Of a stretch of 64,000 nucleotides of DNA, positions 1-64,000 are shown one piece after another (the stretch's first letter is position 1; each line of letters opens with the position of its first letter). The translations under genes and the position numbers were made by a program. The stretch is from positions 6,450,368-6,514,367 of the forward strand of contig NC_057759.1 in NCBI RefSeq assembly GCF_004010195.1. Direction: 5' to 3'. Source of the DNA: Chiloscyllium plagiosum. Lineage: Eukaryota. The notes beneath the pieces are model-generated. The model saw nothing but the letters and a program-made list of their open reading frames with translations, made no database searches and had not been told where the DNA came from.

Positions 1-320
1 ATAGAGTGGACATGGAGAAGATGTTTCCACGAGTAGGAGAGACTAGGACCCGAAGACACAGCCTCAGAGTGAAGGGAACTACCTTTAGAATTGAGATGAG
101 GATGAATTTCATCAGTCAGACAGTGGGGAGTCTGTGGAACTCATTACTGCAGACGGATGTTATTATGTCTTTAAGACAGAGATAGATAGATTCTTGATCA
201 GTAAGAGGATCAACCATTAAAAAGAGAAGGCAGGAGAATGGAGTTAAGAAACATATCAGCCATGATAGAATAGTGGAGCAGACTTGATGGGCTGAATGGT
301 TGCTATATCTTATGGTCTTG
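1..320 (+). mobile_element. CR1-type LINE 3' end fragment
   Basis: ORF2 C-terminal motif sequence (gtggacatggagaagatgtttcc ... gaatttcatcagtcagacagtggggagtctgtggaactc) followed by a tcttatggtct-type tail. Confidence 0.7.
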
Positions 321-499
321 GTTACTAAGAGACTACTAGACTGTGATGCAATAGACAGTTTATGGCCTCAGATTCAGAGCTTTCTGAGCATGTGCTATGA
401 GTCAGCCACACTAAAAAGTGTTCGGGCAGCTGTACAAACAATACAACATACGGGCTAGGAACCCTCTGGATTCTGCTTCTCCCATTCTTTAAGGCTGTG

Positions 500-1400
500 G
501 CTGGTCTCATCGCAGTCTCAGCTCCAATGTCCTGCCCCTGCTCCCTTTAACCCCTCACTGGTGGACAATCTGTCTGTTCCCTCCTTCAATTTATTTAGTG
601 TCCCGACATGCCCCCACACACTGGAGGGTAAATTCCCAGAAATTTCCACCCCCTCTCCCTTGGAGAGGAAGCCATTCGTCACCATCTTTGTGTTCAATCT
701 GTCCGGCCCCCTTCTCCTGAAATAAGGATCCTGTCGTTCTAAATTGCCCCACATGAGGAAACATCCTCTCTCCGTCTCCTTTGTCAATCCCACCCCCTTT
801 AGCATCCTATATCCCTCAGTTGGATCTCCCCTAATTCCTCTAAACTCCAGAGAGTATTGGCCTAAATTGTTCAATCTCTCTTTCGACAACAAACCCCTCA
901 TCTCTGAACATGAAATATTCAAAGTCACGTTACAGTTACTTGGCATCTTGGATGTAGAATACACATCCCAAAGTGAGTTAGTCATAGTTTCCGAGATGTC
1001 CACAGCGCAGGAAAAATGGCCCATTGGCCGATCGAGTCTGTGCCGGTCAGAAAAAAATCACCTTGCCATTGTCTAATACCACTTCCCCAGTACTTGACCC
1101 ATAACATTAGCGTCACGAGTGCACATCTTAATCCTCCTTCAATGTGATGACGGTTTCTGCCTCTCCCACCCTGACAGGCAGTGAGTTCCAGATTCCCCAC
1201 CACCTTTTGGTGAACAAGTTTTTCCTCACATACCCGCAAAACCTCCTGGCCCTTACCTTTAATATATGCCCTTCCCACCTCACTTTCAATCCACTCTGCT
1301 GTAAGGACTACAACCCCAGTCTGTCCAACTTCTCTTCCTCACTGAAACTCTCCAGCCCCCAATTCAGTATGCTGGTAAATCTCCCTGTTCATCCTCTCAC
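500..1400 (-). mobile_element. Two decayed CR1/L2-type LINE 3' fragments
   Basis: Minus-strand translation resembles LINE RT C-terminus (ERLNNLGQYSLEFRGIRGD..GYRMLKG); a related copy lies at ~62190-62580 (+). Confidence 0.6.
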
Positions 1401-1792
1401 AGTTCATTGAGATATATACTGTTGGTAAAATGTCTTGTCTTTTATTTACAACTTACTCAAATCATGCATCAGGAAGGAAACACCAGTTATTTTGCAGTGA
1501 AAAAGAGGGCAGTTAATTTTTAATCAGCAGAGTTATGTTTTTAGCAGGTGGTTAATGTAAAGTCACCATTGTCTCATTAGAAAGAGAGAGAAAGAGGTGT
1601 GGGCGAGAAAAAGAAAGAAAAAGCAACAACTGTTTTACGGTTTAACCTGAGGGTCACCACATCTAAGGCACAGGGGATGATCATTCACAGCAATCTCAAC
1701 CAGAGCAGCAATTGAACCACATGCTGTCAGTGTGACGATACATTGTAAGCGAACTATAGAATCAACTGAGCTAACCAGAGGCAATAACATTG

Positions 1793-2112
1793 GGTTGCAT
1801 AGTGGCTCAGTGGTTAGCATTGCTGTCTCACAGCACCAGGGACCCGGGAACAATTCCAGCCCCAGGGAGTGCACATTCTCCCCTTCTCTGCGTGGGTTTT
1901 GTTCAGACACTCTGGTTTCCTCCCACAATCCAAATATGTGCAATTTAGATGAATTGGCCGTGCTAAATTGCCCATAGTGTGAGAGTTATGCAGGCTAGGA
2001 GGGTTAGCCAATGCAAATACGGAGTTGCAGGGATTAGGGTAGAGTGGTGTGTCTGGGTGGAATGCTATTCAGAGGGTCAGTATGGACTCAGTGGGCTGAA
2101 AGGCCTACTTCC
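1793..2112 (+). mobile_element. HE1-like tRNA-derived SINE
   Basis: gtggctcagtggttagcattgctgtctcacagcaccagggacccggg head, gaattggccgtgctaaattgcccatagtg core, cacactgtaggattctatg tail; related copies at 19998, 23897, 34334, 55934. Confidence 0.8.
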
Positions 2113-3069
2113 ACACTGTAGGATTCTATGATGTGCAGGTTAGGGGATTGGCCATGGTTAATACAGGGTTACAGGGATAGGGTCAGGGTCTGTTTGGGAT
2201 GTTCTTCACTGGCTTGGGGCAGACCGAATGGGCTGAATGTTCTCTTTCCACACTGTATGGATTGTGGTGACATCAATGCTTAGCTCAATGGTGTGGGGCA
2301 ATTTATTCTGATCTCAATTTTGATGAGATTCACTTTCAGTTTCTGAAATAGTGGGGAAGCAAAATTCTGTGTTTTCAGCTCCCCAGGGTATGTCCTGGAG
2401 ATTTGAATTTGAATCTTGCTGTGGCAGGTGGTGAATTTGGAATTTGATTTTAAACAGAAACAGATCTGGAATTAAGACTCTAATGATGACTGTTGTCAGG
2501 AACAAACAACCATCTGGTTCAAAATTGAAGACAGAGGTGAGGAGGAATTTCTTCTCTCAGAGGATTGAGAGTCTTTGGAACTCCTTACCACAGAGAGCTG
2601 TGTGTGGGGAGCAGGTTTATAGCTGGGGTAGATATAATCTTGATCAGTCAGGGAATTGAGGGTTACATGTTAAGTGCAGGAAAGTGAGCATGAGAAATCG
2701 GGCATCAGTCATGATGCTATTGAATGGCTGAGCAGGCTCGAGGGGGTGAATAGCCTTCTCCTGTTCTTGTCTGTGATGAAATCTGCCCTCCTTAACCGAT
2801 CTAGTCTGCACGTGATTCCTAACCCATTCCAAACGCTTCACTGCCTTCTGGCTGAGCAAATTGTTTGGTTCAAGGACACTTCGGAATCGCATCCACTTCC
2901 CACTTTGGCAGAGATGGCCACATCCTGTTCAGAGTATAGAGAAATAACATTTGTCAGGGTCACATGCTTTGCCAAGAGAAATTGGTCTGTATAATGACCC
3001 CAGATATTCACAGCTCCTCCTGTACACTCTGATCGTCTTTCAGACAAATTTGTTATTCTCATCCATTTT

Positions 3070-3835
3070 CATAGAGTCATACAGCATGGAAACAGGCCCT
3101 TCAGCCCAACTCGCCCGTGCCAATCAGGTTTCCCAAACTCAACTAGTCCCATTTGTTTGCATTTGGCCCATATCTCTCTAACCTTTCTTATCCATGTACC
3201 TTGCCAACTGTCTTTGTAATGTTGTTATTGTACCTGCCTCTACCACTTCCTCTGGCAGCTCATTCCATATACACACTGCCCTCTGTGTGATAAGTTTACC
3301 TCTCCCCTCAGCCTCCAACGCTCCAGAGGATAATAGCTCCCAGCTTATGCATCTTCTCCTTATAATTCAAGCTCTGTACTTATAGTCACATCTTTGTAAA
3401 TCTTTTTCTGTACCCTTTCTAGCTTAACCACATCATTTCCACAGCAGGTTAACCAGAATTGTACACAGGATTCTAGAAATGGCCTCACCAATATCCTGTA
3501 CAGCTGTAACATTATGCTCCAACTGCTGCCGTCAATGCTCTGACCAGTGAAGGGAAGCAAGCCAAACGCTGCCTTCACCACCATATCTCACTGCAATGCC
3601 ACATTCAAGGAACTATTCATCTGCACCTCAAGTTCTGTTTGTTCGTAAAAACACTCCCCAGACTTGTTCTATTTATAGTATAAATCCTGCCCTGGTTTGC
3701 CTTACAAAAATGCAACACCTTGCATTTATTCTAGTTAAACCTTATCTGCCATTCTTTGACCCACTGGCCCAGTTGATCAAATATCCCTTGTACTCTTAGA
3801 TAACCTTCTCTGTCCACAATGACACCAACTTTGAT
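3070..3835 (-). mobile_element. CR1 LINE RT/3' fragment
   Basis: Minus frame reads MLQLYRILVRPFLESCVQFW...KLERVQK, a typical CR1 RT C-terminal motif; catagagtcatacagcatggaaacaggcc tail. Confidence 0.8.
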
Positions 3836-3868
3836 CCTGCTCCTGTTTCTCTTCTGACCTGTTTTCAG

Positions 3869-3985
3869 GCTGACCAAGCAAAGCAGCAACCACCCTGCAC
3901 CACTCTGAAGCACACAGATACAGGAGGGGATGAGGAACCAGATCAAGAAGAAGAGGGAAACGTTTATGCCAACTTTCCACATTGA
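3869..3985 (+). pseudogene. Candidate terminal exon of an immune-type receptor cytoplasmic tail (copy 1)
   Basis: Polypyrimidine tract + ctgacctgttttcag acceptor; open frame ADQAKQQPPCTTLKHTDTGGDEEPDQEEEGNVYANFPH*; lacks 9 nt (including the ITIM Tyr) relative to copy 2. Confidence 0.45.
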
Positions 3986-4647
3986 CAAATTGATCAATAA
4001 CAATCCTACCTTTCAGCAAATAAGGAGGACAAGGAAGAGAAGGCATAGCAATGTCACATTTCTGTGACTAGGCTAGGTTTTGTCTCAATTCAGTCAGCAA
4101 GATGTCAGTTCCAAAGATGAACTTGTCCTGAAAAATCATCTACATAATTGTCTCTCCCACAACCTTCAGTATGTCAGTTTATCTCACTGTAGCACAATCT
4201 AACTGTTGATGGCAGAGATTTTAGATTTTATGCTGTTCCTTCCTAACGAGAGCCTCCATTTGATCTCCTGGTGAATGGGTTGAGGCAGATGTGCCAATGA
4301 ATTGAACATACTCTACACATTTTGTGTAAATTGTGGTGAGCTGGAAATAATTCAAGGTGGGATTGTTTTCTAGCCCGATCTTCATTGCCCTCTAACTTCA
4401 TCACTGTCAATACACATCCAACTCTCTTTTCATACCTCATATGGAATCGACCTCCACCACGATCCCAGGCTGCACAATCCAAAATCCTAATAACTGTGAG
4501 TAAAGACATTTCTCCTCATCTCACTCCTCTCTCTCTTGCTGACAATCTTGAAATTGTGACCTCTAGTTACTGACATACGAACTAGTGGTAACAAAATATT
4601 CCTCTTATCCCTGGCAAAATTCTTCATAATTTTGAACACCTCCATAA

Positions 4648-5497
4648 NNNNNNNNNNNNNNNNNNNNNNNNNNNNNNNNNNNNNNNNNNNNNNNNNNNNN
4701 NNNNNNNNNNNNNNNNNNNNNNNNNNNNNNNNNNNNNNNNNNNNNNNNNNNNNNNNNNNNNNNNNNNNNNNNNNNNNNNNNNNNNNNNNNNNNNNNNNNN
4801 NNNNNNNNNNNNNNNNNNNNNNNNNNNNNNNNNNNNNNNNNNNNNNNNNNNNNNNNNNNNNNNNNNNNNNNNNNNNNNNNNNNNNNNNNNNNNNNNNNNN
4901 NNNNNNNNNNNNNNNNNNNNNNNNNNNNNNNNNNNNNNNNNNNNNNNNNNNNNNNNNNNNNNNNNNNNNNNNNNNNNNNNNNNNNNNNNNNNNNNNNNNN
5001 NNNNNNNNNNNNNNNNNNNNNNNNNNNNNNNNNNNNNNNNNNNNNNNNNNNNNNNNNNNNNNNNNNNNNNNNNNNNNNNNNNNNNNNNNNNNNNNNNNNN
5101 NNNNNNNNNNNNNNNNNNNNNNNNNNNNNNNNNNNNNNNNNNNNNNNNNNNNNNNNNNNNNNNNNNNNNNNNNNNNNNNNNNNNNNNNNNNNNNNNNNNN
5201 NNNNNNNNNNNNNNNNNNNNNNNNNNNNNNNNNNNNNNNNNNNNNNNNNNNNNNNNNNNNNNNNNNNNNNNNNNNNNNNNNNNNNNNNNNNNNNNNNNNN
5301 NNNNNNNNNNNNNNNNNNNNNNNNNNNNNNNNNNNNNNNNNNNNNNNNNNNNNNNNNNNNNNNNNNNNNNNNNNNNNNNNNNNNNNNNNNNNNNNNNNNN
5401 NNNNNNNNNNNNNNNNNNNNNNNNNNNNNNNNNNNNNNNNNNNNNNNNNNNNNNNNNNNNNNNNNNNNNNNNNNNNNNNNNNNNNNNNNNNNNNNNN
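4648..5497. other. Assembly gap (850 N)
   Basis: Run of N. Confidence 1.
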
Positions 5498-5984
5498 TGT
5501 AGTTGTGGTCACATCTTTGTAAATCTTTTCTGTACCCATTCAAGCTTAAGAACATCCTTTCGACAGCAAGTTGACCAGAACTGTGCGCAGTATTCTAAAA
5601 GTGGCCTCACTATATCCTGTACAATTGAAACATGATGCACCAACTTCTGTCGTCAGTTTTCTGACCACTGAAGGCAAGCATGCCAAAACCCACCTTCACC
5701 AGTGTCTAGCTGCAATGCACATTCAAGGAACTTTTTGTTTGGAGGTCTTTTTGTTTGGAAACACTGCCCAGACTTGTGCTATTAACAGTACAACTCGTGC
5801 CATGGTTTGCCTTACCAAAATGCAACACATCATATTTATCTAAATTAAACTTCTTCTGCCATTCCTTGACCCACTGGCCCAGTTGATCAAATTTCCATTG
5901 TACTCTTAGATAACCTTAGATAACAATGCCACCAAATTTGGTCCTGCTCCTATCTGCTACGTTTCTGTGTTGACCTGTTTTCAG

Positions 5985-6115
5985 GCTGATCAAGTGGAGC
6001 AGCAACCACCCTGCATCACATATGCCGCCTTGAGGCACACAGATACAGGAGGGATGAGGGACCAGGTTAAGAGAAAGCGGGAAATGCTTATGCCAGCCAT
6101 CCATGGACATCGTGA
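5985..6115 (+). pseudogene. Candidate ITIM-bearing terminal exon (copy 2, frameshifted)
   Basis: Same acceptor; ADQVEQQPPCITYAALRHTDTGG with ITIM ITYAAL at 6015-6032, then a 1-nt deletion relative to copy 1 and a TAA stop in the copy-1 frame. Confidence 0.45.
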
Positions 6116-6369
6116 GACAGCACAGAAGGAAGCCTGTGAAGCTTCACAAATCGATCAATAACAATCCTACCTTCCAGCAAATAAGGAAGAGAAGGCAGAG
6201 CAATGTCACACTTCTGCGACCAGGCGAGGCTTTGTCTCAATTCACTCAGCAAGATGTCAGTTCCAAAGATGGACTTGTTTTGAGAAACCATCTGAATAAT
6301 TGTGTCTCTCCCAACCCTCAATGTGTCAGTTTATCCCACTGTAGTACAATCTAACTATTGATGGCAGAG

Positions 6370-7350
6370 ATTTTAAGTTTTATGCTGTTCACTCCTAACT
6401 TTAGCATCCATTTGATTTCCTGGCAAATGGGTCCAGGCAGAGGAGCCAATGAATTGAATGTATTCTCCATCTTTTCTTGAAATTGTGGTGGAAATAACTT
6501 GCTTTCCTGCCCTATCTTCAATGCCCTCTAACTTCATCACTGTCAATACACATCCAACTCTCTTTTCATACCTCACATGGAATCTAGCTCCATCATGATC
6601 CCAGGCTGTGCAATCCAAAATCCTAACAATTCTAAAGACATTTCTCCTCAACTCACTCCTCGCTCTCTTGCTGACAATCGTGAAATTGTGACCCCTAGTT
6701 ACTGAACATGCTAACTAGTGGTAACAAAATATTCTTCTTTCCCCTACCAAAATTCTTCATAATTTTGAACACCTCCATAAGGCTCTTCTCTTAATCTTCT
6801 GTGCTCCAAGGAAAAGGAGCCTGATATCACTAATCCTTCCTGCTATGTAAAATTCTTCATTCCTGCTATCATTCTAGTAAATCTTCAGTGAATGCTCTCC
6901 AGAGCTTGAAGTTCCTTCCTTAAATAAAGTGCCCATTACTGAACACAAATGTGATGTGACCAATGATTTGTGGAGGTGGAGCATCACTTCCTCTGTTTTA
7001 TACTCAATGCCTCTATTTATAATGGCAAGGATCCTATTACCCTTCTTCACAACGGTTTCAGCTTGCCTGGCCAACTTCAGAGAATGATAAACATGAACCC
7101 CGAGGTCCCTCTACTCCAGTGGTACCTTCAAAGATGTACCATTGACCCTGCATTGTTGCTCTGTGTTTCTGGTAGCAAAATGCATTACCTCACATTTCTC
7201 TGCATTGTAATTCATCTGCCAGACATCTGTTCATTTGGCCAACTTGTCAATCTCCCTGTGAAGTCACTCAGCATCATCCTCCCAATCACTCATCTCCCTG
7301 TTAGTATCAACTGCAAATTTAGAAAATATATCATCAACACCAACTCCTAA
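6370..7350 (-). mobile_element. CR1-type LINE RT + 3' end
   Basis: Minus frame KKGNRILAIINRGIEYKTEEVMLHLHKSLV (CR1 RT); a related family member lies at ~63320-63850 (+). Confidence 0.8.
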
Positions 7351-7364
7351 TTATTTATATAATC

Positions 7365-8060
7365 AACGTAGTTATCATTGTGTACTTGTCAGTTACTTCT
7401 ATGTACATGTAATTATCAATCTCTACCTGTCCATTACCCCTATGTGAATGTATGAGTGTGTTTACCAGTCTGTTCCTGCTCTGTGAATTGAGACTGTCAA
7501 TATTAACCTGTATTTGTCAACTTCTCCTATATCAATATGTGAATGCAGTTACCAATCTAATGCCCTCAATCTCTGCCTTGTCAATATGTGAATTTAAATA
7601 TAGATTTCTACCTGACAGGTCCTCTTTGATGAATGTGAACAGTGGAGGTACTAATATGTACCTGTGAGATTCTGCACTGTGAATATGTGTGTCATTATCG
7701 GAGCATGCTTGTCAGCTTATGCTGTGTGTAACTTGGAGTGTAGTTATCATTCTGTTCCTGTCAGTTTTAGCTTCGTGAATGAGAGTGTAGTTATTAATCT
7801 GTCCCTGACAGCTACTGCAATGAGAATGTGTGACTTAAGTTAACAGAAACAGACTAACAGATGGAAACTGTTTGTCACACATTTGCATCACAGTAAGTGT
7901 GTCATCATCATTTGTTTGTCTGTTTCTGCAACATGAATGAGTGTGCAGTTATCAGCCTGTACTTGTCAGTTTCTACTCTTGTGTATCAAAGTGGAAGCTA
8001 GTAATATTCTCTGTGTCCATGTGATACATTCTGTGATATTTGTTATCAGTGTGTTGAGAC
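7365..8060 (+). repeat. Degenerate ~48-bp tandem satellite (gttatcaatctgtacctgtcagtttctgctgtgtgaatgtgagtgta-like)
   Basis: Recurring gttatca...cctgtcagtt...gtgaatgtg units at roughly 46-50 bp spacing. Confidence 0.75.
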
Positions 8061-8184
8061 TGGATCTTAATCTTTTCTGCATTTTGTGATTTTTTTTTCA
8101 GTTGATTGTCAGTCTGTCGGGGTGGGTGGGGGAGAGAGGAGATAAGGTGATGGCAGAAGGGAAACTGCTTTATTCTGAGAACCA

Positions 8185-9560
8185 AATTTATTCTTGTGCT
8201 GCCGGTCTGTACCTCAGTTCATGTCTCCTGTAATGAATGGGAAACAGCCAACTTTCTTTAATTGTTAGTGCCTGTAGGAATCACGTGCATGTGAAAACAT
8301 AACACATTGCAACAGAACGGATTTTGTGCTGTTCTTCAGAGTCAAGGTAGGAAACACAATCGACCTTTTGTATCTTGTATAGTGCAGAATCTAACAGGCA
8401 GTAATGATATAAAATGTCTTTCTTCAGAATGCCATTAGTTTTTGTTTTAGTGCATATTGATGTTCTTTTCTGAAAACTGCTGAACTAACAATCAATGTAA
8501 ACTGAATCCATTTGCAACAAAGTGAAAGGGTGACAAACCATTCAATTGCATTGGAGCTGACTGACCATCATCAAAATCAGAGTCACAGATATGTTACAGC
8601 TCAGAAGCAGACCATTCAGCCGATTGTGTCTATACTGGGGCATTCTCTTATACGTCAGTTCTGCAGTAATTGTTGGAAACGTGAACTTCATCGACTGATT
8701 GTCAGTATCTATATGGAAAGGACAATTTGACACCAGTTCTGCTGTCATCTTACTTTTAATAACTATAATGCTAGTTTTGATATGTTTCCCACAATCTCAA
8801 TGACAGATCATTGGTCAGATCACATTTGTGTTCAGTTCTGGGCACTTTATTTAAGGAGGATTCTCAAGCTCTGAAAAGGGTTAATTGGAGGTTTATTTGA
8901 TCTCATTCATTTATGTTCAGTTGTGAGTTTGTGTCTGAGTGTAGCATGAACTCTGTAAATGAACTCTTTTCAATGATGCTTAGTTTTATTACATTTCAGT
9001 CTCAGATTATTGTTACATTGTGTGTGCATGCCTGTATAGTAGAATTTATCAGGCACTGCTGGGCACTATATATCCTCAGCTGTGATAAGTGATGTTAAGA
9101 GTCAATTCATATCTGGAAATAATTGAGGCCAAATGTTATTCTTTTCCTTTCAGCATCCAGTGGCTGAGTGAGAGTGAATTTATTCTTGTGCTGCCGGTCT
9201 GTACCTCAGTTCATGTCACCTGTAATGAATGGGAAACAGCCAACGTTCTTTAATTGTTAGTGCCTGTAGGAATCACGTGCATGTGAAAACATAACACATT
9301 GCAACAGAACAGATTTTGTGCGGTTCTTCAGAGTCAAGGTAGGAAACACAATAGACCTTTTGTATCTTGTATAGTGCAGAATCTAACAAGCAGTAATGAT
9401 ATAAAATGTCTGTCTTCAGAATGCCATTAGTTTTTGTTTTAGTGCATATTGATGTTCTTTTCTGAAAACTGCTGAACTAACAATCAATGTAAACTGAATC
9501 CATTTTCAACAAAGTGAAAGGGTGACAAACCATTCAATTGCATTGGAGCTGATTGACCAT
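8185..9560 (+). repeat. 384-bp near-identical direct repeat (8185-8568 and 9177-9560)
   Basis: Both copies start aatttattcttgtgctgccggtctgtacctc and end ggagctga(c/t)tgaccat, constant offset 992. Confidence 0.95.
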
Positions 9561-9685
9561 AATGTTTGTTGCACAGAAAAGACAATTGACTAATTCACTT
9601 CTATTTTCTGATGTAGACAGAACATTACCCTGCTCTGTTGTGTGATGATTAGCCATTAACAGTACTCTTTGGTTACTCTAAAGTA

Positions 9686-9900
9686 CATAGAACATAGAAC
9701 ATAGAAGAATACAGCGCAGTACAGGCCCTTTGGCCCTCGATGTTGCGCCGATCCAAGCCCACCTAACCTATACTAACCCACTATCCTCCATATACCTATC
9801 CAATGCCCGCTTAAATGCCCATAAAGAGGGAGAGTCCACCACTGCTACTGGCAGGGCATTCCATGAACTTACGACTCGCTGAGTGAAGAACCTACCTCTA
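9686..9900 (-). mobile_element. 5'-truncated CR1-type LINE 3' end with (catagaa)3 tail and 43-bp flanking direct repeats
   Basis: catagaacatagaacatagaa tail; flanks 9643-9685 and 9901-9943 differ by 1 nt. Confidence 0.85.
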
Positions 9901-10653
9901 TGATGATTAGCCATTAACAGTATTCTTTGGTTACTCTAAAGTAGGAAGGAGGAAAGGAAAAAGAGTTGTTTTTTTTTGTTATGCAGTGCACAATATGTAA
10001 ACTACCACATTCAGTTTATTGAACAATCAACACTGTTCAACTCTGATTGAAAATAAAATGAGCAGTTCTGCAAACCTACTAATTTTGGCCTTTTCTTTCC
10101 CTTTCTCCACTGCTTTGAAGGGTGGTTATTAGATTCCACTGATACATTTTGTAAATTGCAGATAGATGTCTGAGATACCTTCCAGGGAGGGGGAAGAGGA
10201 ATGCAAAGTTCTTTGTTGAAAATTGCAACCAATTTTGAAAGAAGTACATAATTATCTAAAAACAAAAAGAGTTTCTGGTTGGACTGAACCAGACAAAAAG
10301 AAGTCTTCTACTGCAATTTGAAGAAATGGAGAATAATGATGTGATAAAAATGGGAATGGCAGCTCCTCTGCTACCATGATACATTTATGCAATTGAATGC
10401 TGCATGATCAGGATGAAAATTGTTAACTGGTTGTTTCTGATCGTGCAGACTCAAAAGTTTTCTAGGGCCTGATTCTGTGCTTTAGGCGACTCTGACAAGG
10501 AATTTGTGGGTAGAAATCATTTTGAATGTAACATTTTTCAATGCCAATGGAACAGTATGGCTGTTAGACATTGTAACATGTGTCAGGATGGTGTATGTTT
10601 TTGAGAGTCATTGTAAGTCTGAGAAAGAGACAGACTGACAGACACTGACACAC

Positions 10654-10686
<33 letters not shown>

Positions 10687-10692
10687 ATGTAT
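10654..10692. repeat. (TG)n(TATG)n microsatellite
   Basis: Direct reading. Confidence 0.95.
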
Positions 10693-10959
10693 GTTTGGAG
10701 AGGGGGTGAGGGGAAACTGCTTGGTTACATACCTACACATTAATCTTTTTTGTCGGGCTTTGACATAGAATGTGCACTTGGAATTCATATTATTTGATTG
10801 CTGTGTCTATATATGTGACAAAAGATTACTTGTCATTCTCAGTTACTGATAGCAGAAATGTTTCCTTCAATATCTGTACTCACTATCTACTTCGTATATG
10901 GTTGTTCAAACGAACAGCATCGTCTATTTGTTCCCCTCTATTGTAACTTGAAAAGTGTA

Positions 10960-11770
10960 CTTACTAAAGTTCAGAACCCATGAGGACAGCCCCAGACGGG
11001 ACCTTGAGTTCCTGTCACTCTACACACTCTCTCACTCACACACATACACACACTCAGGCAGACGCTCTCTCATCCATATGCTTTCTCTCATACACGCACA
11101 CATACACCCATGCACACACCCTCTCACAGGCTTATACCCCATCACACTCATATATACACACACACACAAAATACACATTCACATATGTACTCACACTCAC
11201 ATACTTTCTTTCTCTCTCTCACTCACTCACTCACTCACTCACTCACTCACTCACTCTCTCACACACACACGTCTATGGGGGTGAATGTGCATTTGCAGAA
11301 TTATATTTGCAGATACATTCTATTTTGCTCAAAAATGCACAATCTACAGGCAGTCAATCCATGTAATGTTTTATATATTCCTACTTTGGCAATAGAACCA
11401 GTCTGACTCAAGATTGGGATACAGACAGACTCTAACCTTACACCTTTAATACATTGTCTGAGCTGAGATGTCATTCTTCTTAAAATAAAACCTGAAGTCA
11501 TCTTGAGAATGTGACTTAAAAGAAGTTCTTGGATCTATATGTTAATGGACTGAAACCTGCAACCCATTCTAAAAGATGAAATACTGGAATAGCAGTCTAG
11601 GTTTGTTCAATATATCCTTTCAGTTGTATAACACTGTAACCTTTTGCTATAAATTCTGTGTCTCATGATCCTGTTTCACAGCTACCTGATGAAGGAGTGA
11701 TGCTCTGAAAGCTATTACTTCCAAATTAACCTGCTAGATTATAATCTGGTGTTATGATTTTTCAGTTGTG
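10960..11770 (+). mobile_element. Penelope-like element 3' part (family A)
   Basis: KFRTHEDSPRRDLEFLSLY resembles a PLE GIY-YIG C-terminus; CA/ACTC-rich tract; terminal segment contains ctgatgaaggag..ctctgaaagcta hammerhead core. Confidence 0.7.
11686..11714 (+). ncRNA. Minimal hammerhead ribozyme core (PLE family A)
   Basis: CTGATGA-aggagtgatgctct-GAA-AGCT-A: conserved core, helix II, palindromic AGCT helix III. Confidence 0.6.
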
Positions 11771-12570
11771 GTTACCACATTACAGGAAGGATGTGGAGGA
11801 TTTAGAGAGGGTGCGCAAGAGGTTTGCCAGAATGTTGTCTAGATTAGAGGGTATGAGCTATAAAAAGAAGCTAGAAAAACCCGGGTAGTTTTTTTCTGGC
11901 CAGCAAAGGCTGAGGAAGGACACCACTTCGACTGGGATAACACATCCATCCTATGAAAGGCTAAACTGAAAGATGCATGAGAATTCCTAGAAGCATGGTA
12001 TTCCAACTGGAATTCCATCAACAAACACATTGACTCGGATCCCATTTACCATGCTGGGAGAAAATGAACAGGAAATGACATCAGCAACCCAAGGAAACCT
12101 AACCACATAAATAGAAAGCGGGCCATACCACCAGTGCTTCATCTGGAGGCTCACTGATGATGTGACGCAGTATGGTGACAAAACGTCTGAAAAAAAACCT
12201 TCCACTTCAGCAAACAAACCTATATCCAGAAGTCTCTAAAATTATGAGATGCATGGCTAAGGTTAATGGTCAGAATCTTTTTCCAAGAGTTGAGATGTTG
12301 AACACTATGAGGCATGTGTACAAGGTAAGAGGAGGAAAGTTCAAAGGAGGCCTAAGGTGCAGTTTGTTTCAATGTAGAGTGGTAGGAGTAGAACGCATTG
12401 CCGGGGTGGTGATGGAGGCAGATGCGATACAGGTGTTGAAGGGACTTTAAAATAAGCAAATTAATATGCAAGAAATGGAGGCAGAAGGGATTAATTTCAT
12501 TTGGCGTCATGTTCGGCACAACTTTGTGGACTGAAGGACCCATTCCTGTGCTGCACCATTCGATGTTCAG
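11770..12570 (+). mobile_element. CR1 3' fragment interrupted by a nested Penelope-like fragment
   Basis: CR1 motifs (cacattacaggaaggatgtggag..., NGQNLFPRVE...YKVRGGKF) on both sides of 11918-12230. Confidence 0.75.
11918..12230 (+). mobile_element. Penelope-like element 3' fragment (family B) with degenerate hammerhead at 12154-12187
   Basis: GHHFDWDNTSIL...EFLEAWYSN.NSINKHIDSDPIY, like a PLE endonuclease C-terminus; ctgatga-tgtgac...gtgac-aaaacgtc core (GAAA>AAAA). Confidence 0.7.
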
Positions 12571-13714
12571 ATTTAATGCTGTGTATATTTCAGATGAGGA
12601 TTCATTCAAGTTGATTGGAAGTGGGTAGCATGCATTGTGAATATAGATAAAAAATATAAACTTCTATTTCCTTGGTGGTGTTTAACTCTTGGTTTGAACA
12701 TATCTTTCTGAAATGGTGCTCAATGTGAACCTCACTCAGTCCACTCTGTGACAGTGGAAAGGATGTCCTTCGCTCTGATGGCAGTAACTTATCAGCTGGT
12801 CACACTTGGCTCGGTACCAAGGAAATATTACATTGTCTTCATCCTTTGAGTATTTGTCTGGAGGAAGACAGAACAAATACCCCCTGTAAATCAACATCAG
12901 TTGTGATTGACAACATCAATGTAACATTCAGTTAATAATCATTAGGATTTTTTGTTCAACGCCAGTAATTTAAACAGAACCACCAGTCTGATTCCACTCC
13001 TGCTCTGAGCTGCTCCTTGTCCATTTTTTTTCTTAAAATTCTAATACCAGTTGAGTGAGATTTGGAAACTAAACAACACCCATACAGCTCCATGAATGGG
13101 GCCACCTGATGCAAGTGGGTATGTGGATATGTGAGTTTATACCTGTCAGTTCCTGCTTGGTGAATGTGTGAGTGTAGTTATCAAACTGTAAATTTCAGTA
13201 TGTGGTAAACATATTTACATATTCACACAGCAGAGACTGGTAGAGTCTGATTGATAACTAGAGAATCATAGAAATTAATACAGCATTGCGGGGATTCAGC
13301 CCATGTTGTCTATGCCAACGCAGACACACCCAGATGCCCCTTCTCATCCCACTTTCCTGCCACAGCCTGTAACCTTGCAGTTTACAACAGTTGATGTGCA
13401 GTTCCAGGGAATTTTTGTTTTAAAAAAAAATTAGGCAGCGAATTCCGGATACCCACCACTCTCTGCATAACAAACATATTTCCTCATATCATCTAATCCT
13501 ACAGCCACTTAGCTTGAATCTGTGATCCCTATTTTTTGAACTCTCTGCTAAAGGAAACTACTCTACTGTCTACTCTAATGTCTCCCTCTCACTAGTTAGT
13601 TAAAAAAAATCACTCAACACCATGTTATAGTTCAACAGTTTTACATGGAAGTGCACACTTTCGGAGTGCTGCTGATTCATCAGGTGGCCCACTATTTAGT
13701 ACTGTAGACAACAC

Positions 13715-13933
13715 CCCCCCGCCTCCTGTATCTGTGAGGGTTACATTCCAGGACCTATGGTGGAAGCCCAAAACCGCAGATAGGTGTGAATCCATTAATT
13801 TAAATGGGAAATATACTCTCTCAGCAGCCTCCTGGTTCTGGTACATTCCCTTTTATATACTCAGAATACGGTAAACCACAGGTAAGTGAAACCACGACAG
13901 CCAGACCCGCAGATAAAGGTGTCGCCTCTGTAA
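13715..13933. mobile_element. Tigger/pogo-like non-autonomous DNA transposon (MITE)
   Basis: Ends resemble MER2/Tigger termini (ctgtatctgtgagggttacattccaggacc ... ccgcagataaaggtgtcgcctctgta). Confidence 0.5.
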
Positions 13934-13959
13934 TCCTTAATCCCCAACAGGTGTCGCCC

Positions 13960-14665
13960 CTGTAATCCCCAACCTCTCCTGATAGCAACAATTCACCAGC
14001 CCTGGCATTCTAGTAAATCTCCTCGGCACTCTCTCCAGAGCAATGACGCCCTTCCTGTAATGTGGTGATCCGATTGCACACAATACTCCTGTTGTAGCCA
14101 CCAATGCCTCATACAGTTTCATTGTTATTTCCCTACTTTTGTGTTCCATTCCTCTGCCAATGAAGGAGAGCATTCCATGCGCCTTCTTTACAACCCCATC
14201 CATCTTTAGGGACCTGTGCATTTGCACATTAAGATCTCTCACTTAACCTGCCCCTTCAGTATATTCCCATTTACTGGCTATTCCCATTTATTGTCTGACT
14301 TCCCAAAATGCATTCCCTCACACTTATCAGAGCTGAACTCCATCTGCCACTTTCCTGCCCACTCCAACAAACCATCTACATAGTTATGGAGCTTACAGCT
14401 ATCCTCCACACTATGGCCAAATTTTTGTGTCGTCTGCAAATTTCACAAATTTGCCCACCATATTCAACTCCAAATCATTAATGAATAAAACAAACAGCAG
14501 AGGTCCCAACAATGAGCCATGCAGAGCACTACTCAAAACAGCTTTCCATTCACAAGAGCAGCATTCGACCATTACCCTTTCTTTCCTGTGACTGAGCCAA
14601 CTTTGGATCCAATTCAACATATTAACCTGTATCCCATGGGACTTTACTTTTTGGACCAATCTGCT
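13960..14665 (-). mobile_element. CR1 LINE RT fragment
   Basis: Minus frames HGSLLGPLLFVLFINDL..KFADDTK and KKAHGMLSFIGRGMEHKSRE. Confidence 0.85.
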
Positions 14666-15012
14666 GTGATGATGCTGCTCGTTTAACAAGCTTGTAAAAG
14701 ACACAGGCTCCGAAAAGTTTGATTTTTAAGGCCATATTGATTATAACTTAACAGATAATGCCTTCGCCAAAGGCTTCATATTTTTAAAAAGAACACTTGT
14801 ACAATGAAAGGGGAGTGGCCCAATTTTCCCAGCTCAGCCTTTCTCTGGTTTGATTTGGTTTTTGACTGTCTGGCTATTGACTGAAAGCAGTCAGGCAGTT
14901 GAAAAAAGCTGCTGAACCCATAGAAGCAGGTCCATGATGGTACTCTCTCTCTCTGACATCTCTCCTGTAAGATCCTGTGTTTGATTTTACATTTTGTGCC
15001 AAAGGGTGTTAT
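14666..15012. mobile_element. Truncated LTR-like repeat abutting an orphan histone stem-loop
   Basis: Begins tgtgatga exactly where the CR1 fragment stops; composition resembles the LTR at 21834; other end not identified. Confidence 0.35.
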
Positions 15013-15056
15013 GGCTCTTTTCAGAGCCATCCAAACCTTCCGATAGAGAGCAGAGA
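15013..15056 (+). terminator. Orphan histone 3' stem-loop + purine-rich downstream element
   Basis: GGCTCTTTTCAGAGCC (15013-15028), then ATCCA and gatagagagcag; no histone CDS upstream. Confidence 0.85.
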
Positions 15057-15826
15057 CCTGAGGACGGTGAAGGCAACACATACGGAGAGCATAGTGTAGT
15101 GTTGCCGGTAATTTAACGTGTCATTTGTCATTTAATTTGTTACGTTATAATTTGTCATTTTTCCCAGACACTGATGTTACATATTGCTATTTCACTGGAG
15201 ACGTTTAAAGTGCTCCTTTACAACGCTATCATACTTCCACAGTCCGTGTTTCCTGTATTGACAGCATAATGTCAACAGCGAAAAACAAAAGCCAAACAAT
15301 GAAATTTCACCACTCTTCGGAAAACATTTTGTTACTGCACTTTAGCTGCCTGTGTAGTCTGTCATCAATTATCTTTCTATAAATGCATCACAGCCAGTTT
15401 CGTATGGCTCTAACCGCATTAGGAATAGCTGAAAATGACCCAACTAATCGGAAATCCATGAGTTTATAAACAGTCTGTTCGCTCACCGCCTGTGCTGATT
15501 GTCCAGTGCGGTCATGGGGTCCCTACCCGTAAAGAGAGAATACATTAAAGTGCACTCGGTCATTTAATGCGCTCATCGGGAAGAATGTTCATACCGCCAT
15601 CTCCAAATCATGACTACTGTCGGAGATTAGAACTTCTTGATGAAATGTCTTTCCGCTCATTGTCCCTCAGCTGTAACTGAACGTGGCTGAGGAGGGTGGG
15701 GTGGAAATTGGCACCAAAACATCCACCGGTTTCTTTCAGATTTGAAAATGCAGTCAAGATGTAGAAAGTAGGAGGCAGTTTGAATGAGAAGAATGCATGT
15801 GTAATTAATAGTGGGTTTGTTTTTAG

Positions 15827-16066
<240 letters not shown>

Positions 16067-16116
16067 ACGGAGCCTGGCCGGCCCTGCACATTCACCCAGA
16101 GAGAGAGAAACACAAC

Positions 16117-16155
16117 GGCTCTTTTCAGAGCCACTAAACTAGCCAGAGAGAGCCG
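16117..16155 (+). terminator. H3 histone stem-loop and HDE
   Basis: GGCTCTTTTCAGAGCC (16117-16132), ACTAA, cagagagagccg. Confidence 0.95.
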
Positions 16156-17512
16156 AAATCCACCATTGGATACGGCCCATTGAGTCTGAACCGAGCCTCC
16201 CAAGAGAGTGTGAACTAAAAACAAACCCACTATTAATTACACATACATTCTTCTCATTCAAACTGCCTCCTACTTTCTACATCTTGACTGCATTTTCAAA
16301 TCTGAAAGAAACCGGTTGATGTTTTGGTGCCAATTTCCACCCCACCCTCCTCAGCCACGTTCAGTTACAGCTGAGGGACAATGAGCGGAAAGACATTTCA
16401 TCAAGAAGTTCTAATCTCCGACAGTAGTCATGATTTGGAGATGGCGGTATGAACATTCTTCCCGATGAGCGCATTAAATGACCGAGTGCACTTTAATGTA
16501 TTCTCTCTTTACGGGTAGGGACCCCATGACCGCACTGGACAATCAGCACAGGCGGTGAGCGAACAGACTGTTTATAAACTCGTGGGTTTCCGATTAGTTG
16601 GGTCATTTTCAGCTATTCCTAATGCGGTTAGAGCCATGCGAAACTGGCTGTGATGCATTTATAGAAAGATAATTGATGACAGACTACACAGGCAGCTAAA
16701 GTGCAGGAACAAAATGTTTTCCGAAGAGTGGTGAAATTTCATTGTTTGGCTTTTGTTTTTCGCTGTTGACATTATGCTGTCAATACAGGAAACACGGACT
16801 GTGGAAACATGATAGCGTTGTAAAGGAGCACTTTAAACGTCTCCAGTGAAATAGGGCCCATTGTTCTTCTCTTTAACTGTTAGCGTCGTGGGTGCCGGGG
16901 GATGGCGATAAGTAATATTGGCGCCAAGACATCAACGGCTTATCTTCAAATTTGAAAATGCCTGCCAACGTGTACAAGAGCAGGATGTTTTAGAGGAGAA
17001 TGTATGCGTTGATTGTGTTTTTCATTGCAAAATTGGAGTTCAGACAGTCTCAGTTTACCCCATCCCCTCCTTTTCAGCTGAAAAATGCCTCGCTGGTGTT
17101 CAATCTGCTCTCTCTCTCTCTCTCGCTCCAGAGGATGGGGATAAAAGACTGTATATGAACCGAGCAGAGAGTAAAGCGCAGAGGGTCAGGGACGACTCCT
17201 TCAGCGACTGACGAGTTACTGCTCTGGATCAACCCAACCAGTCCCAACTTCAACGAACTGTGAAACTAATGGAAGGTCAAACGCGATCTGGGACGTTCGT
17301 AACACCAGTCTAAACTCATTGGACATTACCTAAAGCCAGATCCCTCAGGCAGTGAGAAATAGCGTAGTTCCAGACACTGTTGCAATCGTATTTTATGATA
17401 TATTCTTCCTCTGCTCCCACAGACAGTAACAGTATCCAATGAAAAGGAGATAGGATTTCCTCGATGTCAGGTACAAAGCCCAGGGCTCTGAAATACGTAA
17501 TTAGACAGAGAT

Positions 17513-17554
17513 CAACTCCTTTCACAGATGCTGTGAGTGGCTCTTAAAAGAACC
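17513..17554 (-). terminator. H2A histone stem-loop and HDE
   Basis: Minus strand CCCAAA-GGTTCTTTTAAGAGCC-ACTCA ... GAAAGGAGTTG. Confidence 0.95.
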
Positions 17555-17584
17555 TTTGGGTTGGTAGATTCAAGAATACTCTCT

Positions 17585-18230
<646 letters not shown>

Positions 18231-19243
18231 TTACAAACAAAGGAATATATTTTACATTGAAAAACGAAGTACTAAAAAAACTGAGGAGGTTTTTAAAACA
18301 CTTACTACTCGTATGTCAAGTTACTTTTACTTTACAAATGTATCCTTCTCACGGTCTTACTCTCCCTCATTTGCCCACCACTATCTGTCCATCTCTGATC
18401 TTGAGAATGGGTAATTTTCTAAAACTTAAGCTTAAACAAAACAGGCCAAACACTGCAGTCTACAACACATTTCAATAACACCCCAACATGTTAATAAAGC
18501 AGCACACAACATTCTTCCGGCTCAGTATCGATGGCGATGTTTAGACGATATTTTAAAGCCGTCCTCCCTTATCGCTCTCGATCAGATTCAGCATAATCAC
18601 CACGTTTCAGTCCGGCAACTGTTTTGGTATTCTCTCAGTTAAAGCCTCTCACCGACCGGCAGAAAGGGCTTTGCATTTGCATTCTGAAAAATCGGATTAA
18701 AGCCGCGCAATGGAAATGTTTTTTTAAAGAGTAAAATGCGTAAATCCGTGCGACTTGAAGCTGTTGGCACTTCCATTTGGTTTGTTTGGGTGAAAATAAT
18801 TGTTAACATTCCACCAGGGCTTTTAGCAACTTGAACAAATAAGATGAATGATGACTCCCTCGTGTTTAATCTGTTCTCTCTCTGATGAAGTCGCTCTCCC
18901 CACCTCGTCAATTTGCAAAGCACTTATAATATCAAAAAGTTCTCGAAGAAAGATACCGGGTCAAAACACACTAAAACAAATCAATCTTAAAAAATGACTC
19001 ACTGGTGCTTAATCTGCTGTCTCCCTATAGAGAGGGGAAGGGGCTGTTTGTGATGTATTCAACACCCCCCCCCCCCCCCTCCCCTTTCCCCTTCCCCTTC
19101 ATTCACGCATCTCATCAAGTTGCAAAGCAATTATAAAAGTGAATGCAGTGCCAAATCTTAAAATACCTTATCAAGAATCACATGCAGACTAAAACAAACA
19201 AGTCTTAAAGAAATGGTTCAGCTGTGCCAGGAAGGTTGTGTGT

Positions 19244-19259
19244 GGCTCTTATAAGAGCC
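19244..19259 (-). terminator. H2B histone stem-loop
   Basis: CCAAA-GGCTCTTATAAGAGCC-ACACA; downstream element weakened (GGCACAGCTG). Confidence 0.92.
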
Positions 19260-19300
19260 TTTGGTTTTTGGGTGTGTTTATCTCCGTGCAATGCAGTTCT

Positions 19301-19674
19301 TCACTTGGAGCTGGTGTACTTGGTCACCGCCTTTGTACCCTCCGACACGGCGTGCTTGGCCAGCTCCTCGGGCAGCAGCAGCCGCACGGCGGTCTGGATC
19401 TCCCGGGAGCTGATGGTGCTGCGCTTGTTGTAATGGGCCAGGCGGGAAGCCTCCCCCGCGATGCGCTCGAAAATATCGCTGACGAACGAGTTCATGATGC
19501 TCATGGCCTTGGAGGAGACGCCGGTGTCAGGGTGAACCTGCTTCATTACTTTGTAGATGTAGATGGAGTAAATTTCTTTCCTGGACCGCCTCCTTTTCTT
19601 GCCGCCCTTCGCTGGCGCCTTCTTCACCGCTTTCTTAGCGCCCTTCTTGGACGCTTGCTGTGCTTTCTTCTCAT
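19301..19674 (-). pseudogene. H2B: Histone H2B lacking its start codon
   Basis: Frame [38 protein letters not shown]...KYTSSK* runs directly into an A-tract; substitutions at conserved sites (KEIY for KESY, PEELA for PGELA). Confidence 0.93.
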
Positions 19675-19840
19675 TTTTTTTTATATTTCAAAAATACACT
19701 TTATTCATAAAATAATTTGATGGTCTGTACAGTTGGTCATGCCATACATACGTAAACATTTACATACAGAGATCAGAATTTACCATTTTTTTAGATACAG
19801 GTCTGTACGTTTATCAATCATATGTCCATATATTTAGCTG
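19675..19840 (-). mobile_element. Poly(A)-tailed retroelement 3' end (L1/Tx1-like) fused to H2B
   Basis: Minus strand ...ttttatgAATAAAgtgtatttttgaaatatAAAAAAAAA joined to the H2B N-terminal codons. Confidence 0.65.
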
Positions 19841-19997
19841 TGATTGGTTAGGGTGGGACCCAACGTGGATCTGTCAACGAAATGTGAAGTGGATGGTGAT
19901 TCTGTTCCTGTCAGTCTGACTGAGGGAGATTTGTTTTATATCTGTTTCTGGTCCTCTCTCTGGGCTGGAATTAACACTGAGCTTGCCACTTTTCTAA

Positions 19998-20290
19998 GTG
20001 GTTACACTGCTGCCTCACAGCGCCAGGGACCCTGGTTCGATTCCGGTTTTGGGCGACTGTCTGTGTGGAATTTGCACATTGTCCCCGTGTCGGGTGCTCA
20101 GTTTTCCTCTCACAATTCAGACGTGCAGGGAGGTGAATTGGCCATGTTTACTGCCCATAATGTTCCGGGGTGTGTAGGTTAGGTGCATTAATCAGGGGTA
20201 AATGCAGAATGGGTCTGGGTGGTTACTCTTCGGAGGGTCGGTGTTGACTTGTTCGACCGAAGTGCCTAACTCTACATTGTAGGGATTCTA
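19998..20290 (+). mobile_element. HE1-like SINE
   Basis: cactgctgcctcacagcgccagggaccctggttcgattcc head with B-box; gtagggattcta tail. Confidence 0.85.
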
Positions 20291-21110
20291 AGACTGAGAG
20301 TGTTTTCTAGGTTTGGGGTTGATGGAATTCCTTCTCAACTGCACGGAGTTGGAGAGAGATGACAAAAAGCTCCCATTTAAAACTTTTCTTGAGTCACGGG
20401 TTGAAAATGCCCGTCTTGACTGTGGGATTGTATATTTCTGAGAACTTGATTGCTAACTGTGGGCCCAGAGACCGATCTGTAACTGTGTGCTTTGCAAGTA
20501 ACGACAGTTTATCAGAACCACGTTGCTGCAGTTTTTATTTCGGAGTATTGAACTTTCATGCAGGGATTGAGAACATTTCTCAGTTTCATACGAATGCCTG
20601 TTAACCAGCAACCGTTAGCATGTTATATATGTATCACTTTAACTTTGTATCTATCGAATCCTTATTTAGACATTTGGCATGAATTCAACACCTGTCCATT
20701 GACCTCTGTGTAACAGTCAATTAGTGTTACTTCAAGACAGGTTTTATTCTGTGATGTAAGCGGTAAAACTTCACACCATTTGCCTGCCACTTGGAAATGT
20801 TCCTCCGATCTGTGCCTAACCATCTCTGGGAGGTAAAGCATTTTTGTTTACTCTCTTTCACAGTCTTTACAAGCCAGTATGTTACTGGACTGTAACTCAA
20901 ACTTTCTGAAATGTAACTTGTTGTTTTTACTCTCGAGGTGTCAGTCATTAACATAAGAATGTGTCTCATTTAGTATCGACAATTTTGAGTGTGACCAAAC
21001 ACCACTTTGGGATGTCTCAAAGCAGAAGGCAATAAGAAAAATGAGAAGTCAGTGACATTTTTATCTGCCTGTGTGTACTAAAGTTCTGAGAATGTGTGTT
21101 ATCAAAATGT

Positions 21111-21419
21111 TTGAGAGAAAGTGAGGGCTGCAGATGCTGGAGATCAGAGCTGAAAATGTGTTGCTGGAAAAGCGCAGCAGGTCAGGCAGCATCCAAGGAA
21201 CAGGAGAATCGACGTTTCGGGCATAAGCCCTTCTTCAGGAATGAGAAAGTGTGTCCAGCAGGCTAAGATAAAAGGTAGGGAGGAGGGACTTGGGGGAGGG
21301 GCTTTGGAAATGCGATAGGTGGAGGGATGTCAAGGTGAGGGTTATGCCCGAAACGTCGATTCTCCTGTTCCTTGGATGCTGCCTGACCTGCTGCGCTTTT
21401 CCAGCAACACATTTTCAAC
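21111..21419. mobile_element. Penelope-like short inverted-structure insertion (family C) with 14-bp TSD
   Basis: Arms 21147-21228 and 21342-21420 are reverse complements; tgttatcaaaatgt at 21097-21110 and 21420-21433. Confidence 0.85.
21211..21238 (-). ncRNA. Minimal hammerhead ribozyme core (PLE family C)
   Basis: CTGAAGA-A-GGGC-TTAT-GCCC-GAA-ACGT-C, GUC cleavage triplet. Confidence 0.7.
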
Positions 21420-21833
21420 TGTTATCAAAATGTACCTGCCAGTTTTTTTTAATGAATATGAGAACTTTGTTTTAAATCTATACCCGTCAGTTTCTCCAAT
21501 GTGAATGTTTGAGTGCAGTTTTCAATCTTTACCTGACAGTTTCAACTAAATCAATGGATGAGTGCATTTGAAAGTATCTTTCAATGTGTGCACTGTGAAT
21601 AAATGAGTGTACTTATAATATTTGGTTCTGTTTAACATGACACTTGCCAGAAACTGCAGGAGCACTTTTTTTACTTCAAGTCTCTGTTGATCAACATGAA
21701 TAAGATTTTATTTATTGCCATCCATGTCAGGGTAGCATGGTGGCACACTGGTGCCAGGGACCCAGTTTCAATTCCAGACTTGGTTCATTGTGCAAATTGC
21801 ACACAGACATGTTCCCCGTGTCTGCATTGGTTT

Positions 21834-22525
21834 TGATACGACATGGGGTAAACCCCTTTGCTAATTTAAAACCAGCAACACAGAAAAGATTTATCCCATG
21901 CAGTAATCTGTGAAAATTTGATAGGCCAAGAACTAGTTAAAGTAAAGATTGACAGTTTTATATATTAAAGTATAACAGAGTGATTAACTAACAAGTATTT
22001 ACAACTCCTTCTTCTAACCTATCTTCTATAATACTAGTCTGATAGAACTCATGATTAAGATTTACAAAACAAAACTGCTTATCTCAAAACCAGCAGCTTT
22101 TGGTTCTTTTCTGTATTCGGGTTGTCTTTTGTTCTTCTTGGGGATTGTGCTTCACAGGTCACTGATCGATAAAGGTACCTTTAACAGAGCTAATTTTCAG
22201 GCAGGTTTTTTACATGCTGGTGGCTTGGCAATTCTCCTCCCAACTGTTCAATTTTCCCCGGTCTTATACCTCCAGAGCTTCGGATGTGTCATTGACTTTT
22301 AAGATTGTTAAAATACACAATTCAAACTGGAATGGAATTTGATATTTTCGGGATATAATTTCAACCAAGTGGTTGAATTTAAATGTTTTTGTCTCCAGGC
22401 AAACAGCTACTTGGGTTGTTTGACTAAATGTTATTTTGTCTTTTTTCGGAACACTTAGAGATGTCCAGTAGTTCTACTGGCTGATAACTTTCTTAAAGGT
22501 ACAGTACACCCACATCTTCATAACA
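21834..22525. mobile_element. Solo LTR inserted in an HE1-like SINE (21728-22760)
   Basis: TG...CA ends (tgatacga / cataaca), 4-bp flanks gttt/gttc, SINE sequence resumes on both sides. Confidence 0.75.
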
Positions 22526-23896
22526 GTTCCCTCTTGGTGCTCTAGTTTCCTTTCACAGTCCAAACATGTGCAAGTTAGCTGGATTAGCCATTGTAAATTG
22601 CCCTGCAATATTCAGCAATGCTCAGACTAGGTGGGTTAACTATGGTAAAAATGTGGTTACGGGGGAAGGGTGGGGTCTATATCTGGGTGGGATGTGCTTT
22701 GGCGAGTTGTTGCAAGCTGATGGGCCGAATGACCTCTATCTGCACTGGATAAATTTTATGTACTGTAAATGAAAGTGAGACTTTTTATACCACTGTCAGT
22801 CTCTGACACTCTAAGCAGTTTGGATAATTTCCACAGTTTATTTGATGGTAAGTTTATGATTGTAAGATATTTTCTGGATTGGTCAGTCTCTGGTCTGAAT
22901 GTGTACTTTGAATTTATTGTTAACATGTTTATAAAAAGACCAGTATGAGAGTTTTTCATTGTGTCCAATAATCTCTGGGTATCTGTTTAAATGTGTACCT
23001 TTCATGTCAATTTTTGATTTCCCTTTGAACCATTTGAAAACAAAGTATGTATTCAGTCATTTCATCTGAGATGTATTCTGTTTTCTCCTGGTGGAAACAA
23101 ATTAAATTGCAATATTTGTTTCAATCTGGCACTTGGCCTGCTATTTAATTCCTCCAGTTTGGACAAAAAGAATTGATACATGAATTACATACAGTCAGAG
23201 AGTCAGACAGCATGTTTAAGCCATGGTGAAATAATTGGATGAATAATTAGTCTGGATTTTTATTTACTTCTTTCCCTCTTAAGTGGAATACATTGTGAGC
23301 ATGCAATAGGTTCAGTATTTTCTAATAAACAAGTAGAATGTACTTTTTGACCAAGTTGATAACATGCATTTAAAATCTATAGGAAGTTCACTTGTACACT
23401 GGGGCTGACACACACTCACACTGTCCTGGATAACTTGGTTAATAAAATGCTAATTCTCCCAACTGAGACCTCTTTGAGTTCATGTTTTTTTCTATTTTTT
23501 CCCCAAAAGACCTATTGACCTAACAGTATTTCTGTACTTTGCAAGTTATTCTGTATCCACTGTGTATTGGCACCATCTCACTCTTTGTTCTGTCCAGAAA
23601 TTATCATTTTCCTTCAAGTCCTTCATTACACAAACAGTCTGCAACTGTTTGTTCTTCTTTGAGTGCAGAACTCATTTTGTTTCTTCCATTCACTGGTAAG
23701 ATTTTGTTCTTGGGAAGTACTTTGTACCTGTCAGTCTGTGCTACTCAAAGGGACTGTGGATATAGCTTATTGTCCTTCAAAACTCTGCTCAGATGGGACA
23801 GACTGTGCACAGATTAGAGCAATATTGACTTGTGAAAAACTTGGAAACTAAAATTTAATGTTGACTACATATGCTGTTGTGTACATGCATTGATTT

Positions 23897-24206
23897 TTAG
23901 ATTAGATTAGATTTCCTACAGTGTGGAAACAGGTCCTTCAGCCCAACAGGTCCACACTGACCCTCCAAAGAGTAACCCACCCAAACACCTTTTCCCTCTG
24001 AATTATGCACCAAATTGACAATTTAAGCATGGCCAATTCACCTGACCTGCACATCTTTGGACTGTGGGAGGAAACCGGAGTACCCGGAGGAAACCCACAC
24101 AGACACAGGGAGAATGTGCAAACTCCACACAGTCACCCGAAGTTGCATTCGAACCCGGGACTCTGATGCTGTGAGGCAACAGTGCTAACCACTGAGCCAC
24201 TGTGCC
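23897..24206 (-). mobile_element. HE1-like SINE with (ttaga)n tail
   Basis: Reverse complement of the HE1 head/core; ttagattagattaga tail. Confidence 0.88.
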
Positions 24207-24559
24207 AAAAGAATTTTGAAAGGAACAGTTGTTATGGTACAGGAAGGATGCCCACACTTGATTAATCCTGCTTCAATCTTCCTGCACTGTGTTACTGAGC
24301 AGTTTAAATGTTTGCTGTTAAGTGGACAGCCAGTTAGCAAAGGAGAGAGTTTTCAGTTCATGTTTCGTGAAGTGAATGGGAAAGATCTTAATTTCTTTGA
24401 CTGTATCTGTAGGATTCACAGACAAGTGAAACCAGAACACAATGTCACAGAAAGGATCTGTGCTGTTCTTCAGAGTCAAGGAGGTAAATGCAATGGACTT
24501 TTGCAACTCCGATAGTACGGAGTCTAACTGGGGATAATGATATCAAGGTGTGGCCTTTA

Positions 24560-27500
24560 GAGAGTCACACAGCTTTACAGCACAGAAACAGATCCTTTGG
24601 TCCAAGCTGTTATTGCTGTCCAGAGATCCTGATCTGACCTAGTCCCATTTAAATTAAGATCTCATGACACCAGGTTATAGTACAACAGCTTTTATGTGGG
24701 AGAACTATGGCGGAGCAGTGCACTGAAAGCTAGTGCTTTCAAATAAACCTGTTGTCTGAGAAACTGGTGTTGTATGATCCTTAACATTGTCCACCCCAGT
24801 GTAATGCTGGCACCTCAACATCATGGCTAGTCTCATTTGCCAGCATTTGGCGCATATCCCTCTAAACTGTTCCTATTCTTGTACATATCCAGGTGCCTAT
24901 AAAAGGTTGTAATTGTACCCACCACCTCCACTTCCTCTGGTAGCTCATTCCACACAAGCACCACCCTCTATGTGATAAAGTAACCCTTCAGGTCCTTTTT
25001 AAATCCTTTCTACACAATTTAAACCTGTGCCCTCTATTTTTGCACGCATCCATACTCAGAAAAAGACCTTGGCTATCACCCTATCATGCCCCTTGTGATT
25101 TTCACAACCTGTACAAAGGTCACACCTCATTCTCCGACAGTCCAGGGAACAAAGCAACAGCCTGTTCAGCCTTTCGCTATAATTCAAAACCCCCAATCCT
25201 GGCAATGAAGCATACTGATGAGAGTAGAGCAGATGATTTGGTTTACATGTACTTCAGTCAGGCCGTTGTCGAGGCATAACCCCCGACCAGGGATGAAAGA
25301 CTCAGCAGGCAGGCAGTATTCAGGCAAGTGGTAGGTGTTTATTCAACCAGAAACCGGTTAGTGCAGGTAGACGGCCTCTGAGAGGACAAAAGATAGTCCT
25401 CCGAGACTGGCCTCAGAACAGAGGTCTATGACACAGTCTGATTTTACAATAAAAAGCAATATTTTTAATAAACTTTCTGATAACAATCACATACAACTTT
25501 ATTATGATGTTCCTCTCTCCTACTTTGCATATCCTAATCAATGATGGGCATTTCTATGGACTGCCCCAGGATCCCCTGACATCTCAGAGTTTAGCGGAAA
25601 TTGTAATCACTTGGCCTTGTGATCTTTCTATGCATCCTATTCATTTTTATTCCAAAGTTATTTACGATACACCTTCAGGTTTCTCTCAGGCTAGCTTGTC
25701 CCGCAGGACAGTTAAATGTTGTTATACATTGTATTCCATTTTATCAAGTTCAATTGCTCCTCTGATATAATTAGGACAGTGGGGAATATATGAAGAAAAA
25801 ACAAAGGACAGCTTGTTTTGTCTTACTTGCCATAGACTTGTAATTTTAATTTTTATTATAAAAAGTTAGTTACAAAGTGTGAAGTAACTTATTTGCCCCA
25901 ACTGTTAACACTTTGTGATTAATGGATTGTGAGCAATCTATTTTGTTCTGGGAATAAGAGAAGGTGTTACCTAAAGCTAACTAACCTTCACTTCCAGGTT
26001 TAAATGCTTCTTTTCCTATTTATACTTTGGTATTATGCACCTATTTTTTATGCTGAAAACTACTGTGATGATGCTAAGACTCTCAATGAGAATTTTTCGT
26101 AATATTCAAACTTACTTAAAGAAACGGATAACTTTAAGATAACTTTAGCTATTACACCTTCAGCTGTTTTAGGGCATTAATGGGCTGTAACTAGCACCTG
26201 GTGTCTGTTCAGTAACTGGGACAATTACCCTTTCATTTAATGTGGCTGGAGTTACTCATTTAGCGGACCTTCGGTCTGCTTGTCAGAACTGTTTCGAATT
26301 GGAACAGGCTGGGTCCTTGGAGTGGCTTGTTCAATGGTATCATTTTAACTTATTGTGTGAGTGGGCTGTTTAGCTTAGATTCTGCCTGCCATTCTGTTTC
26401 ACAACCTGCTGTTTAATTCTACTTTACACTTATACACCAGTTTGTGTCAACAGACATGGGCTACTCTATCTGGCCTGGTACAGGCCACCCCGACAGCCTT
26501 TGACAAAGTCCCATATAAAATACTGGTCCAAGATTGGCTCTTGGAGTCTTAAGCAAACTGGATCTGAAATTAGCTTGCAGACAGGATGCAAACTATGATG
26601 GTGGAGGGTTGTGTTTGTGATTGGAAGCCTGTGACCAGTGATGTATCACAGGGATCAGTGCTGAGACCCTTGCTGCTTGTTGTGGACATATTAACAATTG
26701 GATGTGAATGTAGCATGTATAATTAGTAAGCCTGCAGATGAAGTTTTCGTGTGGATGTATTAAATGTTTCAGTGTAGCCTTAGAGTGCAAAGGGCCTGTC
26801 CCTATGCTGTATTGTTCTTTGCTCTATGACATGAAAGTTGGCGGTGTTGTTGACAGTGAGGGGGATGGTCTCAGGCTACAGTATGAGGACATTGGGTACT
26901 GCAATGACAGATGGAATTTAATCCTGATAAATGTGAGGTAATGCATTTTGGGTGGTCTAATAAGGGAAAGAATTATACAATGAAGGATTGGTCCCTAGGG
27001 AGTACTGAGGAACAAAAGAACCTTGGTGTCCAAGTCTACATATCCCAGAAGGTGTCAGCACCAGCAGACAAGTTGCTGAAGAAGGTATACAGAATGCTTT
27101 CCTTCAGTACCGGAGCTGTTGAATATAAGAGCGAGGAAGTCTTATTCCACCTTTATAAAACAGATCAAATACTGTGTGCAGTTCTGATTTGTCACAATTC
27201 TAAAGGATGGGATTGACTGCAGCCGATGTAGTGGGTTGGAAAGTTTCCGTCAAAAGGGGAGGTCGTATGAGCTGGGTTTGGTTTCCTTGGAGCTGAGGAG
27301 GTTGAGGGAGGATCTGACTGAGATATACTAAATTGTGGAAGATGTAGGCAGAGTAGATTGTGAGAATCTTTCTCTTTTTGGCTGATGTGTCTGAGACCAG
27401 AGGGCACAAGTTGAAGTTGTGGGGAAAGCAGTTTAGCAGATATCTAAGAAAAATATTTTGATGTAGATGGTGGGTAAAGTTTGTAATATGCTGCCTGAGA

Positions 27501-28050
27501 GTGTGATGGAATACTCTCACAGCATTGAAGCAGCATCTGGATGTGCCATTAAAGAAACCAGGGCATAGTTGGCTGTGGGCCAAGTGCAGGTCAATGGGAT
27601 GAATGCAGTTTGGTGATTGTTGGACATCATGGACATGGTGGACTGAAGGGTCTGTTTCTATGCTGTATGACTCTATAACTATAAAATCCTTTTAAATGTT
27701 TTCTGCACCATCTCAAGTTTAACAACATCCTTCCTGGTGAAGGGTGATATGCACTGTATGACATCCTGACAGCCCAACTCCTGCACTCAATGTTCTAACC
27801 AATAAAGACAAGTATGCCCAATGCCTTCTTCACCGCCCTGTCCACTGGTGACTCTATTTTCAAGAAAATATGCACCTGCACTCCTCGGTCTCATTGTTCA
27901 GCAACGATCCCCAAGACCCCACTATCAAGTGTACAAGTCCTGCCCTGGTTTGTCTTATCAAAATCTAACACCTCACATGTATCCAAACTAAACTATCTGC
28001 CACTTCTTGGGCCCACTGACCCACCCGATCAAGGTCAGAATTAGTATTTC
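24560..28050. mobile_element. Cluster of CR1 fragments, with a small PLE family A palindrome (~24655-24830) and an LTR insertion
   Basis: MEFNPDKCEVMHFG and LVYMYFSQA/FDKVP RT motifs; opposite-strand CR1 pieces at ~24560-25200 and 27680-28030. Confidence 0.7.
25267..26495 (-). mobile_element. 1.23-kb solo LTR-like insertion splitting a CR1 RT motif
   Basis: tgtcgagg ... ccccgaca termini, 5-bp flanks gccgt/gcctt, CR1 'ttcagtcaggcc|tttgacaaagtccc' interrupted; minus-strand AATAAA at ~25340. Confidence 0.75.
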
Positions 28051-28329
28051 TTTCTCAGTGCACAGTGATATAATTATTTGAAGACTGTTGAAGTAAAGGT
28101 AGGTGTTAATTATCCTGGTCTGTATTGTGATGATGCTCACCATCATTGGGACACAATATGTGGCTCTACGGAGAGGAGGAGTAAGGGAGAAGGACTTTGA
28201 TTTTCTCTCAAGCAGTGGAGGAAAGTGCAACAGTCAAACTAAGATCTTTGAAGAATGAAACTGTTGAATTCTTCTCGCAAAAAGATAAAATGAGCACCTC
28301 CAGTAAGCTCCCTTATCCTGTGAGAAGTT

Positions 28330-31300
28330 ACAGGGAGATAGTCACACCTTGGGGACAAGAAAATGGCCAATGGGTCACAGTCAGGGGACTGAAAGGGAAC
28401 TAGCAGACAGCACAGGGATCCCCTGTTGCCATTCTCCTTAACAACAAGATACCGTTTCAAATAGTATTGGTTTGGGGCAGACTTACCAGTAAGTCTCTGG
28501 CACACAGTCTGTCCCTGTTGCTTAGATGTGAAGTGGGGAGAGGAACAGCGCATTAGTCATTGGGTTCTCCATAGTTAAAGGGACAGATATGATGTTCTGT
28601 GGGAAAGAGAGAGATTCACGGTCGGAGTATTGCCTCCCAGGTGCCAGGGTTCATGATGTCACAGATCGTGTTTTTGGGATCCTTGAGGAGGAGCGGGAGC
28701 TGCCCAAGTCATGGTCCACATAGGCACTAACAACATAAGTAGGACAACGGATGCGGATTTAAGGCAGAAAGTCAGGGAGCTAGGGTAGAAGCTTGGAGCT
28801 AGAACAAGCAGAGTTGTTAACTCTGGCTAGTGCCCATGCCACATGCTAGCAAGGCGAAGAATCGGGAGAGAGGATTTCAACATGTACCTAAAGGGATGGG
28901 GTGGGAGGGAGAGTTTTGGATCCCTGAGGAAAAAGGGACCTTTGGGTAGGTGGGACTTCTACAAACATGATGGTCTACACCTGAAGCAGAGAGGTACCAA
29001 TATCCTGGGGGAAGTTTGCTAATGCTCTTCAGGGGGGTTTAAACAAATTCAATAGGGGGATGGGAACCTAAATTGTAGTTCCTGTGTCCAAAGTTGAGCG
29101 TAGTGAGATCAGAAATATGGTTTCAATGTTACAGGAGTGCACCAGCAAACAGGAAGGTGGTTTGAAGTGTGTCTACTTCAATGCCAGGAGCATGCAGAAT
29201 AAACTGGGTGAACTTGCAGCATGGGTTGCTATCTGGGACTTTGAGGTTGTCGCCATTTCGGACACATGGATCAAGCAGGGACAGGAATGGTTGTCATAGG
29301 TTCTGGGATTTGGATGTTTCTGTATGGACAGAGAAGATGGCAAAAGAAGGGGAGGTAGGGCATTGTTAGTTAAGGACAGTATTACGGCGGCAGAAAGGAT
29401 GCATGAGGACTTGTCTAATGAGGTAATATTGGCTGAGGTGAGAAACAGGAAAGGAGAGGTCACTCTGTTGGGAGTTTTTTATAAGCCTCAGAATAGTTCC
29501 AGAGATGTAGAGGAAAGGATTGTAAAGATGATTCTGGAATAAGAGTCAATGTAACAGGGTAGTTGTTCTGGGAGACTTTAAATTTTCAAAATATTGACTG
29601 AAAATGGGTCAGTTTTTGTCCAATGTGTGCAGAAGGGTTTCCTGACACAGTGTGTAGACAGGCCAACCAGGTGCGAGGCAACAATGGATTTGGGACTGGG
29701 TAATGAACCCGGCCAGATGTTCGATTTGGAGGCAGGTGAGCATTTTGGTGAGCGTGACCACAATTTAGTTATGTTTACTTTAGCGAAGGAAAGGGATAGG
29801 TATATACCACAGGGCAAGATTCATAACTGGGGGAAAAAGCCATTATGGTGCGAGTGGGCAAGATTTATGATGCATAGGATGGGAAAGGAAACCGCAGGGG
29901 ATGGCACAATTGAAATGTGGAGCTTATTCAAGGAACAGCTACAGTGTGTCCTTGATTAGCGTGAATCTGTCAGGCAGGGAGGACGTGGACGAGTGAGGCA
30001 GCCTTCGTTTACTAAGGAAGTTGATCTCTTGTCAAGAGGAAGAAGAAGGCTATGTTACGATGAGACGTGAAGGCACAGCAAAGGTGCTTGAGAGTTACAA
30101 GATAGCCAGGAAAGACCGAAAGAGAAACTAAGAAGAGCCAGGAGGGGACANNNNNNNNNNNNNNNNNNNNNNNNNNNNNNNNNNNNNNNNNNNNNNNNNN
30201 NNNNNNNNNNNNNNNNNNNNNNNNNNNNNNNNNNNNNNNNNNNNNNNNNNNNNNNNNNNNNNNNNNNNNNNNNNNNNNNNNNNNNNNNNNNNNNNNNNNN
30301 NNNNNNNNNNNNNNNNNNNNNNNNNNNNNNNNNNNNNNNNNNNNNNNNNNNNNNNNNNNNNNNNNNNNNNNNNNNNNNNNNNNNNNNNNNNNNNNNNNNN
30401 NNNNNNNNNNNNNNNNNNNNNNNNNNNNNNNNNNNNNNNNNNNNNNNNNNNNNNNNNNNNNNNNNNNNNNNNNNNNNNNNNNNNNNNNNNNNNNNNNNNN
30501 NNNNNNNNNNNNNNNNNNNNNNNNNNNNNNNNNNNNNNNNNNNNNNNNNNNNNNNNNNNNNNNNNNNNNNNNNNNNNNNNNNNNNNNNNNNNNNNNNNNN
30601 NNNNNNNNNNNNNNNNNNNNNNNNNNNNNNNNNNNNNNNNNNNNNNNNNNCCTGTGACAAGTGATGTGCTACAAGGATCACTGCTGAGTCCACTGCTTTT
30701 CATCATTTATATAAATTATTTTAGTTAAAAAAATGACAGAACATGAACAGGTTTATTCCAAAAGGTTTATTTAGAAGTACAAACTTTCAGAGTGCTGCTC
30801 CTCCATCAGGTGTCTGTATTTAGAAAGCTTGTCCTTCCAAATAAACCTGTTGGAGTATAACCTGGGTGTTGTGTCATTTTTAACTTTGCACACCCTAGTA
30901 CAGCACCTGCACTTCCACATTATTATGAATGATTTCGATGTGAGGTTGCAGTTATTGTTAGTAAGTTTGCAGATTACACAAAAATTATAGGTGTACTAAA
31001 TTGCAAAGAAGGCTACTTCAGAATACAGCAGGATCTCGATCAGATGGGCCACTGGATCCAGGGGTGGCATATTGAGTTCAATTTAAATCGATATGAGGTG
31101 CTGCAATTTGGAAAGGCAAATCAGGGCAGGACTTACACACTTAATATTAAGGTCCTGTGGAGTGTTGCTGAACAAACAGACGTTGGAATGCAGGTTCGTT
31201 TTTGCTTGAACGTCGAGTTATAGTTAGATAGGATAGCAAAGAAGGCATTTGATATGTTTTACTGGTCAGAGCTCTGCTTATGTGACTTAGGAGAACATGT

Positions 31301-31400
31301 TATGGGTGTACAGAACATTGGTAATGCCACTTTTGGAATATTATGTGCAATTCTGGTCTCTCTACTATAAAAAGAATGTTGTGAAACTTGAAATGACTAT
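28330..31400 (+). mobile_element. Long decayed CR1 LINE (ORF1 esterase, APE, RT remnants) spanning the gap
   Basis: IGFSIVKGTD (GDSL-like ORF1), LKCVYFNARS and LLGVFYKP (APE), agtttgcagattacac (RT FADD region); PLE family A palindrome inserted at ~30726-30925. Confidence 0.85.
30151..30650. other. Assembly gap (500 N)
   Basis: Run of N. Confidence 1.
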
Positions 31401-32402
31401 TTAAGATAGTTTTTGGTCCGAAGACAAGGCCTACAATTTGGGAAGAAATATAGCAAGACAGGAAAGCTGCAAACAGATCCAAATTCAGCAAATGACAGCG
31501 AAAAGGGATTTAACTAACAAAGAACAAATGAAAAAAAAAGAGTAATGTTGTGGAAACCATTCGAAAAAACTGCTAAAACACTAATAAATGTGTAAAGAGA
31601 GAAATGAACATTAATAGGTTGGCAAAGAGGACCATATGCCACTTACAACATTAAAGAAGGGAGTTCAAAATGGGTAACAAAAATGTCTCAAAAATCATTA
31701 ACATACTATTGTTCTCTGTCCACAAATGTTAACGCAACTAACAAAGTAGTGATATTGAAGAGTTTAGTGAGAGGGAAGAACTGAACTAAATCAGTATTAT
31801 TTGGGAAATGATGTTGGGACATTGGACAGGATTGAAGGTTGTGAAACACCAGTCCTTGATCATCTACATCCCAGAGTATTTAATGTAGTGGGCTGAGTAA
31901 TAGTGGGTTCAGTGATGGTCATGTTCCAAGATTCTATAAGCTCTGCAATAATTTACACAGATTGGGGGCTAGGTAGTGTAAGCAATCCAATGGAAAAGGG
32001 AGTTAGATATAAAATTGTGAACTATAGACCAGTCAGCCTGCAGGGAAAAAATCAAAATGAAAGCTTCAATTGCGAAGCATTTGACAAAACAGTATTCAGG
32101 ATCTGCTAGAATCAGCATGGACATGAAGGGCCTGTTCCAGTGCACACTGTTCTGTCTTCTAAGCTTGACAAACTGACTGACCATCTTTGAGGATGTAAAC
32201 AGTAGAGCTGATGAGAGTATAACAGTTACTGAGGAGAAAAAACTACAACTAACTCCCTGGACACCGCAGCAAAGGCTGAAAGGAGGAGACATTCTATCCC
32301 TCCACACTTACATTTGGTGATATTTCTGGCGTGTGACTGTGTGAATGTGAATATTGTGTCAGAGAGGCTGTCAGAAAAGGGCGGACGGTTAGTCGAACGT
32401 AA

Positions 32403-32800
32403 CTGTGTTTGTGTGTCCGCGAATATTATGATATTTCTGGGTCTCTCTGGTGAAAATCAAAAACATTTTCAATTCAACCTATTCCCCGGCTCCCCCACTC
32501 GACCCCAAAGGTAGAATTTAAGACAATATATTTGTTGATTTCAAGATTTCAGTCTAAAAGTACCGACAATGTCAGCGCTCAGCTCAAAGAGCTCGATCTA
32601 TGCGGCAGCAAAATGCGTTTAACTCGACAGCGGAGCCATCTATTCGAGTGAAAACATTTCAGTCGCAACCCTTCCCTTGTCTGGATCAGGAGCGATCGAG
32701 CCTGGTTCACTGGAGATGCGGAATTTCAGAGGAATCGGAGAGTTTAGGCCTTTAGAGAAACACAGAAAGGCAGCAGGAGCAGGGAGCTGACGGCGGGTTG
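32403..32800 (+). promoter_or_regulatory. H1 promoter: TG-box, H1/AC-box and GC box
   Basis: TGTGTTT 32404-32410, AAACACA 32758-32764, ggcggg ~32793; no clear CCAAT or TATA. Confidence 0.75.
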
Positions 32801-32912
32801 TCCCTGCGCCGTCCGCTCGCTGCCTTGAAGTTGCTCAGTGCCGCCCCCAGCAGCTTCATTGCTGACCCAGTTCAGACTGTCCCAGAAAGAGATTCAGCGC
32901 AGAGTTCTCAAC

Positions 32913-33587
32913 AGGAGCGACAGTGCAGCCGCCGAAACGGCCCCTCCAGCCGCCGCTCCCACCAAAACCAAGGCTCCCAAGAAGAAGGCGGCGGCTCCCA
33001 GGAAAAAAACACCCGGTCCCGGGTTGGGAGAGCTGATTCTGAAGGTTGTCGGGGATATCAAGGACCGCAAAGGGACGTCTCTGTCCGCTGTAAAGAAGGG
33101 GCTGGAGAGAAGCGGGATCGATGTGGGAAAGCGAAAGGCACAGATCAAGATGAGTATCAGGAGGTGCCTGGCGAACGGCTCCCTTGTTCTGGTCAAGGGC
33201 CATGGCGTCTCCGGCTCCTTCAAACTCCCAAAGAATCCAGTCAAGGCAAAAGCGGGAAAGAAGGCGGGAACATCCGCCAAGAAACCGGCCGTGAAGAAAT
33301 CACCGGCCAAGAAGGTGACAGCAAAGAAATCCCAGACCAAGAAGGCGACAGCAAAGAAATCCCCGGCCAAGAAGGCGACAACCAAGAAGTCCCCAGCCAA
33401 GAAAGCGAGCGGCAAGAAGGCGGCACCGCCAAAGAAAGCGGTGAGCAAAGCAGCGCCAAAGAAACGGACTCCCGTGAAGAAGGTGAAAAAGGCCAAGGGC
33501 CCTAAAACCCCCAAACCCCTCAGCAAACCGGCTAAAAGCAAGGCCAAGCCCAAAGCGAAAGTGACCAACACAGCAGCAAAAAAATGA
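32913..33587 (+). pseudogene. H1: Histone H1, full-length open frame with start codon read as AGG
   Basis: aacAGGagcgacagtgcagccgccgaaacg = (M)SDSAAAETAPP; winged-helix motif LVLVKGHGVSGSFKL; Lys/Ala/Pro CTD; TGA at 33585-33587. Confidence 0.9.
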
Positions 33588-33623
33588 ACCCGTCAGTGTA
33601 ATATGTAACCGTCTGAACCCAAA

Positions 33624-33664
33624 GGCTCTTGTCAGAGCCACCCACATCTCTCAGGAAAGAGCTG
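33624..33664 (+). terminator. H1 stem-loop and HDE
   Basis: CCCAAA-GGCTCTTGTCAGAGCC-ACCCA ... GAAAGAGCTG. Confidence 0.95.
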
Positions 33665-33749
33665 AGCCCGAATCAAATGTTCCGTGTCCCGGTGCCGAGC
33701 GCAGACCTACCTTAGATATTATTTGATCTGAATAACTCAAATACACACA

Positions 33750-34028
33750 CCCGTGAAGAAGGTGAAAAAGACCAAGGGCCCTAAAGCCCCCAAATCCCTC
33801 AGCAAACCGGCTAAAAGCAAGGCCAAGCCCAAAGCGAAAGTGACCAAGACAGCAACAAAGAAATGAACCAGTCGGTGTAACATGTAACCATCTGAACCCA
33901 AAGGCTCTTATCAGAGCCACCCACATCTCTCGGGAAAGAGCTGAGCCCGGTTCCAATGTTACCCGTCCTGCCACCGAGCGCAAATCTTCCTTAGATATTA
34001 ATTGATCTGATTAACTCAAATACACTCA
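33750..34028 (+). repeat. 279-bp tandem duplicate of the H1 3' end with second stop, stem-loop (33903-33918) and HDE
   Basis: Collinear with 33471-33749 at constant offset 279, roughly 10% substitutions. Confidence 0.96.
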
Positions 34029-34333
34029 TGTCATGTTTTACGAGAGCGGAGACCTGTGAATGGGGAGGTATCATATAGGGAGGGTTTATTGATCTCCATC
34101 TGGTTATTTCACTTCGCGACTTAGAACTGTACCCAGTCACGAATGTGACATATTGTAGTGTTTGTATTTCACTGACCCGTTCAGGAATGTTACTTTGTTC
34201 AGTTTTGATTCTGAGACCCTGCGGATGTTTTCATGGCGCGTTCCTTCCATCTGCCTGTTAACAGACAGTTCAGGCAACAATTCCACATTGTCTTCGGGCT
34301 AATTACAATCTCGGGGTTATAAAAAAGATCCAG

Positions 34334-34625
34334 GGGCACCACGTTGGTTCAGTGCTTTGCACTGCTGCCTCACAGCGCCAGGGACGTCTGTGTGGAGTTT
34401 GCACATTCTCCCCGTGTCTGCGTGCGTTTCCTCTGGATGCTCCGATTTCCTCCCACAGTCCAAAGATGTGCATGTCAGGTGAATTGGCTATGGCTAAATT
34501 GCCCATAGTGTTAGGTGGATTAGTCAGGAGTAAATGTAAGGAAAGGGTCTGGGTGGGGTTGCTCTTTGGAGGGTCGGTGTGGACTTGTTGGACCGAAGGG
34601 CCTGTCTCCACACTGTGGGTAATAT
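34334..34625 (+). mobile_element. HE1-like SINE
   Basis: Same head, core and tail as other copies. Confidence 0.85.
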
Positions 34626-35964
34626 AATCATAAAGTGAAATTCTGTCCTTTTATCGGTGTACACTGCATTAGCTTTTAACATGTTTAAATTGGCGGGATT
34701 GTTTCGATTGATTCACGGCGGGTAAACGTTCGGCTGTTCAGTTTGTCTGGGCTGTTTTAAACCCCGCCTTTCCTCCCGCCTATTACAGACAGATCAGGCA
34801 ATGATCCGCCACCTTCAGAATCAGAGAGAGAGAGAGACAGACATACTTTTCAGAGCCACTAAGCCATCCGGGGAAAGCGGGAAGCGATCGCAGTTTTTGG
34901 AACATGGCTTTGAATAATATTAAAGGGGGACGGGCGTCACATTAGTAATGCATTTCAGGGGAGTTAATTGAAGACACAGATCGCACAAACGGCAGTGATT
35001 AGAATATACGCTGTTGTGAATGTTATGTAATTTTCACATGCTTCATTATAGTAGTGCAGTACTAATACCAGATTAAATCCTCCCTTGGTGTTCCCACCAG
35101 ATCTAACTATATGATCATTGCTGAGAAAGCGGGCGGGAAAACATGGCGCCAAATCATCAACCGTTTTCTTCCAGATTTGAAAATCCTGCCAAAATGTAGA
35201 TCAGAGAAGGGAGCTTTACGGAAAACAATGCAAACGTATTTAGTCATTAATTTGCTATTTTTCTTTCGGGTAACGAGACTAGAAGCTATTTGAAGGATTC
35301 AAGATTGTCTTCGGAGGGAATGAATACCCTCATTCAGCCCTGTGAGGATTTCATGAACGTTCTTCGGCGTGAGCGCATTAATAACGAACACCGCCTTTAG
35401 GTTTTATTTTAATACCGTGCTCCCTTATTGCAAAAGCTCCACATTAACAATTCCAGTCCGGCAACTGTTCTGGTTTGATCTCGGTTCGTTTTGAAAGCTT
35501 CTAACCGACAGCAGAAAGCCTCATTTACACTATTCTGCAACACAACAGAACCCGCGTGGAGTTTTGGAAATTAAAAAAATAAATGTGTAATTTATCCACC
35601 CGTGGGTCTGTAAGAAAAGGAGCACTTCGTTAGTTTCCCAGTGGTGACACTCAGGGCTCAGACCTCAACCGGGGCTTGTCGCTCCCAGAATAATCAAATA
35701 TTAGAGAGTGACTTGAGCAAATAGAAAGAAAACAGATTCACTGGTGTTTAATATGCTCCCGAGAGTAAGGGAGAAGAGAGGGCACATTCTCTTCTCTTGA
35801 TGCCAGCGCCAAATCATCAATACCTTTCCTTCCAATTTGAAAAGCCCGCCATTCCACAAATAACGGAGTATGTATTACATAGAAAAATGATGTAATAAAA
35901 AGGAGAACGTTGTTCAGAGGGGAATTCATCAATACTTGTTAATTAGGTTAATTATATATACTTC

Positions 35965-36125
35965 ATTCTGGATCAGTGGTGCTGGAAGAGCACAGCAATT
36001 CAGGCAGCATCCGAGGAGCTTCAAAATCATTTCGAAGCTCCTTGGATGCTGCCTGAATTGCTGTGCTCTTCCAGCACCACTGATCCAGAATCTGGTTTCC
36101 AGCATCTGCAGTCATTGTTTTTACC
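35965..36125. mobile_element. Penelope-derived near-perfect palindrome
   Basis: 35965-36022 pairs with 36034-36091 with 1 mismatch; ttatatatac at 35952 and 36126. Confidence 0.85.
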
Positions 36126-37129
36126 TTATATATACACTTCAGACGATCTCTCTCGCTTATTCATTTGCCGAACTGCATCTATCTCTTTCTACTTTTTTTT
36201 CTCTTTTTTGGACCTAAAGAACTGGCAGAAACAAAAACAAGCGCCAAGAACTGCAATTAATCTCTTCATTTCACATTTTGAAAGCACTCCGATATGTTGA
36301 TAAAACATTACAGACCGTTCTTCCGACTGAGCTCATTAATCGTCTTTAGACAATATTTTAATGTCGCCCAGCCTTTTTGCACTAGTTCTGACATCAGCAA
36401 AAACTCCACATTTGTCATCCCAGTCCTGCAGTTGCTCTGGTTTGATCTCGGTCCATTTTGATAATCTCTCACCGACAGCAGAAAGCCTCATTTACTGTAA
36501 TCTGATATCGGAGAAAACAACGCCAGAGACCCAGGTTCGAGTCTACGAGGCATAGAACTAAAGGCATGGACCGCCAATCGTGAGATGTATCTGCTCCTAG
36601 TAGATTGCTCAAAGACGGAGACACGTTTCTTTTTGGTTTGCCTGGGGAGATATTCACCGTTCATATCCCACCGTGAATGGTGGCTCCGGAACTGACATTT
36701 GAAGTGCTCATCCAAATACTTTTTAAAGGTTAAGGTTTCTGGCCTCCACTACCTTCGCATGCAGTGTCTTCCAGATTTCCACCACTTGCTGAGTGAGAAG
36801 ATTTTTCTGAAATTCCCTCAATATCTTTATATCTAACCCTTCACCACAGCGAGAATCCTTACCCTGACCATATCATTACCCAAGCATCACTTGTGATTGC
36901 TCGCTCAAACAAGGGAAACAGCTTCTCTCTATTCACCCTGTCCCACACGCCTCATAAATCGTTTATACTTCAATCATGTGTTCCCACCGCAGTCATCTCT
37001 GCTCTAGAGAAAACATTCCTTTTTTTGGAAGTAATATTTGTGCTTTAATCCCAATCCCCAATATTGCGCTGGATTTATCACTGCTGCTGTCACAGTCAGT
37101 TTAATGTGTATAATTTATTCCTGCATCCT

Positions 37130-37387
37130 TAGGGGCATGCGCAATGCTGCCCTTCCTCCAAAGCTGACTGTTCCTGAGTAGAGGAGCGCATGCGTGAGGC
37201 CCTCCCCCAGCGCTGCCATTGAGGGGTATTTACTCAGTGAGTGCAAGAGGTTTGTTTGAAACAGACCGCAATGGAGAGATCAGCGCCCAGGGAAGCGAGG
37301 GAACAGCAGGCTCCTTCCAACAGCACATCGGGATGGGAGCCTGGGACACGGAGGGGGCTCCGAGACCGGGATTGATTCGGGGTGAGT
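37130..37387 (+). promoter_or_regulatory. CpG-rich promoter and probable first exon with GT donor
   Basis: NRF1-like GCGCATGCG 37186-37194 and gcatgcgca ~37135, YY1-like GCCATT 37215, donor G|GTGAGT at 37381/37382. Confidence 0.6.
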
Positions 37388-38131
37388 TCAGGGAGAACCG
37401 GGGGCTGTTTGTAAGAGGCCGAGCGGAGCAGGAACTGGTCCCGGAACTTGGAGTGAGCGGGCTGGGGGGAAGAGAGAGGCCTTTCTCGGGCTGTGTGTGG
37501 GCCTGCTGAGGGAGGCAGAGCGGGAAGAAGCTGCTGTGGGACATTCTTGTGGTTTTTAATCCCCTAAACTCTGATGGGAATTCATTGTTTGGCTTCTATT
37601 TCATGCTGTTTGTTGCGAATAGACATGGAATAGTAGGTAATTAAATGACAGTATATCTAAATATGATAGTAGTGCCTGTTGTTCTTCCTTCAACAGTTAA
37701 TGTATTGGGAACTGAATATTGAACTTGCAGATGTTGGTTAGTTTTTATACCATAGTAAATTTTTTAGAATTTCGCAAACAGAAAAAAAGACTGGGAGGAG
37801 CTCAGAGCGAGAGTGTAACCAGTCCTTGCTCTGTTCACATTGCCCTGATTAAAAACAAAGAATTACTTAGCTGATGGTGATTTACAGGAAATATCCCTCT
37901 TGTCTTCCTCCAGGCAAATGATTGATGACCAAGACAACGTAATATTTCCTCAGTACAAAGCCAAGTGTGACCAGCTGCTTCTAACAACCAGCAGGTATGT
38001 TACTGTTGTCAGATTGGAGAACATCCTTTCCAGAGTCAGAGTGGATTGAGTCAGATACACATTGAGCTTAATTTCCAGAAATACACATTCAATCCAAGCG
38101 TCAAACACAATTGATGCAATATATTTTTTGA

Positions 38132-38250
38132 TTATGCCCGAAACGTCGATTCTCCTGTTCCCTGGATGCTGCCTGACCTGCTGCGCTTTTCCAGCAACAC
38201 ATTTTCAGCTCTGATCTCCAGCATCTGCAGACCTCACTTTCTCCTCAAAG
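38132..38250 (+). mobile_element. PLE family C terminal fragment
   Basis: ttatgcccgaaacgtcgattctcctg...cactttctcctcaa; hammerhead 5' core missing. Confidence 0.8.
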
Positions 38251-40671
38251 ATTTCTCCCTATACTCAATGCACAACAGCTCAGTTCCAATAAATGCCATG
38301 ATGCTTAGTCAATTATCATTTGCAACATCAGAAAAGGGATAGATTGTATCCTCTTATGAAATTTCCATTCAGGAACTGTATTAACTCCACATGTAATGAA
38401 GGCAATTTTAAAGTTACAGTCAAGGTGAACAAACAGATCATTCTGTTACATTGTTACAGCAAGGATTTCTGAAGATATAGAAGGAAACTTTGGCATTATC
38501 AGTAACTGAGAAGGACAAAATTAATCTTTTGATAAATAGAAGTCCTATGTGAAAGGCACAACAACTAAACAGTGTAAATTCCCAATGAACCTCTGAGCCA
38601 AAGCCTGACGTACACACAACCACCATCTCCAACCCACCCTCTTATGTGTGCTTGCATACATATGCACACACACCATTTTCTCACACACAACTACTGACTG
38701 ATTTACAATTGTTGCAAATTTGTACGCCATCCTGAAATACTCATTCCAACATCTAAAAGTAATGAAAATCCATATACACCACAACTAGCAGAAAACATTT
38801 CATCAAACTGATTTCGACTCTCAGATCTCAAGTCAAAGAAACTTACAGCACAGAATCAGTCTCTTCAAATTATTAAGTCTGACTGATCAAAGACAATCTA
38901 TAACAACATAACAGTTGACTGAGCTAACAATTCTAATTTCTTTCAACCAGCAGTCCATTTTTGTAAAACTATTATGGCAGCAGAGAAGCTGTCAACTCCA
39001 TCTGTATCGTAACCTCATTCTCCATTTCATCATTTTGTAATTATTTTATTTTTCTGTACAGCAAGAAAGTTTTTTTTTTAAATTATTCTGTATGTATTTT
39101 GAAATTCCTTTTGATTTTCTATGAAGAGCCCTGCATTCCTCTTGACCCTCCCTTCATTAAAGTACAAAAAAAAGCAAGTCATTAGAATTGGATCATTACT
39201 ATTTAAAGCATTTCAGAATGAAAGAGAGAGCCAAAATTGGTTGGTTTGTTAAGCTGCTCAATTTTTTTTTCAACATGAGTTGACATTTAAATTTTCAAAT
39301 TCAATTTATTGAACTATTCTTCACAGAATGGTGGAAAATAAAAGTCCTTTTCATTTTCCCCCTCCCTACCATAGAGCAACACAAGAGTCTGCTAGTGGCT
39401 TGCACCAGATCCTGTCCACATTGATAAATAAAATAGAATTGGCCAATTCTCTTTCCTGTACAAGGAACACTGGTCAGTCAGCTGCAATGCAGTTGAAGTG
39501 TTCACTTCGTTGCAAATGGGTTCAGTTAATACTGATTCATTGGTTAAAATATGTCACAATGCAAAAATTGATAGCATTCTGAAAACCAGACCTTGATATC
39601 CCTATTGTTCCCGGTTAGTCTCTGCACTATAGGAGTTGCAAAAGTCCATTGCTTTTCTCCCCTTAATTCTGAAGAAAAGCAAAGATGTTTTTCTGCTGCA
39701 ATGTGTTGCATGTTCAGTTGTCCATGGATCCTACAGGCTAAAGCTAAAGAACATTGGCTGTGGACATTATTGAACGACATGTGCAGTGCTAGAGATTAAC
39801 AGATATACAAACACATCCACTTTCACAGACAGGAGCTGAGTCCAGTGGCAATGGATAGTACCTTATTCGTGTCAAGTAGCACAAGTTTGAACACTGAAGT
39901 ACAGTAGCAGTTACTAAAAGTGACATGTTTCAATTTGGATGACACTGAAGCACTGTGAAACACAATAACCAAGAATAAGGAGCACATTGATATCTCGTAT
40001 CAGAGAGTGAATGAATCTCATTCTCACACTGGGCCTGGTGCTGATGAACACACACTTTCTCCACACTCCACATTGTGTTTGAGGGCCTGAGTAATGCAGA
40101 AGCATTTCCATACTTTTTTAATATAGGAAACACTGATTTATAAGGCATTAAACCCACCTCATAAAGTGTATCAGATCATGACATGCAGAACGGGAAACAC
40201 AAAGCGACTTAAAAAAAGTGTCAGTGTGATATAGACCAGTGCCACTCCTTTAAAGTGATATAGATTGGCAGCACAACAGAAAACTCACTCACACACAGCC
40301 AGTTAATGCTGAAAGGGAAAAAAAAAAGAAATTTAGGCCCAGGTATTTCCAAATATGGACAGTTATAAATTGATTCACCAAACCACTAATCGTTTCAGTT
40401 AGTGTCAGATGTTATATCTTAGTGTCCAGCAGCAACTGATAAAGATTACTGCAGACACAAAATATTTTAAAAAGTCTGAATGCAATAAAATTCAGATTCA
40501 TGGCAAAGATAACATCAATCCCTCAATCACAAAAGGTTAGTGAATATTGATCAAATTTATCCTACACTCAGACCAAAAAAAACACAACTGAACATGGAAA
40601 GAGAATGAAATACACATACTCTACCTGATGCTGTTGCCCACAGAACAAAACTGGTACTATAGTTATCAAAG

Positions 40672-40866
40672 GGCAGCAGGTCAGGCAGCATCAAAGGAGC
40701 ATGAGAATCAACGTTTCAGACATAAGCCCTTCTTCAGGAATCCTGAAGAAGGGCTTATGCCCGAAACGTCAATTCTCCTGTTCCTTGGATGCTGCCTGAC
40801 CTGCTGCGCTTTTCCAGCAACACATTTTCAGCTCTGATCTCCAGCATCTGCAGTCCTCACTTTCTC
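40672..40866. mobile_element. PLE family C palindrome with back-to-back hammerhead cores (40710-40737 -, 40743-40770 +)
   Basis: ...gcccttcttcaggaatcctgaagaagggcttatgcccgaaacgtc...; degenerate 15-bp TSD 40657-40671 / 40867-40881. Confidence 0.85.
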
Positions 40867-41924
40867 CTATAATTGTCAAAGACAGGTAACTGCAGAAATA
40901 ATCTCAAATTATCATTTAGATAGAGATACTGGCAGTGAGTGGATAAAGTTCAGAATCCCAACAGTTTCTGGAAACTAGTATGGAGAATAGGTGAAGAACA
41001 GAATGTCCCAGTCTGGACACAAATGGGCTGAATGGCTGTACCAATTCTGTGACTCTACCATAAATTTCATAATGCAGAAGAGATTAAGGCCCATTCACAA
41101 CACCCTAAAATCTAATATCACAGAATCAATCACAGTCACAGAGAATTCTTTTTCCTAAATTCATTCATGGGATGAGAGAATCACTGGTGAGGCCAGCATT
41201 TATTGCCCATCCCTAACTGCCCAGGGGGTAGTTATGTGTCAGACACCTTGCTGTGGGTCTGGAGACACATGTAGGCCAGACCAGGTAAGGATGGCAGCTT
41301 CCTTCCTTAAAGGGCATTAGTGAACCAGATGGCAAATAAGAATAGATTCCTTGTCACCATTGGACTCATAGAATATTATTGGCTGTCAGCGAATTAAGCA
41401 ACTTTTGATGCATGAGAGTTGAAAGTGACTGGTACTGATTGAGCACTTGACGTTCAGTCACACAGCACAAACTGACAAGGTTAGCTCAATTCCTGAACTC
41501 TCTCGTGGACACAACAAAAACTGACAGGCGGTGATTGATAGCTGCTCTCACACATTCACTCTGTAGAAACTGAAAGGGAGAGCATGATACTTAAGCACAC
41601 AACCCCAAACCCCCACACACACTTCAAAAACACTGGCAGGTACAATCTGATAAATGCATTTGAAAATTTATAAACTAGACATTGACAAATACAGATTCAC
41701 AGCTACATCTTGAGTTACACAGAGCAGAATATAACAGGGACAGATTGGTCAATCACACTCAAATGCACATGGCAGGACATTTCCGAGGAAGACATTCTCA
41801 TTCACAAAGCAGAAAATTATTGGAACAGATTGATAACACGCTATTTCAAATTACTTAAATTGACGTGTATGGTTTGATAATGACACTCTGATATTCACAG
41901 GAGAAACTGACAGGTAGAGATTGA

Positions 41925-42572
41925 TAACAGAAGAAATCAGTGTTACATTTGAGGTCTAGTGACCCTTTCTCAGAACTGAGTGTGTGCATTTTCCTAGCTG
42001 CCACGTGGTCTTCTCTATTCTTGGAAAACTGAGTGTAGATTGGATGTCCACTTGCCAAACACCGACATTCCGTCCAGAAAACAAGACCCTGAGCTTCCGC
42101 TTGCTGCAGTGCTCCAGCTCAAACTCAGAGCAAGCTGGAAGAACAGCACCTCATTTTCTGGTTGGGAACACAACAGCCTTCTGGACCCAATATTGAGTTC
42201 TATAACTAGGGCTAGAGCTTTCCCATGTCATTACCCAGAACCTCTCACACCAGGCCTTGTTGTCACAAGGTCTGCTATTATACACCAACAGTCACTAACA
42301 GTCCCTGTTAATAGTGATTCATCTTCCTCGTCTGACCGTGATCTTTGGATTCTATATCCATCTACCATTTACTCCTGACCCTTCAACATACCCTACCTTC
42401 TGCAGAAAAACTAATCATTTCCTGGCTACCATCAGTTCTCAGGAAGGGTTACTGGACTGGAATTTTTAACTCTGATTTCTGTCCACAGACTCTGTCCAAC
42501 CTGCTGAGCTTTTCCAGCAATTTGATTTTGTTTCTGATTTCCAGCATCTGCAGTTCTTTTGGTTTTCATTTA
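41925..42572 (+). mobile_element. Penelope-like element 3' fragment
   Basis: KLEEQHLIFWLGTQQPSGPNIEF, like a GIY-YIG C-terminus; inverted terminal piece; ccagcatctgcagttc end. Confidence 0.75.
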
Positions 42573-42849
42573 GAGATTAATAACTATATTTTCATATTCA
42601 CAGAGCAGAAACTACCAGGGAAAATTGATAACTACATTCACATGTTCCCAAAAGAAAATTTGTCAGGCAAACATTGATAAATACACTCACATTTACAATT
42701 CGGACCCTGATTGGGAAGGATTCTTAACTAAACCTTCACAAAGCAAAACCTGACAGGGACTGTTAGTTTTTAACTTCTCCTATTCACATAGCAGAAACTG
42801 GCAGGCTTAGATTGACAATTACTCAAACATATTCACCAAGCAGATATCC

Positions 42850-43362
42850 TCAGGAGGCTAAGGAAATTCACCGTGTCTATAACGACTCCTGCAAATTTTT
42901 ATCGATGCACCACCTATTGATGTGTCACAGTGTGGTATGGCTACTGTTCTGCCCAAGACCACCACGGTCAGTTGTGAACAAAGCCCACTGAAAGCAGCCT
43001 TCCATCCAAAGGCTCCATTTATACTTCCTCCTGTGTTGGGAAAGCAACCAGCATAATCAAAGACCCATCTTACTCCGGTTCTATACTCCTCCACCCTGGT
43101 CTGTCAGGTAGAAAATACAGAAGTTTGAATATACCGTCCAACAGATTCAAGAACTGATTCTGTGCTGTTATTAGACTTTTGAATGGACCTCTCAAATTTT
43201 AATGTTATTCTCTCTCTCTCTCTGCACCATTAACACTGTATTCCAGATTCTGTTCTATTGCCCTAATGCACTTTTAATGATATGATCTGCCTGAAAGGCA
43301 CTCAAAATAATACTTTTCATTGTATCTCTGTGCATGAGACAATAATAAATCAGATCAAATCA
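42850..43362 (+). mobile_element. Rex1/Babar-like LINE 3' fragment
   Basis: tggtatggc...aaagaccc...gtcaggtagaaaatacagaag...aacagattcaagaac pattern and aataataaatcagatcaaatcaa tail. Confidence 0.55.
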
Positions 43363-45039
43363 AGTGGATAACTACACTCACATGTCGCAGAATCTGAGAG
43401 GTACAGATTGATAGCTACAGTCACACAACCTGGCACGAAAAGATGAATAAATACATTCAAACCCTGACATTACAGCACCTGACAGGAAGGATTGATAACT
43501 AAACTCTCTTATTCAAAAGCAGAAATTGATAGTGACAGATGAAAGCTCAGCTCACACATTCACATAGCATAAACTGGCAGGAATTGACAATTACACAGAC
43601 ATATTCACCAAGTAGAAACTGACAGCTGTAGATTGATAACTATATTTATGTATTCACACAGCAGAGTCTGAAAGGTACAGATTGACAATTACACAGGTAG
43701 AAATTGACATGTAGAGAATGACAACTGTACTATTCACATATTGACAGGGAAGAATCTGACAGGGATAGATTGGTATTGACTCTCCCAAATTGACGTCGTA
43801 GAAACAGGTTGACAATGACACTCTGGTGTCAAATACCAAAACCTGACAGGTATTGATGGATAATTGCACTGAGAAATTGATTATAGCTAAAACTGACAGG
43901 TGGAGATCAATATCTACATTCACACAGAAGATACTGACAGGTACAAATTGATGACTGCATTTAATATTCATAAAGCAGAAACTGGCAAGGAGATACTGAG
44001 AATGACACACCCGTTCTCAAAGCTGAAACTGACAGGTTCAGGTTGATAACTACACAGTCAGATACACAGCAGAAACTGTTAGGGAAAGATTGTTAAGTAA
44101 ATTCACACGTTCACAACGGCAGAAACTGACAGGTATATATTGATAACTAAACTCACACATCCCCTTCAGTGAAGCACATAGGGACTGAATCCTATTTTTT
44201 TAAAATGTATTTATCAATCAGTCTCTGCCAGTTTCAACTCTGTGGTTATGAGTTCAGTTATCAATCTATACCTGTCAGTTTATAGTGTGTGAATGTAGTT
44301 ATCAATCTGTCCCTGTCACTCTCTAGTAAATACATTTTGGATATTGCAGAGAGTGACAGGGACAGATTGATAACTATATTAACTCTCACATTTGCACGGC
44401 CTATACTGACAGGTACAGGTTGACAGCCGTACTTCCACATTCACCTCACAGGAACTGACAGGTATAGATTGATAAGGAAACTCTCAGATCCGGATACAAA
44501 CTTGTTTTGGGTAGCCCCATTGTGGAGCTGTAGAAGTGTTGGTTAGTATCTGATTCTTAGTGAATTGGCATAGATTTCTTTTGTTACAATCACCAGACAA
44601 AGAGCAACTCAGGCCAAGAATGCAGTCAGACCTGTAGTTCTGTTTGAAATGCTGGCTTGAAAGAAACACAGCCTCATAATTATAAAATGAATATTACATT
44701 GAAATGTTTGATACTGTCAAACTCACTTAATGTTGATTTACAGGGGATGTCTCTTCTCTCATCCTCCAGACAATTACATGAAGGAGCAAGACAGTATCAC
44801 ATTCTCTCGGTACGAAGCCAAGTGTGATCAGTTCCTTCCAATTAACAGCAGGTCAGACTGAAAACATACTTCCACAGTCACAAAGCAGTTGAATTAAGCA
44901 CACATGGAACTCAATTTCTGGAGAGAAGTTTTCACAAGAGTAGTCAAATACCACCAAGCAATTATAACTTTTTTTATCCCTCTCCATTCTCAATTCACCT
45001 CACCCGATTTCCAATAAATGTTATCATTCACAGCCATTG

Positions 45040-47700
45040 AGTCATCGAGACGTACAGCACTGAAGCAGACTCTTTGGTCCTACTCATCCATGCTAACCAG
45101 ATGTCAGAAGCTAATCTAGCCCCATTTGCCAGTACTTGACCCATATCCCTTTGAACCCTTCTTATTCAATTACCCATCCAGATACCCTTTAAATGTTGTA
45201 ATTGTACCAGCCTCCTCCACTTCCTCTGGCAGCTCATTCCTTACTCATATCATCTTATGCATGAAAAAGTTGCCGCTTCGGTCCATTTTAAATTTTTTCC
45301 CGTTTATCTTAAATCTATGACTCTAGTTTTGGACTCTCCCACCTCAGGGAAGAGACATTGTCCCTCATGATTTTATAAACCACTATGTGGTCAGCCCTAG
45401 CCTGTTCAGCCTCTCTCTATAGCTCAAATCATTCAACCCTGACAAATTACTTGTAAATCTTTTCTGAACCCTTCAACATTTCACTATCCTTCCAATACGA
45501 AGGAAACCAGTATTGCATGCGCTATTCCAAAACTGGCCTCACCAATGACCTGCACAGCCACAACATGACCTCCCAACTCCTGTACACGATGCACTGACCA
45601 ATGAAGAAAACATACCAAACGCCGCCTTCACTGTCCTATCTACTTGCAACTCCACTTTCAAGGAGCTGTGAACATGCCTTCCAAGGTCTCTTTGTTCAGC
45701 AACAATCCCCACGATCTTACCATTAAGTGTACAAGTCCTGCCCTGATTTGCCTTTCCAAAATGCAGCACCCCAGATTTATCTGAAAACTCCATCTGCCAC
45801 TCCTCAGCCCATTGGCCCATCTGATCAAGACCCTGTTGTACTTTGAAGGAACCTTTTTTGCTGTCCAATTTTGGTGTCATCTGCAAACTTATTAACTATA
45901 CCTGCTATGTTCAAATCCAAATCATTCACATAAATGATGAAAAGCAGTGGATCCAACACTGATACTGGTGGCACACCACTGGTCACAGGCCTCCAGTCTG
46001 AAAAGCATCTCTCCTCCACCACCAGCCCCGTCTTCTACCATAGAGCAAGTTCTGCATCCATTTGGCTACCTTCCCTGTATTCCATGAGATCTAACCTTGC
46101 TAACCAATCTCCCATGAAGAACCTTGTTGAACGCCTTACTGAAGGCCATATAGATCACATCCACCACTCTGACCTCATCAATCTTCTTTGTTATTTCTTC
46201 AAAACAACTCATTCAAGTTCATGACACACATTTTCAGACACACAAAGCCATGCTGACTGTCCCTAATCAGTCCTTGTCTTACCAAAAGCATGTCAATCCT
46301 GTCTCTCAGGATTCCCTCCAACATCTTGCCAACCACCGATATCAGACTCACCAGTCTACAGTTCCCTGGCTTTTCCTTACCACCTCTCTTAAATATTGGC
46401 ACCACGTTAACAATCTTCCAGTCATCCAGCACCTCACCTGCGACTATCAATGATAAAAATATCTCAGCAAGGTGCCCAGCAATCACTTCCCTACCTTCCC
46501 ACAGAGTTCGAGGGTGCACCTGATCAGGTCTTGGGGATTTATTCACTTTTATGCATTTCAAGACATCCAAACTTTCTCCTCTGTAATATGGACATTTTTC
46601 AAGATGTCGCTATCTATTTTTCCGCATTCTATTATCTTCCATGTCCTTCTTCACAGTGTACACTGATGCAAAATACTCATCCATCCCCATCTCCCACGGC
46701 TCCATGCATCGGCTGCCTTGCTGATTTTTGAGAGGGAGAAAGTGAGGACTGCAGATGCTGGAGATCAGAGCTTAAAAATGTGTTGCTGGAAAAGGCCCTA
46801 TTCTCTCCCTAGTTACTGTTTTATCCTTAATCTATTTCTAAAAACTCTTTGCGTTCTCTTTACTTCTATTTGCCAAAGATATCTCATGTCCCCTTTTTGC
46901 CCTCAGGATTTCTTTCCTAAGGGTACTCCTACGACCTTTATACTCTAAGGCTTCACTCAATTTCTTCTGTCTCTTCCTGACATATGCTTCATTTTTTCTT
47001 AACCAAAACCTCAATTTCTCTCATCATCCCACATTCCCGCCACCTACCAGCCTTTCCTTTCACCCAAACAGGAATATACTAACATCTGCCCCCAATCAGC
47101 TTTTGAAAGTTCTTGCCTATGCTGTCAAAATTAGCCTTCCTCCAATTTCGAACTTCAGCTTTTAGATCCAGTCTATCCTTTTCCATCGCTATTTAAAAAC
47201 AAACAGATTTATGGTTGCTGGCTCCAAACTACTCCCCCACTGACACTTCGGTCACCTGCCCTGCCTTATTTCCCAGGACTAGGTCAAATTTTGCATCTCC
47301 TCTAGCAGGAACATCCACATACTAAACCAGAAACTTTCCTTGTACACAGTTAACAAATTCCTCTTCTTTTAAACCCTTAACACTACAGCAGTCCCTGTCT
47401 ACATTTGGAATGGTAAAATCCCCTACCATATCCACCGTATTATTCTTACAGAGAACTGAAATCGCCTTACAAATTTGTTTCTGAATTTCTTGCTGATTAT
47501 CAGGGAGTCTATAATACCATCCCAATAAGATGACCATCCCTTTCTTATTTCTCAGTACCATCCAAATAACTTCCTGGATGTGTTCCCAGGAATATCGTCC
47601 CATAGTAATGCTATCCCTTATCAAAACTGCCACTCCCCTCCTCTCTTGCCCCCACTTTCTCAGCTTCCTACAGAATTTGTATCCTGGAACATGAAGCTCC
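45040..47700 (-). mobile_element. Decayed CR1 LINE ORF2 (APE-RT-3' end)
   Basis: WRPVTSGVP..LDPLLFIIYVNDLD..KFADDTK; DWKIVNVVPIFKRGGKEKPGNCRLVSL; RGVAVLIRD. Confidence 0.9.
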
Positions 47701-49211
47701 TTCTCTCGGTACATTTACATGTTGATTAAGAAATTTTCTTTGAATTTTAAAAGTCTCTTCTCCATCCAAGCCTTTAGCACAATGGTACATCCAGACAATG
47801 TTTGTAAAAACCTACTATTACAGCCTTTATCATCTTACATATATCTGAAATCTGTGTATATTTGTTCCTCAGTTTCCTTCTGACTGTTGGGGGGCCTATC
47901 ATACAGTCCCATCATGATGATTATCCCTTTGTTATTTTAACCCAGATATTTTCACTGGATGATCCTTTTCAGAAATATTTTCTCTAGTTAGAGCAGCAAT
48001 GTTTTCCTTAATCAAAAACACCATTCCGCCTTCTCTTTTACCTGCATTTCTATCCTTCCTCATGCTTCTCATACTTCTATAATCTATTGAATACAGACCC
48101 AGAGTTATCCTCAATTGCTGTTTTTCTGACAAGTCTTTCATCCTGGGGTCATTCTTGTAAATGTACTCTGGGCTCCCTCCAACACAAGTACATCCTTCCC
48201 AAGATAATGGGCCCAAAGCTGCTCACAATATTCCAAATGCAGTGTGACCAGAGCTGATAGAGCCTCAGCAGTACATCTCTGCTTTTGTATTGTAGTCTCC
48301 GTGAAATAAATGTTAAAATGGCATTTGCCTTCCAAACTGCTAACTGAACCTGCCAGTTAACCGTAAAAGAATTCCTGAACTAGGACTCCCAAGGTCCCTT
48401 GCCTTTGAGATTTCTGAATACTTTCCCTGTTCAGAAAATTATCAACATCTTTATTCATTCTATCAGAGTGCATAACCTCACAATTTCCTACATTGTATTC
48501 CATCTGTCACTTCTTTGTCCACTCTTGCAGCCTGTCCAAATCCTTCTACACCCTCCGCACCTCCTCAGCACTACCTGCCCCTCCACCGACATCTATCCCA
48601 TGTGCAAATGTGGTAAGAATACCCTTAGTTCCTTTGTCCAGATCATTAAGGTATAACATGAATAGTTGTGGTCCCAACATTGACCCCTGTCCAAGTCCAT
48701 GAGTCACTGGCTGGCAATTCTGTAAAAGACCCTTTTATCCTGACTCTCTGCCTTCTGCCAGGCAGCCAATTCTCTGCCTTTACCTTGTTTAGCAGCCTGC
48801 TGTGTGGTACCTTAACAAAGGCCTTCTGGAAATGCAAGTCGATTACATCCACTGACTCTGTGTTGTCTAACTTGCTTGTTACTTCCTCAAAGAATGTGAA
48901 CAGATTTGTCAGGGAAGACCTCTCCTTAACAAAGCTGTGCTGACTCTGCTCTATTTTACCATGCACTTTCAAGTACTCTGCAGTCTCATTCTAAACAAGG
49001 GATTCTCAAGCCTTAGGAATGACTGCGTTCTTGCTATGTAGCCTGTAGTTTCCTGCCTCTGCCTCCCTTTCTTAAACACATGTTGCATTAGCCATTTTCC
49101 AGTCATCTGGCACCCTGCCTGACTCCAGTGCTTTCTGAAAGATCATCACCAATGCCTCTCCAATCCACTCCACTGACTCCTTCAGTTATCTGGAGTATAG
49201 TCCATCCGGTC

Positions 49212-49398
49212 AGGCAGCATCCAGGGAACAGGAGAATCGACGTTTCGGGGATAAGCCCTTCTTCAGGATTCCTGAAGGCTTGAGAATCCCTTGTTTAGAA
49301 TGAGGCTGCAGAGTACTTGAAAGTGCTGACCTGCTGCGCTTTTCCAGCAACACATTTTCAGCTCTCATCTCCAGCATCTGCAGACCTCACTTTCTCCT
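49212..49398. mobile_element. PLE family C insertion with 16-bp TSD and captured inverted local sequence
   Basis: tatagtccatccggtc at 49196-49211 and 49399-49414; 49275-49326 is the reverse complement of 48963-49014. Confidence 0.9.
49233..49272 (-). ncRNA. Minimal hammerhead ribozyme with helix I
   Basis: ggaatc-CTGAAGA-a-ggg-cttatc-ccc-GAA-ACGT-C-gattct; ggaatc/gattct can form helix I. Confidence 0.7.
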
Positions 49399-52300
49399 TA
49401 TAGTCCATCCGGTCTTGGTGATTTACCCACCTACAGCTTCCCAGCCCCTTCGCCTTACCAATGGCCAATGCACTCACTTCTGTCCCCAGGTTTCCCTTGA
49501 AGTTCTGGTCGGTTGCTGGTGTCTTCCACTGTTAAAAATTGATGGAAAGTACCTCTTCAGATCCTCTGCCAAGCCATGGTTCCCCATTACTACTTTTCAA
49601 GCATTGTTTTCAAGCTGTCCAATGTCCACTCTTGTCTCTTTGTAACTGTTTAGATATCCAAGAAAATTCCCTGCAGCCCTCTTCTGTATTAGTAGCGCGC
49701 TTACTCTCATATTTCACTTCTTTCCCCATCGCCACCTTTTTTTTGAAGTTATTTCTGTTTTTTTAAAGACTTCCCAATCTTCTGGCTTCCACTGATCTTT
49801 ACATCACTATGGCTTGTGTTGCCTTTATGCTCTCCCTGACTTCCCCTGTCAACCAGGGTTGTCTGATCCTCCCCTTAGTATTTTTCTTCTTCCTTGGGAT
49901 GAATTTCTGCCATGTCTCCTGAATTAACCCAGAAACTCCTGCCATCGCTGCTCCACTGTCTTCACTGGTCAGCTCACCCTTCCAATCAACTCTGTCCAGC
50001 TCCACCCACATGTCTTTGTAGTTACCTTTACCCAAATGTCATCCCGTTTCATCTGATTCAATCTTCTCCCTCTCAAGCTGCAGGGTGAACTCTATTATGT
50101 TATGGCCACTGCCTCCTAGGAGTTCCTTCACTTTGAGCTCCCTAATCAAGTCTCCCTCGTTACACATCACTAAATCCAGAATTGCCTGTTCCGGAGTGGG
50201 CTCTCCCACAAACTGCTCCAAACAAAAAATCTCTCAGATCATTCCACGTTTTCTTGAGAACCACTATGAACCTGTTTTTCCCAGTCCACCTGCATATTGA
50301 AGTCCCCAATGATTATTGCAACAGTTCCTTACATGCTTTTATAATTTCCTGATGCATTTTCTCCCCCACATCGTGACAGTGGCTAATGGCTTGTACACAA
50401 GTTCCTTCGGCGTCTTTTTCCCTTTGTGGTTCCTGATCTTTACCCTCACGGATTGTACACCTTCTGACTTTATTTCACTTATTGCTATCAATTTAATTTT
50501 ATTTCTTGCAAACAAGACAACCCCTCTGACTCTGCCCACTGCCTTTTCGATAGCTTGGATAATTAGTTACCAGCCCTGAACCCCCTGCAGCCTTTTCTCT
50601 GATACCTACAACATTGTGAATGCCAAGTTTACCTTGTTCTGTAGACCGTGTATTTAGTTACAAGTCCCTCTTCCCTTCTCATATTTGTCCCTTTATCTGC
50701 TGTGCCTGAAGTTAGATTCCAGACCCTTACCATACTTTCTGTCTTGCAACATGTTGTGAAAGCTTTAACCTGTGCTGAGCACTTCCCCATCTTGACTTTT
50801 CCATAATTTTGCACGCAGCTGAAAAACAACCCCCATATTTTAGTTTAAAGTCCAATATATAGACCCTGGTTATGCCATTCTCCAGGACTCTGATCCCAGC
50901 ATCATTCACGTGTAGCCTGTCCCATTGGAACAGTTCCATCCTTCCCCAGTACTGACTCCAGTGTCCAGTGAATTCAAACCTCCTGTTTGTCCCACATCAA
51001 TCTTTCAGCCACACATCTTACTGTTATAATCTTGCTGACTTTATGGCTCAGGTAGTAATCCAGAGATTATTACCTTTTTGATTTTTTTTTAAATTTATCC
51101 CTGAGCTGCACATATTCCTTCAGCAGAACGTCTTCCCTCGATCTGTCTATATCGACAGGATCGTTCCTGTGCAGCCCAGATGACTATCGTGAAGCCAGGC
51201 ACCAGACTGGCAAATCTGCCTTCGGGATTCTCGATTCTGGCAACAGGGAAGAGTCTCTATTCCCCTGACTACACTGTTTCCGATTACACTTGCATTTCTC
51301 TTTTCTCCTTCCTCTCGATTGGCTCCCTCTCCCACAGTGATGTCGTCAGTTTGCTCATCCTCCCTACAGACCTCACACTCATCCACACAGGGAGCAAGAA
51401 TCTCAAACCTGGTTGACAACCTGAAGGGCTGAGGCTCATTCAGCACTACACTCTGGTTTCCTCTACCTGCCTCACTCTTAGTCACACCCTTCTATCCCTG
51501 ACCACTGATTGATTTGAGGTAGTTAATCCAAGGGGTGTGACTGCCTCCAGAAACAGAGCATCCAGGTAACTCCTGTGCCTCCCTGATGTGTGGCTATGTT
51601 CGGAAATCAGATTTCAGCTCAACAATCTGAGCTGGAATCCCTCAACCAACACTTGTTATGGTGGTCGTAGCTATGAATCACAATGGGGTCCACCAGCTCT
51701 GACAACATGCCGTTAAGACACCTCGTCTGGCCTGGCCCCTCCATTTTAATGACTTGGTACTTAATTTGATTTTTTTAAACATTTCATGCTGAAAGAACAT
51801 CCACAGTTGTTGGGGAGATTAATTGACCATGCTCAAGAGGCCAAAATTAAGTAAGTGCAGATATCTTGAAAGATTGTGTGGCTGGCAGAGATTAGAAGTG
51901 AGAATGATCACTATCATAGTGGGATTTGAAAAGAACGACAAGAAATTTGTTAAAATGTTGCTTTTCCTCAATTTGTGACCTCTTCAGGTCAATGAGCTCC
52001 AGGTGAGGAGAACAAAACTCAGTGTGAGCACACGGGCAGCGGGGTGTTGGATGAGCTGAAGATTACAGGGAGGTTGAAAGTGGGAGTGTGTTAGGGTCAT
52101 TCAGTCTCGAGGTTACAAAGGACTGGATGAGATTTCAGCACCTGGAGCTGAGACTGTGTTGGAGTCAGGCCACATTACTGAAATGGAAATAGAACATCAT
52201 GGTGAGGATGTGGGTCTGTGGTTTAAAGCTAATCTCCAAATGTGATATTCCCTTAATGTTGTGAAGAGCCTGGTTCATATAGTTACCAGTGGGAGTGATA

Positions 52301-52499
52301 CAGGTGGAGTTAGGAAGTTTTGTAACAGGGACTGAAGCCAGCAGTCTTCAATGAACAAAGGATCAGGAGGAGGCCTTTCAGCTGTTCCACTATTGAATGA
52401 ACTCATGGCTGCTGTGTGGAGTTCAGCCTTTGGCCCATAACTCCTGAATACCTTTGTTGAACAAAAGTTGACCTGTCTCAGATTGGAAACTAACCACTT

Positions 52500-53370
52500 A
52501 GTGATTCAATGCAAGGAGTATCAGAAATAGGGTGGGTGAACTTAAGGCGTGGATCGGTACCTGAGACTACAATGTTGTGGCCATCACGGAAACGTGGATA
52601 GAAGAGGGACAGGAATGGTTGTTGGAGGTTCCTGGTTACAGATGTTTCAGTAGATTAGGGAGGGTGGTAAAAAAGGAGGGGGGGTGGCGTTGCTAATTAG
52701 AAATGGTATAACGGCTGCAGAAAGGCAGTTCGAAGGGGATCTGCCTTTGGAGGTAGTATGGGCTGAAGTCAGAAATAGGAAAGGTGCAGTCACCTTGTTG
52801 GGTGTTTACTATAGGCCCCCCAATAGCAGCAGAGATGTGGAGAAACAGATGGGGAAACAGATTGTGGAAAGGTGCCCCTACCTATTCATGTACTGGTCTA
52901 GATGCTTCTTGAATGCTGCTATAGTGTGTGTTTCCACCATCTCCTCTGGCAGCCTGGTCCAGGCACTCACCCACCTTTGTGTGAAAAACATACCTCACAC
53001 ATCTGCTTTAAACTTATGCCCTCGCACACCTTGAACTCGTGTCCCCTAGCAATTGACCCTTCGACCTTGAGAAAAAGCCTCATACTTTCCACTCTATCCA
53101 TGCCATTCACAATCTTATAAAGTTTGACCAGGTCGCCCATCGGCTTCCTGCATTCCAGTGAAAACAAATCAACTCTATTCAACCTTTCCTCACAGCTAAA
53201 ATCCCCCATATCAGGCAACATCCTGGTAAACCTTTTCTGTTCCCTCCCCAAAGATTCACCCTTCTTCTGAGAATGTGGTGACCAGAACTGTACGCAATAT
53301 TCCCAGTGTGGCCTAATGAAAGTTCTGTAAAGCTGCAGCATAACCTGCCTATCCTTATACTCAATGAATA
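52500..53370. mobile_element. CR1 APE fragment (+, 52500-52875) fused to a CR1 3' fragment (-)
   Basis: TLLGVYYRPPNS (+); MLQLYRTFIRPHWEYCVQFWSP (-). Confidence 0.85.
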
Positions 53371-54464
53371 AAAACAAATCACTTTAGAACCATTCTGGTA
53401 AATACAGTACATAGTTTGAAACAAATTGACATTTATAGCCTTTGATATGACAATTGTTGTGAGATTTGAAAATTCATTAATTGGCTATGGAGTATTTTGA
53501 GACGTCCTGAATTTACTGCTACACTTCCCAACACTACAATGTGACCGCACTTCTGAAGGACTGAATTGGCTGTCCAGAGCTCTGTATTGGTGAAACTTGG
53601 GGCAAAAATAGGCCATTCAGTCCTTCCAGCCTGTTCTTCCGTTTCACATAGTCATTGTGTGATAACTATGTGATCTGCTTGTATTGCTCACAAGACAAAG
53701 CTTTCCACTGTGTCCCGGTACATGTGACAATAAATTCAATTCAATTCATTGTCTCTTAAACATAAAAATCCATCTCTTTCTTGAATATAATCAGCAACTT
53801 GGAATCCACAGCTTCTTGTGGTCACACACTTCACAGACTGACCAGCCTCTGCATGAAGAAATATTTCCTCATCTTAATCCTCAATGGCCTAACAACCTGT
53901 CCTCAGACTGTGTCCTCTGGTTTTAAACTCCCCAACCTGGGAAAATATCCTCCCTACAATCTAAACCCCAGAACAGTGAGCTGTCAGTCCTGTTCATGTT
54001 TCAGCCAAGTTTCTGTAAAAGCTCTGAAATCCCAATCCCATGTACTTAAACACACTCTGAGTTTATCAGCCTTATCTGGAAGACCCCTTGCACTGAAATA
54101 AATGCAATTTCGTTCTTCAGAGTTACAATGTACCCTGATTCTCTCTTTTCTTTCTTTTCTAATTGGTGTGCTCTCTTCACATTCAGAACCTTCCCCACCA
54201 ACCTTTCTATTTACGCCATGACTTGTAATTCCTCCACTCTCCTCTCTATCTGTATAAAGTCTCTTTGGGTGGAACGAGCAAAGCTCCCTGCTAAGATATG
54301 GGTCCCTTTCCAGCTCGGGTAAGACCTATCCTCTTTGAACAGGTCTTTTCTGTCCCAGAGGAGACTCCAATGTGTGCAACTGGACTTGAAATCATACAGA
54401 ACTGAGATTCCAGACAACATCTATGTTGATCTTAGCTGGGCAGTTGTAGGGGTGGCACAAGTTG

Positions 54465-54683
54465 AAGGAAAAATTGAGGACTGCAGATGCTGGAGATCAG
54501 AGTCAAAAAGTGTGGTGCTGGAAAGGTGTGGTACTGTGGTCAGGCAGCATCCGAGGAGCAGGAGAGTCGACGTTTCAAGCATAAGCCTTTCATCACATTC
54601 ACGGTGAAGAGCTTATGCTCAAAACATCGACTCTCCTGCTCCTCGGCTGCTGCCTGACTGGCTGTGCTTTTCCAGCACAACAC
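54465..54683. mobile_element. PLE family C-related palindrome, degenerate hammerheads
   Basis: gaggactgcagatgctggagatcagag head; inverted gtcgacgtttc / aaacatcgac arms. Confidence 0.75.
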
Positions 54684-55199
54684 TACGTGGCACAGTTGAA
54701 GTCAACCTTCCTGAGGTAGAACAGGTAAGTGTTTGCACTTGATGCGGATAACTGGTCCCGTCTTGGAAACTGGTTTCTGCTGAGCACAGACGAGAGCATG
54801 ATTTGAGGTGGGAACTTGACTGTCAGAAAAAGCTCCCAAGAAGCAGCTCCAAAGGAATTTTGAAGTCTGGCAGCACTGAGGGACTTGCATCTCAGCAAGT
54901 GCCTTCAGCTTTGAGCCAAGGGGGAAGTGGGTGGAAGTGTGGACAAGCCCCTGATCTCTCCTCGTGATGCTCTCTTGGGTGCAAAGCTCACCACCTCTTC
55001 TTGAAAGTGGTCCCTTTGAAGACAGGTGCAGGCAGCAGCCGCTTGAGTTCCTCCTCTTCACCCCCCCCTCCATTAGCCCTCCCCACCATCACCAACGACA
55101 TCTGCCAACACGGATGAGGTTGGAGACGATGTGGTTTTGCCAAGAGGCTCCTTCACCTCATCCCAACAACAGTCTACTCACTCTCACTGGATGTCATTT

Positions 55200-55640
55200 C
55201 TCTGCTTTGCAGAGAAGATTTACCAGGATGTTGCCTGGAATGGAGAGGAAGTCGTACGAGGATAGGTTGAGAGTTCTCGGCCTTTTCTCGTTGGAACGGC
55301 GAAGGATGAGGGGTGACTTGATAGAGCTTTATAAGATGATCAGAGGAATAGGTAGAGTAGACAGTCAGAAACTTTTTCCCCGGGTACAACAGAGTGTTAC
55401 AAGGGGACATAAATTTAAGGTGAAGGGTGTAAGGTATAGGGGGGATGTCAGGGGTCGGTTCTTTGCCCAGAGAGTGGTGGGGGCATGGAATGCGCTGCCT
55501 GTGGGAGTGGCAGAGTCAGAATCATTGGTGACCTTTAAGCGGCAATTGGATAGGTACATGGATGGGTGCTTAAGCTAGGACAAATGTTTGGCACAACAAA
55601 GGGCCTGTTCTGTGCTGTATTGTTCTATGTTCTATGATTG
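55200..55640 (+). mobile_element. Young CR1 3' fragment
   Basis: Uninterrupted LQRRFTRMLPGMERKSYEDRLRVLGLFSLERRRMRGDLIELYKM...; ttctatgttctatg tail. Confidence 0.9.
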
Positions 55641-55933
55641 ATTTCCAAACCTCTTCCACCTTTTTCATATCGAAGTCATTCCTCACATCTCTCCCACGTA
55701 CTTGATTAAATTGGAGAAAGTTTCTATTCATTCAGCACTGTATATTGTGATGTTGTGAGAGTTGGAGGGAGCTTCAAGGGAATGTTGGTCACATACACCT
55801 GCTCTGCAGTCCTTCATGGTGGTGGAAGTGGCTGTTTTGGGAGGTTATGCTGAAGGTATGGTTGAGCAGTTGGTCGATAAACCTCTCTCATTCTCCTTCC
55901 AGCACTGTGGAATATGACGTGGGAAAATATATC

Positions 55934-56248
55934 GGGCGGCATGGTAGCTCAGTGGTTCGCACTGCTGCCTCACAGCAACAGGGTCCCAGGTTCGATTCCA
56001 GCCTCGGACCACTGCCTGTGTGGAGTTTGCACATTGTCCCCAAAACTGCATGGATTTCCTCCGGGTGCTCCGATTTCCTCCCACAGTCCAGAGATGTGCA
56101 GGTCAGGTGAATTGGCCATGGTAAATTGCCCGTAGTGTTAGGTGCATTAGTCAGAGGGAAATGGGTCTGCGTGGTTACTCTTCAGAGGGTCAGTGTGGAC
56201 TGGTTGGGCCTAAGGGCCTGTTTGCACACTGTAGGGAATCTAATCTAA
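55934..56248 (+). mobile_element. HE1-like SINE
   Basis: A/B boxes (tagctcagtgg, ggttcgattcc) and atctaatctaat tail. Confidence 0.88.
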
Positions 56249-57043
56249 TATGCATTTCGGCAGGAAGACTAGGAGAGGTGAATATTATTTAACGAGGGAA
56301 ACCTCTGCAGAAAACTGCAGCACAGAGAATTTTGGGTCCTTCTGCTTGAAAGATGAAAAACTAGCATCCAGGTTCAGTGGATATTCAGGAAAGGAAATGG
56401 TTAGTTGGCTTTTATTTAAAAGGAATGGGAAGAAAAAATGGAAGTTTTGCTAAAACTGTTCAAGACATGAGTCAGATCACACTTGGAATACTGTGAGTTG
56501 CTTTTGTCCCTTATTTTGGGAAAGGCAATCCATAGAGTATTCAGGAGATTGATCCTGGATATGGGAGGAATTTCTCAGGAAAGGAGTTTGAGCAAACTGC
56601 TTCTGCACTCATTGGAGTTCAGAAGAATGAGACAAGAACTTATGGAAAGATTCTGAGGGGCTTGACATTGTAGATTCAGGAAGATTGTTATTACTTGTTT
56701 GAGAGTTGAGGACATAATCTCAGAGTAAGGAATCACCTGTTTAAAATGGATCTGGAGGAATTCCTGCTGTTAGAGTACAGAATACTGCAGTGGCCTGTGG
56801 AGGCTGTGCTGCTCAGTGTGTCCAAGGCTGAGATAAATAGATTTTTAATTAGGAAGGGATTCAATGGTGGGGCATAAGGCAGGAAAATCGAGCTGAGGAT
56901 TATTGGATCAGCTCTGATCTCACTGAATGGTGACAGCAGACTTGCTGGGTTGAGTTACCTACTTCTCTTACATCTGATGGTTTTAAACATTTTCTTTTTG
57001 GGTTCTCACTTGGTTTGCTTTTTGTTTTTAATGAACATTACAG

Positions 57044-57675
57044 GGAATTGGAAGACTATTTGCAATGAGGAGACATAAAACCAAGCATCACTTCCCAATC
57101 TGACCAAGCTGCCGAGTTTATTGCCACCTGAATATCATTGGGTTTTGAAGTAAAAAGCACCGCCCACAGTGGGGGAGAAACCGTACGTGTGTTGTACACA
57201 TGGACAAGTCTTCAGCAGATCATTGCCTGTCACAATATATAAATACAGCCACACTGGGGAAAGGCCATTCATCTGTTCCAAGGGTGGGAAAGGATTCACT
57301 CGATCATCCACTTTGCTGAAACCCGAGCAAGTTCACACAGAGGACAGACCTTTGAAATGCTCAGAATGTGGGATATGCTTTAAAAACTCTGGGGCACTGA
57401 TATCCCAACAACATCCTCACAGTGACGAGAGATCCTTCATGTGCTCTCACTGTGGGTGTGGGTTCAAGCCATCATCCAACCTCATTAAACACCAGCGGAT
57501 CCACACTGGGGAGAGACCATTCACCTGATCACTCAGGAAAGGATTTTCTCATAAATCCAACCTGTTAAAACACCAGCGATCTCTCGGAAGGTAGAGACTG
57601 TTCTGATTTGACTGTGGGCAGAGATTCATTGTGAAATCCAAGCTGCTGAAACACCAGCATATTCATGAGAAATGA
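57044..57675 (+). pseudogene. Degenerate C2H2 zinc-finger array exon (~6 fingers)
   Basis: Acceptor ttttgtttttaatgaacattacag; TGERPF linkers; only CSHCGCGFKPSSNLIKHQRIH keeps all four ligands; TGA replaces Cys in finger 5, followed by frameshifts. Confidence 0.85.
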
Positions 57676-60099
57676 CAGTGCCTGGTTTTTACTGTGAACA
57701 TCTCCCTCCTTCATAGTCTCAGCTAGAAGATTTTGTTTCAATTCCCACCTGATATGGAGCTATGTCAAAGAACTTAATTAGTTTTGTAATTGATAACTGA
57801 ATGATATCCACTGGGGCAGGTTTCTACTGAAGTTAATGAACTCTAGCTCACTTAAAGGGATGACTGTTCTGGATGACAGTGAAATAAATGCACTGTGTGT
57901 TAAACACAGTGTATAAAACCTATTTCTAATTTCTGAGTGCTCATTGAAGTGATCTTCCTCTGATTGTGTTATGGAAGAATCACTCAATGTTTTATAAAAA
58001 ATTACCAGGAGACACAGAAAATCCTTCATGAAATTAAACTTTAATCTTGCAAAATCAAAGCTGTGGGAGCCAGCGAAATGTCTTCCCTGGCTCTCCACAG
58101 GCTCTTTGTTTTCCTGCAATTTATACAGTTGTTCTTCCTGCGCTTATCAGATAACATTAGCATAACCAATCATGCTGGCTTGCTTTATTTTTCTAAACTA
58201 ATCACCGTCTGCCACACTGCCTCAATCACACTTAACCTGTCACATTACAACTTCATTGTTTTCAGTATTCGCTCATGTACCAGTGATTCAGCTAACCTAT
58301 CATTATCTGTTACTGGAGCCCTGTAATACGATGCCAAGCATGCATTACAACACCAAGATAACTACATAACTGCCAGAGTAACTTCCATAACTGAAGGAGT
58401 TGGAATTTGCTGTTGATCACATCCAGCATCCAATTTGATTCTTTGTAGAGTTTCTCAATTGACTGTGTGGAAATTCTAGCTCGGTTACAAGTATTAATAA
58501 AAGGATTAAAAAGTCAATTATATCAAATTTGTGGTGAACACCCAGCTTGCTAACACTTTTTCTAACATCCTTCGCGCTTCCTTTTGAAAAGTTTCTCTTT
58601 CTCTCTCCTCCATCTTGTAAGGAGCTCATGCAACTGCTTTGTTATTCAGATTGAGATAATCTGAGCAGCTGTTTCTTCCATGTCCCTCCTTTCCCTGAAA
58701 CTGTCTCTGAAGTTCCACTTTGTCAGAGTCCTGAATACTCAAATTCTCTCCTACCTTGGGAGCTTCTCGTGTCCACGAGAACCAACTTCTCATCTCTTGA
58801 CCATTTTCCCACTCAATCTCCTCCCATTCACTGATATTGGTAACAGTTCTTGCTCTCATCTGGTAAGGTCCCTGTCACTTTAATTCCACCATTATTGTCC
58901 ATCCAGTGAAAACCAATGTGGCCTCAGTTCCAAATTCCCTTTCCTTTCCAAAAACCTAGAACTTGGTAACCCCCAAGGGAGGAGCCTATCCCTGGCTCCT
59001 GTTATTCCCAACTACATGACACCATGAGGTGAGCTCATCCTAAGGCATGGCATTAGTTTTCACACATCTGCTGACATTACCCAATTCTACCTCATCAGAC
59101 AACCCAATGTCTCCATTATTCCACTGTTGCTAAATTATCAGTCAGTGTATTCTACAGCACTGGATGTTTTATTGATTTATTGAGACACAGGATGTTGGGC
59201 ATCACTCGCTCATCCAGGGCAGTTAAGAGCCAACCACATTGCTGTGGATCTAGAATCACGTACAGTAGACTGGGTACGGACAGAATTTCCTTCCTTTAAA
59301 GGACTTCAGTGTACCAAGTGGGATTTTCCAACAATCAACCAGGTCATCATTAATCTTTTAATTCCAGATTTTTATTGAATTCAAATTCTATCATCTGTCA
59401 TAGTGGATATTAAAACAGATCCCCCAAACATTACCTGGATCCCTAGTTTAATAGTCTACTGATAATCCACTAAGCTACTGCTTCCATGAGCAGAAATTTG
59501 CTCCAGTTAAAAATTGCAGTTAAAAAACTGTAATATCTAGTCTGTAACTCTGTGATATCTGCATATTGGGCTGTGTTGCTCCCTGCCTCTGTTACCTGCA
59601 TTTCCTCACTGAGATAGCTGCATTCCACTCATTCTGCCCACTTTAGCATCTCTGCTTGTCATGACTCCATTATAGCCTTGCCTGAGCAGGATGTTCTGAT
59701 ATTCCATCCCTCAACCAGTCTGCCTCTCTCCTTGTTAATATTTGTTCAAAACTTGTCCTGCAATCAAAAGTTTCGTCATTTAAGGGAATACCATTCAATG
59801 TGTTGGTGCCCAATGTTTATTTTGCAAACTCTCCTGAAGGATGTTGAGATGATCTGTTATATAAAATGTGTTCCATATGACTGATCTTCTTTTATAGTGT
59901 TAGGCCAGAGATTGCTTGTGTGCCTGAGGAATCTCAAATGGTGCTACATATTGTGTAAGCAGAGTACCAACTTGGACTTTCATTCAAACGTAATGCCATT
60001 GAGGCAGCTCAGAGCGATTGGGCCAAAGATACTAACCTGAGAAACTCCTGCAGTGATGTTCTCGGTTTGGGATGATTGACCACTAAGAATTACAAACAC

Positions 60100-61620
60100 A
60101 AGAATCTGGAGTAAGAGTTGGCCATCTGGCCCTTTGAGCCTGCTCTGCCATTCAATAAGATCGTGGCTGATCTTTTCCCAGCCTCAGCTCTACTTACGCA
60201 GCCTCTCACCATAATCCTGAATTCCTTTACTCTTCAAAACATTATCTTAGCTTTACAAACATTCAATGAGAAACCTCAACTGCTTCACTGGGCAGGGAAT
60301 TCTACAAATTCACAATCCTCTGGGTGACGAAATTCCTTCTCCATTCAGTCCTAAATCTACTCCCACTAATTTTGAGTCAATGCCCTTTTGTTCTAGGTTC
60401 ACCCACCAGTGGCAACTTTCTTCCTGCTTCAATCTCATTTATTCCCTTCATAATTTTATATGTTTCTGTAAGATTCGTTCCCCCCACCAACCTTCTAAAT
60501 TCCAATGATTATAATCCCAGCCTACTCAGTCTCTCCTCTTAAAGCAACCCCCTCAACTCAAGAACCTAGTGAGCCTCCTCTGCACCCCCTTTAGTGCCAG
60601 TACCTCCTTTCTCAAGTAAGGAGACCAAAACTGCACGCAGTACTCTAGATGTGACCTCACCAGCAACCTATACAGCGACAACATATCCTCCCTGCTTTTA
60701 AACTCAAACCCTCCACCAATAAAGGACAATATTCCATTTGCCTGAGTATTTAGGTGTTGCATCCGCAGACCAGTTTTCTACGAATTATGCTCAAGGAAAC
60801 CCAAGTCCCACTGCACAGTAGATTACTGCAAATTTTTACTGTTCGAATAATAGTCCTTCTTACTATTGTTGCTACTAAAATGGATGACTTCACATTTTCC
60901 AACACTGTACTCCATCTGCCAGACCTTCATCCACACATTTGAACATATCCCTTGAACGTTTGTCATCTGCAAGCTTTAACACACTACATGTGGTCCCCAA
61001 CTCCACACCATCTGTGTAAATTGTAAACAGTTGTGGTCCTGACACTGATCCCTGATGCACACCACTAGTCATTGATTGCCAAACAGAAAAGCATTCAAAT
61101 TTCCCCACTCTTTTCTTCCTGTCAGTTAACCAACCCTCTGTCCATGCTAATCGATTGCCTGTAACGCCGTGCACCTTCATTATGCAGCAGCCTTTTGCAC
61201 GGCACCTTGTCGAATGCCTTTTGGAAATCTAGATATATCACATCACTTGGTCCACATTGTTCAGCGTACTTATAAAGTCTACAGAGTATTCTAGAAGATT
61301 AATGAATCATGACCTGCTGTGCCTGGCGATTGGGACAATTTCTATTGAGATGCCTTGCTATTTCTTCCTTGATAATAGACTCTAGCATCTTGCCACTATA
61401 TATGTTAAGCTCACTGGCCTATAATTCCCCATTTGTTTTCTCTACCTCCCTTCTTAAACAGTGGCATCACAATTGCTGTTTTCCAATCTGCAAAACTGAC
61501 CCAGACTCCAGCTAACTTTAGAAAATTACCAAGAGCGCCAACTCTTTTAGTCCTCTCAGATGCAATCTGTTAGGGCCAGGAGACTTTTCTACCCTTATAT
61601 CCGTTAGTTTGCCCAATTTC
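60100..61620 (-). mobile_element. CR1 LINE RT + 3' end
   Basis: SGVHQGSVSGPQLFTIY..KLADDK; LVRSHLEYCVQFWSPYLRK. Confidence 0.88.
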
Positions 61621-61669
61621 TCGGTCCTCACTGCAACAGGCTGGAGAAGAAATTGAATGGTGAGCATAG

Positions 61670-63850
61670 CTTTGTGAGTGTGTGAGGTCTTGTATTTTGG
61701 AAAGACAAATCAAGGTAGGAGTTTCATGTTGAATCATAAAGCCTTAAGGAGTGTAGTGGAACAAAGGGAACTTGGAGTTCAAGTTCACAGTTCTGTCAAA
61801 GTGGAGTAATAGGAAGTTGGAAGGATTGAAAAAGGCAAGTTATCATTTAAATAGGAGAGAAAGTTCAAAATGTCAGTGCAAAGGCGACAGCAGGTCACAA
61901 GGAAGACATTTATTGTGAAAGGAATTGAGTACGCAAGTACATAATTGTTGCTGCACCGGTTTCCACATCCGGTGTACTGCGGACAATTTTGGTCCCTTTC
62001 CTTGAGGATGGATGTAGTTGAGTTGGAGGGAGTTCAAAGCAGATCACTGAATTGATTCCAAGATGAAAAGTTTAGCCTTCTGAGAAGAGTCTGGTACAAT
62101 TTTGATCTCTTGAGGACAGAGGCAGTTCAGAAGAGATTCACCCATCATTTTCAGCGATGAAAGGTTTGCCTGAGATGAGAGATTGAGCGGTTTCTCTGGA
62201 GTTTAGAAGAGAGGAAAACTAACTGAGGGCTATAAGATGCTAAAGGGGGTATTGACAAAGGAGATGAAGAGAGGATGTTTGCTCTTGTGGGAGAATCTAG
62301 AACGAGGGGTTATTGGTTCAGGATAAGGAGCTGGGTAGATTGAAAACAGAGATAAGGAGGAATGAACTATCTCAAATGAGGAAGGGACACATAAATCTGT
62401 GGGATCACCCCCCCCACCACCCAGGACACTGCATAAATTGGAGGAGGAGACAGACAGATTGTTAATCAGTGATGGGTCAAAGGGAGTGTTTCCAGGAAAG
62501 TGGAGTTGAGGCTGAGATGGGGTAGCGGAGCAGGTTCCTGACGGGTTAAATGGACTCAACCTGATCCGAGACTGTATGTTCTTGTGGAGTTATATTGTTA
62601 TTAGCAAAACAACTAGGATGGAGAAAATGAAGTTTGATTTAACAAAATAGGTTTTAATTCATGAACATTCAAAAATAAAGACAAAATTGATTCAACACAA
62701 ATTTAGCGAATGACGGTTGAAAAAAACAGAAAGACAATACATTTAGGGGGGTAAAATAACTAAAGCAGGTTCAGGAGCAGAGGGAGCCTGGGGGTATATG
62801 TTCACAGATCAGTGAAGGCGGCATAACAGGAGGAGAGCAGTTAATAAAACACACAGCATCCTTGGCTTTATTAATAGGGGCAGAGACCAAGAACAAGGAG
62901 GTGATGTTGAAGTTGTAGAAGACACTGGTGGACCTCAGCTGGAGTGTCAGAGAGAGAGAGAGCGAGAGGAGAGAGTGATGACTGATAGGTGGTCGTTTAA
63001 TCTGAGGGTTACCATGCCTCACACAAGGAGAAGAGATGGAGAGTCCTTCATGGTAACCTCAGCAGTGAGAGATTCAAACCCACGCTGTCAATCTTTCTCC
63101 ACATTTCAAACCAGCCATCCAGCCAAATGAGCTAACCCAACACCCAACAAAAGCAGAGGGCAGAAAAGAAATTAACTCCGGTGACAGCACAAATATTGGA
63201 GAATAGTAGATTATATTGGACATAAATCTTTGATCTGTTGGGTATTTCTTTGTAAGTGTATAACACCTTACCGTCACCGGCAACAAAAGCTGAATTTAGA
63301 AATACGTTTGACAAAGGGAGTTAGCACTCCATTACCCAGGCTGGTTTTGTTCTGTTCTGGACACCTTATTTAAGGACGACTGTTCAGATCCTTCAGACGG
63401 TGTGAAGAAGATGTATGGGAATTATACCAACGATGAGGGATTTAGATACAGGGAAAGGTTCAGGAGATTGAGCTTATTCTCTTTCGAGCAGAGAAGATGA
63501 AGTGGTGACCTTATTGAAGTGTTGAAAATTTGAACAATTCTGACGGGAAAGCAAGTTATTGTTTCCCATTCATTGGTTTATTAGTAACTGGCTCGAAAGA
63601 TTTTCAAGATTGTCAGTGAGAGAGTGAGATGAGGAGAAACTTATTGGGTTGTTGGGTTTGGAATGTGCTGCTTGGGAGGCAGATTCCATAGGAGGTTCGA
63701 AAAGAGAGCTGGATATAAATTTGAAAGGGATGATGTTAGAGGGCTACAGGGATAGGGCTGGAGAGTGGGACTAGCTGGGTAGCTCTTTCAGGAGCTGGTA
63801 CAGACAAGAGTAGCCTCCTTCTGTACAGTAAAAGTTTATGATTCTATGAA
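61670..63850 (+). mobile_element. Patchwork of old CR1/L2-type fragments and a SINE-like repeat (~62975-63135, related to ~1635-1775)
   Basis: Degenerate RT C-terminal motifs; shared ggtttaacctgagggtcacca-like segment. Confidence 0.55.
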
Positions 63851-64000
63851 CATAAAAGTTCTGAACCAGATTCTGGACAATCCCAGGAGGTCATTCCTTG
63901 GGACCTTGGCTCAGTGATCTTGTTGCCAGGGATTTGTGCATGCGAACAGCAGCAAATTGCTGTCACAAGTGGGATTGGAACTTGGTTGGGTAATGGTCTG

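Follow-up and report, generated by a model that had tools for sequence, protein, structure and literature searches.

PECAM-1 is a multi-Ig type I receptor with ITIMs in its tail. In the family of Fc receptors and FCRL molecules, PMC10003336 gives a second leader exon of 21 bp as a hallmark. This exon is present in only a fraction of the Xenopus XFL genes according to PMC2413239, which also describes the XFL expansion as a large clustered FcR-like family with fragments and pseudogenes, a two-exon leader and multi-exon tails; one class of XFL has an NxxR motif in the TM segment, and FcR-like families are presented there as diversifying in the form of paired receptors. As regards sharks, PMC4016189 (2014) reports that no FcRL homologues were found in shark sequence data, and FcRL molecules are said to be lacking in cartilaginous fishes in a 2026 review (PMC13337447). 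In bamboo shark B cells fcgr1a-like, fcrl3 and fcrl5 are highly expressed, according to PMC11372145. RefSeq gives FCRL-like names to proteins of at least ten shark species. No paper on a shark FCRL family was found by title or by the start of the abstract, in a coverage outside of which most subscription journals remain.

The window analyzed here is a stretch of 64,000 nucleotides of Chiloscyllium plagiosum, located on the contig hereafter called C50. It contains two copies of a short exon that the initial annotation had read as the last exon of an ITIM-bearing receptor. Copy 1 (3869..3985, + strand) is preceded by a pyrimidine tract ending with AG at 3867-3868 and is read over 38 codons up to a TGA at 3983-3985. 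A 9-nt in-frame deletion after 3897 has removed the ITIM tyrosine, and no ITIM consensus remains in this copy. Copy 2 (5985..6115, + strand, the stop position of the parent gene being 6113-6115) is preceded by a pyrimidine tract ending with AG at 5983-5984. It contains the ITIM ITYAAL at 6015-6032, then lacks one G at 6051-6053 (1-nt deletion); a TAA is found in the original frame at codon 29 (6068-6070), as it is in two other copies of the genome, L010 and L017. Both splice acceptors, the reading of copy 1 from 3869 to its TGA, the ITIM followed by a frameshift in copy 2 and the clean in-frame loss in copy 1 were thus described correctly. The 9 nt absent from copy 1 are present in its closest paralogue (L002, about 96% alike), so that their loss is a derived state. 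The frame assumed for the exon also holds, i.e., the intact gene enters the same exon in phase 0.

The two exons are part of duplicated segments, both on the + strand: 3375..4647 for copy 1 (i.e., intron end, tail exon and 3' sequence, reaching a gap) and 5498..6780 for copy 2. Upon 1227 aligned bases, 1050 are identical (85.6%). An assembly gap of 850 N (4648..5497) separates the two copies, and no contiguous sequence joins them.

Each of the two tail exons is a copy of exon 14, the terminal exon of a shark receptor with five Ig domains, one membrane pass and two ITIMs. A profile was built from 11 open tails and searched against longer proteins; it matched six RefSeq shark models, named FCRL-like, Fc-gamma-RI-like, PECAM-like or uncharacterized, with E values from 1e-21 to 7e-17, i.e., well beyond chance. 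No Pfam family matched the tail exon. RefSeq shark models with the same terminal exon are 71-81% identical, in this exon, to the tail that comes first in the profile. They include XP_043539740.1 (P0006), XP_059498323.1 (P0002) and XP_060712751.1 (P0004), and a further protein, P0026, is from Mustelus asterias. P0006 and its isoform P0020 have Chiloscyllium plagiosum as source label. Both map to G000:C50:2531147-2502959, on the minus strand, in 14 exact blocks, the last of which is the tail exon. The intact parent gene, with 14 exons, is thus located on the same contig as the window, at about 3.9 Mb from it. The proposal that the exon ends an ITIM-bearing shark receptor of the Ig superfamily is therefore borne out, homologous exons being joined to Ig and TM exons in several sharks; on the contrary, the family cannot be called unannotated, since RefSeq models exist for it (the three accessions above and others).

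The parent product has a leader encoded by two exons, five Ig domains, a single uncharged TM segment and several cytoplasmic exons. Its tail contains five tyrosine motifs, among which two canonical ITIMs (Y590 and Y625 of P0006). Canonical ITIMs and a TM segment without charged residue are what is expected from the sequence of an inhibitory receptor. By analogy with the established knowledge of ITIM receptors, these motifs would be phosphorylated after ligand binding and would recruit SHP-1/SHP-2, leukocyte activation being thereby damped. The motif pair (I/V)xYAT(L/I) and a later Y(A/E)N terminates 13 of the 16 named shark proteins, and the remaining three are without it. In the predicted isoforms P0005, P0018 and P0010, from two shark species, the TM exon is skipped and the tail is retained.

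The comparison of the parent with known receptors points to the FCRL family. The best PDB match of its ectodomain is FCRL5 (171 bits, E 2e-49), with 72 bits for FCRL4 and 71 bits for Fc-gamma-RI; the first match that is not an Fc receptor is titin (62 bits). P0026 reaches 242 bits with FCRL5 vs. 63 for its next PDB match. Among 1.84 billion representatives, the ten top matches of normal length that were examined are shark models bearing FCRL-like or PECAM-like names; many giant multi-Ig proteins rank high as well. Ten further clusters, hand-chosen and non-shark, were considered: seven are named FCRL (gar, eel, frogs and toads, squirrel) and three are not. The parent resembles mammalian FCRL by its two-exon leader, its uncharged TM segment and its ITIMs, but differs from them by its second leader exon, with 30 nt instead of the 21-bp hallmark. 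It is for this last reason that the parent is filed as FCRL-like and not as a proven member; on the basis of its sequence, it is predicted to be inhibitory and probably belongs to the FCRL family. As for synteny, the reference set for FCRL is SLAMF8, IGSF9, DUSP23 and TAGLN2. None of 8 calponin-repeat matches and none of 43 DSPc matches is located on C50, in lower-bound searches aimed at DUSP23/TAGLN2-type genes only. A search of the genome for V-set domains, in which 150 of 1319 candidates were scored, gave no match on C50 among those scored; the domains of the family are of the C2 type.

RefSeq also uses the name PECAM for the parent, which shares with PECAM-1 the multi-Ig type I organization and the tail ITIMs. 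No PECAM-1 chain is found among 60 of the 80 PDB matches of P0006, nor among the 28 of P0026. A PECAM-1 identity was rejected since the closest PDB match is not PECAM-1, and the name looks like an automatic label.

The Xenopus XFL expansion, as described in PMC2413239, is close to what is observed in the shark as regards clustering, fragments and pseudogenes, leader and tail. Two differences must be noticed: (i) the NxxR motif of one XFL class is found in none of the 16 shark proteins; (ii) most of the inspected copies of the shark subfamily are dead. A second FcR-like subfamily, with longer ectodomains and a related ITIM tail, is present at G000:C50:3.84-3.87 (-), 6.975-7.001 (+), 4.129-4.145 (-) and 6.403-6.408 Mb (-); the exons observed at 3.84-3.87 and 6.975-7.001 Mb have open frames.

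The window locus has the tail exon and the splice phase of the RefSeq shark models (Fc receptor-like protein 2/3/4/5/6 or PECAM-like) and is colinear with the introns of the P0006 gene, but differs from them by the absence of leader, Ig1-3, Ig5 and TM exon, its other exons being disabled. The colinearity with the 3' half of the parent extends from C50:6446054 to about 6460800, i.e., from −4313 to 10455 in the window (blastn, about 70-78% alike, introns included). Intron remnants of this 3' half occupy 1..3270 (+ strand, 71-74% alike to the intact gene by blastn) and continue upstream to C50:6446054. Among them, the penultimate cytoplasmic exon (c4, 32 nt) is recognized at 1452..1483 (+ strand), with both its acceptor AG and its donor GT gone. 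The remnants of exons c1 to c3 contain frame-breaking indels, and that of the Ig4 exon is frameshifted. Only 187 bases, without any N, lie between the Ig4 remnant and the first cytoplasmic exon remnant, vs. about 6 kb in the parent, where Ig5, the TM exon and one short exon are located. The copy of the parent 3' flank is found at 7030..10455 (+ strand, 72-78% alike).

Between the tail and this flank, about 880 bases (6153..7029) are absent at that place in the intact gene. Their start is also found behind copy 1 (3984-4647) and behind many other dead copies, which suggests one lineage for most of them. The distal part of this insert resembles, by its motif, a LINE 3' end on the minus strand, and it has no match in Pfam. 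A direct repeat (98%, at least 300 bases) is present within the copied 3' flank, 8185-8484 vs. 9177-9476, the two units being 992 bases apart. Degenerate arrays of 45-49-bp repeats, in both orientations, are located at 7364-7986, 13121-13264 and 41455-44482; similar arrays occur upstream of the window as well as within intron 3 of the intact gene. The parent 3' half is represented by a second fragment, which begins at the end of the window (62633-64000), continues to G000:C50:6530406 and contains another open tail (L015).

A search of the + strand of the 110 kb upstream with 17 shark proteins of the family found no leader, Ig1-3, Ig5 or TM exon; 9,057 bases of these 110,000 are N and could hide exons, and one 713-N gap lies at C50:6444986-6445698. 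Two Ig exons located 43-48 kb upstream were considered as a source for the tails; since they lie on the minus strand and come from another subfamily, they cannot splice to them. The locus has neither a TM exon nor a usable upstream donor. Since the TM exon is absent and every upstream exon remnant is disabled, neither tail is able to end a membrane receptor from the locus as assembled. In other words, no ITIM is found in a tail behind a TM segment, copy 1 being without ITIM and the motif of copy 2 being without TM exon.

The initial annotation treated the feature as one duplicated pair. The two copies in the window are real, but they are not the only ones: the tail exon has at least 43 matches in its own genome, of which 31 on C50 (0.15 to 6.5 Mb, both strands; DNA search, 44 candidates, 40 scored). 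These counts are lower bounds, so that further intact genes may exist, and a few of the 43 matches are split pieces of one copy. From 30 loci, L011, L021 and L025 (no anchor) and L030 (long branch) were dropped, leaving 26 scored tails. Stops, frameshifts or a lost acceptor break 17 of them, nine are open, and the acceptor AG is retained in 25. Among the full-length copies of the subfamily that were inspected, three of four are broken in Ig exons (C50 4.11-4.13, 4.86-4.88 and 7.02-7.04 Mb) and only the copy at 2.50-2.53 Mb remains without such damage.

A tree of 28 tails places copy 1 in a group with L002-L005 (100/100); copy 2 joins L010 and L017 (100/99). Holding the two copies together is rejected by the AU test (p 8e-49, 27 rows). 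The lesions of the two copies, taken previously as complementary, belong to different sublineages; as the copies are not sisters, these lesions are independent. The parent gene branches separately in the tail tree, and no pseudogene is closely sister to it.

Purifying selection is not apparent in the tail copies, whose identity to the parent is 82% for the exon and 79% for the flanking intron. The omega value, which is a family-wide figure obtained with stop codons masked and not a value for copy 1 alone, is 1.27, 1.85 or 2.0 according to the model for 25 non-parent tails (L026 being also excluded from this fit), vs. 0.67-1.55 for 12 intron controls. Under MGK the value of 1.85 for the exon is higher than all 12 controls, on a thin alignment of 43 codons. 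Positive selection is not claimed from omega >1, since the estimate varies with the model (1.27-2.0), intron controls go up to 1.55 and stops were masked.

The introns kept in a colinear copy, the frameshifts, the lost exons, the lost splice sites and the lack of purifying selection are the characters of an unprocessed pseudogene. The locus, as assembled, is a broken segmental duplicate without TM exon and very likely a non-functional pseudogene fragment; the window exons most likely add two dead pieces to those known from a gene for which a model already exists. Dozens of such pieces may have been scattered over the small chromosome by repeated rounds of segmental duplication and deletion (birth-and-death evolution). 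Two unrelated pieces would have ended up side by side in the window, via rearrangement or scaffolding across the gap, and the 9-nt and 1-nt losses would be independent neutral decay.

Against the pseudogene reading, it must be noticed that copy 1 taken alone has an intact acceptor and an open frame, like the nine open tails. This, together with the clean in-frame loss of the ITIM tyrosine and the diversification of FcR-like families as paired receptors (PMC2413239), would fit the idea that both copies serve as tails in working receptor variants and that copy 1 dropped its ITIM. Paired-receptor diversification had indeed been proposed, but it does not agree with a locus devoid of TM exon and of usable upstream donor, with disabled upstream remnants, with copies that are not sisters and with tails free of purifying selection. 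Moreover, one third of random indels are expected to be in-frame, while most indels in these tails are frame-breaking. An activating partner, i.e., a charged TM residue or an NxxR motif, was found in none of the 16 named shark proteins, a sample obtained from ITIM-bearing queries and thus leaning to inhibitory members. Working variants are highly improbable. Slightly better placed, but still quite improbable, is a role without any receptor, in which copy 1 would provide the 3' end to a transcript, either non-coding or chimeric, or dead tails would be donors for gene conversion. Contigs of three small runs (X3, X4 and X6) cover parts of 3912-4643, most of the listed pieces without difference, and this may be transcription of the copy 1 stretch; the three runs come from one study and their kind is unrecorded. 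Two raw single-cell runs were sampled at about 2% and 6%: six reads of X7 aligned, none at least 95% alike, and none of X8. No RNA record was listed for 3780-4640, and the intron stretches that lack cover in X3, X4 and X6 carry no weight either way. No joint or loose end is found at the acceptor among those listed (15 of 74 joints and 24 of 659 loose ends). The retained AG and an omega above that of intron controls would also suit such a role; however, a retained AG is not surprising in copies of shared ancestry that are about 20% divergent, and the isolated branch of the parent, without close pseudogene sister, argues against conversion donors.

It could also be that the exon homology is real and that the adjacency of the two copies is a scaffolding artefact across the 850-N gap, which is compatible with the pseudogene reading. 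The gap itself, the different clades of the copies and the separate matches of each side to the parent (upstream introns for the left side and 3' flank for the right side) point in this direction. Nevertheless, 85.6% identity means that these are not two haplotypes of one place, unequal crossing-over between paralogues yields the same layout, and a similar two-piece layout exists at L008; an artefact is thus rather unlikely, though it keeps some weight. As for a transposable element or a chance open frame, the 43 repeats and the flanking LINE-like pieces could suggest it. This reading is refuted by the profile matches to receptors and by the exact 14-block mapping of P0020: in receptor proteins the segment is annotated as the terminal exon, 13 of 16 named shark proteins end with the same motif pair, and 31 of the 43 matches are on one contig. 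Its probability is practically nil.

As pieces of a pseudogene, the window exons are of small weight by themselves, and they document how heavy the birth-and-death turnover is among clustered immune-receptor genes of a shark. More weight attaches to the parent family. If it is truly FCRL, its members are named candidates for how sharks couple antibodies to leukocytes, and with a parent that is a true FCRL the origin of the Fc-receptor family would be moved back to the ancestor of all jawed vertebrates. It is doubtful that the parent would be both a true FCRL and an inhibitory receptor able to bind shark antibodies (IgM, IgW or IgNAR), with few intact genes among dozens of decayed ones.

Histone genes adjoin the receptor debris in the window, at 15187-16854, 17585-18037 (-), 19301-19687 (-) and 32829-33587 (+). 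H3-like fragments are found inside a 685-bp inverted repeat (99%). H2B-like and H1 genes have Pfam histone matches, and the 3' end of H1 is tandemly duplicated (279 bp); another gene of this region is, from its translation, presumably H2A. In human 1q21, a histone cluster is located beside FCGR1A. A C2H2 zinc-finger open frame is located at 57154-57528 (+).
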